NCBI GenBank assembly: GCA_900771805.1
Contig: CAAGPL010000067.1
Span: forward strand, 4,003-68,002
DNA: 64,000 bases
Direction: 5' to 3'
Source of the DNA: Bacilli bacterium
Lineage (GTDB): Bacteria; Bacillota_I; Bacilli_A; RF39; UBA660
Positions 1 through 64,000 of this stretch are shown here, piece after piece. Made by a program: the position numbers and the translations under genes. Position 1 is the stretch's first letter; each line of letters opens with the position of its first letter. The notes below the pieces were generated by a model. It ran no database searches. It was not told where the DNA came from and worked only from the letters and a program-made list of their open reading frames with translations.

Positions 1-578
1 AAAAAGTTACCCTTTTTTTCTTTGTTATTAAATAACTTATACACTTCTTCTTTTGAATCTAAATTACCTGATTCATACATTCTTTTAAGTAAAGAATCAT
101 TATAATCTAAGCTTGATAAAATATAACTAATATCTGTTATTGCATCATCTAGTGATGATTTATCAACATATGATTCTATTTTAGCATAATTATACACCAT
201 TTGAACATATAATTTTTTATTAGATTCTTTAATTTTAATATATCCATTTTTATTGTTGACATTAATTTTCTTAGATAATAGTATTTTATTATCTTCCTTA
301 TAATCTAATTTAGACTTATAATAATAACTAACAACATCAACATATAAATAATACTTATTACCATTTCTTTCTAAAACATCATTATAATCATTTGAATAAA
401 TAGTTTTAACACCATATGGTGCATAATACTTATATCCTTTTCCAATTTTATTATAATTCTTAATATTTAAAGATAGTATTTTATCCATTTTTTCTTCATA
501 ATTATAATTATCTATTCTAGTTATAGAACAACCAGATAATATAACTAAAGTTAAAAGTAACAAAAAAAACTTTTTCAA
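1..578 (-). CDS. Lipoprotein, function unknown (partial; 3' end runs off the left edge)
   Basis: The minus-strand frame stays open to position 1. The TTG start at 578 is preceded by AGGTGA. The N-terminus (M)KKFFLLLLTLVILSGC carries a lipobox. I hand-translated 578-300 and 60-1 and found no stops. Confidence 0.55.
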   Translation of the reverse strand, partial: MKKFFLLLLTLVILSGCSITRIDNYNYEEKMDKILSLNIKNYNKIGKGYKYYAPYGVKTIYSNDYNDVLERNGNKYYLYVDVVSYYYKSKLDYKEDNKILLSKKINVNNKNGYIKIKESNKKLYVQMVYNYAKIESYVDKSSLDDAITDISYILSSLDYNDSLLKRMYESGNLDSKEEVYKLFNNKEKKGNF

Positions 579-653
579 ACTGATTCACCTACCTTATAAA
601 TATTATAACAAAAAAATAATAAAAGGTAAAATATTTTATATTAAATATATCAA

Positions 654-1286
654 TTAGTCTTTATGTGCCACTAATTTACATATTCTAACACCTTTACTAT
701 TAAATTTTGATTCATATTCAGTTAATACATTATCTAAATCATTTTCACTTAATAAATCAAGTGTAACATAATCAAACTTATATCCATATAAACTTAAAGA
801 AGAAAGAGAATAAGAAAACAAATTAATATTGTCTGTTTTCTGTATAATTTCTTTTTTTCCTTTAAAAATATTATCATACTTTTTTAAAAATACATCAGAC
901 GTAAGTCTTCTTTTTTCATGTCTTTTTTTTGGCCATGGATCAGAAAAATTAAGATATATAGTATTTATTTCTTTATCAAATATATCTTCTATATAATTTG
1001 CATCTAATCTTATTAATTTTAAATTAGGTATATCTTCATTTTCTAATTTTTGAACTGATCTTACTATTACACTATCAAACATTTCAATTCCAATAAAATT
1101 AATATCTTTATATTTTTTAGCCATTTTAATTATAAAATTACCTTTTCCCATACCTATTTCTATATTAATTGGATTATTATTCTTAAATAAAGAATTCCAT
1201 TTTCCTTTATAATCATATGGATTTAACACAATATATTTAGAATTATTTATTATATCTTTTGCATTTTTTACATTTTTAAGTCTCAT
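654..1286 (-). CDS. trmB: tRNA (guanine46-N7)-methyltransferase
   Basis: The SAM-binding motif IEIGMGKGNF and the motif LNFSDPWPKKRHEKRR are typical of TrmB. I moved the start to ATG 1286 (MRLKNV) because it sits behind AAGGTGA. Confidence 0.9.
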   Translation of the reverse strand: MRLKNVKNAKDIINNSKYIVLNPYDYKGKWNSLFKNNNPINIEIGMGKGNFIIKMAKKYKDINFIGIEMFDSVIVRSVQKLENEDIPNLKLIRLDANYIEDIFDKEINTIYLNFSDPWPKKRHEKRRLTSDVFLKKYDNIFKGKKEIIQKTDNINLFSYSLSSLSLYGYKFDYVTLDLLSENDLDNVLTEYESKFNSKGVRICKLVAHKD

Positions 1287-1340
1287 AAAATCACCTTCTA
1301 TCATATTATCATTATGAGTTATTTAAGTCAATTAATTAAA

Positions 1341-1371
1341 AAAAATACAGGCAAATTTAGGCCTGTATTTT
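1341..1371 (-). terminator. Intrinsic terminator after dut
   Basis: An ATACAGGC/GCCTGTAT stem (1345-1352 / 1361-1368) is flanked by A/T runs and lies directly after the dut stop codon. Confidence 0.6.
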
Positions 1372-1821
1372 TTAATTTGTTCCAGTAGAACCAAAACCAT
1401 TTTCTCCTCTTTTTGTTTCATTTAATTCATCTACTTCATTAAATGAAGCTTTAATATATGGTGTTATAATAAGCTGTGCTATTCTTTCATATGCTTCTAT
1501 TTCTTTTAATTCATTTGTATGATTATGAAGAGCTACCATTATTTCTCCTCTATAATCTGAATCTATAACACCAACTTTATTAGCGGGTGCAAGACCTCTT
1601 TTAGTTGCAAGTCCACTTCTTGCATATATTAATCCCGCATAGCCTTCTGGAATTTCCATAGCAATTCCTGTCTTAATAAGTTTTGTCTCACCAGGATTAA
1701 AACTTATTTTTTCACTAGATGATGAATATAAATCACATCCTGCAGCAAAACTGGTTCCATAACTAGGTATTTTTGCATCTTTAGATAACTTTTTAATATT
1801 TATTTTTTCTTCTTTTATCAT
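1372..1821 (-). CDS. dut: dUTP diphosphatase
   Basis: The motifs AGCDLY, ARSGLA, GVIDSDYRGEI and C-terminal GFGSTG are present in a 149-aa protein. Confidence 0.9.
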   Translation of the reverse strand: MIKEEKINIKKLSKDAKIPSYGTSFAAGCDLYSSSSEKISFNPGETKLIKTGIAMEIPEGYAGLIYARSGLATKRGLAPANKVGVIDSDYRGEIMVALHNHTNELKEIEAYERIAQLIITPYIKASFNEVDELNETKRGENGFGSTGTN

Positions 1822-1823
1822 AA

Positions 1824-2336
1824 TTAAGCTCCTATTATTTCTTCTTCGTTTAGTAATACTACTTCACCTTTTTTTAGTGATTTTTTAACATCTATTACTC
1901 TCTGATTAGAAGAACCTCTCCATTTTAATCTAAAATCATGCAATTCATCTACGTACCTTCCATCTACTAATACATCTATATAATTTAATACTTCTTTATC
2001 TTTTAAATCCTTATCAAATAAGAATCCTGACCATGCCCAAATAGTTTTGTTTGGAAATTTTTCCTTAAATTTCTTAGCTAATTTTAAAGTTGCTCTTATA
2101 TTATTTGGATGCATAGGTTCACCACCTAATATAGATAATCCAACAATATAATCAGCACTAGCTAATTTTAATATTTGATCAATTGTATCATCAGTAAACA
2201 AATTACCATCTTTAAAACTCCAAGTTTCAGGATTAAAACAATTTTTACAATGAAACGCACAACCTTGCATAAATATAGATACTCTAACTCCTGGACCGTT
2301 TGATATATCCATTTTTCTTATTTTATTATATCTCAT
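1824..2336 (-). CDS. nrdG: Anaerobic ribonucleoside-triphosphate reductase activating protein (radical SAM)
   Basis: It carries the cluster motif GCAFHCKNCFNPETW, is 170 aa, and lies directly downstream of nrdD. Confidence 0.9.
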   Translation of the reverse strand: MRYNKIRKMDISNGPGVRVSIFMQGCAFHCKNCFNPETWSFKDGNLFTDDTIDQILKLASADYIVGLSILGGEPMHPNNIRATLKLAKKFKEKFPNKTIWAWSGFLFDKDLKDKEVLNYIDVLVDGRYVDELHDFRLKWRGSSNQRVIDVKKSLKKGEVVLLNEEEIIGA

Positions 2337-2338
2337 AA

Positions 2339-4492
2339 TTATGCATCCTTATTATCAATATGTATTACTCTTTCTTTAATTTCTTGAGTTCTTCCTTTAT
2401 TCCAGAAGTTTGTACCTATATATCCACAAGTTCTTCTTGCAACATTTAATTTATCATGATTTCTATTACCACAGTTAGGACAATACCATTCTAACTTATC
2501 ATCTAAAAGAATTTCTCCTTCATAACCACATTCTTGACAATAATCAGATTTAGTATTTAATTCTGCGTACATAATATTGTCATAAATAAATTTAATAACC
2601 TCCATAACAGCATCTAAGTTATTTGTTAAATTAGGTGTTTCAATATAGCTTATAGCTCCACCTGGTGAAAGTGCTTGAAACTTACTTTCTAGTTTTAATT
2701 TAGTAAATGCATCTATTTCTTCAAATACAGGTACATGATATGAATTTGTAATATAATCTCTATCAGTAATTCCTTTAATTCTTCCAAAACGTTCTCTTAG
2801 TGCTTTTGCAAATTTATAAGTTGTAGACTCAATTGGAGTTCCATAAACACTATAATCAATATCTTCTTCACTTTTCCATTTATTACAAGCATCATTTAGT
2901 CTTTTCATTACTTCAAGACCAAATTCTTCTGCCTTACCACCATCTGTATGAGAATGTCCAGTCATATATTTAACACATTCATAAAGTCCCGCATACCCAA
3001 GTGATATAGTTGAATAACCATGGTGTAATAATTCATGAATACTTTCTCCCTTACCTAATCTTGCAAGTGCTCCATGTTGCCATAATATAGGAGCAACATC
3101 GGAAGTTACCTTAGATAATCTTTTATGTCTTATTTGTAAAGCCCTATGACATAATTCTAATCTCTCATCCATAATCTTCCAAAATAAATCCATATCTTTA
3201 TCAGATGATAATGCAGCATCTACTAAGTTAATTGTAACAACACCTTGATTAAATCTTCCATAATATTTAGGCTTTCCTAAAGAATCAACATAAGGTGTTA
3301 AAAATGATCTACAACCCATACAAGGGAAACACTGTCCATTACCATTTTTATCAACTTTTAATTTCTTCATTATTTTTTCTGAAATATAATCTGGAACCAT
3401 ACGTTTAGCAGTACATTTAGCAGCAAGTTCTGTTAAATAATAATATTTTCCATCTTTTTTCATATTATCTTCTTCAAGTACATATAAAAGTTTAGGAAAA
3501 GCTGGAGTTATATAAACACCTTTTTCATTTTTCATACCCAAAATACGTTGTTTTAATACCTCTTCTATTATTAAAGCAAGTTCTTCTTTATATTCTTCTG
3601 TTTCACCTAAATACATGCAAACAGATAAAAATGGAGCTTGACCATTAGTTGTTGTCATTGAATTTATTTGATATTGAAAAGTTTGAACACCATCAGTTAT
3701 TTCTTTTGTTAAATCTTCCTTGGCATATTTTTTACAATCTTCTAACTTAAATTTTCTTTTTTTATACTTTTCTAAATAACGATTATAACTTTCTCTTACA
3801 AATGGTGCTAAGTGAGTAAGTGTTATAGTACATCCTCCATATTGACTTGATGATACTGCAGTTATAAGTTGTGTTGCAATAGTCATTGCAGTTAAAAAAC
3901 GATGAGGTTTTTCAATCATAACACCATTTATATTAGTTCCATTTTGAAGCATATCTTCTAAATTTATTAAATCACAATTATGTAGTGCATTTTGTGCAAA
4001 ATAATCCATATCATGAAAATGAATTATACCTTCATCATGTGCTTTTACAATATCTTCTGGAAGTAAGAATCTTCTTGATATATCTGTTGATGTTATACCT
4101 GCTATATAATCTCTTTGCGTAGTAACAACTTTTGCATTTTTATTAGAATTTTCTGTATTCCAATATTCACTTTCTCCATCTATTAATTCCTTTATAGATA
4201 AATCTGTTGTATTACTTCTTCTTACTAATTCTCTAGTATATCTATATGTTATATACTCTTTTGCTAAAGCAAACTTATTTAAAGCCATTAATCTAACTTC
4301 TATTATATCTTGAATATCTTCAACTAACATTCTTTTTTTCTTAAGACCTTCTATATATTTAATAATATTTTTAATTTGAACGTCAGTTACTCTATCTTCT
4401 TCAGATACTTCTTCATTAGCTTTTTTGATTGCTATTTCTATTTTTTCTGGACAGTAATCTACTATATGTCCATCTCTTTTAACTATTTTCAT
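2339..4492 (-). CDS. nrdD: Anaerobic ribonucleoside-triphosphate reductase (class III)
   Basis: It has an N-terminal ATP-cone-like region, a C-terminal zinc ribbon (CQECG...CPNCG) and the glycyl-radical motif RRTCGYIG. Length is 717 aa. Confidence 0.95.
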   Translation of the reverse strand: MKIVKRDGHIVDYCPEKIEIAIKKANEEVSEEDRVTDVQIKNIIKYIEGLKKKRMLVEDIQDIIEVRLMALNKFALAKEYITYRYTRELVRRSNTTDLSIKELIDGESEYWNTENSNKNAKVVTTQRDYIAGITSTDISRRFLLPEDIVKAHDEGIIHFHDMDYFAQNALHNCDLINLEDMLQNGTNINGVMIEKPHRFLTAMTIATQLITAVSSSQYGGCTITLTHLAPFVRESYNRYLEKYKKRKFKLEDCKKYAKEDLTKEITDGVQTFQYQINSMTTTNGQAPFLSVCMYLGETEEYKEELALIIEEVLKQRILGMKNEKGVYITPAFPKLLYVLEEDNMKKDGKYYYLTELAAKCTAKRMVPDYISEKIMKKLKVDKNGNGQCFPCMGCRSFLTPYVDSLGKPKYYGRFNQGVVTINLVDAALSSDKDMDLFWKIMDERLELCHRALQIRHKRLSKVTSDVAPILWQHGALARLGKGESIHELLHHGYSTISLGYAGLYECVKYMTGHSHTDGGKAEEFGLEVMKRLNDACNKWKSEEDIDYSVYGTPIESTTYKFAKALRERFGRIKGITDRDYITNSYHVPVFEEIDAFTKLKLESKFQALSPGGAISYIETPNLTNNLDAVMEVIKFIYDNIMYAELNTKSDYCQECGYEGEILLDDKLEWYCPNCGNRNHDKLNVARRTCGYIGTNFWNKGRTQEIKERVIHIDNKDA

Positions 4493-4551
4493 TTAATTAA
4501 GCCTACCTTTCTACTTTCAAGATAAATATACCATAATTATAAATTTATTCG

Positions 4552-4569
4552 TTGTTGCATTTGCAACAA
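4552..4569. promoter_or_regulatory. Perfect inverted repeat TTGTTGCA-tt-TGCAACAA in the nrdD / crp-fnr divergent intergenic region
   Basis: Read directly from the sequence. It lies 11 nt upstream of an extended -10 element, TGaTATTAT (4581-4589), of the plus-strand regulator gene. Confidence 0.35.
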
Positions 4570-4607
4570 AATTGAAAAAATGATATTATTTTACTAAGAG
4601 GTGTAAA

Positions 4608-5237
4608 ATGCGAAAATTATTTAACAAAATCGAATCTAAAGATCAAAAAAAATTACTAAAATTATTAGAAACAAGTATTCTTAAATTTAAAAAAGACGTA
4701 ACAATTTTTTCAAATATTCAAGGTAATATAATAGGTATTATATTAGAAGGAAGTGCACAAATTATAAGAACAGATTATAATGGCAACAGAACAATTATTG
4801 AAGAACTTAAAGAAGAATCAGTTTTTGGAACAGCAATATCATCTTTATATAGTGATGAATGTCAAATAATTACTAAAGAAGATACTAAAGTTTTATTAAT
4901 AGATTATGACCTTATAATAACTAAAGAAAATAATAATTATTCATATTATAATCAGTTTGTTAAAAACCTACTTGAAATAACCACTAATATAATAGAAGAA
5001 AAAAATGATAGAATTGAAATTTTAACAAAAAAAACTATAAGAGATAAATTATTAGAATACTTTAGAATATACAGTAAAAAAAGAGGGACAAAAATTATTT
5101 ATCTACCATTTAGCTTAACAGATTTTGCAGATTACTTATCAGTTGATAGATCTGCTATGCAAAGAGAATTAAAATATCTAAAAGAAGAAAAAATTATAGA
5201 AACAAAAGGTAGAAAAATAAATTTATTATACAAATAA
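4608..5237 (+). CDS. Crp/Fnr family transcriptional regulator
   Basis: It has an N-terminal cNMP-binding-like beta-roll region and a C-terminal HTH (LTDFADYLSVDRSAMQRELKYLKEEKII). The RBS is GAGGTG. Confidence 0.8.
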   Translation: MRKLFNKIESKDQKKLLKLLETSILKFKKDVTIFSNIQGNIIGIILEGSAQIIRTDYNGNRTIIEELKEESVFGTAISSLYSDECQIITKEDTKVLLIDYDLIITKENNNYSYYNQFVKNLLEITTNIIEEKNDRIEILTKKTIRDKLLEYFRIYSKKRGTKIIYLPFSLTDFADYLSVDRSAMQRELKYLKEEKIIETKGRKINLLYK

Positions 5238-5262
5238 AAGTCAGGTTATTCCTGACTTTTTG
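5236..5262. terminator. Bidirectional intrinsic terminator
   Basis: The hairpin AAAAGTCAGG-ttatt-CCTGACTTTT overlaps the 3' end of thrS and follows the regulator stop codon. Confidence 0.6.
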
Positions 5263-7015
5263 ATTGCTTACTTTTTATTTCATTTAAAAGTAAATCTTTA
5301 AATACATCTTTTGGAACTAAGTAAGTTTTATTAGAACCATGTCTTCTATAACTTACTAAGTTTTCATCACGTTCTTTATCTCCTAAAATTAAGATAATAG
5401 GAATTTTTTTAGTTTGAGCCTCTCTCATCTTATAAGATAATTTTTCATCTCTATCATCTAATTCTACTCTAATATTATTTTCTTTTAATAAGTTAAATAT
5501 TTCTTTAGCATATTCTAAATGATAATTATTATTAACTGGAATAATATTTACTTGTACTGGAGCTAGCCAAGTTGGAAAAGCACCTTTAGTTTCTTCAATT
5601 AAAAATGCTGTGAACCTGTCAAATGTTCCAAATATTGCTCTATGAAGAACAACAGGAGTTTTCTTTTCTCCCTTATTATCAATGTAAGAAAGATCAAATC
5701 TTCTTGGAAGTAAGAAATCTAACTGACAAGTTGATAAAGTAACCTCAGGCCCTACAGCAGGTTTTACTTCAACGTCAAGTTTAGGTCCATAAAATGCAGC
5801 TTCCCCTACAGCTTCAAAGTAATCAACGTTTAATTCGTTTAAAACTTCTCTTAATTTAGCCTCTGCTTCATTCCACATTTTATCATCATCAAAGTATTTT
5901 TCCTTATCCTCTGGGTCTCTAAGCGAAAGTCTAAACTTATAGTCCTTTATTCCAAAATCATGATAAACATCAAGTATTAAGCTAACAACCTTCTTAAACT
6001 CATCTTTGATTTGTTCTGGAGCAACAAAAAGGTGTGCATCGTTTTGGCACATGCATCTAACACGCTCAAGACCTTTAACGGCACCTGATGCTTCATATCT
6101 AAAGTCTGTTGCAAACTCTCCTATTCTAATTGGTAAATCACGGTATGAATGAAGTTTATTTTTAAAAACTAACATATGATGCGGACAATTCATAGGACGA
6201 AGCACAAATTCTTCATCATCAACCTTCATCATTGGAAACATATTTTCTTTATAATGATCCCAGTGACCTGAAGTTTTATATAAATCAACTGTACCAACAC
6301 ATGGAGAATATACGTGCTCATATCCCAAGTTTCTTTCCTTTTCATATATATAATTTTCTAGTTCTTTACGAATTACTGCTCCATTTGGAAGCCATATTGG
6401 CATACCTGCTCCAACTAGTTCATGATTCATAAAAATCTCTTGTTCCTTACCTATTTTTCTATGATCTCTTTGTTTTCTTTCTTCAAGTTCATTTAAATAA
6501 GCATTTAAATCTTCTTCAGTTTCAAAACATACACCATATATTCTTTGAAGCATCTTGTTTTTAGAATCACCCTTAAAGTATGCACCAGAGTGTTTAATTA
6601 GTTTAAAATACTTCATTTTTTTAGTTGTCTCAACATGAGGTCCACGGCAAAGATCAGTAAAATCTCCTTGCGTATAACAAGAAATAACAGTGTTATTTTC
6701 ATCCATACGACTTATTAAATCTATTTTATATGGATCATCTTTAAATCTTTCTAAAGCTTCTTCTTTAGATATTTCTTCTCTATAAATTCTCTTATCAGAT
6801 TTAGCACATTTTTTCATTTCTTTTTCTATTTTTGGTAAATCTTCATCTGTTAAAGTTTCATCCCCTAAATCTATATCATAGTAAAAACCATCTTCTATAA
6901 CTGGTCCTACCCAGAATTTAGCATTTGGATATAAATGTTTTACAGCCTGTGCAAGTAAGTGTGCACAAGAGTGATTAAGTATGTTTAATTTTTCATTTTC
7001 TTTTATATTTATCAT
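5246..7015 (-). CDS. thrS: Threonine--tRNA ligase (short form, no N-terminal TGS domain)
   Basis: It shows the [11 protein letters not shown] editing-domain motif, class II motifs ([32 protein letters not shown]) and a C-terminal anticodon-binding domain. Length is 589 aa. Confidence 0.95.
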
Positions 7016-7016
7016 A

Positions 7017-7793
7017 TTAATAATTCCTTTCTAATTTACTTTTTAATTTAAACGTTCTTATATTAAAACCGCCTTGCTTTTTATAATAATAATTAATTAA
7101 GGCTTCCATATTTTTATACATAATACTTAATTTATCCATATCAAAGCATCTTATATATAGTTTTATAAATTCTTCTTCCGGTAGTTTAAATACATGATAC
7201 TTTCTTCTATATTCTTCATCTGTTAAAATCTTGTAAACTTTAGTTTTAGGTAATTTTGGAATACTTAAATACTCACAGTAAGCATCATATACAAATCCTA
7301 ACAAATTATAATATATTAAATTAAAATTAGGGTTATTTTCTTTTAAGCACACCTTTAGTTCATCAAAGTTATCCCATATATGATAATTATTCATATCTAA
7401 CTTTTCTGATTTAATATTATCTATTGACCTATCAATATAACTTAATGCTTCATCTTGAAGTTCTTTTACACTACCATCTAAATCATATATTATTTTTCCA
7501 TATGCAAGCATATTAGCAGTTACCTGTTTTCCATCAATAAATTCTTTTTCCATATATTTTTCTATTTCAGATTTAGGTGACATAAAATATTCTATTAAAT
7601 AACTATTAGAATCAATATTACCTCTTTCTTGATAGTTAACATTATCTTTTAAAATCAAGTATACATCAATATCAGAATATTCATTTTGATTTCCTGCGGC
7701 ATAGCTACCACAAAGCATAGCTCCTATTACATCATCATTATCTTCATATTGTCTTAAAAACTCTTTTAATGCAAGTTTCCATTTTTCTATCAC
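7017..7793 (-). CDS. Nucleotidyltransferase-domain protein (Pol-beta superfamily, KNTase-like)
   Basis: It carries the motif [19 protein letters not shown]. The GTG start follows GAAGGTG. It is the first gene after the T-box leader and lies 1 nt upstream of thrS. Confidence 0.6.
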
Positions 7794-7812
7794 AAAAACA
7801 CCTTCTTTCTAA

Positions 7813-8016
7813 TAAAAAAAAGGAAAGTACCAAAGGAGTGCATTACGCACGGTACCATCCTTAATTTAACTTAATTTGATAACGTGCATTACGCACGGGA
7901 TTCTCTTTCGAGTCCAACTTAGAAGTAGTAATTTTATAATTAGTTTATCTATTTTCACCACCATAGACTCTCTTTAAAACATCATTATAAAATCATGTCT
8001 TCATCAATGTATTTAT
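7813..8016 (-). promoter_or_regulatory. T-box riboswitch leader (probable Thr specifier ACU)
   Basis: On the minus strand the promoter is TTGACT-17-TATTAT (8051-8023). An AGAGAG stem-I element is present, and ACUA is the candidate specifier. The T-box sequence is AAGGAUGGUACCGUGCG (7862-7846). The terminator pairs AAGGAUGGUACC with GGUACUUUCCUU and is followed by U8 (7862-7814). Confidence 0.85.
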
Positions 8017-8054
8017 ATCAAAATAATACTACAAAAAGTATTCTTAGTCAATCT

Positions 8055-8981
8055 TTACTTTCTCTTATTTTCTCCAAGCATTTTTATATCAACTGTTAAT
8101 TGTTTTACTCTTTCTATTATTCTTCTTGCTTTTACTTTTTCAGATTTATTATTATTTGTAATACTTAAATGTTCTTCTAATTCTTTAATATCTAAATTAG
8201 AAGTGATAAAAGTTGGTAATTTTTCTTGCATTCTATACTGAAGAATAGTTCCTAATATTTCATCTCTACTCCATGATGTTACTATTTCTGCTCCTAAATC
8301 ATCTATTAAAAGAAGTTTAGCATACTTAACTTCATTATATTTATTTTTAAATTCATCAGAAGAAGATGAGGAATAACTAGATTTTAAACTTCTTAAATAT
8401 TCTGGCCAATATACTATAGTACTTTTAACATTTAATTTAGCAAGTTCATTAAACATTGAAGCAACTAAATATGTCTTACCAGCTCCAAAATTACCATGTA
8501 AAAAAAGTCCTTTATCAAATATATTCTTCTTATATTTCTTTATATAATTAGTAAGATAAGTTATTGTATCAAATCTTGATTCATCATCCGTATAAATATC
8601 CTTCATTTTAGCTTCTTTTATTTCCCTTGGTATATCAAAACTAGTAACATTTTTTTGATACTTATTTTCGTTTATTAATTTATTTTTATATCTACAAGAA
8701 ACATATGAAAAGTTTAATTTACCACATTCTAATGAAGGAAAATAACAATATCCATTCATATTGTTTTTGCACATAAAAAGTCCCTTACAAGATTTACAGT
8801 TTTTATATTCTAAAGAAGCTTCTTTAATTAATGATGTATATTTCATCAATTCGTCATCACTTAAATTTATACTATCACATATTTTTTTAAAATCTAAATC
8901 TTTTTTTTCTTCTTCATAAGAAACTTTTAATTTATAATTTAAATCATTTTCTTCTTTTACTACTTTATTTATGTTTTGCAT
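8055..8981 (-). CDS. dnaI: Primosomal helicase loader DnaI
   Basis: It has an N-terminal Cys-rich zinc module (CKSCKG...C) and an AAA+ Walker A motif (GNFGAGKTYL) with Walker B (LLLIDDLG). It is adjacent to dnaB, as in Bacillus. Confidence 0.85.
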   Translation of the reverse strand: MQNINKVVKEENDLNYKLKVSYEEEKKDLDFKKICDSINLSDDELMKYTSLIKEASLEYKNCKSCKGLFMCKNNMNGYCYFPSLECGKLNFSYVSCRYKNKLINENKYQKNVTSFDIPREIKEAKMKDIYTDDESRFDTITYLTNYIKKYKKNIFDKGLFLHGNFGAGKTYLVASMFNELAKLNVKSTIVYWPEYLRSLKSSYSSSSSDEFKNKYNEVKYAKLLLIDDLGAEIVTSWSRDEILGTILQYRMQEKLPTFITSNLDIKELEEHLSITNNNKSEKVKARRIIERVKQLTVDIKMLGENKRK

Positions 8982-8995
8982 AACCTATCATTCCT

Positions 8996-10291
8996 TTATG
9001 AAAATTCTTTTAACATATCCTTAAGTGATTTTTCATTTTCTTCACTTATTTTTTTCTTTTCTATTTTTTTATCAAACCATTCTGGTAACACTTCATTTGA
9101 TGGCTTTATATATTTTTTATCTTCAATTATAACTTTTGATTTTTTATATTCTTTTTCTGCTGCCTTCATTGCTTCTTCTACTGTCTCTATATTAAGTCTT
9201 TTCCACTGTGAAGCTATTGCCTCTATGAAATTTTTAGTAAGCTTTTTATTATTTATTTTTAAAACATAATCAATTAATACATTAACAACTCCTGGATTTA
9301 ATTTAAAGTCCGTTAATAAGCTTTCTAAAACATTAAGGTCTCTTTCTGCAGGTTTAGCACCTTTATTAGCTCCTTTAAGAAAATTATAAGGGCTTGTATT
9401 TTCAAATACATATATCATTTTAGCTCTTTTATCATCTTTTCCTATAGGATTTTTTAAATACTCAGGCTGACTTTTATATATAAGTGAAGGAAGTTTATTA
9501 TCATTTTCATATCTATAATAGTTTCTTACATTTTTTCTTAGTGCATTTTTATCAATTAGTCCATTTTCTTTTATAGAATTTAGTATGGAAGGCTTCATCT
9601 CCATAGCATCTAAATTATATACATAAGACAAATTACAAATCAAATCTTTAACTTCCTTACTAAAGGTTCTATTACTTATTAAACCATTTGGTACAGAAGA
9701 TATTAATAAATCAAAATCAAATTTTCCATCTATTTTTATTTGACCTGTTTTGTTAGTTCGTAAATCAGTATTTAAGTTATCATAAAGAGTTCCTGGAATA
9801 CTTTCAAAAACATCATCAAAAGATGAGGTTATCTCTTTATATGAAGATAAATTAATTTTTGGAACTTTAAAATATTTAAGTAAATTTTCATATTCTTTTT
9901 TACCAACATTATTATATAAAACAATATTTAATATAGGATGATTAAAATATTCTACCGCTTTAATTGGAGAGAATAATTCATATACATATGAATTAGGATT
10001 ACCTTCTTTTAAAAATGTTTTTAAAAGACCAACAGCCTCTAATTTTTTTCTTGCCATTATTATTGAATCCATTTTAATTCTTAAAGATGTCATTAAATGA
10101 TGATGAGTATATTCACCACTTAAAAGTTCTGATTTATCTAAATCAGCCCATAAAGTGTAATATAAATCAGTTGCAATACATCCAATTATTGGTTGATATA
10201 GCATACTTATTATTTTTCTATCATTTTCATTTAATATAGTTCTATTTACCACTACGAAAGTATCCGCTGGTAAAATGTTTAATTCTCTCAT
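8996..10291 (-). CDS. dnaB: Replication initiation and membrane attachment protein (Firmicutes DnaB, DnaD-like domains)
   Basis: Size is 431 aa and it sits upstream of dnaI. The C-terminal DnaD/DnaB_2-like segment reads VLIDYVLKINNKKLTKNFIEAIASQWKRLNIETVEEAM. Confidence 0.7.
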   Translation of the reverse strand: MRELNILPADTFVVVNRTILNENDRKIISMLYQPIIGCIATDLYYTLWADLDKSELLSGEYTHHHLMTSLRIKMDSIIMARKKLEAVGLLKTFLKEGNPNSYVYELFSPIKAVEYFNHPILNIVLYNNVGKKEYENLLKYFKVPKINLSSYKEITSSFDDVFESIPGTLYDNLNTDLRTNKTGQIKIDGKFDFDLLISSVPNGLISNRTFSKEVKDLICNLSYVYNLDAMEMKPSILNSIKENGLIDKNALRKNVRNYYRYENDNKLPSLIYKSQPEYLKNPIGKDDKRAKMIYVFENTSPYNFLKGANKGAKPAERDLNVLESLLTDFKLNPGVVNVLIDYVLKINNKKLTKNFIEAIASQWKRLNIETVEEAMKAAEKEYKKSKVIIEDKKYIKPSNEVLPEWFDKKIEKKKISEENEKSLKDMLKEFS

Positions 10292-10509
10292 AATGGTAGG
10301 CCTCCTTAAATTTTATTTTAATATATTTTAAAACTTATTTAAATAATTTTTAACACATTTAATAATTTTCTTTCATAAAGATTTAATCTTCTTTTATTAT
10401 AATACATTTCTTTTATTATTTTCAAGGTTAATATTTTTTTCTATCTTTTAAACATCTCTAATTATATAGTTTGACAAAGTAATAAAAAAACCTCTATTTT
10501 TAGGTTTTT

Positions 10510-13383
10510 TTATATTTTTTTAACATCAGAAATTACAAGTTGAAGTTTAGAAAATCTTTTTTCTACCTTACCATATACTTTGTAGGTTCCTGGAATTGGT
10601 ATATTAAAGAATTTGTTATACGTTTTAGGAAACATAACTAATTCTACTGTTCCATATGAGTCGCTAGCATTTAAAAACATCATTTTTTCATTTGTCTTTG
10701 TATCAATTTCTTTTTTTCTTTCAATATATAAAACCATTTCTATCATTTTATCAAAATACTTATCTAATAAATTGCTAGTTATACTATTACTTGTTATATA
10801 TTTACTAGTTGGATGATTACTTATATAAAAACCAAATAAAGCTATTTCTTGCTTAGTAAGCTCATCTTTACTATATTCTTCATAATCTTCTATTTCTGGC
10901 TTTAAAACTAAATTTTCATCTAAATTATAGCATAATTCCGCATAATTAATTGCTTCATTTAAATTTTCTATTAATGTTCTTCTAGTCTTATTAAATATAT
11001 CTAATGCTCCAGATAATATAAGATTTCTTAAAACATCACGTCCTAATTTATAACATCTTCTAACAAAATCTAAATAAGAAGTAAAATTTCCATTTAAATT
11101 TCTTTCATTAACTATTTCTCTTGATGTTAAAACGCCTATTGCTCTTACAACAGATAAAGGAAATAAAAGTTCATTATTTAAAATCATATATTTATCAGTT
11201 GATAAATTTATATTTGGAAGTTTAATACTAACATCTAATTTCTTACATTCATCAATAATTTGTTTTGTTTTATTTGAAACACCAATAATATTATTTAAAA
11301 TCTCTGTTTCAAAATAAAGTGGATAGTGAACCTTTAAATAAGCTATTTTATAACCTATTATTGCATAACTAACAGAGTGTGCTTTATTAAATCCATAATT
11401 AGCAAACTTAAGAATTAAATTATACACTTTATTTAATGTTTCTTTATCATAACCTTTATTTATACCACCTATTATAAAATCTTCTTTATATGATAATAAT
11501 AAATCTTCTTTTTTCTTACTCATTGCACGCCTTAACTCATCTGCCTTAGCATATGAAAAACCAGCCATTTTTCTTGCAATCTGCATTATCTGTTCTTGAT
11601 ATATAATTATTCCATAAGTAGAAGATAAAATTTCTTTTAAATCTTCATTTATATAAGTTATTTTTTCTTTTTTATGATGTCTTTTTACATATGTATCTAT
11701 ATTTTCCATAGGACCAGGTCTAAAAAGTGCTACAGCATCAATTAAATCATATATATTAGATGGCTTTAATTCCATGATAAACTTTTTCATACCTTGTGAT
11801 TCAAATTGAAAAATACCATCTAAATTACCATTTGCAAATAATTCATAAGTCTTTTTATCATCAAGCGGTATATCACTAAATTTAATATTTGTATTTTTAA
11901 TTACTTTATCTATTATAGTAAGATTTTTAAGTCCTAAAAAATCCATTTTTAAAAGACCTAAATCCTCAATATAATTCATTGTATAACCACAAATATATGA
12001 ACCATCAGAATCAAGATATAATGGGATATAATTAGAAAGTTCTTTGTTTGATATAATAACTCCTGCTGCATGCTTAGAAATATGTCTTTTAAGCCCCTCT
12101 AAATGAAGTGCTATATCATATATTTTTTTTAAAATTTCATCATCATTTAATATTCTTTTTACATTTATATTTTCTAACTGATAAGATAAATCTTTTTTAT
12201 CATCAAAGTTCTTAAGTAAATTGTCAATTTTAAAACCACTTACATTAAATATTCTTGCAACATCTCTTATAACTTGTTTTGCAAGCAAATTAGAAAAAGT
12301 AATTATTCCAGATACATGTTTTTTACCATATTTTTCTTCTACATATTTTATTACTTCATCTCTTTTTTCAGCATCAAAGTCTATATCTATATCAGGCATA
12401 GTAACTCTATTTGGATTTAAAAATCTTTCAAATAATAAATTATATTTAATAGGATCTATATCAGTTATACCAAGAGAATAAGAAACAAGGCTTGATGCAG
12501 CAGAACCCCTACCTGGCCCTACCATTATTCCATTTTTCTTTGCATATTTAACATAATCCCAAACAACTAAAAAATAATTACAAAAATTTAATTTTGAAAT
12601 AATAGAAAGTTCATATTTTAATCTTTCAGCATATTCTAAAGAAACATTACCATTAAATCTTTTTTTAAGCCCTGTTATACATAAATCTGTTAAATATTTT
12701 TCTTTGTTAAATTCTAAATCATTATTATATATAGGAAGTAAATCATTCTTTTTTAAAATAGTTAAATTACACAATGCACTAACATAGTTAGTAGTTTTTG
12801 AAGATAACACATCAACTTGCTCTATAAAAGATACATCTTCTCCTTCAGTATAATCTTGATCTTTTATTTTATATAAATATTTTAAATACTTAGAATCTTC
12901 TTTTTTTAATGTGAGCGTTTTATTTAAATACACTTTATTACCATTTATCTTTTTTTCTTCATCTTCATTGTTATATCCAATAAATAAATCTTTAGTATAT
13001 GGTATATAAATATCTTTTTTATCTTTATATTTGTAAGGTAAAATAAATACTAAATCATTTATATATTTTATAAGTTCATCAAATGAAAATTTTTTTTCAT
13101 TTATAATCGTATTTATATTACATAAGTTTTGGTATCCCTTATAGTTTTTTGCATATAAAAGGATAGTATAATCTAAATTAACTTCAAGGCCTATAATTGG
13201 TTTTATATCATTTTTAATACACTTAGTATAAAACTCCATAGCACCATATAAGTTATCATCACATATTGCAGCACTTTTAATATTAAACTTCTTTAGTGTG
13301 CTTATTAAATCATCTATCTTTATTAAGCTAGATAAAATAGAATAATCTGTCTTTATCCATAAAGGTGTATAATTCATAAGCAT
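10510..13383 (-). CDS. dnaE: DNA polymerase III alpha subunit, DnaE type
   Basis: The Pol III alpha core motifs PDIDIDF, GRGSAASSLV, HAAGVII and FNKAHSVSYA are present, with a C-terminal OB-fold region. Length is 957 aa. Confidence 0.9.
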   Translation of the reverse strand: MLMNYTPLWIKTDYSILSSLIKIDDLISTLKKFNIKSAAICDDNLYGAMEFYTKCIKNDIKPIIGLEVNLDYTILLYAKNYKGYQNLCNINTIINEKKFSFDELIKYINDLVFILPYKYKDKKDIYIPYTKDLFIGYNNEDEEKKINGNKVYLNKTLTLKKEDSKYLKYLYKIKDQDYTEGEDVSFIEQVDVLSSKTTNYVSALCNLTILKKNDLLPIYNNDLEFNKEKYLTDLCITGLKKRFNGNVSLEYAERLKYELSIISKLNFCNYFLVVWDYVKYAKKNGIMVGPGRGSAASSLVSYSLGITDIDPIKYNLLFERFLNPNRVTMPDIDIDFDAEKRDEVIKYVEEKYGKKHVSGIITFSNLLAKQVIRDVARIFNVSGFKIDNLLKNFDDKKDLSYQLENINVKRILNDDEILKKIYDIALHLEGLKRHISKHAAGVIISNKELSNYIPLYLDSDGSYICGYTMNYIEDLGLLKMDFLGLKNLTIIDKVIKNTNIKFSDIPLDDKKTYELFANGNLDGIFQFESQGMKKFIMELKPSNIYDLIDAVALFRPGPMENIDTYVKRHHKKEKITYINEDLKEILSSTYGIIIYQEQIMQIARKMAGFSYAKADELRRAMSKKKEDLLLSYKEDFIIGGINKGYDKETLNKVYNLILKFANYGFNKAHSVSYAIIGYKIAYLKVHYPLYFETEILNNIIGVSNKTKQIIDECKKLDVSIKLPNINLSTDKYMILNNELLFPLSVVRAIGVLTSREIVNERNLNGNFTSYLDFVRRCYKLGRDVLRNLILSGALDIFNKTRRTLIENLNEAINYAELCYNLDENLVLKPEIEDYEEYSKDELTKQEIALFGFYISNHPTSKYITSNSITSNLLDKYFDKMIEMVLYIERKKEIDTKTNEKMMFLNASDSYGTVELVMFPKTYNKFFNIPIPGTYKVYGKVEKRFSKLQLVISDVKKI

Positions 13384-13503
13384 ACCACTTCCTTCTAATA
13401 ATATTTTACTACAAAAAGATATTTTTTCATATTTTAATTTGACTAATTAACCATAATATGGTAAAGTTAGATAGCAAAGACGCACTTTAAGGAGGAATTA
13501 AAT

Positions 13504-13677
13504 ATGGCTAAAAAGGTATCAAATAAAAAACCATTATTCGGAAATAAGCGTTCTCATGCTTTAAATACAACTAAAATGAGACAAAAAGTTAATATGCAAA
13601 AAGTAACTTTAAATGGTGTAACCGTAATAATGAGTGCTAAAGAAGCTAAAAAATTTAGAAAAAATAATGCAGCATAA
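13504..13677 (+). CDS. rpmB: 50S ribosomal protein L28
   Basis: This 57-aa ORF is below the track cutoff. The sequence MAKKVSNKKPLFGNKRSHALNTTKMRQKVNMQKVTLNG matches the L28 pattern (GN.RSHA.N.TKR). The RBS is AAGGAGG. Confidence 0.85.
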   Translation: MAKKVSNKKPLFGNKRSHALNTTKMRQKVNMQKVTLNGVTVIMSAKEAKKFRKNNAA

Positions 13678-13681
13678 TAAA

Positions 13682-13713
13682 AATACTTCAGTTAATAATT
13701 GAAGTATTTTTTA
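13682..13713. terminator. Bidirectional intrinsic terminator
   Basis: The hairpin AATACTTCA-gttaataat-TGAAGTATT is followed by a T run. It lies between rpmB (+) and the prepilin gene (-). Confidence 0.6.
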
Positions 13714-13721
13714 TTTTATAT

Positions 13722-14114
13722 TTAATTACATGTGCCATCCAAACTATAAAAGTATCCATCAAAATAGTAGCCTTTTTCATTATTGTTACTATATTCAGTT
13801 TGTGATGAATAATCTCCTTTACATATCACTTGATTTCCACCATTTGTTAATAAGTCATTTTCACCCGTTTTAGGATTTGTTGCATCAGATTCTAAATAAT
13901 CTTTTAAATTATCAATAGTAACAGAAGTTACATTACTATTAATTGCAAAATAAGCTTCTGATATTTCTACTATTTCTTTAGCAGCTATATATTTAGCTTT
14001 TTCTTTAGAATCACTTACATTTTTTATTACATTAGTTGTTACAATTACCATTATTATAGAAAGCAAAACTATTACTGCTAAAAGTTCTATTAAAGTAAAT
14101 CCTTTATTTTTCAT
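13722..14114 (-). CDS. Type IV pilin / ComGC-like prepilin with N-terminal methylation motif
   Basis: MKNKGFTLIELLAVIVLLSIIMVIV is a class III signal peptide (cleavage G/FTLIE). Length is 130 aa, with two Cys near the C-terminus. Confidence 0.75.
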   Translation of the reverse strand: MKNKGFTLIELLAVIVLLSIIMVIVTTNVIKNVSDSKEKAKYIAAKEIVEISEAYFAINSNVTSVTIDNLKDYLESDATNPKTGENDLLTNGGNQVICKGDYSSQTEYSNNNEKGYYFDGYFYSLDGTCN

Positions 14115-14193
14115 ATTATCACCTATTTAATTATACACCAAAAGTCTAAAAATTCATATAATTAATTGAAAGCTTTTATTAGGAGGAATATAA

Positions 14194-14496
14194 ATGAAAG
14201 ATCAAAGATGTAATTTTAATGGGGGTATGATGCCTTTTGTATCTGGTATGCCAACAAATATGATGATGTTTCCTAATTTTATGAATGATAATTATTCTAA
14301 TTTAGAAAATAAGGTAAATTCTTTAGAAAAAAAAGTTAGAGTCTTAGAAAATAGGATATCAAGATTAGAAAATCCATATCAAAACAATAACATGCAAAAC
14401 TACCAAACCCCACAAGGAAATATACAAAATAATGATTTACCATATCAAACTACACAAAACAATGGTAATTATAACGGAGAGATGTATATGATGTAA
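14194..14496 (+). CDS. Hypothetical Q/N/M-rich small protein with a central heptad segment
   Basis: The ORF has an AGGAGG RBS. The composition is low-complexity apart from the coiled-coil-like LENKVNSLEKKVRVLENRISRLEN. Confidence 0.4.
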   Translation: MKDQRCNFNGGMMPFVSGMPTNMMMFPNFMNDNYSNLENKVNSLEKKVRVLENRISRLENPYQNNNMQNYQTPQGNIQNNDLPYQTTQNNGNYNGEMYMM

Positions 14497-14522
14497 AAAA
14501 GCCTACTTTTTAAGTAGACTTT

Positions 14523-15326
14523 TTACATTTTATAATTTTTATTATTTTCATTTGATAATCTTATATATTCGCTTAATAAATTAGGATTAACAAATCTATC
14601 TAACATATCAACATTTCCTTTTTGTAATTCATCTTTTAAATACTCTTTTTGTTTATCATTTAAAGATGCACTTTCAATTTCATTTCTTAATTTTTCTTTG
14701 GCATTTAATAAATCATTAGAGTTATATTTTTTTTGATTTTTATAGTACTGTGTACCAATAAAATTAGCATATGAATTAATTAATATATTCATATTCATGT
14801 TATCATTTAAAGATGAATTTAAATTAGTTTTTACCATCATTTGATTAATTAAATCACTTTTTGATGTATTTTTAATATAATCTCTAGTTCCATTTTTTGA
14901 ACTAAAAGAATTAATTAAACCTTTTGTAAAATAATTATCAAGTATTTGTTTTGATACAAATATAGTATTATCTATATTATTTGTATCAAAACTATTACTA
15001 TAATAATCAAGCATTTTTAAAACAGCATCATCTAAACTTGCTACATTGTTTTTTTTCATATAATTAGATAAAACACTTTCAGTTATTTCATTAAAAAGCT
15101 GCTCTGCATTTAAAATATTTTTGCCATTATAAACTAAATTTCTTAACTCTTGTTTATAATCATTTCCTTTGTTTATTTCTTCTTTCACATACATTTGTGT
15201 ATTTGTATCTCCACTTATTCCCATGTAAGCTTGTGATATTAAATAACGTAAATATATTCTAAGTTCTTCTTCTTTTTTAAAACCAAATTCATCTAAATCT
15301 TTTTTAATAGCTTCTATTAAATTCAT
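14523..15326 (-). CDS. Hypothetical protein
   Basis: A long ORF on the same strand as its neighbours. I recognised no motif. Confidence 0.4.
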   Translation of the reverse strand: MNLIEAIKKDLDEFGFKKEEELRIYLRYLISQAYMGISGDTNTQMYVKEEINKGNDYKQELRNLVYNGKNILNAEQLFNEITESVLSNYMKKNNVASLDDAVLKMLDYYSNSFDTNNIDNTIFVSKQILDNYFTKGLINSFSSKNGTRDYIKNTSKSDLINQMMVKTNLNSSLNDNMNMNILINSYANFIGTQYYKNQKKYNSNDLLNAKEKLRNEIESASLNDKQKEYLKDELQKGNVDMLDRFVNPNLLSEYIRLSNENNKNYKM

Positions 15327-15372
15327 GTTAGCACCCCAATTACTTATATAGTTTAAATAATTATATCATTTA

Positions 15373-16998
15373 TTATCTTTTTATTTTTATTTTTTTTAAT
15401 AATTTGTCACCAAATATACATTCAAATGCACCATTTTTTATAGTAAGTGTAAAATATATAATAATACCAACAATTACATATAGCATAATTGTTATTATAG
15501 ATGTAAACCTATTTATTAAGTTAAAAGGTAATATATTTTTCATCAGTAATAAAACTATTATCATAATTATAAGTGGATATATAAATTTAAACATTTTATT
15601 AAAGAATGACTTAAAATCTAAATTAACAGTTTTATTAATAACTATTAAGTTAGATATTACTGAAGTTGTAAGTCCTAAAAATGTTGCAAATGTAGCTCCC
15701 CAAAATGGATATAAACCTATATTATTAAATAAATATATAAAAGGAACTTGAAGTGTAAGTTTAACTAATATACCTATAATTATACTTATAAATACATTTT
15801 TAAATTTATTTAGTGATTGAGTAATAGAAACAGATGTTGTAAACATGCATCTAAATAAAGCAACAAATATAGTAACACAAAAAACTCTAGGTCCCCATGT
15901 ACTTGCCCCATAAAAAGCAGTAAATACAGGTCCTGCTAGAATAGAAAGTCCTATAGCCATTGGCATAGTAACATATAAAAGCATTAAAAATGATTGCTCA
16001 ACTTTTTTCTTTACATCTTTTATATCACCTTTAACAAAGCTTGATGTTATATTTGGAACAAGACTTGTCATAAGACCTGTTGATATAGCAAGTACAACAC
16101 TATTTAGTTTATTTCCAGTTGTATTAATAACCCCTATTATACTTTCTGCATCCTTTGTTTTAAAACCAATTTTAGTAAGTGTATTAATAATAGTTGTCAT
16201 ATCAATATAATCATATACAGAAAGAGCAAGACCGAATGAAATAAATGGGATAGAATAAATAAGTAATTTTTTAATAATTGCCTTATTCGTAATTTTTTCT
16301 TCTTCTTTCTTTTTCTCATTTGTTATAACAAGTTCTTTTTTATGTTTTTTCATCTTAATAAGTAAATAAATAAGTGCAACTAAAGCACCTATAGTTGCTC
16401 CAAATACTGCTACTCCAATAGCATTTACAACTCCTACTTTAAATACTCTCATGCATAAATAACTACCAATTAAAATAACTGATATTCTAACTATTTGTTC
16501 AATTACCTGACTTACCGAAGGTGGTGTAATAAATTTATGTCCTTGAAGGTAACCTTTTGTAACACTTAAATATGGAACAATAAGTATTGCTGTTGATATA
16601 ATCCTAATTACAAATGTTATACTTTCTTTAGAATTTCCGCCAGTATTATCCCCCATTATTTGATTAGCAATTACTGGTGCTCCCAAAAACATTAAAACAA
16701 ATAAAACTACACCAAGAATGATTAATAATCTTTTACCAAGTTTATATGCTCTTTCCTTTGTATTATAATATTTAAGAGTATTATATTCACTTATTAATTT
16801 ACTCATTGCAGGCGGTATTCCAACCGTTGATAAAGATAAAAACAAATTATATATAGTATATGCATAACCATATAAAGCTATATTTTCTTCACCTATTATT
16901 GCATAAAAAGGAATTACATATATAATACCTAAAAACTTAGTTATAACAATACCTATAGTTGCAATTAAAGCACCATTTATAAAACTATTTTTTTTCAT
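15373..16998 (-). CDS. MOP-superfamily polysaccharide/lipid II flippase (MurJ/SpoVB/YtgP-like)
   Basis: The 541-aa protein has about 14 predicted TM helices, and its N-terminus (FINGALIATIGIVITKFLGIIYVIPF) is typical of the family. Confidence 0.8.
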   Translation of the reverse strand: MKKNSFINGALIATIGIVITKFLGIIYVIPFYAIIGEENIALYGYAYTIYNLFLSLSTVGIPPAMSKLISEYNTLKYYNTKERAYKLGKRLLIILGVVLFVLMFLGAPVIANQIMGDNTGGNSKESITFVIRIISTAILIVPYLSVTKGYLQGHKFITPPSVSQVIEQIVRISVILIGSYLCMRVFKVGVVNAIGVAVFGATIGALVALIYLLIKMKKHKKELVITNEKKKEEEKITNKAIIKKLLIYSIPFISFGLALSVYDYIDMTTIINTLTKIGFKTKDAESIIGVINTTGNKLNSVVLAISTGLMTSLVPNITSSFVKGDIKDVKKKVEQSFLMLLYVTMPMAIGLSILAGPVFTAFYGASTWGPRVFCVTIFVALFRCMFTTSVSITQSLNKFKNVFISIIIGILVKLTLQVPFIYLFNNIGLYPFWGATFATFLGLTTSVISNLIVINKTVNLDFKSFFNKMFKFIYPLIIMIIVLLLMKNILPFNLINRFTSIITIMLYVIVGIIIYFTLTIKNGAFECIFGDKLLKKIKIKR

Positions 16999-17003
16999 TT
17001 AAA

Positions 17004-17177
17004 TCATCCTTTGTCTATATATATTATCATTGCAGAAAAACAATATATTTGTTCTTCACCACTAATAGAAAATGATAGCTGATACTTTATATCAACTACT
17101 TCCTTACTAATTAAGAAATTATTGATATTTTCTTCTAAATCTTTTTCATTTTCACAATCAAATACTTTAACTCTCAT
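17004..17177 (-). CDS. Small Cse60-like protein
   Basis: MRVKVFDCENEKDLEENINNFL...IKYQ...GEEQIYCFSAMIIY resembles my recollection of the Cse60 family pattern. The start moved to the ATG behind GGGTGA. Confidence 0.4.
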   Translation of the reverse strand: MRVKVFDCENEKDLEENINNFLISKEVVDIKYQLSFSISGEEQIYCFSAMIIYIDKG

Positions 17178-17259
17178 ATTATCACCCACAAAAATAATAT
17201 AAAAAATATCGTAATTAAATTGTCTTCTTTTATCATTATACCAAAATATTTTAATTTTT

Positions 17260-17619
17260 TTAATATTTTAATATTTTACTTTTATCGTTTAAATATTTTT
17301 GTAAACTCATTTTCATATCTAAATTAAATTTTTTATAAAAACTATATACATAATTTTCATCGTTTTCTAAAGCAATATAAAATAAATTATTATCTTTTAT
17401 TCCTGATACATCATAAACTACATCATTAATTAATATAGCACAATGATCTTTATTTTTTTCTATTACCATTTTCCCATTAGGATAAAATTCTTTTAATATC
17501 AGAAAATATTCTAAGCAATAGTTATTTAAAAACATATCATATATATTACATTTAAAATAGGACTCCAAAACATTATTTATATTATAAATTTTATATAATA
17601 CACACAAAAAAATCACCAA
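17260..17619 (-). CDS. Hypothetical protein (start uncertain)
   Basis: Supported by the ORF only. Confidence 0.3.
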   Translation of the reverse strand: MVIFLCVLYKIYNINNVLESYFKCNIYDMFLNNYCLEYFLILKEFYPNGKMVIEKNKDHCAILINDVVYDVSGIKDNNLFYIALENDENYVYSFYKKFNLDMKMSLQKYLNDKSKILKY

Positions 17620-17634
17620 TATATTATATGGTGG

Positions 17635-18462
17635 TTATTTAATTTTTTTAACATAAGGCTTTTCAAAAGTTTTAAAATCAATATCTAACATATCTTTTAA
17701 CTGTTCTTTATTATAATTTTTTAACGATGCAACACAAATTCTTTCAAAAAGGCCATCAGAAAAATCATTAACTAAATTCTTTCCTTTATTTAATATATTA
17801 AAATAATCAGGGTCAATTTCTTTTATTATTCTTCTAAATTCAGTTTCATATAATGTATAATCATTTTTATAATTATCAACGTATGAATAACCAAATACTG
17901 TATCTTCAAAGTTAGCATTAGAAACATAATATTCAAATTCTCCGTTTTTATTAAAAATCTTAACATCCTCATCTTTCTTTTGATGTGAAAATTCATTATT
18001 TCTGTAAAAAGCAGATTCGTTATTTTTTTTATCAATTAATTTTATAGTATTTCTTAATGTTTCAAATCTACATTTATATAAAAGTTCTTTATCTTTAAAA
18101 ATTTCAATGGAATTAGTTACTAATAATTTATCTAATTTTTTACCTTCTTTGGTGAAATACGTTCCTCTTAAATTATTTTTAAAGTCTGTACTTGTTATTA
18201 AATATTTATATTCATAAGTTTCATCATCTTTTTTAGCTGCTATAGCACTTATGTAATTTTTTTCTTTCATTATCTGAATAATAAGTTTATTATCTTTAAA
18301 GTAAGCATATCCAACTTGATTATAATAATTATCATATAATTCTACTTTTTTACCAATTTTTAATAAAAATGGTACATTTTCTTTTATATATTCATCTACT
18401 GTAATTTTAAATAAAGATAAAAATTTATAAAGCATATTTATTAAAATATCTTCTTCCATCAT
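17635..18462 (-). CDS. Hypothetical protein
   Basis: A 275-aa ORF with no recognised motif. Confidence 0.4.
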   Translation of the reverse strand: MMEEDILINMLYKFLSLFKITVDEYIKENVPFLLKIGKKVELYDNYYNQVGYAYFKDNKLIIQIMKEKNYISAIAAKKDDETYEYKYLITSTDFKNNLRGTYFTKEGKKLDKLLVTNSIEIFKDKELLYKCRFETLRNTIKLIDKKNNESAFYRNNEFSHQKKDEDVKIFNKNGEFEYYVSNANFEDTVFGYSYVDNYKNDYTLYETEFRRIIKEIDPDYFNILNKGKNLVNDFSDGLFERICVASLKNYNKEQLKDMLDIDFKTFEKPYVKKIK

Positions 18463-18539
18463 ATTAATTTCTCCTTTTTTTATATATTATAATTTTTTTA
18501 TTAAAAAAAGCAAGGAAAATAAATTCTTTGCTAATTTAT

Positions 18540-19661
18540 TCATTTAATTGCTATTAACTTTGCGTGAACCACCATTCTTTTAGTATTATCATAACAAGAA
18601 GATAATGTAAGTATTTTATCATTATTATTTGAATTAACACCATAATCATATATACTTCTTTTTTTTAAATCATTATAGAAATTTAATCTTGCCTCATCAT
18701 TTTCTATATTATCTGTTATGTAATAACTTTCAGGTTCTATATTATAAGTTGAAAACACCAAGAATAACATGGTTTTATTTTCTGTTGCTATTTTAATAAT
18801 ATAATTATCTTTATTTTTATACCACTTTTCTTTTGTTGTATTTCTAAGACTTCCAAACATAGCGTTATTAACAAGTCCATGAGCATATATTATTGTATTA
18901 TCTGATAAATCATCTATATCATTTCTATAATCTAAAAATACCCATCCTTTTTTATTATTAGACTTATCAAAAGAATGTTTTAAATAATAATCATTATCTT
19001 TATATTGTACAAATGGATAATTGATATTTGTACCATTTACTTTAATCCATCCTTTAGTATCGTTATTTTGATGTTTTAATTCATTAAAATTAACATCTAA
19101 CATTGATACATCAAGATATTTAAAATAATCATCAGATATTATATTAACTTCTTTTTTATTTGGAACTACCTCTTTAATCTTTAAGTTAGTTATAATATTA
19201 CCACTTATTTTATCTGTTTTAATTCCATCATTAATTAAAAAAGTAAAACTTAAAAATGAAAATATAAACACTGTAAGACAAACAGTTAAAACAAAAAAAT
19301 TAGTAGTTTTAAATAATTTTATCATTTTGAATATTGATTTAGTATCAGGTTTATTTAAAACTTTTACTTTTTCTAATGAAAGGAGCATTTTATTTAATTT
19401 TAAATCACTTATACCATGTTTTTTATAATTAAATAAAGTATCAATATCTTCTGGTGTTATATATGGATTTAAATTAAGTCTACTGTTTTTATTAACTATC
19501 TTAGCTTTTTTTACATAGTTTTTCGTATAATATATTAAATCTTTTTTCTTTAAACATTTTATTTCATCATAAGATATTTTAAATTTAGATATGATATATA
19601 AATTATAACAATCAATGTCAGATAAAAATGGATATTTTTCTTTTATATTTATATAATCCAT
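18540..19661 (-). CDS. srtB: Class B sortase with a long N-terminal cytoplasmic extension
   Basis: The C-terminal domain has TKGWIKVNGTNINYPFVQYKDNDYYLKH, NTIIYAHG (His), TLSSCY (Cys) and RMVVHAKL (Arg). A TM helix at about aa 118-140 is preceded by about 115 aa of unknown sequence. Confidence 0.8.
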   Translation of the reverse strand: MDYINIKEKYPFLSDIDCYNLYIISKFKISYDEIKCLKKKDLIYYTKNYVKKAKIVNKNSRLNLNPYITPEDIDTLFNYKKHGISDLKLNKMLLSLEKVKVLNKPDTKSIFKMIKLFKTTNFFVLTVCLTVFIFSFLSFTFLINDGIKTDKISGNIITNLKIKEVVPNKKEVNIISDDYFKYLDVSMLDVNFNELKHQNNDTKGWIKVNGTNINYPFVQYKDNDYYLKHSFDKSNNKKGWVFLDYRNDIDDLSDNTIIYAHGLVNNAMFGSLRNTTKEKWYKNKDNYIIKIATENKTMLFLVFSTYNIEPESYYITDNIENDEARLNFYNDLKKRSIYDYGVNSNNNDKILTLSSCYDNTKRMVVHAKLIAIK

Positions 19662-19679
19662 ATATAGTTCATCCTTTCT

Positions 19680-19706
19680 TAAAAAAAGTAGCTAACGCTA
19701 GCTACT
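19680..19706 (-). terminator. Intrinsic terminator between the surface-protein gene and srtB
   Basis: The hairpin AGTAGCTA-acgc-TAGCTACT (19687-19706) is followed by a T7 run on the minus strand. Confidence 0.5.
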
Positions 19707-19711
19707 TAAAA

Positions 19712-20845
19712 TTATCTTTGTTTAACTTTTTTAAATGTTATAGCTGCTATAGCGCCAGATATCATTAATATTATAGCTGTTATATTAGTATCATCAGAAG
19801 TACTTGGATTTTTAACTTCTTGTTTTTTATTATTAATATCTTTTTCATCATTATTTTTTATATCACTACCATTTGATTTATTATCATTTTCAGTTGGTGT
19901 TTGAACTTCTTTTTTTGCTAAAACGCCATAATAATATTTTTCTGTAGGACTTGATTGATGTGTTTTTGACTTCAACTTAATTTGATAACCATTCATAGAA
20001 GATCCTAATACTTTGTTATACATATTAATTGCTTCTTGAGCATTTTCATAAGTAACCATAGTAGTATTTCCTATTAAACCAAAGATGGTTCCTTCTTTTA
20101 CAATCTTACTTTCTAATTCTATTTTAACACCACTAATATTATCCGTTGTTAATCTCATAGCTTCATCTAATGTGTTATCACCCATAACACCAACATATAC
20201 GTCATAATCTAAATTAATTATACCAGATCCACTAACATTTTCTACCCACACATATCCAGTATAAATGCTTCCGTTGTTAATTAATTTTTTTGCACTGATA
20301 TATGATGCTGTTAAATTAACATCTTTTGGAATTACTATACTATCATTTTCTAAATCTACTCCAGCATTATTAAATAACTGAAAATTATCATATTGTTTTG
20401 CTCCATCAAGTAAAGCTTTTATTTCAGAACTTAAAAAATATCTTACTTTAGTTACCTCTTCCATATCAGCTGGATCACCATCACCACAATCTTCATCTCC
20501 TCTAGCGTGACCAAAACAACCATTTAATCCAGTTTCTTCTGTAGCACTAACAACATAACCATTAACAAAATAAAGTTTTGTTAATATCAATTTATCATTT
20601 TGATCATTAATATTTTCTACCTTTATATTTAAATCATTTTTTGAACTATCTTCAACTACTTTATAAGCCTTACAATTTTTATAAAAACCATTACAACTTT
20701 CTTGACTAACACTATCATAAATTACTTTATCTCCAACTTTATATTCTGGATATTCAACGACAGCTTTTGCTCTAACGTTTGATGCAAATGCAAAACTAGT
20801 TGCACAAATTAATCCCCCTAATAAAATTTTGTTAAATTTTCTCAT
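19712..20845 (-). CDS. Cell-wall-anchored surface protein with an NPSTS sorting signal (sortase B substrate)
   Basis: The signal peptide is MRKFNKILLGGLICATSFAFA. The C-terminus NPSTSDDTNITAIILMISGAIAAITFKKVKQR gives the NPxTx motif, a hydrophobic helix and a basic tail. The start moved to ATG 20845 behind AGGAGA. Confidence 0.7.
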   Translation of the reverse strand: MRKFNKILLGGLICATSFAFASNVRAKAVVEYPEYKVGDKVIYDSVSQESCNGFYKNCKAYKVVEDSSKNDLNIKVENINDQNDKLILTKLYFVNGYVVSATEETGLNGCFGHARGDEDCGDGDPADMEEVTKVRYFLSSEIKALLDGAKQYDNFQLFNNAGVDLENDSIVIPKDVNLTASYISAKKLINNGSIYTGYVWVENVSGSGIINLDYDVYVGVMGDNTLDEAMRLTTDNISGVKIELESKIVKEGTIFGLIGNTTMVTYENAQEAINMYNKVLGSSMNGYQIKLKSKTHQSSPTEKYYYGVLAKKEVQTPTENDNKSNGSDIKNNDEKDINNKKQEVKNPSTSDDTNITAIILMISGAIAAITFKKVKQR

Positions 20846-20914
20846 TCTTTTTTTTCTCCTTTTTTTCCACAATTTATAAACTAGCTGATACTTCTTTTGC
20901 TATCTTACATGTTT

Positions 20915-20942
20915 ATAATATCATTAACCCCCCCCCGGTCAA
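20915..20942 (-). promoter_or_regulatory. Sigma-A type promoter TTGACC-16-TATTAT whose spacer contains a G9 tract
   Basis: On the minus strand it reads TTGACC(20942-20937) GGGGGGGGGTTAATGA TATTAT(20920-15). The homopolymer occupies 20928-20936. Confidence 0.6.
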
Positions 20943-21119
20943 TATTTTGATATCCTGTGGAAAATAAATGTGTAAACTTTTGTCAATTGTAGTGGTAAAC
21001 TTAAAGTAGACACAAAAAGAGGGTATGTATTATAATATCAAACTTATAAAAAGAGTTTTACTATAACTTTTGCATTAATAAAATTCTATTAAAAAAGCAG
21101 GGAATTAATTTTCCTTGCT

Positions 21120-23654
21120 TTAATCAAAATTATCTAAAAAATCATCTATAGTCATAAATCTATCATCTATTTCCTTTAGTGATAATTCTTTTTTTTCTTT
21201 TGCATCTTCTTTAGTAACTGATTTTGTTACTTCTTTTTTATCTGTTACATCATCTTTTGTAAGATTAACTATTTCATATACGTTATCTATTTTTTTCTTT
21301 GTTATTGTAGATCCTGCAGAATATCTATCCATTATTGGTATTTCTGTTAATTTTATTTGTTTTGTATCATTATCACTTACTAACATAATCATCTTTTTAG
21401 CATCACTAACATATACCTTTATTACTTCTTGAGGGTTACTCTTTACTTCTCTTAATAATAGTAATCCTCTTTTAGCACGCGTAGTCTTTTCAAATTCTGA
21501 TAATTTAATACGTTTTGCAAGTCCTTTATGAGTAATTACTGTTACGTATTCAAAAGTACCATCAAAGATGCATGCTGAAGATACATAATCATCTTTTAAG
21601 TTAATTGCTTTAACGCCCGCTGTTTTAAGACCAATTACTGGAATTTCAGATCTATCATACCAAAGTCCATAACCTTTTTTAGTTGCAATAAATATTTCAT
21701 TATAAGGTTCCATTAAAACATCTACTACTTCATCATTATCTTTTAGCTTAATAAACATAATTGGTTTAGAATAACGTTGTACAACAAAGTCTTTTAAAAG
21801 AGACTTTTTAGTCATACCATTAGAAGTAAATGTAATTATTTCTCTATCATCAAATTTACTAATATCAAGAGCTTTTATTATTTTTTCATCTTCTTTTATA
21901 GGAACTAAATTACTTACGTGTTTTCCTAAATCCTTCCATTTTAACTCTGGAAGAGTATGAACTGGAATATATAAATAATTACCTTTATTAGTAAATAATA
22001 GTAAAGTATCTAACGTATTTTGTTCAAATAAGCCTATTACGTAGTCACCATCTTTTAATGCTGTTTCTTCATCATTTAAAGCAGAATAAGATTTTTTAGA
22101 TACACGTTTTACATATCCTTCACTTGTTACTACAACAATAACATCTTCCTTTGAAATCATATCTGTCATATCTATTTTTATTTCTGTTATCTCATCTTTA
22201 ATTTCTGTTTTGCGAGGATAAGCAAACTCTTTTTTTACTTTCTTTAGTTCATCTTTAACTACCTTTTTAAGTTCATCTTCATTAGATAGGATAAGTTCAT
22301 ATTCTTTTATAGCATCTTCTAACGCTCTCATTTCATTTTGAACATCAGTTATATCAGTATTTGTTAGTCTATATAATTGTAACATTACGATAGCAGTTGC
22401 TTGCTTTTCAGTAAATGAAAATTCTTTAACTAAATTAATAATTGCATCTGCTTTATTTTTAGATGCCCTAATTACTCTTATAACATCATCTAAAATACTA
22501 ATTGCTTTAATAAGTCCTTCTAAAATATGATATCTATCTTTAGCATGGTCTAAATCAAATTTAGTTCTTCTTCTTATAACTTCTTTTCTATGATCTATAA
22601 AGTAATCTAATATTTGGAGTACTCCAAGCATTCTTGGACGTCTTTTTGCAATTGCAATCATATTAAAGCTGTAAGATATTTGCATGTCCGTATTTTTAAG
22701 CAAGTAATTAACGATTAAATCAGTATTAGCGTCCTTTTTTAATTCTACTACAATTCTAAGTTCGCCCCTTGATGTTTCATCTCTTACATCTAATATGCCT
22801 TCTATTTTTTTATCAATTCTAATATCGTTCATTTTCTTAACTAAACTTGCCTTATTAACTTCATAAGGTATTTCTGTTATAACGATACTAGTCTTACCTT
22901 TTTCTTTTACTAATTCATACTTACATCTAACGATTATCTTACCCTTACCTGTTTCGTATGCTTCTTTAATTTGTTTTGCGCCTTCAATTACACCACCGGT
23001 TGGAAAATCAGGTCCTTTCATAACTTCTAAAATAGAATCTAATCTGCAGTTTGGAGAGTCTATTCTTTTTATGCAAGCATCTATTACTTCACCTAGGTTA
23101 TGAGGCGGAATATTAGTTGCGTAACCTGCTGAAATACCCGTTGATCCATTTACTAAAAGATTTGGAAAACCTGCCGGAAGTACAACTGGTTCCATTAAAG
23201 TATCATCATAGTTTGGAGCCATTTCTACAGTATCTTTATTTATGTCATTTAAAAGTACGTTACTTATTTTTGATAATCTAGCCTCTGTATAACGCATAGC
23301 AGCTGCTCCATCACCATCCATAGAGCCATTATTACCATGCATATCTATATAAGGAGTTGCCATCTTCCAATCTTGACTCATTCTTACCATTGCATCATAT
23401 ATAGAAGAATCTCCATGTGGATGGTAATTACCCATTATCTCTCCTACTGCCTTAGCACTTTTACGATATTTTTTATCATAGGTATTACCTGATTTATACA
23501 TGCCGTATAATATTCTTCTTTGAACTGGTTTTAACCCATCTCTTACATCAGGTAAGGCACGGTCTAATATAATTGTCTTACAATATCTACCAAAACGTTC
23601 CCCCATTATTTCTTCAAGGGAATATTCTTCAATTCTTTTTAATAATTCACTCAT
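21120..23654 (-). CDS. parC: DNA topoisomerase IV subunit A
   Basis: EEIMGERFGRYCKTIILDRALPDVRDGLKPVQRRILYGM matches the ParC-type N-terminus. The active-site region is AAAMRYTEARL. The start was set at MSELLKR behind AGGGGG. Confidence 0.9.
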   Translation of the reverse strand: MSELLKRIEEYSLEEIMGERFGRYCKTIILDRALPDVRDGLKPVQRRILYGMYKSGNTYDKKYRKSAKAVGEIMGNYHPHGDSSIYDAMVRMSQDWKMATPYIDMHGNNGSMDGDGAAAMRYTEARLSKISNVLLNDINKDTVEMAPNYDDTLMEPVVLPAGFPNLLVNGSTGISAGYATNIPPHNLGEVIDACIKRIDSPNCRLDSILEVMKGPDFPTGGVIEGAKQIKEAYETGKGKIIVRCKYELVKEKGKTSIVITEIPYEVNKASLVKKMNDIRIDKKIEGILDVRDETSRGELRIVVELKKDANTDLIVNYLLKNTDMQISYSFNMIAIAKRRPRMLGVLQILDYFIDHRKEVIRRRTKFDLDHAKDRYHILEGLIKAISILDDVIRVIRASKNKADAIINLVKEFSFTEKQATAIVMLQLYRLTNTDITDVQNEMRALEDAIKEYELILSNEDELKKVVKDELKKVKKEFAYPRKTEIKDEITEIKIDMTDMISKEDVIVVVTSEGYVKRVSKKSYSALNDEETALKDGDYVIGLFEQNTLDTLLLFTNKGNYLYIPVHTLPELKWKDLGKHVSNLVPIKEDEKIIKALDISKFDDREIITFTSNGMTKKSLLKDFVVQRYSKPIMFIKLKDNDEVVDVLMEPYNEIFIATKKGYGLWYDRSEIPVIGLKTAGVKAINLKDDYVSSACIFDGTFEYVTVITHKGLAKRIKLSEFEKTTRAKRGLLLLREVKSNPQEVIKVYVSDAKKMIMLVSDNDTKQIKLTEIPIMDRYSAGSTITKKKIDNVYEIVNLTKDDVTDKKEVTKSVTKEDAKEKKELSLKEIDDRFMTIDDFLDNFD

Positions 23655-23658
23655 ATTT

Positions 23659-25575
23659 TTACCCCCTTGCCTTAATTTCATAGTTATCTTCTAAAGTAAA
23701 ATCTACGTTTTCTTCAATCCATTCTTTTCTAGGTTCTACTTTATCACCCATAAGAATTGATACTCTTTTTTCTGCTAAAGCAACATCAGTTATCTTAACC
23801 TTAATTAAACTTCTTTTTAAAGGATCCATAGTAGTTTCCCAAAGCTGATTAGCATCCATTTCACCTAAACCTTTATATCTTTGTAAATCTTCTGGTTTAC
23901 GATTTTTAGTAAGTTCTTTTAATTCTTCATCAGAATATACATAAACTTCTTCTTTTTTACTAAAAGATACTTTATAAAGAGGTGGATTTGCGATATAAAC
24001 TTTACCTGCCTCAACTAAAGGCTTCATATAACGATAGAAAAAAGTTACAAGTAAAACCTGTATGTGACATCCATCATCATCAGCATCAGTCATTATTATT
24101 ATCTTATCATAATTACAATCTTCAATATGAAAACTAGATCCAACACCTGCTCCTATAGTGTAGATTAAAGTATTTATCTCAGCGTTTTTATAAGCTTCTT
24201 CCATAGTACATCTTTCAGTATTTAAAACTTTACCACGAAGTGGAAGAATTGCTTGATAACTTCTTTCTCTTCCTGTTTTTGCACTACCACCTGCTGAATC
24301 ACCTTCGACTATAAATAATTCATTCTTTTTTGGATTCTTTTTAGTTGCAGGAGCTAATTTATCAGATAAATTCTTTTCTTTAGAATTCTTAGTTTTACCT
24401 TTTCTTGCTTCTTCTCTTGCTTTTCTTGCAGCTTCTCTTGCAGCCTTTCCTTTTAACGCTTTATTGATTATATCAGTTGCAACAGCTTTATTTTCTTCTA
24501 AGAAGTACTGCATCTTTTCATAGACTACTTGCTCTACTACTGTTTTAGCAAGCGGAGTTCCAAGTTTTCCTTTTGTTTGTCCTTCAAACTGTAATAAGTC
24601 CTCAGGTATTTTAAGTGATAAAACAACAGTTAGTCCTTCTCTTACGTCAGTTCCTTCAAAGTTTTTATCCTTAGCTTTTAAGTATCCATTATTTTTTGCA
24701 TAATCATTAAATACTTTTGTAAGAGCACTTTTAAGACCTACTTCGTGACTTCCCCCATCACTTGTTTTAACGTTATTAACAAATGATACAACGTTTTCAC
24801 TATATGAATCGGTATATTGAAGAGCACATTCTACTTCTATCTTATTTTTAACAGCATCAAAACCAACTACGTTATGAAGTACTTTTTTACCTTCATTTAA
24901 ATAAGAAACAAACTCTTCTAATCCTCTTTCATAATGAAAGTGAGCTTCTTTTTCATCTTCTTCATCTATAACATCTATCATAAGTCCTTTTATTAAAAAA
25001 GCTGACTCTTGCATTCTTTCACATATTGTAGTAAACGAAAAAGTTGTTGTACTAAATATAGAATCATCCGGCATAAATCTAACTGTTGTACCTGTTTTAT
25101 TTGTTGTTCCTACCTTTTTTAAATCAGTGTCTAAATGTCCTCCATTTTTAAATGAAATCTCATACTTACCACCATCACGGCATATACTAACTTTCATCCA
25201 TTTAGAAAGTGCGTTAACAACTGATGCACCAACACCATGAAGACCTCCAGATACTTTATACCCACCTTCTTGGAATTTACCACCGGCATGAAGTACTGTA
25301 TATATAACTTCTGGAGTTGATGCTCCTGATTCATGCTTACCTACCGGAACACCACGTCCTTCATCAGAAACTGAAACAGAGCCATCCTTATGAATTATAA
25401 CAGTTAAATGATTACCATATCCATTAATTGCTTCATCAATACCATTATCAACTATTTCCCATACTAGATGGTGTAAACCTCTCTTGTCAGTAGAACCTAT
25501 ATACATACCTGGTCTTTTTCTTACTGCCTCAAGACCTTCTAATATTTTAATTGATGATTCATCATATTTTGCCAT
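23659..25575 (-). CDS. parE: DNA topoisomerase IV subunit B
   Basis: It carries ILEGLEAVRKRPGMYIGST, the GHKL ATPase motifs, the Toprim EGDSAGG and the PLRGKVLN motif. The start was set at MAKYDESS behind AGGAGA. Confidence 0.9.
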   Translation of the reverse strand: MAKYDESSIKILEGLEAVRKRPGMYIGSTDKRGLHHLVWEIVDNGIDEAINGYGNHLTVIIHKDGSVSVSDEGRGVPVGKHESGASTPEVIYTVLHAGGKFQEGGYKVSGGLHGVGASVVNALSKWMKVSICRDGGKYEISFKNGGHLDTDLKKVGTTNKTGTTVRFMPDDSIFSTTTFSFTTICERMQESAFLIKGLMIDVIDEEDEKEAHFHYERGLEEFVSYLNEGKKVLHNVVGFDAVKNKIEVECALQYTDSYSENVVSFVNNVKTSDGGSHEVGLKSALTKVFNDYAKNNGYLKAKDKNFEGTDVREGLTVVLSLKIPEDLLQFEGQTKGKLGTPLAKTVVEQVVYEKMQYFLEENKAVATDIINKALKGKAAREAARKAREEARKGKTKNSKEKNLSDKLAPATKKNPKKNELFIVEGDSAGGSAKTGRERSYQAILPLRGKVLNTERCTMEEAYKNAEINTLIYTIGAGVGSSFHIEDCNYDKIIIMTDADDDGCHIQVLLVTFFYRYMKPLVEAGKVYIANPPLYKVSFSKKEEVYVYSDEELKELTKNRKPEDLQRYKGLGEMDANQLWETTMDPLKRSLIKVKITDVALAEKRVSILMGDKVEPRKEWIEENVDFTLEDNYEIKARG

Positions 25576-25727
25576 AAAAAACCATCTCCTTATCTTCTTT
25601 AACCTATAAAGCATTATAACATAAGAATTTAAAAAAGTGCAAAATTCTTTACACTTTTTGACATGAACATAATATTTGCTTATTATTTTTTGAATTTATA
25701 TGTAAAAATTAAAAAGCACTGAACCTT

Positions 25728-25949
25728 TTATTGTACTCTGTTCATTGCTTTCATCATTTGATTTACTTGTTTTTGACTTGGTGTTCTTCCCATTTGTTGC
25801 ATCATAACTTTTATCATTTTTTCATTTATTGGCGGATTTTTCTTTAAATATTTTTTCATAACTGTACGAGATATAAAAAATCCTGCAACTAATCCTACAA
25901 CAAGACCAATTAAACACCATAAAATATTTGCTAACATATATATAATCAT
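25728..25949 (-). CDS. yneF: UPF0154 (YneF) family small membrane protein
   Basis: It has a single N-terminal TM helix followed by FISRTVMKKYLKKNPPINEKMIKVMMQQMGRTPSQKQVNQMMKAMN, which is typical of YneF. Confidence 0.7.
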   Translation of the reverse strand: MIIYMLANILWCLIGLVVGLVAGFFISRTVMKKYLKKNPPINEKMIKVMMQQMGRTPSQKQVNQMMKAMNRVQ

Positions 25950-25984
25950 CCTTTCACAATAATATTTTACTAAAAATATTAAAT

Positions 25985-26407
25985 TTATACAAGACTTTTT
26001 AATATGACTTTATTAAGCCAAAAATAATCTTTATTAACAAAATCACACACAAATATATTTTTTTCATTTTTTAAAACATTAAAAAACTCAGTTATATTTT
26101 TATTTGTTCTTATTTTAATATAAGTATTATAAACAGTAAGTTTTGTTTTTTCAATTCCATTATCCAAAATATGCTTATTAAGTGATTTAAAATAATTAGG
26201 ATCATATGCATAATTTCTATATAAATCACTATTTATCTTAGTTTTACTAAAAGCAGTAGCCATTTGACTAAATAACCTATATGATATTATAAAATCGTTT
26301 TGACTCGACTTTGATATTTGTTCTAGCATTTTATATAAATAATAAGTTTTATTATAATATAGTTTAGAAAAAGAATCATTAATTTTAAATAAGTAATATA
26401 CTCTCAT
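25985..26407 (-). CDS. SirA (YneE)-like protein, possible inhibitor of replication initiation
   Basis: Size is 140 aa. The N-terminal MRVYYLFKI... and C-terminal IFVCDFVNKDYFWLNKV resemble my recollection of B. subtilis SirA. Synteny with yneF and lexA also fits. Confidence 0.4.
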   Translation of the reverse strand: MRVYYLFKINDSFSKLYYNKTYYLYKMLEQISKSSQNDFIISYRLFSQMATAFSKTKINSDLYRNYAYDPNYFKSLNKHILDNGIEKTKLTVYNTYIKIRTNKNITEFFNVLKNEKNIFVCDFVNKDYFWLNKVILKSLV

Positions 26408-26484
26408 ATTAAGACACCTCTTTTATAGAATAATACTTATTAGATAAAAAAGATGTCGTATTATATACATAAATTTTATTTTTA

Positions 26485-26628
26485 TCAAAGATTAATTACT
26501 ACATTTTTTTCTTTATATACTTCGTTTTTTTCTGTTGGTCTTTCATATCCAATTACCCAAATAACATTTATAACTGTTAATACCAAATATATCATTACAA
26601 CTTTCTTATAACCTTTTAATATTTTCAT
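26485..26628 (-). CDS. 47-aa single-pass membrane peptide divergent from lexA (candidate SOS-induced division inhibitor, YneA/SosA analogue)
   Basis: Hand-translated as MKILKGYKKVVMIYLVLTVINVIWVIGYERPTEKNEVYKEKNVVINL. The RBS is AAGGAGTGA. The promoter TTGACA-17-TAATAT (26685-26657) carries a LexA box in its spacer. Confidence 0.5.
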   Translation of the reverse strand: MKILKGYKKVVMIYLVLTVINVIWVIGYERPTEKNEVYKEKNVVINL

Positions 26629-26665
26629 ATTAGTCACTCCTTTTATTTATAATTTAATATTATCA

Positions 26666-26679
26666 CGAACAAATGTATG
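26666..26679. promoter_or_regulatory. LexA (Cheo) box 1: CGAACAAATGTATG
   Basis: It matches the Firmicutes consensus CGAAC-N4-GTTCG at 8/10 arm positions. It lies between the -35 and -10 of the minus-strand peptide promoter. Confidence 0.6.
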
Positions 26680-26694
26680 TGTCAATAGTAAATA

Positions 26695-26708
26695 AGAACA
26701 AATGTTTG
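26695..26708. promoter_or_regulatory. LexA (Cheo) box 2: AGAACAAATGTTTG
   Basis: It matches the consensus at 8/10 arm positions. It overlaps the -35 of the lexA promoter TTGACA-17-TATTAT (26706-26734). Confidence 0.6.
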
Positions 26709-26759
26709 ACAATGTAAAGTAATTATGATATTATAAAAATGTAATAAAAAGGAGATATT

Positions 26760-27371
26760 ATGGAAAAATTAACAAATAGACAAAAAGATGTTTTGGATTA
26801 TGTTAAAAGTTATATAGCAAATCATGGTTACCCACCTGCTGTAAGAGAAATTGGCTTTGCTTTAGGACTTAACTCTCCAGCAACAATTCAATCACACTTA
26901 ACTGCACTAGAGTCAAAAGGTTATATAAAAAAGACAAATTCAAAATACCGTTCACTTGAAATAGTTGGAAATAATGAATATTTAAATGAAGATGTAATAA
27001 ATGTTCCATTACTTGGAAAAATAACTGCTGGAACTCCAATAGAAGCTATTGAAACGCCAAATGAATATTTTAGCTTACCAGCTTACTTAATTCCAAATAA
27101 AGAGGAAGTTTTTACTTTAAAAGTAAGCGGTGAAAGTATGATTAACGCAGGTATATTTGATGGTGACATAGTAATAGTACAAAAACAAAATGTTGCACGA
27201 AATGGTGAAATAGTTGTTGCAATGACAATGGAAAATGAAGTTACTTTAAAAAGATTTTACAAAGAAGCTAATTATATAAGATTACAACCAGAAAATGATA
27301 CAATGGAACCAATTATACTTCCTAACTGTACTATCTTAGGAAAAGCAATCGGTCTTTATAGAAAGTTTTAA
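26760..27371 (+). CDS. lexA: LexA repressor
   Basis: It has an N-terminal wHTH (LTNRQKDVLDYVKSYIANHGYPPAVREIG), the Ala-Gly cleavage site (KITAGTP), Ser in GESM and Lys in VTLKRF. Confidence 0.95.
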   Translation: MEKLTNRQKDVLDYVKSYIANHGYPPAVREIGFALGLNSPATIQSHLTALESKGYIKKTNSKYRSLEIVGNNEYLNEDVINVPLLGKITAGTPIEAIETPNEYFSLPAYLIPNKEEVFTLKVSGESMINAGIFDGDIVIVQKQNVARNGEIVVAMTMENEVTLKRFYKEANYIRLQPENDTMEPIILPNCTILGKAIGLYRKF

Positions 27372-27409
27372 GAAGGAGTGATAAAACCATGGAATGTGTT
27401 TAAATAAAT

Positions 27410-27452
27410 AAAAAAAGGAGAAACAACACTAATTTCTCTTTTTTGTTTCTCC
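27410..27452 (-). terminator. Intrinsic terminator (minus strand) at the end of the T4SS/rhodanese transcription unit
   Basis: The stem GGAGAAACAA...TTGTTTCTCC (27417-27452) is followed by a T7 run on the minus strand. Confidence 0.5.
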
Positions 27453-27503
27453 AAATCTATATAAAAACGCTTTTGCATGCTAGAGCGTTCTACAATAATA
27501 TAT

Positions 27504-27533
27504 GGTTAACAAGTTAATTTGTTAACCTTTTTT
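27504..27533 (+). terminator. Intrinsic terminator (plus strand), probably for lexA
   Basis: The hairpin GGTTAACAA-gttaat-TTGTTAACC is followed by TTTTTT. Confidence 0.55.
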
Positions 27534-27606
27534 AATATATTATTTTTAATAATATATCTAAATTAACATTTTTAATATGTTCATAAAGTTAAAAAAATAT
27601 ACATTT

Positions 27607-27885
27607 TTATTTTTTTAAACCTTCTATTCCACCTTTTATACTATAACAATTATATCCAAGTGCATTTAATACTCTTGCACAAGATAAACTTACCTTTCCT
27701 AAGTCACAAATCAAATAATATTTTTCATTCTTATTTATATATAATTCTGGATTCGACATAAGCTTAATTCTAGGTATGTTTATACTAAAAGGAATACTAT
27801 TATTAGCAAAATCTAAAGGACTTCTTACATCAATTATTTTTGATTTATCATAAACCTTTTCAAAATCAATTTCCAAAGTAATCAC
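27607..27885 (-). CDS. Single-domain rhodanese-like protein
   Basis: The 92-aa protein has IIDVRSP..F and a candidate active-site loop (ICDLGKVS) followed by LNALGY...IKGG. Confidence 0.65.
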   Translation of the reverse strand: MITLEIDFEKVYDKSKIIDVRSPLDFANNSIPFSINIPRIKLMSNPELYINKNEKYYLICDLGKVSLSCARVLNALGYNCYSIKGGIEGLKK

Positions 27886-27929
27886 CTCTTTTTAATATAT
27901 GAAAAAAAGCACTTTGTGTTAAGTGCTTT

Positions 27930-30269
27930 TTACTCAAAGAATTCATCAAAAAAATCTTCATCATCTTTTTCTTTATTATTCATTATTTTATCTTTTTCTT
28001 CTTTATTAGTATATGTATTATCCTTAATTAAATCAGGTTTTTCTTCTTCTTTATTTGTACTTAATGATTCTTTATTTTCTGTTATATCTTCATCATCTAA
28101 AGATAAATCCTCTAAATAATCATCCATTATATCATGTACTTTATTTTCTTGTGTTTTATTAAATGGATTAAGTTCTATTTTATTATCTTCCATCATGTTC
28201 TTTATAGTTGGTTTTTCTGATGCAACAGCCTCATTTTCTTTAGCTTCGTTATTAGCTTTTTCCTCAGCTTCTAGCTCTGCTATTCTTGCATCTATCTTCT
28301 TAATCATATCATCAATATTTAAATTTTCATCACTATTTGTATTCATAAAAGGATTAACTTGTTTATTTTGCATTTCAAATGGATTTGCATTATTTGTTGA
28401 TCCAAATGGATTGCTTATTGGAGCACCAAAAGGAGATGATTGTCCAAATGGAGATGGTCCAAATGGAGATGATTGTCCAAAAGGAGAAGATTCAGATGAA
28501 AACAATTCATTTCTTTTTTCTTCTTTTTTCTTTTTTACAAATTCTCTTATATCAAATAACTTAATTGGCTTTTGCTCATGTGTTGGTAACGTAGCCTTTG
28601 GAACTCTTTCGTTATTTTTACCATGACCAAAATCAGTATTCCAAAATGGTAAAAATTTAGTTCTAAGTGGTGGAAGACGATGTTTTAAAACAAGTACTTC
28701 ATCCTGTTTAAATCTTTGAAGTTCAGTAACAGTAATAAGTGGTCTCGTTTCTTCTTTTTGATCTTTTCCTACTTTTACAATCTTGTCACCACATAATTTA
28801 CTAATTTCTTCAAGTGCTGATAATTCACCTGTTAAAAGATATACTATATTACCACAGTTACCACGAATTGTCTCAGCATCTTCATTACCATAAACTTGTT
28901 TTAACTGTGCAAAGTTTTGAATAATCATAGTCATTCTTATTTGTCTTGAACGAGCCGCTGTAATCATAGTTGTAATATCTTTAAATTTAGGCATATTAGC
29001 AAATTCATCAAGTAAGAAATTTGTTCTAATAGGAAGCTTACCTCCATGTCTTTGTGCTACTGCAATTAATGATTCATAACATTGTTTTATAAATATAGTT
29101 GCAAGTGCATGATATGTTGTTTTTTCATCCTGTATAATCATAAATACAGCTGTTTTTCTTTCACCTATTGTTTCCATATCAAAATCACTACGTGATAACA
29201 TTTCAGCTAAATTTTGAGTAACAGCAAATACTTTTATTTTTTGTTTTAAAACAGATTCAATAGAATTTTTAGTATCTTGTGGTGCATTAACAGTTCCTAA
29301 AGCATTTATAGCAGCAGGACTTGCAGGGTCTTTAAATTTGAAATATTCTTTAGCATATGTTGAAGCTCCAATTTTTTCTTCACCAACAGTCATCATTAAA
29401 TTAACGGTTGATATACTTATTTCATCTTCTTTAGCATCTTCAAACATACCAAGAGAAAGACCTGTTAAATAGTCAGCAGCCGAATTAGTCCAGAAAGGAT
29501 CATCAGCCTTTTCATCTGTTGCTATATTAATAGCCATATCATTTAAAAGTTCATTAGCCTTATCTTGATTACCTTCTTTATAATATTTGTAAGGAAGTGT
29601 ATAAGGGTTCCAACAACTACCATTTTTAGGATCACGAAAATTAACTACTATTACATCATATCCTAAGTCTTTTAACATTTCACCATTTTTTTCAAATATT
29701 TCACCCTTAGGATCAGTAATAACCATTGATTCACCTTTTTTTGCTAAAAGATTTACTAATGGATTAATTATCATCTGGGTTTTACCAGATCCGGTTGCAC
29801 CAATAACTAAAGAATGGGCTTCACCATTATCAACATATACTAAATTCTTTTTCTTATCATAAACCAAAGGAAATCCGGCTGAAACTGATTCTTTTGCCAT
29901 TATTTCAACAGGTTCAACATCATTAAATTTTTTATACTCATCTTCCTTAGCAAATCTACCAAAACCGTTTTCTTTTTTACCTTCTTTAAATCCAAAACCT
30001 TTTTCTCTAGTATAAAAGTGTGATGAAACACTTGCTGTTAAAATTATAATTGCTAATATCCAAAAAATAATAGTATATCCCAAATATGGCGGAAAAAATC
30101 CTTTCACAAAATTAAAGGTCCAACCAATATTTTCTTGCGTTGAATTAATTCCGCTTGAAGTTATATGATAAAAATTAACAACCAACATAGAAACAACTAT
30201 TAAAAGTAACAAACAAGCCCATAAAAATGCAACTACATCTTTTTTTTCTGCCCTAAATTTAAGTTTCAT
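27930..30269 (-). CDS. Type IV coupling protein (VirD4/TraG/TcpA family) with an FG/NPF-repeat and acidic C-terminal tail
   Basis: There are two N-terminal TM helices. Walker A is VIGATGSGKTQ and Walker B is NFLLDEFANM. The tail has SSPFGQSSPFGPSPFGQSSPFG...NPFG..NPF..NPF and ends DDEDFFDEFFE. The RBS is AGGAGG. Confidence 0.85.
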   Translation of the reverse strand: MKLKFRAEKKDVVAFLWACLLLLIVVSMLVVNFYHITSSGINSTQENIGWTFNFVKGFFPPYLGYTIIFWILAIIILTASVSSHFYTREKGFGFKEGKKENGFGRFAKEDEYKKFNDVEPVEIMAKESVSAGFPLVYDKKKNLVYVDNGEAHSLVIGATGSGKTQMIINPLVNLLAKKGESMVITDPKGEIFEKNGEMLKDLGYDVIVVNFRDPKNGSCWNPYTLPYKYYKEGNQDKANELLNDMAINIATDEKADDPFWTNSAADYLTGLSLGMFEDAKEDEISISTVNLMMTVGEEKIGASTYAKEYFKFKDPASPAAINALGTVNAPQDTKNSIESVLKQKIKVFAVTQNLAEMLSRSDFDMETIGERKTAVFMIIQDEKTTYHALATIFIKQCYESLIAVAQRHGGKLPIRTNFLLDEFANMPKFKDITTMITAARSRQIRMTMIIQNFAQLKQVYGNEDAETIRGNCGNIVYLLTGELSALEEISKLCGDKIVKVGKDQKEETRPLITVTELQRFKQDEVLVLKHRLPPLRTKFLPFWNTDFGHGKNNERVPKATLPTHEQKPIKLFDIREFVKKKKEEKRNELFSSESSPFGQSSPFGPSPFGQSSPFGAPISNPFGSTNNANPFEMQNKQVNPFMNTNSDENLNIDDMIKKIDARIAELEAEEKANNEAKENEAVASEKPTIKNMMEDNKIELNPFNKTQENKVHDIMDDYLEDLSLDDEDITENKESLSTNKEEEKPDLIKDNTYTNKEEKDKIMNNKEKDDEDFFDEFFE

Positions 30270-30319
30270 AAATTATCCTCCTAACTTTAGATAATAACAA
30301 CTATTCATATAAAAACATT

Positions 30320-30346
30320 ATACCAAATATTTAAAATATTTGGTAT
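30320..30346. repeat. Perfect 12-bp stem hairpin ATACCAAATATT-taa-AATATTTGGTAT between the lipoprotein and coupling-protein genes
   Basis: Read directly from the sequence. On the minus strand it is followed by aatgTTTTT. Confidence 0.5.
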
Positions 30347-30354
30347 AATTTTTC

Positions 30355-31074
30355 TTAATATTCTAATCTATTGTTTTTATATTTTTTATATAATATCATT
30401 CCAGATATTGATATTATAAGAATTATAATAAATATTGTAAATATCTTTGTTCCGATATTAGTTGCTTTTTTATTATGTATTTTTAATTCTTCTTTTTGTT
30501 TTTCTTCTTTCATTCTATTTTTGCTAATTTTGAAATATACTTTTTTTGATATATCTGTACTTTGATCAAAAATCCATGTATATGTACTTTTACTAACATT
30601 ATCAGCATTATTTTCTACTAAACCACCTGGCACTGTAATATTTAAATTTACTTTTGTCACATCAAATTTTTTTTCACTCAATGGCTTTGAAATAAGATTA
30701 TCATTAACACTTTCAACAGTATAATATTCTTCATCTTCTATACATTCAATATTTTTATATAAATATTGAGAAAACAAACTATATTTTATAGTTTCACATA
30801 TATTATTTTCTTCCTTATAAAAAGTAACATCTGTATCATTCTTATTTTCAGAAATTTGATAAGAATACTTTTTATATCTTATTGCATTATCATAATAATC
30901 TATGAATGATTTTGCATACTCTGTTGGAGTATTATAATTAACCGCTTTTTTATTTTCAAAATTTATAACTATTTCCTCTTTTATATTACCATTATAGTCA
31001 ATATTAATATTTGCATTTGCTGTACAACCTGTTAAAATTAGTAAAATAATAAAAATACTTATCTTTTTTTTCAT
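30355..31074 (-). CDS. T4SS-associated lipoprotein with a C-terminal TM anchor
   Basis: The lipobox is ILLILTGC and the C-terminal helix is IFTIFIIILIISISGMILY. The RBS is AGGGAG. Confidence 0.55.
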   Translation of the reverse strand: MKKKISIFIILLILTGCTANANINIDYNGNIKEEIVINFENKKAVNYNTPTEYAKSFIDYYDNAIRYKKYSYQISENKNDTDVTFYKEENNICETIKYSLFSQYLYKNIECIEDEEYYTVESVNDNLISKPLSEKKFDVTKVNLNITVPGGLVENNADNVSKSTYTWIFDQSTDISKKVYFKISKNRMKEEKQKEELKIHNKKATNIGTKIFTIFIIILIISISGMILYKKYKNNRLEY

Positions 31075-31084
31075 ATAAATCTCC

Positions 31085-34000
31085 CTAATTTTCTAAAAAA
31101 TATAAATAACCCTTATATGTATATTGTGAGCCACCATTAAAATACTTTTTAAATTCATCAAAACTATTAAATTCTTTATAAGTAAATCTTACACAACTTA
31201 AATCATTTTTTGAACAATTACCTCTAGCATATCCATCTGTATAAATTATTTTTTGTTTATCTTCACTTACATATTCAATTAATCCAACATGGCCATGTTT
31301 TGGAGATGAAGTTGAATCCAATCCAATAAATGTTCCTGATTTTATATCATCTATACTTAAACTACCAACAAATCCTTTAGAAGCAGTACCATTAGGATAA
31401 AAATCTTTTCCATCCCCATATTGATTTATTACTCTATTTTTATATGTTTTGCATTTATTTTCTGGTAAACTACCATTATCACATAATTCTTTTAATATTT
31501 CCATAGCTCTATTTCTAACATACCAAACGCATTGTCCTACATTTCTTTCATCTCTAACCCAAAGCATGTTATTTCCCTTCCAATCATCTTTTGGATTTGT
31601 TTTACGAATAGTAAAATTATATACTTCTTCTTTAAACTCATTTAATCTTAAAAATCCGGTAAATTTATCAGATGGTTCTATAACTACATTTCCAGTTATA
31701 GAATCTTCGTAAATCCATTTATTATCACCTGCATAAATTGCAAATACAGTTTTATCAGATGAATATCCAATATCACCTAATAATAAATTTTCCTGAGTTA
31801 TTTCATATGAATTATTTACTATATTTTGAAAATCATTTGTATTTTCAAAATTATTATTAATAGTTGACCAATATACCCAATTAATAAATCCTATATTTCC
31901 TAAACCTGTTTTTATCTCATTTCCTAAAGAATCATTTGTTATACCAAAATTATTTTCTTCATAGCCTGGGCTTTTTGCAAGTGAACTATCAACAAATGGA
32001 ATTTTATTTGCATAAGAGCTTGCAAAAGAAACAATCTTATTTCTTGTTGAAGTTAAGTTAGTAGTATTATTTGAGCATATTGTATTACTTACAGTTTTTA
32101 TAGTAGCATCATTTCCAGAAACAGTTGCAATACTATATAATGTATAAAATGAACTTAAAATTTCGCTATAATTTTTTCCAGTCATAGCTTCCATCGAATC
32201 TTGTCTCATACAACTTCCTATTTTACAAGATGAACCTGCATAATATGCTGTTTTAGCTACATTACCATTTGAATCTAACATATAAATATCTTTTGTTTCT
32301 TCCCAAGCCTGGTTATATAGTGCTTTTTGTGTTTCACTTGCCGCTGGTCTATTAGCACCATGAAATAATTTGTTGTTACCATTATTATTATATCCATAAT
32401 GATTTTGTATATTTGAATCATTACAACCTTTTTCAACATGACAAAAATCTTGATCCGCAGTTGACCATAACATAGAAATTACATATGCTCCTGTTGAGTC
32501 ATCTTTCATGGCTTTACGTCTAGATAAAGCAAAACTTTTTACAGCTACCATTTGAGCCTCTATAATTCCTAAATCAGTTACACCAGAGATTTCTTCATAA
32601 ACAACACCTTTAACATACTCTTCTAATGATAAATATGAATCATAATAACTCTCAGAGCATTGTGACATATTACTACATCCGGGTTTTTTCAAATCTATAA
32701 CAACACCAGTTGTTATCAAATCAGGAGTACTAACACTTCCGGCATCTACTAAAGTTGAAGAACAAGTTGCATTTTCAAAAACATAATCAATAAATAACTT
32801 TTTTTTTGATTTTAAATCCTCTATTATTGCAGTTTTTAAACCATCCTTATCACTAGAATTATCTATCATGCTTTTATATGCTTTATCATTACTAAAATAT
32901 TCATTTTTTAAATATTCATAATAAGCATTTTCATCGCCTTTGTTAAGTTCCTTCAATAATTTTTTTAATTTGTTTCTATAACTATATTTTCTAAATAATT
33001 CTAAATAAAAATCATTAGAACTTGTGTTATCTTCCTCTTCTTCTACAGAATCTTTATCATCTGTATCTTCTTCATCTATCAATTTATCATCAACTTCATC
33101 AGAATAATCTTTTGAAATTTTAAGTGATACATCACTACTCCATAAATTATTATAATAAGGATAGATAACTGTAATCATTGCAAGTGTTCCATCAGCAGTA
33201 GGATATTTTTCAAAAAGTTTTCTTATTTTTGATAACGTTTTTGCATCTGTTTTAGAATAATTAGACAAGTTATCATTTACATTACCCTTTTTACCAGGAA
33301 CAGCCGATGCAATTATAAAAGCTAATGTTGCTGCTATTATTAGCACTAACAAAACAGGCCAAATTGCTGCTATAATACCAGCAATAGTCTTAATGGCATT
33401 AGCTATCTTTTTTATAGTTTTAACAGTTTTTTCTCCTGCTTTTTTAGCATTTTGTACTGCTTTTTTTCCTTTTTCTACAGCATTCTTTCCTTTATTAATT
33501 GCCTGTCCTGCCCTACTATTATTAAATCTATTTTTGGCACCATTTTTAATACCATTTTTAATACCATTTTTAGCTCTATCCATCATTTCTTTTGGATTTT
33601 TTGGTCTATTATTCCATTTGTTTTTTAAATCATCTCTTTTTTTATCTAAAGCTGATTTAGGAGATTTTGAATTTTTATTATCATCTTTTTTTTGTGGCTT
33701 ATTATCATTTGGCTTTTCAGATTTATTTTGATTATCTTTATTTGGCGTATTTTCTGATTTATCCTTTTTATTATTATTTTCATCAGGTGTATTTTCATTT
33801 TTTTCTTTATTTTCATTTGAATTTTCTAGTGCATTATCTTTATTCGAATTATCTTCCTTATTATTAGTTTCATCTGTATTCTCACTATTAGAATCAGTAT
33901 TTTCATTATTTTGAGATTCCCCACTATTGTTACTAGATTCATTATCTTCATTTAAATTAGAACCAGCATTATCTTTATTGCCTTCAGAATCAGAATCACC

Positions 34001-34372
34001 TTCTTTTGATGTATCAGACGATTCATTTTCTTCTGGGGTATTATCTTGCTGTTCATTTGAGTCTTCTAAAGAATCCTCATTTTCATCGGCATCTAAATTT
34101 TCATTATCATCATCTATTTCTGAATCATTTTCAGTATCATCAGAAATATCATCCATATCATTATTAACATCAGAATCATTATCAGATACATCTTCTATAT
34201 CATCATTATTTTCTTTTACACCTAAACTGTCATCAACATTTTTATTTTCTCCACTATCAGGTGAAGCCTTTAATTCTCCTTTTATTTCCCCTTCTATTTC
34301 TACTATAACATCATCGAAATTAAAATCATTATTAGAATTATTTACAGTTTTATTTTTATCTTTATTATTCAT
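31085..34372 (-). CDS. Bifunctional peptidoglycan hydrolase (SpoIID-like lytic transglycosylase + CHAP peptidase) with a roughly 330-aa disordered N-terminal region; VirB1/CwlT/TcpG analogue
   Basis: The SpoIID-like segment is LSLEEYVKGVVYEEISG...IIEAQMVAVKSFALSRR...STADQDFC. CHAP is supported by VGQCVWYVRNRA and KHGHVGLIEYV. There is a single TM helix, IAGIIAAIWPVLLVLIIAATLAFIIASAV. The N-terminus is D/E/N/S-rich, then K-rich. The start was set at the MNNKDK ATG behind GGATGGTG. Confidence 0.75.
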   Translation of the reverse strand: MNNKDKNKTVNNSNNDFNFDDVIVEIEGEIKGELKASPDSGENKNVDDSLGVKENNDDIEDVSDNDSDVNNDMDDISDDTENDSEIDDDNENLDADENEDSLEDSNEQQDNTPEENESSDTSKEGDSDSEGNKDNAGSNLNEDNESSNNSGESQNNENTDSNSENTDETNNKEDNSNKDNALENSNENKEKNENTPDENNNKKDKSENTPNKDNQNKSEKPNDNKPQKKDDNKNSKSPKSALDKKRDDLKNKWNNRPKNPKEMMDRAKNGIKNGIKNGAKNRFNNSRAGQAINKGKNAVEKGKKAVQNAKKAGEKTVKTIKKIANAIKTIAGIIAAIWPVLLVLIIAATLAFIIASAVPGKKGNVNDNLSNYSKTDAKTLSKIRKLFEKYPTADGTLAMITVIYPYYNNLWSSDVSLKISKDYSDEVDDKLIDEEDTDDKDSVEEEEDNTSSNDFYLELFRKYSYRNKLKKLLKELNKGDENAYYEYLKNEYFSNDKAYKSMIDNSSDKDGLKTAIIEDLKSKKKLFIDYVFENATCSSTLVDAGSVSTPDLITTGVVIDLKKPGCSNMSQCSESYYDSYLSLEEYVKGVVYEEISGVTDLGIIEAQMVAVKSFALSRRKAMKDDSTGAYVISMLWSTADQDFCHVEKGCNDSNIQNHYGYNNNGNNKLFHGANRPAASETQKALYNQAWEETKDIYMLDSNGNVAKTAYYAGSSCKIGSCMRQDSMEAMTGKNYSEILSSFYTLYSIATVSGNDATIKTVSNTICSNNTTNLTSTRNKIVSFASSYANKIPFVDSSLAKSPGYEENNFGITNDSLGNEIKTGLGNIGFINWVYWSTINNNFENTNDFQNIVNNSYEITQENLLLGDIGYSSDKTVFAIYAGDNKWIYEDSITGNVVIEPSDKFTGFLRLNEFKEEVYNFTIRKTNPKDDWKGNNMLWVRDERNVGQCVWYVRNRAMEILKELCDNGSLPENKCKTYKNRVINQYGDGKDFYPNGTASKGFVGSLSIDDIKSGTFIGLDSTSSPKHGHVGLIEYVSEDKQKIIYTDGYARGNCSKNDLSCVRFTYKEFNSFDEFKKYFNGGSQYTYKGYLYFLEN

Positions 34373-34444
34373 AAATACACCATCCATACTAATATAGAAT
34401 AATTATAGCATAATAGCTTATAAAAAAAAAGATGCATAAGCATC

Positions 34445-36241
34445 TTATAAACCTCCACCAGAACCAAATGAATCTAATTCTGCTTCTGTTACATTAATAT
34501 CAATTCTCATTCTTCTACTACCACAAACAAGTAGTGCTTCACCTTGATTATATCTTTTAATACTTTCTTTTTCTTGTTCATTAAGGTCTATTAACATTGC
34601 TAAATCTTCAGCTCCCTGCTTTTTAAGACCCATTATCAAATAATAAGAAGCATTATCAAATATAGCCTTTCCTTGAGTTAAAACTGCTTGATCAGCAAAA
34701 TCAGATGGTTGTTGTGTAATAAGTAATGTACCACTATTATACTTTCTAGCACGTCTTTGTATTTGTGCTAAAAAGTCAGCTCCTATTGTATTATTACCAG
34801 ATAATAATATATGTGCTTCATCTACCATCATTACTGTATTAATAGATCTATCTAAACAGTGACTCCATGCATATTTTAATATATTAAAGAAAAGTGCATT
34901 TCTTATATTTTCATCTGCATTCATTAAGTCTCTTATATTAAACACTATAAACTTAGTTTGAGGATGAATAGTTGTATGACCATCAAAATAGAATTTTAAT
35001 TCTTTAACAAGAGGTCTTATTTTTAATTCTAATCTTTCTAATATATCTCTTTCATGAGTTAATTGATCTCCATAAGCTTCTAATCTTCTTACTAATGTTT
35101 CATATAAATCAGAAAATGTTGGATATTGTTCTGATGTTAAATTAGAAAAATCACTTTGAAATGATATTCCAAAACGTTGATATGTCATTTGAGCAATTTC
35201 ACTAAACATAGTTAAAACGTCTTCTGTAATTGTTGGATCATAATACTTCATAAACGCTTTTAAAAATTGTAATGTTTTAGTAAGAACTGTATATCCTAAT
35301 CCATTTTTCAAATCTTCTTCATCAGCTTCTAATATTACTTCAAGTGGATTAATCATACCAAATTCTCCACCTTTGCCTAAATCTATGAAATCTCCTTGCA
35401 TACGAGATGCCATTTCTTCAAGTTCTCCTTCTGGATCAATAACAACTGTTTTATACCCATTTCTTATATAAGTTCTTAATAATAATTTAGCTGCTGTTGA
35501 TTTACCACTACCTGTTGTACCTAGTATAATCATATTAGCATTATTACGATTAAATTCTTTTCTTATTTGATATAAAAATTGGTTAAATAATATAACTCCT
35601 CCAGAAAAATCAGTTCCCAAAAGACATGATGGTCCTGGATCTTTTAAACTATCAAAAATAAACGGATACATAGCTGCTATTGTAGGAGATGTAATTGGTG
35701 TTCCAATTTGCTCTTCTATATCTTGTTTAGGAAATATAGGTAAAATTGATTTAAGTACCTTTCTTTGTTCAAATCTTAAAGGTATTGCTCTTAAATCCAT
35801 TGCTGATAAATAATTTTTTATTTGTAATTTCTTTTGTTCTAATTGTTCTTTAGAATCAGCTGTTATAACAATATGCATTTGAAAATCAAAAATTTTAGAC
35901 TGATTAGTTGTAATCATTTGAATAAAATCATTTAAAGAATCATAATCCTGTCTTAATTGTTCTTGTGCAGTTTTATCATTTTCTTTTTCATAAGCTGCTT
36001 TTAATTCTGCTAACTGCTTATTAAGCATTTTCGACATAACAGAAAATGGTAATGGAATATGCTTAATAACTACTTTAACGCCTGAATTATTTGTTATATC
36101 AGATAAAAAACCAGGACTTATCCATTTAGGATATGAAATAACGGTTAAAATTGTACACCATTTATCACTTATTATAAACTCAGATGGTTTAAATTCTAAC
36201 CCTTTAGGTGCAAGTTCTTTTTTTATATTAATATTTGCCAT
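34445..36241 (-). CDS. VirB4-family T4SS ATPase, C-terminal (ATPase) part
   Basis: Walker A is LGTTGSGKST and Walker B is VMMVDEAH. Length is 598 aa. Its ATG overlaps the stop codon of the upstream ORF (ATAATG). Confidence 0.85.
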   Translation of the reverse strand: MANINIKKELAPKGLEFKPSEFIISDKWCTILTVISYPKWISPGFLSDITNNSGVKVVIKHIPLPFSVMSKMLNKQLAELKAAYEKENDKTAQEQLRQDYDSLNDFIQMITTNQSKIFDFQMHIVITADSKEQLEQKKLQIKNYLSAMDLRAIPLRFEQRKVLKSILPIFPKQDIEEQIGTPITSPTIAAMYPFIFDSLKDPGPSCLLGTDFSGGVILFNQFLYQIRKEFNRNNANMIILGTTGSGKSTAAKLLLRTYIRNGYKTVVIDPEGELEEMASRMQGDFIDLGKGGEFGMINPLEVILEADEEDLKNGLGYTVLTKTLQFLKAFMKYYDPTITEDVLTMFSEIAQMTYQRFGISFQSDFSNLTSEQYPTFSDLYETLVRRLEAYGDQLTHERDILERLELKIRPLVKELKFYFDGHTTIHPQTKFIVFNIRDLMNADENIRNALFFNILKYAWSHCLDRSINTVMMVDEAHILLSGNNTIGADFLAQIQRRARKYNSGTLLITQQPSDFADQAVLTQGKAIFDNASYYLIMGLKKQGAEDLAMLIDLNEQEKESIKRYNQGEALLVCGSRRMRIDINVTEAELDSFGSGGGL

Positions 36242-36786
36242 TATGCCAACACCGTCCCAAATTCAGTTTTTTCTCCGCCATTTAAGAAATTATCTAATAT
36301 ACTTCTTAAATCATCATTATTAGCTTGGCTAGATGCAAGCCCTGCATTAGCTAAACCATTTATCATAAGCCTTATTTTCTTTTGTATCATATCAACATTC
36401 TTATCTTTAAATAGGAAATAGAACTCAACATCAGAAACATTATCATTAAAATCCTCAGCCTTACTTAAATCTTGATTAATAAGCTTTCTTATAACTGGAT
36501 TTTGAGCACTGTTATACATCATTTGAAGTTCAGCTATATATACTGATATATCAACTGGTCTATCTGCTATAACAAGCCAAAATTCAAAATCAAGGGTGTT
36601 ATAAAAGTCCTTTAATCCATCTATAACACCAAATTGTTCATTTTCCTCCATAATAAATATGTTTTTAGGTGCAACCTTAACACCTGCAACCTTAAACCCA
36701 CTATCAAGTTCTATCATATTATTAATAATAGCCTTAACAGGAACAAAACTTTCAGTAGTAGAACTATTTGTACTCATCTTTAGCAC
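36241..36786 (-). CDS. VirB4 N-terminal-domain-like protein (separate ORF)
   Basis: FVPVKAIINNMIELDSGFKVAGVKVAPKNIF...EFWLVIADRPVDISVYI resembles the N-terminal domain of Gram-positive VirB4/TrsE/PrgJ proteins. Together, 181 + 598 aa roughly equals a normal full-length VirB4. The start is either GTG 36786 or ATG 36777. Confidence 0.55.
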   Translation of the reverse strand: MLKMSTNSSTTESFVPVKAIINNMIELDSGFKVAGVKVAPKNIFIMEENEQFGVIDGLKDFYNTLDFEFWLVIADRPVDISVYIAELQMMYNSAQNPVIRKLINQDLSKAEDFNDNVSDVEFYFLFKDKNVDMIQKKIRLMINGLANAGLASSQANNDDLRSILDNFLNGGEKTEFGTVLA

Positions 36787-37081
36787 ACCATCCTTTCCAA
36801 ATTAATTGATTTTTATCTTTAAAGTAAAAATTACGTACATTTCCTAAAATGCATAAAACATTATGATAATTAGGTATTGGTAAAACTAAAAATGCACAAG
36901 TAAGAAATGGTAATAAAACTAATACCCCTATATATATATTACTTGGTTGAAATATAGCAAACATTAAAAATGTAATAAATGTTCCTATCCCAAGTATTAT
37001 TAAATCAATAGGTCTAAAAATATTAAATATCAATTGCCCTCTTTTAGAATTAGCTGCTATTAAATATTGTCCATTATTCAT
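36764..37081 (-). CDS. PrgI/VirB3-like small two-TM T4SS protein
   Basis: The 105-aa protein has two adjacent TM helices and sits immediately upstream of VirB4, the usual position of VirB3 analogues. Confidence 0.55.
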   Translation of the reverse strand: MNNGQYLIAANSKRGQLIFNIFRPIDLIILGIGTFITFLMFAIFQPSNIYIGVLVLLPFLTCAFLVLPIPNYHNVLCILGNVRNFYFKDKNQLIWKGWCAKDEYK

Positions 37082-37101
37082 AAATTATTTTCCCCTTTTT
37101 A

Positions 37102-45736: not shown

Positions 45737-46558
45737 TCAAATTTCAACTGTTTCCATAGATTTAAGGTAATTAATAACATTATTAATAACTTCTTCTACA
45801 GAAATATCAAGCCAATTATTTCTTGCATCTCTTAATCTTTGCTTAAAAATGTTATTATTTAGAGTAGAGCTAAGATTTTTGATTATATCACTAGTATTAT
45901 TTTCTCTCATTGTTGCATCTTTAATTATTAATGTATCAATTATATTTAGCAATTCATCTTTATTTATATCAGTATTGTTTATTAAGTAATAAATATCAAA
46001 TATATCTTTATATCTTGTTGTTCTGATACCAAACCTTAATAATGACTTTAGTTTTTCACAAATAATTTGCTCTTTTGAATTGATAACGAGTATGGCACTT
46101 TCATTAATTGCATCTAGGTTAAAACAATATTCATCTTGTTTAATATCAAAGTTCTTATGAACACCTATATCTAGTTTAGCAGATACACTAAAATTATTTT
46201 CATCTCTTAAAATAACATTAATTCTTTTTCCTTTATAATCTTGATGATGTAATTCTTGTATATCTCCATCTATATAAACTTTAATACCATCGTCTACTAA
46301 ATTTAATGTATATATAAATGATTTAATAGATACATCAGCAAGTGAATATTTTATAAAATCTAGATCTAAATCTCTTGTTGCACGTCTTTTATCGTTGGAT
46401 AAACCATACATAACAACTCCGCCTTTAATTGTTACATTTTTATTCATCTTACTTTTAGATATTTTATTTAGAATAATATCTTGGAATATTTTTGCAGATG
46501 CATTAGCAAGCGAAAATCCATTATCAAGATATTTTCTTCTTAATTCTTCTAAGTTCAT
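45737..46558 (-). CDS. AbiEii/AbiGii-family nucleotidyltransferase toxin (DUF1814)
   Basis: VTIKGGVVMYGL...RRATRDLDLDF fits the KGG...R.T.DLDF signature. The 273-aa ORF has its ATG overlapping the upstream stop codon (TAATG). Confidence 0.75.
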   Translation of the reverse strand: MNLEELRRKYLDNGFSLANASAKIFQDIILNKISKSKMNKNVTIKGGVVMYGLSNDKRRATRDLDLDFIKYSLADVSIKSFIYTLNLVDDGIKVYIDGDIQELHHQDYKGKRINVILRDENNFSVSAKLDIGVHKNFDIKQDEYCFNLDAINESAILVINSKEQIICEKLKSLLRFGIRTTRYKDIFDIYYLINNTDINKDELLNIIDTLIIKDATMRENNTSDIIKNLSSTLNNNIFKQRLRDARNNWLDISVEEVINNVINYLKSMETVEI

Positions 46559-47100
46559 TAAAATACCTCGCGCATTAAAGTATCATATAAAGATAATTCA
46601 TTTTTATAATAAGATATATATTCTTGTATTTTATAAATATCAAGTTTATCGGCTTTCTTTCTATAATTTGTTATTATTTCTTTATAGTAGTCAAATGGTA
46701 TTATATTCTTCTTTCTAATTAATTCTACTAACAACCTTTCTTCATCATAGATATTAATTTTGATGTTTTCAATTTCAATTTGTGTTTTACCAAATTCAAA
46801 TAAGTCATTTGGTATAAATACTTGTCTAATATTTTTATTGTTAATTCTACTATCTGATCTTTTAGTTGCTAAATAAAAATAATCAGGTATAACATCAGTT
46901 AAATCATAATAGTAATAAGCACTATCAGAAGTGAATATTGCATTAGGATATTTTTTTACTATAATTTCTAATGGATTTACAAATTCTATATCTGAATATA
47001 ATCCATTATCTACCTTGAATAATTCTTTATTTTCAATTGATTTATTAAGTTGATAAGTAGAGTATTTTGTTTTATCTAATTCATTTCTAAAATATAACAT
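46558..47100 (-). CDS. AbiEi-family antitoxin / transcriptional regulator
   Basis: The N-terminal wHTH-like segment ends FKVDNGLYSD, followed by KKYPNAIFTSDSAYYYYDLTDVIP, which is typical of AbiEi. It is translationally coupled to the toxin. The start could be 47100 or 47115. Confidence 0.65.
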   Translation of the reverse strand: MLYFRNELDKTKYSTYQLNKSIENKELFKVDNGLYSDIEFVNPLEIIVKKYPNAIFTSDSAYYYYDLTDVIPDYFYLATKRSDSRINNKNIRQVFIPNDLFEFGKTQIEIENIKINIYDEERLLVELIRKKNIIPFDYYKEIITNYRKKADKLDIYKIQEYISYYKNELSLYDTLMREVF

Positions 47101-47236
47101 TTTATCACCCAACATAAGTTTAACAAAATTATTCACAAAATTCAATAAGTTGTGTATGTTTTTGTTAAAAAAATACAAATTAATTATATAACTTGTATTT
47201 TCTCTTAAATTTTTTCAATATTTACTTTACTTCATC

Positions 47237-48325
47237 TTACTTTTCTGACTTTTTATTTTTACTTTTTTTAATAACATTTGGAATAGTTATATGTAATTTT
47301 GCTTTATCAGTAATTATATTAGTTGTTAAAATAACCCACGTAATTAATATAGTTAAGATAACATATATAATTATTCCGTATTTTTGATCTTTTAAAACAT
47401 AAAATATAGATGCTAATGAAAATAAAATATTAACAGCATATATGATCAAAACGGTTGTTCTTTGAGAAAACTTTTTATTTAAAAGTTGATGATGTAGATG
47501 TTGTTTATCTGCTATATAAATTGGTTTTTTATTAACTATTCTTCTTATTATCGCAAATAAAGTATCAAGTATTGGTATAGCAAGTATAAGAAGTGGAACA
47601 ACAAGGGATGTTAATGTTACTGCTTTGAAACCAAGTAAGCAAACAACTGATATCATAAATCCTAAAAACATAGAACCTGTTTCACCCATAAATATTTTAG
47701 CGGGATTAAAATTAAATATTAAAAATCCTAAACATGCACCTAGCATTATAAAAGTAATTGTAATTTCAAGACTTCCTATATTATGCATTATAAATGCTAT
47801 TATACCTATTGTTGCAAAAAATATAGTTGAAATTCCACAAGCAAGTCCATCTAATCCATCTATTAAATTTATACAATTCATTAAAGCTATTATAAATATA
47901 ATTGTAAGTGGATACGAAAATATACCAAAATCAAAATATAAACCAAAAAATGTAATATCATTTAATAATATATTTCCATAAAAAGTTACTATAACAGCAG
48001 CAATTACTTGTCCTATTAATTTTTCTTTAGCTTTTAAAGGTTTTATATCATCAATCATTCCTGTTAATATAACTATAAAACCAGCCATTAAAACAGATAA
48101 CATTTGTGTATTTTGTGGAGCAAAAAACATATAACCAAATATAAAGCCTAAAAACATCATAAGTCCACCTAATAATGGCATTGGTTTTTTATGAACCTTT
48201 CTTTCATTAGGGTAATCTAATGCACCTATATGATTTGCAATCCATTTTACTATTGGGAAAAAAAGTGCAGTTACGCCCATTACTGATATAACTATTTTTA
48301 ACACAGCAATTATTTTATCATTCAT
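47237..48325 (-). CDS. Polyprenyl-phosphate N-acetylhexosamine-1-phosphate transferase (MraY/WecA/TagO family)
   Basis: It has about 10-11 TM helices plus the motifs MAGFIVILTGMIDDIKPL, NLIDGLDGLA and KIFMGETGSMFLGF. Confidence 0.85.
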   Translation of the reverse strand: MNDKIIAVLKIVISVMGVTALFFPIVKWIANHIGALDYPNERKVHKKPMPLLGGLMMFLGFIFGYMFFAPQNTQMLSVLMAGFIVILTGMIDDIKPLKAKEKLIGQVIAAVIVTFYGNILLNDITFFGLYFDFGIFSYPLTIIFIIALMNCINLIDGLDGLACGISTIFFATIGIIAFIMHNIGSLEITITFIMLGACLGFLIFNFNPAKIFMGETGSMFLGFMISVVCLLGFKAVTLTSLVVPLLILAIPILDTLFAIIRRIVNKKPIYIADKQHLHHQLLNKKFSQRTTVLIIYAVNILFSLASIFYVLKDQKYGIIIYVILTILITWVILTTNIITDKAKLHITIPNVIKKSKNKKSEK

Positions 48326-48377
48326 TACTTATCACCACTCTATAATAATTTTAACATATTTTTTTAAAAAACAACCA

Positions 48378-49286
48378 TTATTTGGTTGCTTTTTTACTAA
48401 ATCCTAATTTTCTTTTAATTATATATTGAGGTCTATTAAGAGTATTATTATATATTCTTAATATATATAAAGATAATATAGATATAAAAAGAAGTATTAA
48501 ACCTATCATAAATAATATTGTTCTAAAAGATAAATTACCAAGTAAAATAAAATTCAAAAAACATACTAAAAATGCTATAAATGAAATTAAGCTAACTACT
48601 TTTATTATTTTTGAAGAAAATGATAATATTCCTCCTAAAGAATATTTAAGTAGTTTAATAATAGACCATTTAGAAGTTCCATAAGCCCTTTTTTCTGGTT
48701 TATATGGCATATAAATAGTATTAAATCCTATATATCCAAATATACCCTTTAAAAATCTATCTTGTTCTTTTAAACTAATTATTGCATCTTTAACTTCACT
48801 TTTAAATACTCTAAAATCACTAGCTCCTGGAAGTAATTTAACATCTGAAATAGTGTTATTAATACGATAAAACATAGAAGTTAAACTTCTTTTTAGTCTT
48901 TTTTCTTCCATTCTATCTTCTCTATATGCAGCAACACAATCATAATCTTTGTTATCTAATAATTTTTTATACATTGTAACTAAAACTTCAGGTTTTTGTT
49001 GCATATCTGCATCTATAATAGAAACATATTTTAAAGAAGCATTTAAAAGACCTGCTTGCATTGCAGATTCTTTTCCAAAATTCCTAGAAAAACTAATTAC
49101 TTTAACATCTTTATCTTTTAATGATATTTTTTCTAATATACTAAATGTATCATCTTCTGAACCATCATCAACAAATATCAGTTCATAAGTTATTTTTTCT
49201 TTAGTAAACACATCTTTTATATTTTGATAAAATTCCTCTAATGTTCCTTGCTCATTATAACAAGGAACTATAACTGATAATTCCAT
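48378..49286 (-). CDS. GT2 polyprenyl-phosphate glycosyltransferase (GtrB/CsbB/DPM1-like) with two C-terminal TM helices
   Basis: The motifs are SVIVPCYNE, FVDDGSEDDT and IIDADMQ. Confidence 0.85.
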   Translation of the reverse strand: MELSVIVPCYNEQGTLEEFYQNIKDVFTKEKITYELIFVDDGSEDDTFSILEKISLKDKDVKVISFSRNFGKESAMQAGLLNASLKYVSIIDADMQQKPEVLVTMYKKLLDNKDYDCVAAYREDRMEEKRLKRSLTSMFYRINNTISDVKLLPGASDFRVFKSEVKDAIISLKEQDRFLKGIFGYIGFNTIYMPYKPEKRAYGTSKWSIIKLLKYSLGGILSFSSKIIKVVSLISFIAFLVCFLNFILLGNLSFRTILFMIGLILLFISILSLYILRIYNNTLNRPQYIIKRKLGFSKKATK

Positions 49287-49294
49287 AATAATTC

Positions 49295-50422
49295 CTACTT
49301 TCTTTTATTTATTAATTTACTCCATTTTTCTAAAATATTTTCACCACTATATTCTTTTACTTTTTCTTTAGCTTTGTAGCCAAGTCTTTTTCTTAATTTT
49401 TCATCTTCAATTAATAGTTTTATCTTATCTATCATTTCTTCTTCATTTCTATCTTTTATTAAAAAGCCATTTATACCATCATCTATTATTTCATTAGCTC
49501 CTTGAGCAGATGTATAAGAAATACAAGGAATTTTATAACTCATAGCTTCTATTAATACAAGACCAAAACTCTCAGTTAGAGATGTCATAACATATATTGA
49601 ACTATCTAACAAAAGATTATTTATGTATTCTTTATTTTGATAACCATGAAAAATTACTTTATCTCCTAATTTTAATTCTTTAGTTAAAGATAGTAAAGTA
49701 TCTTTCATATCTCCATCTCCAACTATATTTAATTTCCAATCAGGATAACTATTATTTACTGATTTAAAAATTTTAAGTAAATCATCAAAACCCTTTTCTT
49801 TTGAAAGTCTTCCTACTGCAATTATATTTTTAGAATCTAATTTTGATGATTTAGTTGGCATTTCATCTAAACAATTAGGAATATAAATTACTTTATCTCC
49901 TAAATAGTTCTTATAAAAATTTGTAAGTTCATTAGAAACTAATACTAAATTATTTAATCCCTTACATGAAGATACTAATTTTTTTATATATTTATTGTTA
50001 TTGTTATGATGATTATGTTCCCATGCTATCTTTCTTATATTTTTAGGAGCAAACTTTGATACTAACATATTATGAACTGTACGTGTAGAAATTATGACAT
50101 CGGAATCTAATTTTCTTAATTCTAAAGCAGTTTTTACATATTTAATAAAACCAGTTTTTATACTATGAGAAATACCTTTAAAAAACATATTAAAATTTTT
50201 CTTTTCTAAATAAAATTTCATTTCTTTTTTATTTGGTTTTATATTAGATATATACTTTACATTTACCCTTTCGTCCAATTCAAATACAGGTTCATTATAT
50301 AATCTATATACAGATAAAATTTCAACATCATATTTAGTACATAAAAGATTTGCAAGTGTTACAACTGCATTTTCAATTCCACCATATCCCAAATGAAGGG
50401 ATAAAATAGTTACCTTTTTCAT
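49295..50422 (-). CDS. Glycosyltransferase family 4 (GT-B)
   Basis: It has the N-terminal GYGGIENAV motif and the C-terminal TSLTESFGLVLIEAMSYKIPCI motif (E-x7-E). Confidence 0.8.
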   Translation of the reverse strand: MKKVTILSLHLGYGGIENAVVTLANLLCTKYDVEILSVYRLYNEPVFELDERVNVKYISNIKPNKKEMKFYLEKKNFNMFFKGISHSIKTGFIKYVKTALELRKLDSDVIISTRTVHNMLVSKFAPKNIRKIAWEHNHHNNNNKYIKKLVSSCKGLNNLVLVSNELTNFYKNYLGDKVIYIPNCLDEMPTKSSKLDSKNIIAVGRLSKEKGFDDLLKIFKSVNNSYPDWKLNIVGDGDMKDTLLSLTKELKLGDKVIFHGYQNKEYINNLLLDSSIYVMTSLTESFGLVLIEAMSYKIPCISYTSAQGANEIIDDGINGFLIKDRNEEEMIDKIKLLIEDEKLRKRLGYKAKEKVKEYSGENILEKWSKLINKRK

Positions 50423-50512
50423 ATCATCACCAATTTAATTATACTAAAGTTATTTAAAAACGTCAAAAAAATATAAATAAAATAGTAAAGTAAAAAACAC
50501 CTATTGGTGTTT

Positions 50513-50992
50513 TTATATATTATCTATGTAATTTTTAATACTCATTTTAAATTTTTCTGCATTTGATTCATACTTATTTGGTTTAAATTTTTTAATATTA
50601 TCTAATGCTAAACTTAATTTTTTATTAGCATATAACGCAACTACATAACCTTTCATTTCAAATTCCTTTGTTATTTGAAGTTGATGATCATTAGTATGTT
50701 CTCCATATTTCTTTAATCTTGGAACAACTATTACTTTTTTATTTTTCTCTAAACATTCAGTAATTGTTCCAACTCCTGCATGGGTAATTATAATTCTTGC
50801 TTTATCAATTAATTTTTCTATTTCCTCTTTAGTTGTAAAATCAAACGTTTTTATTTTATTATGTGAAAAATTAGTACATCCTGTTTGTGCTACTACCTTT
50901 TCTTTTATATTTCCATTATCTATTTCTTTTGCAACCATTTTAAGTAATCTTAAAAAAGGTTTATCTTGAGTTCCTAATAATACTAATATCAT
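50513..50992 (-). CDS. PssE/Cps14G (Alg13-like) glycosyltransferase catalytic subunit
   Basis: It carries LLGTQDKPF, IITHAGVGTI and HQLQI motifs. The start was set at the ATG overlapping the upstream stop codon (TAATG). Confidence 0.75.
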   Translation of the reverse strand: MILVLLGTQDKPFLRLLKMVAKEIDNGNIKEKVVAQTGCTNFSHNKIKTFDFTTKEEIEKLIDKARIIITHAGVGTITECLEKNKKVIVVPRLKKYGEHTNDHQLQITKEFEMKGYVVALYANKKLSLALDNIKKFKPNKYESNAEKFKMSIKNYIDNI

Positions 50993-51462
50993 TAAAATAT
51001 CCACCCTTCATATTTAGCTTTTGGATATAATTTTAACATTGAATGCCACTGAACAACAAAAACATCTGAAATAGGATAAATTAATCTACCTGTTAATGTC
51101 TTTGTTTCTATATTTGCAAATGATTCAATATATATAACTTTTTTTCTAAATAATTTAGCAATATAGCACATTGCAACACATGTGTGTGCACCAGTTGTAA
51201 CAACAACATCAGGTTTAAATTTTAAAAATAACATTAAGCTTTTAATTATATTTAATGGGATAATAAATATATATTTTAACATATGATCTTTATTACCAGT
51301 AAATAGATAATCTATTTTACTTTTATATCTAGACTTAAGCCAAGTAGTTGATTTATGTTTTTCTGTTACAAGTTTATAATCATAGTCTTTAAAAATACTT
51401 TTAAGTTGCATAAGTTCTGTTAAATGCCCACCCATGCTTGATATAAACATAACTTTTTTCAT
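50992..51462 (-). CDS. PssD/Cps14F (Alg14-like) glycosyltransferase membrane-anchor subunit
   Basis: It carries SSMGGHLTEL and PDVVVTTGAH motifs and is paired with the Alg13-like gene. Confidence 0.75.
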   Translation of the reverse strand: MKKVMFISSMGGHLTELMQLKSIFKDYDYKLVTEKHKSTTWLKSRYKSKIDYLFTGNKDHMLKYIFIIPLNIIKSLMLFLKFKPDVVVTTGAHTCVAMCYIAKLFRKKVIYIESFANIETKTLTGRLIYPISDVFVVQWHSMLKLYPKAKYEGWIF

Positions 51463-51517
51463 GTTATCACCATTTTAATTATACCAAATATAAGGGCAAT
51501 TGTATATAAATTTTAAT

Positions 51518-52453
51518 TTATATGTTAGTTAAGACATTATTAGATACCCTATATGTTGTAATAAATATATTAGGATCACTTACGTATTCTAATGCTAACT
51601 TACCATTTTTTCGTGTTATTATAATGCCTATTGTTTCATTATGAAAACTTCTTTTTAAGAACTTATCGGTTAACATCATGTACACTTTCGTTTGTGCTAT
51701 ATCTCCCATCTTTATTTCACCAAGTTTAAGTTCACACACTATGTATCTATTTAGTTCTGTATTAAACAGTAGTAAATCTACGTAATAATTTTTATTATCA
51801 TATGATAGTTTGTATTCACTTCCTACGAATGTAAAACCAGTACCTAACTCTAAAAAGAAATGTTCTAATTCTTTTAATATGTATTTTTTTAAAACCTTTT
51901 CACTTATTTTTTCATTGTCATCTATATTTATTAATATTGGGTCATGTATCATATCTTTTATATCCAAACTAGTTTCTTTGTCTGTTATTAGTTTTATGTG
52001 TTTCTTATTTGCATAAGATAGTCTATCAAATGATTTTGTTTTTATCTCATTTATTAATCCTCTTACTGATAAATTATTTTGAATGCATCTATTTATGTAA
52101 TAATTACGTTCGTTTTCATTATCAAACTTAAGTAAATACTTATAATGCGACCATGATAAATTAGATTGGCTACACAGTGTGTAGCTTTTTCTAAACATAA
52201 TATAGAATTTTCTCATGTTTTTAAGATTAGCAATCTTATATCCATTTCCGTATTCTTTAGTTAATTTTTCTGACCACTTCTTTATTAACCCGTCGCCATA
52301 TTTAGCTTTTTCTTCGCCACCTTGTGCTTTAATTAAAAGCCTTCCTATTTCGTAGTAAGTTTTAATGGTTTCTTTATTACTTTCTAAGTATCTAACCTTA
52401 TCATTTACTTCTTTTTCTTCTATTAAATTTTTTATTTCTTTATAATAGTTCAT
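51518..52453 (-). CDS. DUF1016 / YhcG-family PD-(D/E)XK nuclease-domain protein
   Basis: The N-terminal region is YYEIGRLLI...YGDGLIKKWSEKLTKEYG. The C-terminal region FTFVGSEYKL...YYVDLLLFNTELNRYIVCELKLGE gives the D...E-x-K core. The start was set at MNYYKE. Confidence 0.7.
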   Translation of the reverse strand: MNYYKEIKNLIEEKEVNDKVRYLESNKETIKTYYEIGRLLIKAQGGEEKAKYGDGLIKKWSEKLTKEYGNGYKIANLKNMRKFYIMFRKSYTLCSQSNLSWSHYKYLLKFDNENERNYYINRCIQNNLSVRGLINEIKTKSFDRLSYANKKHIKLITDKETSLDIKDMIHDPILINIDDNEKISEKVLKKYILKELEHFFLELGTGFTFVGSEYKLSYDNKNYYVDLLLFNTELNRYIVCELKLGEIKMGDIAQTKVYMMLTDKFLKRSFHNETIGIIITRKNGKLALEYVSDPNIFITTYRVSNNVLTNI

Positions 52454-52509
52454 AAAACTTTCCTTTCTTAAGTCACCTATTATATGAATTATTATTAAAA
52501 AAATTGTCA

Positions 52510-52536
52510 AAAAAAGATACACATCACGTGTATCTC
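52510..52536 (-). terminator. Intrinsic terminator after the cadherin-like surface-protein gene
   Basis: The hairpin GATACAC-atcac-GTGTATC is followed by a T run on the minus strand. Confidence 0.5.
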
Positions 52537-52541
52537 AATTA

Positions 52542-54041
52542 TTAATCATCATCTTCTAGAGAAACTCTTCGAAATGATGGTTTAGTTTTTTCTAATCTTT
52601 TTTTAACCTCTTCTTTTTCTTTTAATTTCTCTTTTCTAGATTTTCTAGGAATGTTAAATTTATCGTCTTCTATTTGTTTAATAACAGGTTTTTCATCTAC
52701 ATCATCTATATCATAAGATTTTGTATCATTTATATAATCCTCTGATATGTTTTTATTTATTTTATTTTTTAATTTACTTATCTTTTTTTCATATTTAATA
52801 ATTTTTTTATCTTTTGATTTTAAAAGTGTTAATATCTTAGTTACTATAATTAAACCTAATAGTGATAATAATCCTATTATTATATATTCTCTAATTGTTA
52901 TTTCCTTATCTTTATTATCAATTAAATCACTAAAATATGACTCAAAAATATTATTTTCTTTATCATATAAATATATATCTTTTTTTCCAGTTGATAAATC
53001 TTTAGCATAAATCAAATAATAATTATTGTTAAAATTTGTTTTATATGCTGTTACATTATTGCCATTTAAATTTATTGTTGTTTTTTTAAATCCTCTTGAA
53101 ATATTTGGAATCTCATCTAATATCATTAAATTAAGTCCAGAGCTTTTAGCTTCATTAAATGGTACATATTTGTTATTATTATAACTAAATAATTTTTCTT
53201 TTCCATTAGTATCTTTTAAAACCACTAAAGTTATTTTTGCAACATCACTATAATAACTATCTACATTTTGATTATTAATATTAATTTTATTTTGAACAAA
53301 ACCAGTAGGTATATTTTCTAATTTAGGCTTTCTTACAACGGTATATTTTTTATTAGCATAAGTTACATTAATTGGATCAGCTTCCTTAACAGTTGCATTT
53401 ATTTTATAAGTTTTTTCATTACCATTTTCTGCTGTTACAGTTATATTTATTTCGTTTGTTCCATCACTTACCTTAACTTCTCCAATTCCTTTTAAAGTTG
53501 CTTTAGAATCTTCAGTCTCTGCATTTATCTTAATTAACTCAGTATCAACATTTAAAGTAACATTATATTCTAATGTGTTTTTATTAAATATAGGTTCTAA
53601 ATCATAACCATCTATATTTAAACTTTTTAAATAATTATTTGAACTATATTTTTTATTAATATCCACTGATGGTTTTTTATTACCTGATGATGTTATAGTT
53701 TGTTTATCTTTTACGGTGATATATAAAATTCTTTTTCCTGTAAAAGTATTACCATTTTCATCTGATACGTCTTTTGCATCAACTGTAATACTAGCATTTC
53801 CTACTTGATTTGCACTAAAAGTTAGAGTTGTCATATTATTTTCAAGCCAAACACTTTTAGAACCTGTTATAGCACCCTGTGCAGAAATATCAAATCTTCC
53901 TATTAATCCCGATGCTTCTATTTTAACAGATACATTAGAACCTACTGTTACACTAGTTTGTCCTGTTATACTAAATGCATTTACTTTTATTGTAAAAACA
54001 AATAATAGTAAAAACATAAATAATAAATGTTTTATTTTCAT
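52542..54041 (-). CDS. Membrane-anchored surface protein with Ig-like and cadherin-like beta-sandwich domains
   Basis: It has a signal peptide. NYLKSLNIDGYDLEPIFNKNTLEYNV...TAENGNEKTYKINA matches the cadherin-like beta-sandwich pattern. There is a C-terminal TM helix plus a charged tail. Confidence 0.6.
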   Translation of the reverse strand: MKIKHLLFMFLLLFVFTIKVNAFSITGQTSVTVGSNVSVKIEASGLIGRFDISAQGAITGSKSVWLENNMTTLTFSANQVGNASITVDAKDVSDENGNTFTGKRILYITVKDKQTITSSGNKKPSVDINKKYSSNNYLKSLNIDGYDLEPIFNKNTLEYNVTLNVDTELIKINAETEDSKATLKGIGEVKVSDGTNEINITVTAENGNEKTYKINATVKEADPINVTYANKKYTVVRKPKLENIPTGFVQNKININNQNVDSYYSDVAKITLVVLKDTNGKEKLFSYNNNKYVPFNEAKSSGLNLMILDEIPNISRGFKKTTINLNGNNVTAYKTNFNNNYYLIYAKDLSTGKKDIYLYDKENNIFESYFSDLIDNKDKEITIREYIIIGLLSLLGLIIVTKILTLLKSKDKKIIKYEKKISKLKNKINKNISEDYINDTKSYDIDDVDEKPVIKQIEDDKFNIPRKSRKEKLKEKEEVKKRLEKTKPSFRRVSLEDDD

Positions 54042-54052
54042 AATATTACCTC

Positions 54053-64000: not shown

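Follow-up and report, generated by a model that had tools for sequence, protein, structure and literature searches.

Does the run of nine guanines in front of a surface protein gene of an uncultured RF39-like gut bacterium serve to vary the expression of this gene? The run is located in a stretch of DNA of 64 kb (in the following called the window), which reads ATAATATCATTAACCCCCCCCCGGTCAA on the plus strand at positions 20915..20942. On the minus strand (20942..20915) the same nucleotides form TTGACC, followed by GGGGGGGGG with the nine guanines (G9), TTAATGA, and TATTAT, that is, a −35 and a −10 hexamer with a spacer of 16 nt. A sequence-only reading had described this arrangement about 70 nt upstream of the ATG at position 20845, and the sequence is exactly so: the −10 hexamer ends 70 nt ahead of this start codon, which is preceded by a Shine–Dalgarno sequence GGAG at 20859..20856. 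In addition, the dinucleotide TG one base 5′ of the −10 hexamer makes up an extended −10 element (TGaTATTAT in the window and TGnTATTAT across lineages). The coordinates of all features are collected in Table 1.

With a G+C content of 25.0%, the window is a poor place for such a tract; the second-longest run of G or C in the 64 kb measures 5 nt. The number of G/C runs of at least nine nucleotides expected in the window amounts to 0.003 if bases are independent and to 0.010 in a first-order Markov model, in agreement with the earlier statement that a run of nine is improbable at about 25% G+C. The G9 tract is real and composition alone does not explain it. A consensus promoter scan finds 10 of 12 matches for the TTGACC/TATTAT pair with the TG being present. 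Promoter-like hexamer pairs are not enriched in the AT-rich window (17 versus 15.5 ± 3.6 in shuffled sequences), and as these pairs occur at chance density, our assignment of the promoter builds on conservation and context and not on the consensus match alone. A census of the −35/−10 spacings of the promoter-like sites in the window gave a flat distribution without a preference for 17 nt; in the same census the few intergenic TTGAC-type sites adjoining gene starts have a spacing of 17 nt.

Table 1. Features of the G-tract locus and of other parts of the window (positions refer to the window).
Feature	Position	Strand	Remarks
−35 hexamer TTGACC	20937..20942	−	5/6 matches to TTGACA
G9 homopolymer (C9 on the plus strand), variable part of the spacer	20928..20936	−	only G/C run >5 in the window
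TTAATGA, fixed part of the spacer	20921..20927	−	holds the TG at 20923..20922
−10 hexamer TATTAT	20915..20920	−	invariant across lineages
Candidate second −10 TATAAA, overlapping TATTAT, 3 nt downstream	20917..20912	−	register deduced from L041
Block AAC..TAAGATAGCA at the predicted transcription start	20890..20912	−	invariant in five lineages with flanks ~78–90% identical
Predicted 5′ UTR, ~63 nt	20846..20908	−	holds TAAGATAGCA, GGAG, and the A8 run; start deduced from the −10
A8 run between GGAG and ATG	20848..20855	−	A7 or A6 in conspecific contigs
Regulated gene, 377-aa orphan surface protein	19712..20845	−	signal peptide and NPSTS sorting signal
Class-B-like sortase, 373 aa	18540..19661	−	N-terminal extension and membrane segment; PF04203, E = 7e-12, 45.6 bits
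Terminator-like hairpin with U run, directly 3′ of the parC stop	21090..21121	−	−9.7 kcal/mol, z = −2.3
Terminator-like hairpin with T run, gap between surface protein gene and sortase gene	19679..19707	−	−10.3 kcal/mol, z = −3.3
Extra bases (~100) between parC terminator and promoter	20990..21090	−	window species, compared with the sister species
ICE-like conjugation module	27930..40756	−	VirD4-like coupling protein (CD1115 family, 316 bits, above the cut-off)
OLE (Ornate Large Extremophilic) RNA, full-length	45060..45644	−	RF01071, 347 bits versus gathering score 50

The genes of the neighborhood are all encoded on the minus strand in the order parE, parC, an intergenic region of 275 nt with the G tract, the surface protein gene, and the sortase gene; parE and parC are of the Gram-positive type (TIGR01058 and TIGR01061, both above the cut-offs). 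The surface protein is composed of a signal peptide, a beta-rich core, a low-complexity stalk, the motif K-NPSTS-D, a hydrophobic segment, and a terminal KKVKQR. Its C-terminus reads KNPSTSDDTNITAIILMISGAIAAITFKKVKQR, and the homologs have NPSTS, NPSTG, or NPKTG at this place. No other ORF in the window carries a sorting signal, and judging from its signal peptide, the class B-type signal with hydrophobic segment and basic tail, and the adjacent sortase gene, the product should be surface-exposed. The protein matched no Pfam or NCBIfam family and no PDB sequence. Its AF2 model is of fair quality (pLDDT 74, pTM 0.70), and a Foldseek search with this model against the PDB gave no match at E ≤ 0.001. 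One of the homologs comes from a MAG named Candidatus Aphodocola, which is the GTDB genus CAG-594 of the family CAG-433 in the order RF39 (PMC8035907).

The adjoining sortase is presumed to be the enzyme that anchors the 377-aa protein, and the synteny of both genes is kept in all loci which reach far enough. The protein had previously been called a sortase-B substrate. The NPSTS signal agrees with this designation, whereas the sortase scores 149.2 bits with the srtB model TIGR03064 (model positions 10–235 of 235), just under the cut-off of 153.75, and is therefore termed class-B-like here. The sequence-only reading had also pointed to an RGD tripeptide in the protein; this remark did not survive the comparison with other alleles, as an allele of 93% identity reads GKVIGKEDCGDGD and the tripeptide is missing from all other homologs too, the whole segment being deleted in alleles of ~47% identity. 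We thus discarded the idea of an RGD-dependent, integrin-binding adhesin. In the AF2 model the RGD region (residues 111–119) has a pLDDT below 50.

Is the length of the tract constant? Contigs were found by means of the same or a related encoded protein; the GTDB representative genomes were scanned with protein alignment, and a gapped promoter pattern was used to scan a metagenome collection. The protein-alignment scan of the GTDB representative genomes yielded only three loci, and the window species is not among them. All counts are counts of contigs and not of independent strains, the collections may share overlapping samples, and the tract lengths are assembly consensuses compared between contigs. 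For the window species (surface protein 91–100% identical) there are eight contigs besides the window. All eight share the same promoter sequence on either side of the tract, which is G8 in two of them (L002, L003), G9 in three (L001, L004, L005), and G10 in three (L006, L007, L008). The comparison of strains and MAGs that had been proposed as a check thus reveals three tract lengths between identical flanks in the same species, and the tract is not invariant.

A similar picture emerges for a sister species whose parC flank is ~90% identical to that of the window. Its 31 contigs with TTGAC-Gn comprise 19 with G9, four with G8, three with G10, and five in which the tract is interrupted (GGGGAGGG twice, GGGGGAGGG twice, and GGGATGGGGG once; 8, 9, or 10 nt). 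The sister-species tracts then run into TAACTTGATATTAT; the first G serves as the last base of the −35 hexamer (TTGACG), and the spacer has a fixed half of 8 nt. The spacers are again 15, 16, and 17 nt long, 16 nt being the commonest, and the interrupted alleles resemble variants “locked” at 15, 16, and 17 nt. It had been predicted that gain or loss of one G would give a spacer of 17 or 15 nt, respectively, and spacers of 15, 16, and 17 nt are all found among the strains.

The arrangement extends to further lineages. L040, with flanks only ~78–80% identical, has TTGAC-G10-ATTATGATATTAT and a spacer of 16 nt, and L041 has TTGACA-G7-TACTTGATATTAT. In yet another lineage (L049:1-7, Logan SRR23219235) the contig begins inside the tract with GGGGGGG-TATATGG-TATTAT; this break fits an assembly graph that was interrupted by a heterogeneous or hard-to-read tract. 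With the exception of L049, whose contig starts within the tract, TTGAC is common to all tract-bearing lineages. Distant homologs in other genomic contexts (L014, L034–L039) have ordinary AT-rich promoters without a G run. In one of these, a Hadza gut Bacilli MAG (L014:1214-4149), two tandem surface protein paralogs of 470 and 456 aa are preceded by near-identical AT-rich promoters without a G tract, another route to diversity. In another distant lineage (L034:789-1373) the surface protein/sortase pair lies away from parC and directly 3′ of a WYL/HTH regulator, likewise without a G tract.

The differences in tract length separate very closely related contigs. L029 and L032 differ by no SNP in 3999 bp and yet have G10 and G9, respectively; one SNP in ~4 kb separates L019 (G9) from L021 (G10) and two SNPs in ~4 kb separate L017 (G9) from L018 (G8). 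Fitch parsimony on neighbor-joining (NJ) trees requires at least seven tract changes for 23 sister-species loci and at least four for nine window-species loci, with both gains and losses on the tract tree. In these comparisons the tract changes much faster than point substitutions accumulate, and we are highly confident that it is hypermutable. The gains and losses on the tree together with the contig break of L049 are suggestive of reversible switching. The evidence for fast change comes mainly from the sister species. In the window species the tract length follows the strain lineage (G10 in three of three P0003 contigs), a pattern that would equally fit a slowly evolving polymorphism.

Is the hexamer pair around the tract the promoter of the gene? 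When the intergenic regions of five lineages are aligned, four elements show no variation, namely the G core, the TG, TATTAT, and a block near the expected transcription start. The DNA upstream of the −35 hexamer cannot be aligned between species, and cross-species conservation starts at the −35. Even where the flanks of a lineage have no more than ~78–90% identity, TTGAC, the G run, and TGnTATTAT are still present, and the tract together with both hexamers is retained in four or five lineages; the tract is, by this conservation, apparently maintained by selection. In addition, terminator-like hairpins flank the surface protein gene on both sides, which means that the gene needs a promoter of its own, and the hairpin behind parC is kept in sister lineages. 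No other reasonable promoter was found in the interval from the parC terminator to the ATG. A TTGACA at ~20985 was considered as an alternative −35 but rejected, as it has no −10 at 16–18 nt and is absent from the sister species. Lineage conservation and the parC terminator thus leave TTGAC-Gn-TGnTATTAT as the only credible promoter of the gene. The earlier proposal of a slipped-strand promoter spacer is therefore strengthened by the length polymorphism among strains, the conservation of the promoter, and the parC terminator. Relative to the sister species, the distance from the parC terminator to the promoter is ~100 bases longer in the window species.

From the position of the −10 hexamer, transcription is predicted to start near 20908, within the invariant block that contains TAAGATAGCA. 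The conservation of this block exceeds what a bare promoter needs, and it could be an operator or a leader element. An Rfam search of the region 19600..21300 gave no match at E ≤ 1, so that the conserved 5′ UTR corresponds to no known riboswitch or leader, and the predicted 5′ UTR does not fold better than shuffled sequences (z = −0.8). The A8 run further downstream is A7 in L006–L008 and A6 in L003, all conspecific with the window; this shortens the distance from the Shine–Dalgarno sequence to the start codon from 10 to 9 and 8 nt and follows the strain lineage.

We consider it probable that the G tract is a slipped-strand contingency locus, that is, a promoter-spacer switch of the porA type which modulates transcription. 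Replication slippage would cause the poly-G/poly-C run to gain or lose one base, and the −35/−10 spacing would thereby shift among 15 nt (G8), 16 nt (G9, the commonest state and that of the window), and 17 nt (G10). Sigma-70/sigma-A promoters have a spacer optimum of 17 ± 1 nt, and because of this optimum and of the analogy to porA an effect of tract length on transcription is to be expected. The strength of the sigma-A-type promoter of the monocistronic surface protein gene would then change in a heritable and reversible manner. The commonest state, with its 16 nt, has a nominally sub-optimal spacer. As the promoter has an extended −10 and an overlapping TATAAA, we expect a graded output in the order 17 ≥ 16 > 15 and not a clean ON/OFF switch; the TATAAA candidate would be in a 17-nt register with G7, as in L041. 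A population would thus always hold cells with differing amounts of the exposed protein, which might be a form of bet-hedging against antibody (probably secretory IgA) or against a phage using the protein as its receptor.

Other explanations have to be weighed against a switch of this kind. The tract lengths were taken from consensus contigs, and the Logan contig L049 ends exactly in the tract, where assemblers struggle; the length differences might accordingly be sequencing or assembly artefacts at poly-G, with the true tract being constant. However, control A/T tracts of 6–8 nt on the same contigs (A6–A8 and T6–T7), many of them coding and hence constrained, are almost invariant (55 of 57, both exceptions being non-coding), a stability that speaks against homopolymer error across the platform. 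The same strain, present in three samples and independent assemblies without any SNP between them (L006, L007, L008), has G10 each time, which shows that the length calls are reproducible. Furthermore, the interrupted alleles are base substitutions which recur in independent samples and not length miscalls, and the three lengths are found in ENA assemblies, in Logan assemblies, and in the metagenome contig collection alike. We therefore regard an artefact as very improbable.

The tract could also be hypermutable without any consequence for expression, because the promoter lies elsewhere or because the extended −10 makes the −35 spacing irrelevant; it would then be a neutral hotspot or have some other structural role. 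The chance density of promoter-like matches in AT-rich DNA is in line with this, and the invariant TAAGATAGCA just downstream hints at additional control. Moreover, the TG is present, and extended −10 promoters are known to tolerate a poor −35 geometry. The promoter could thus be largely indifferent to the −35 spacing, and the effect on expression would perhaps be small. On the other hand, a neutral G9 should decay at 25% G+C, but the tract is kept in four or five lineages at a fixed distance from TTGAC, conservation between species begins precisely at the −35, the interval up to the parC terminator offers no other reasonable promoter, and even the interrupted alleles hold the total length at 8–10 nt. 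A tract without effect is in our opinion unlikely. Less likely still is that the G run is the whole or a part of a regulator binding site, or a structural element, so that its length alters binding and not sigma spacing. Tract and start-proximal block are indeed conserved beyond the needs of a bare promoter, and a WYL-domain regulator is encoded directly upstream at one distant homolog locus. Yet the parC-linked loci have no adjoining regulator gene, and the tract sits exactly in the spacer, whose total is held at 15–17 nt in three species despite fixed halves of 7 or 8 nt, as a constraint on sigma spacing predicts. A G-quadruplex was discarded, as there is only one G run, and to our knowledge a single run cannot form an intramolecular quadruplex. 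A regulator site is thus less parsimonious than a switch by sigma spacing.

The promoter-spacer switch would act on a protein which itself differs strongly between strains. In two sister-species contigs (L010 and L018) parC, the promoter, the C-terminal stalk, and the sortase are 98–100% identical, but the exposed domain of the surface protein has a nucleotide identity of only 47–63%. The boundaries of this cassette are the signal peptide and the C-terminal stalk. Likewise, protein alleles which are 47–75% identical to that of the window have a nearly identical signal peptide and sorting region. This pattern indicates what appears to be strong diversifying selection, with antibody or phage as the agent, and is compatible with a contingency locus. 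A further kind of variation was seen in the sister-species contig L050 (L050:2380-2450, Logan SRR14374044), in which a coding A7 run has become A8 (GCTAAAAAAAAGTGA). The frameshift cuts the protein to 313 aa and removes the NPSTS anchor; 23 other loci have A7. The A8 may be a second slippage site comparable to the 7A tract of porA or a sequencing error.

Homopolymers in promoter spacers are well known. The Neisseria genes opc and fetA have a poly-C and the vlp genes of Mycoplasma hyorhinis a poly-A run in the promoter spacer. These systems resemble the locus described here in that slippage of a spacer homopolymer controls, or in our case would control, the transcription of a surface protein. 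The host of vlp belongs to the Mollicutes, a group which once included RF39. In contrast to the single-copy locus with allelic cassettes studied here, vlp combines long poly-A runs in an AT-rich genome with a multigene lipoprotein family. The promoter tract of porA was reportedly first described by van der Ende et al. in 1995.

The closest parallel is porA of Neisseria meningitidis, in which the poly-G run between −35 and −10 gives high expression with 11G, 2-fold less with 10G, and 13-fold less with 9G (PMC3639595). Both loci have a poly-G spacer run (of ~9–11 nt in porA), a hypervariable surface protein, and single-base steps. In porA a coding poly-A tract leads to null variants, and here the change from A7 to A8 in L050 drops the anchor. 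Nevertheless, porA encodes an outer-membrane porin of a Gram-negative pathogen, whereas our protein is a sortase-anchored orphan of uncultured low-G+C gut Bacilli; the tract is shorter here (8–10), the promoter has an extended −10, and the locus is known from its sequence, whereas the expression of porA has been measured. With porA, opc, fetA, and vlp the locus has in common a repeat between −35 and −10, a length polymorphism far above background, and a product that is, by its predicted signals, surface-exposed.

Two other systems share part of these properties. The sortase-dependent pilus of Bifidobacterium breve also belongs to a gut commensal with a Gram-positive-type envelope and is subject to G-tract slippage, the length heterogeneity being used functionally (PMC9187656). 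However, the B. breve tract is intragenic and acts by an ON/OFF frameshift (PMC9187656), whereas the tract described here lies in a promoter spacer and would act on transcription, probably in a graded manner. In the fimbrial promoter of hifA/hifB of Haemophilus influenzae (cited in PMC5084427, reference 18), a simple repeat between −35 and −10 sets the spacer and the expression of a surface appendage, as we suggest here; unlike here, this repeat is a TA dinucleotide in a bidirectional promoter with 2-nt steps and clear ON/OFF states. When the literature was searched for RF39 in combination with phase variation or homopolymers, none of the papers listed mentioned RF39.

The mechanism is classic; new are the host lineage, the orphan substrate of a sortase-B-type system, and its association with an allelic cassette. 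RF39-like Bacilli occur widely in the guts of humans and animals, yet they are uncultured, and almost nothing is known about how they encounter their host. The locus offers a testable handle, namely a wall-anchored orphan protein with an exposed domain that is exchanged from strain to strain and an expression level that a mutational dial probably controls; dial and domain swap together would be characteristic of a dominant antigen or phage receptor. In addition, spacer homopolymer switching, which is best known from Gram-negative pathogens and mycoplasmas, would be extended to a commensal with a Gram-positive-type envelope, and such switches can be recognized and checked from public metagenome assemblies alone.

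Going further, one might tentatively combine the promoter poly-G as a rheostat, the A6–A8 run between Shine–Dalgarno sequence and ATG, the frameshift in the coding poly-A, and the replacement of the cassette, whose signal peptide and stalk ends stay conserved, into a multi-layer contingency system for the single sortase-B substrate of a bacterium with a reduced genome. We find this combination possible but rather doubtful. If it were true, host IgA or phage would in this lineage be directed mainly at the orphan protein, the TAAGATAGCA block would be a further control element, and phase and antigenic variation would be described for RF39 for the first time.

Some other features of the window deserve mention. 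Large ORFs at 34–40 kb were considered as mutS/mutL, which would be of relevance to the rate of slippage, but they turned out to be conjugation genes of an ICE-like module. This module has a VirB4-like ATPase of the mycoplasma ICE type (Mbov_0397 family) which is split into two ORFs; the split at 36241 is a TAATG stop–start overlap and no homopolymer frameshift. Next to the conjugation genes are two large ORFs (864 and 1100 aa) without annotation. Finally, the window contains a full-length OLE RNA, which scores far above its gathering threshold (Table 1).
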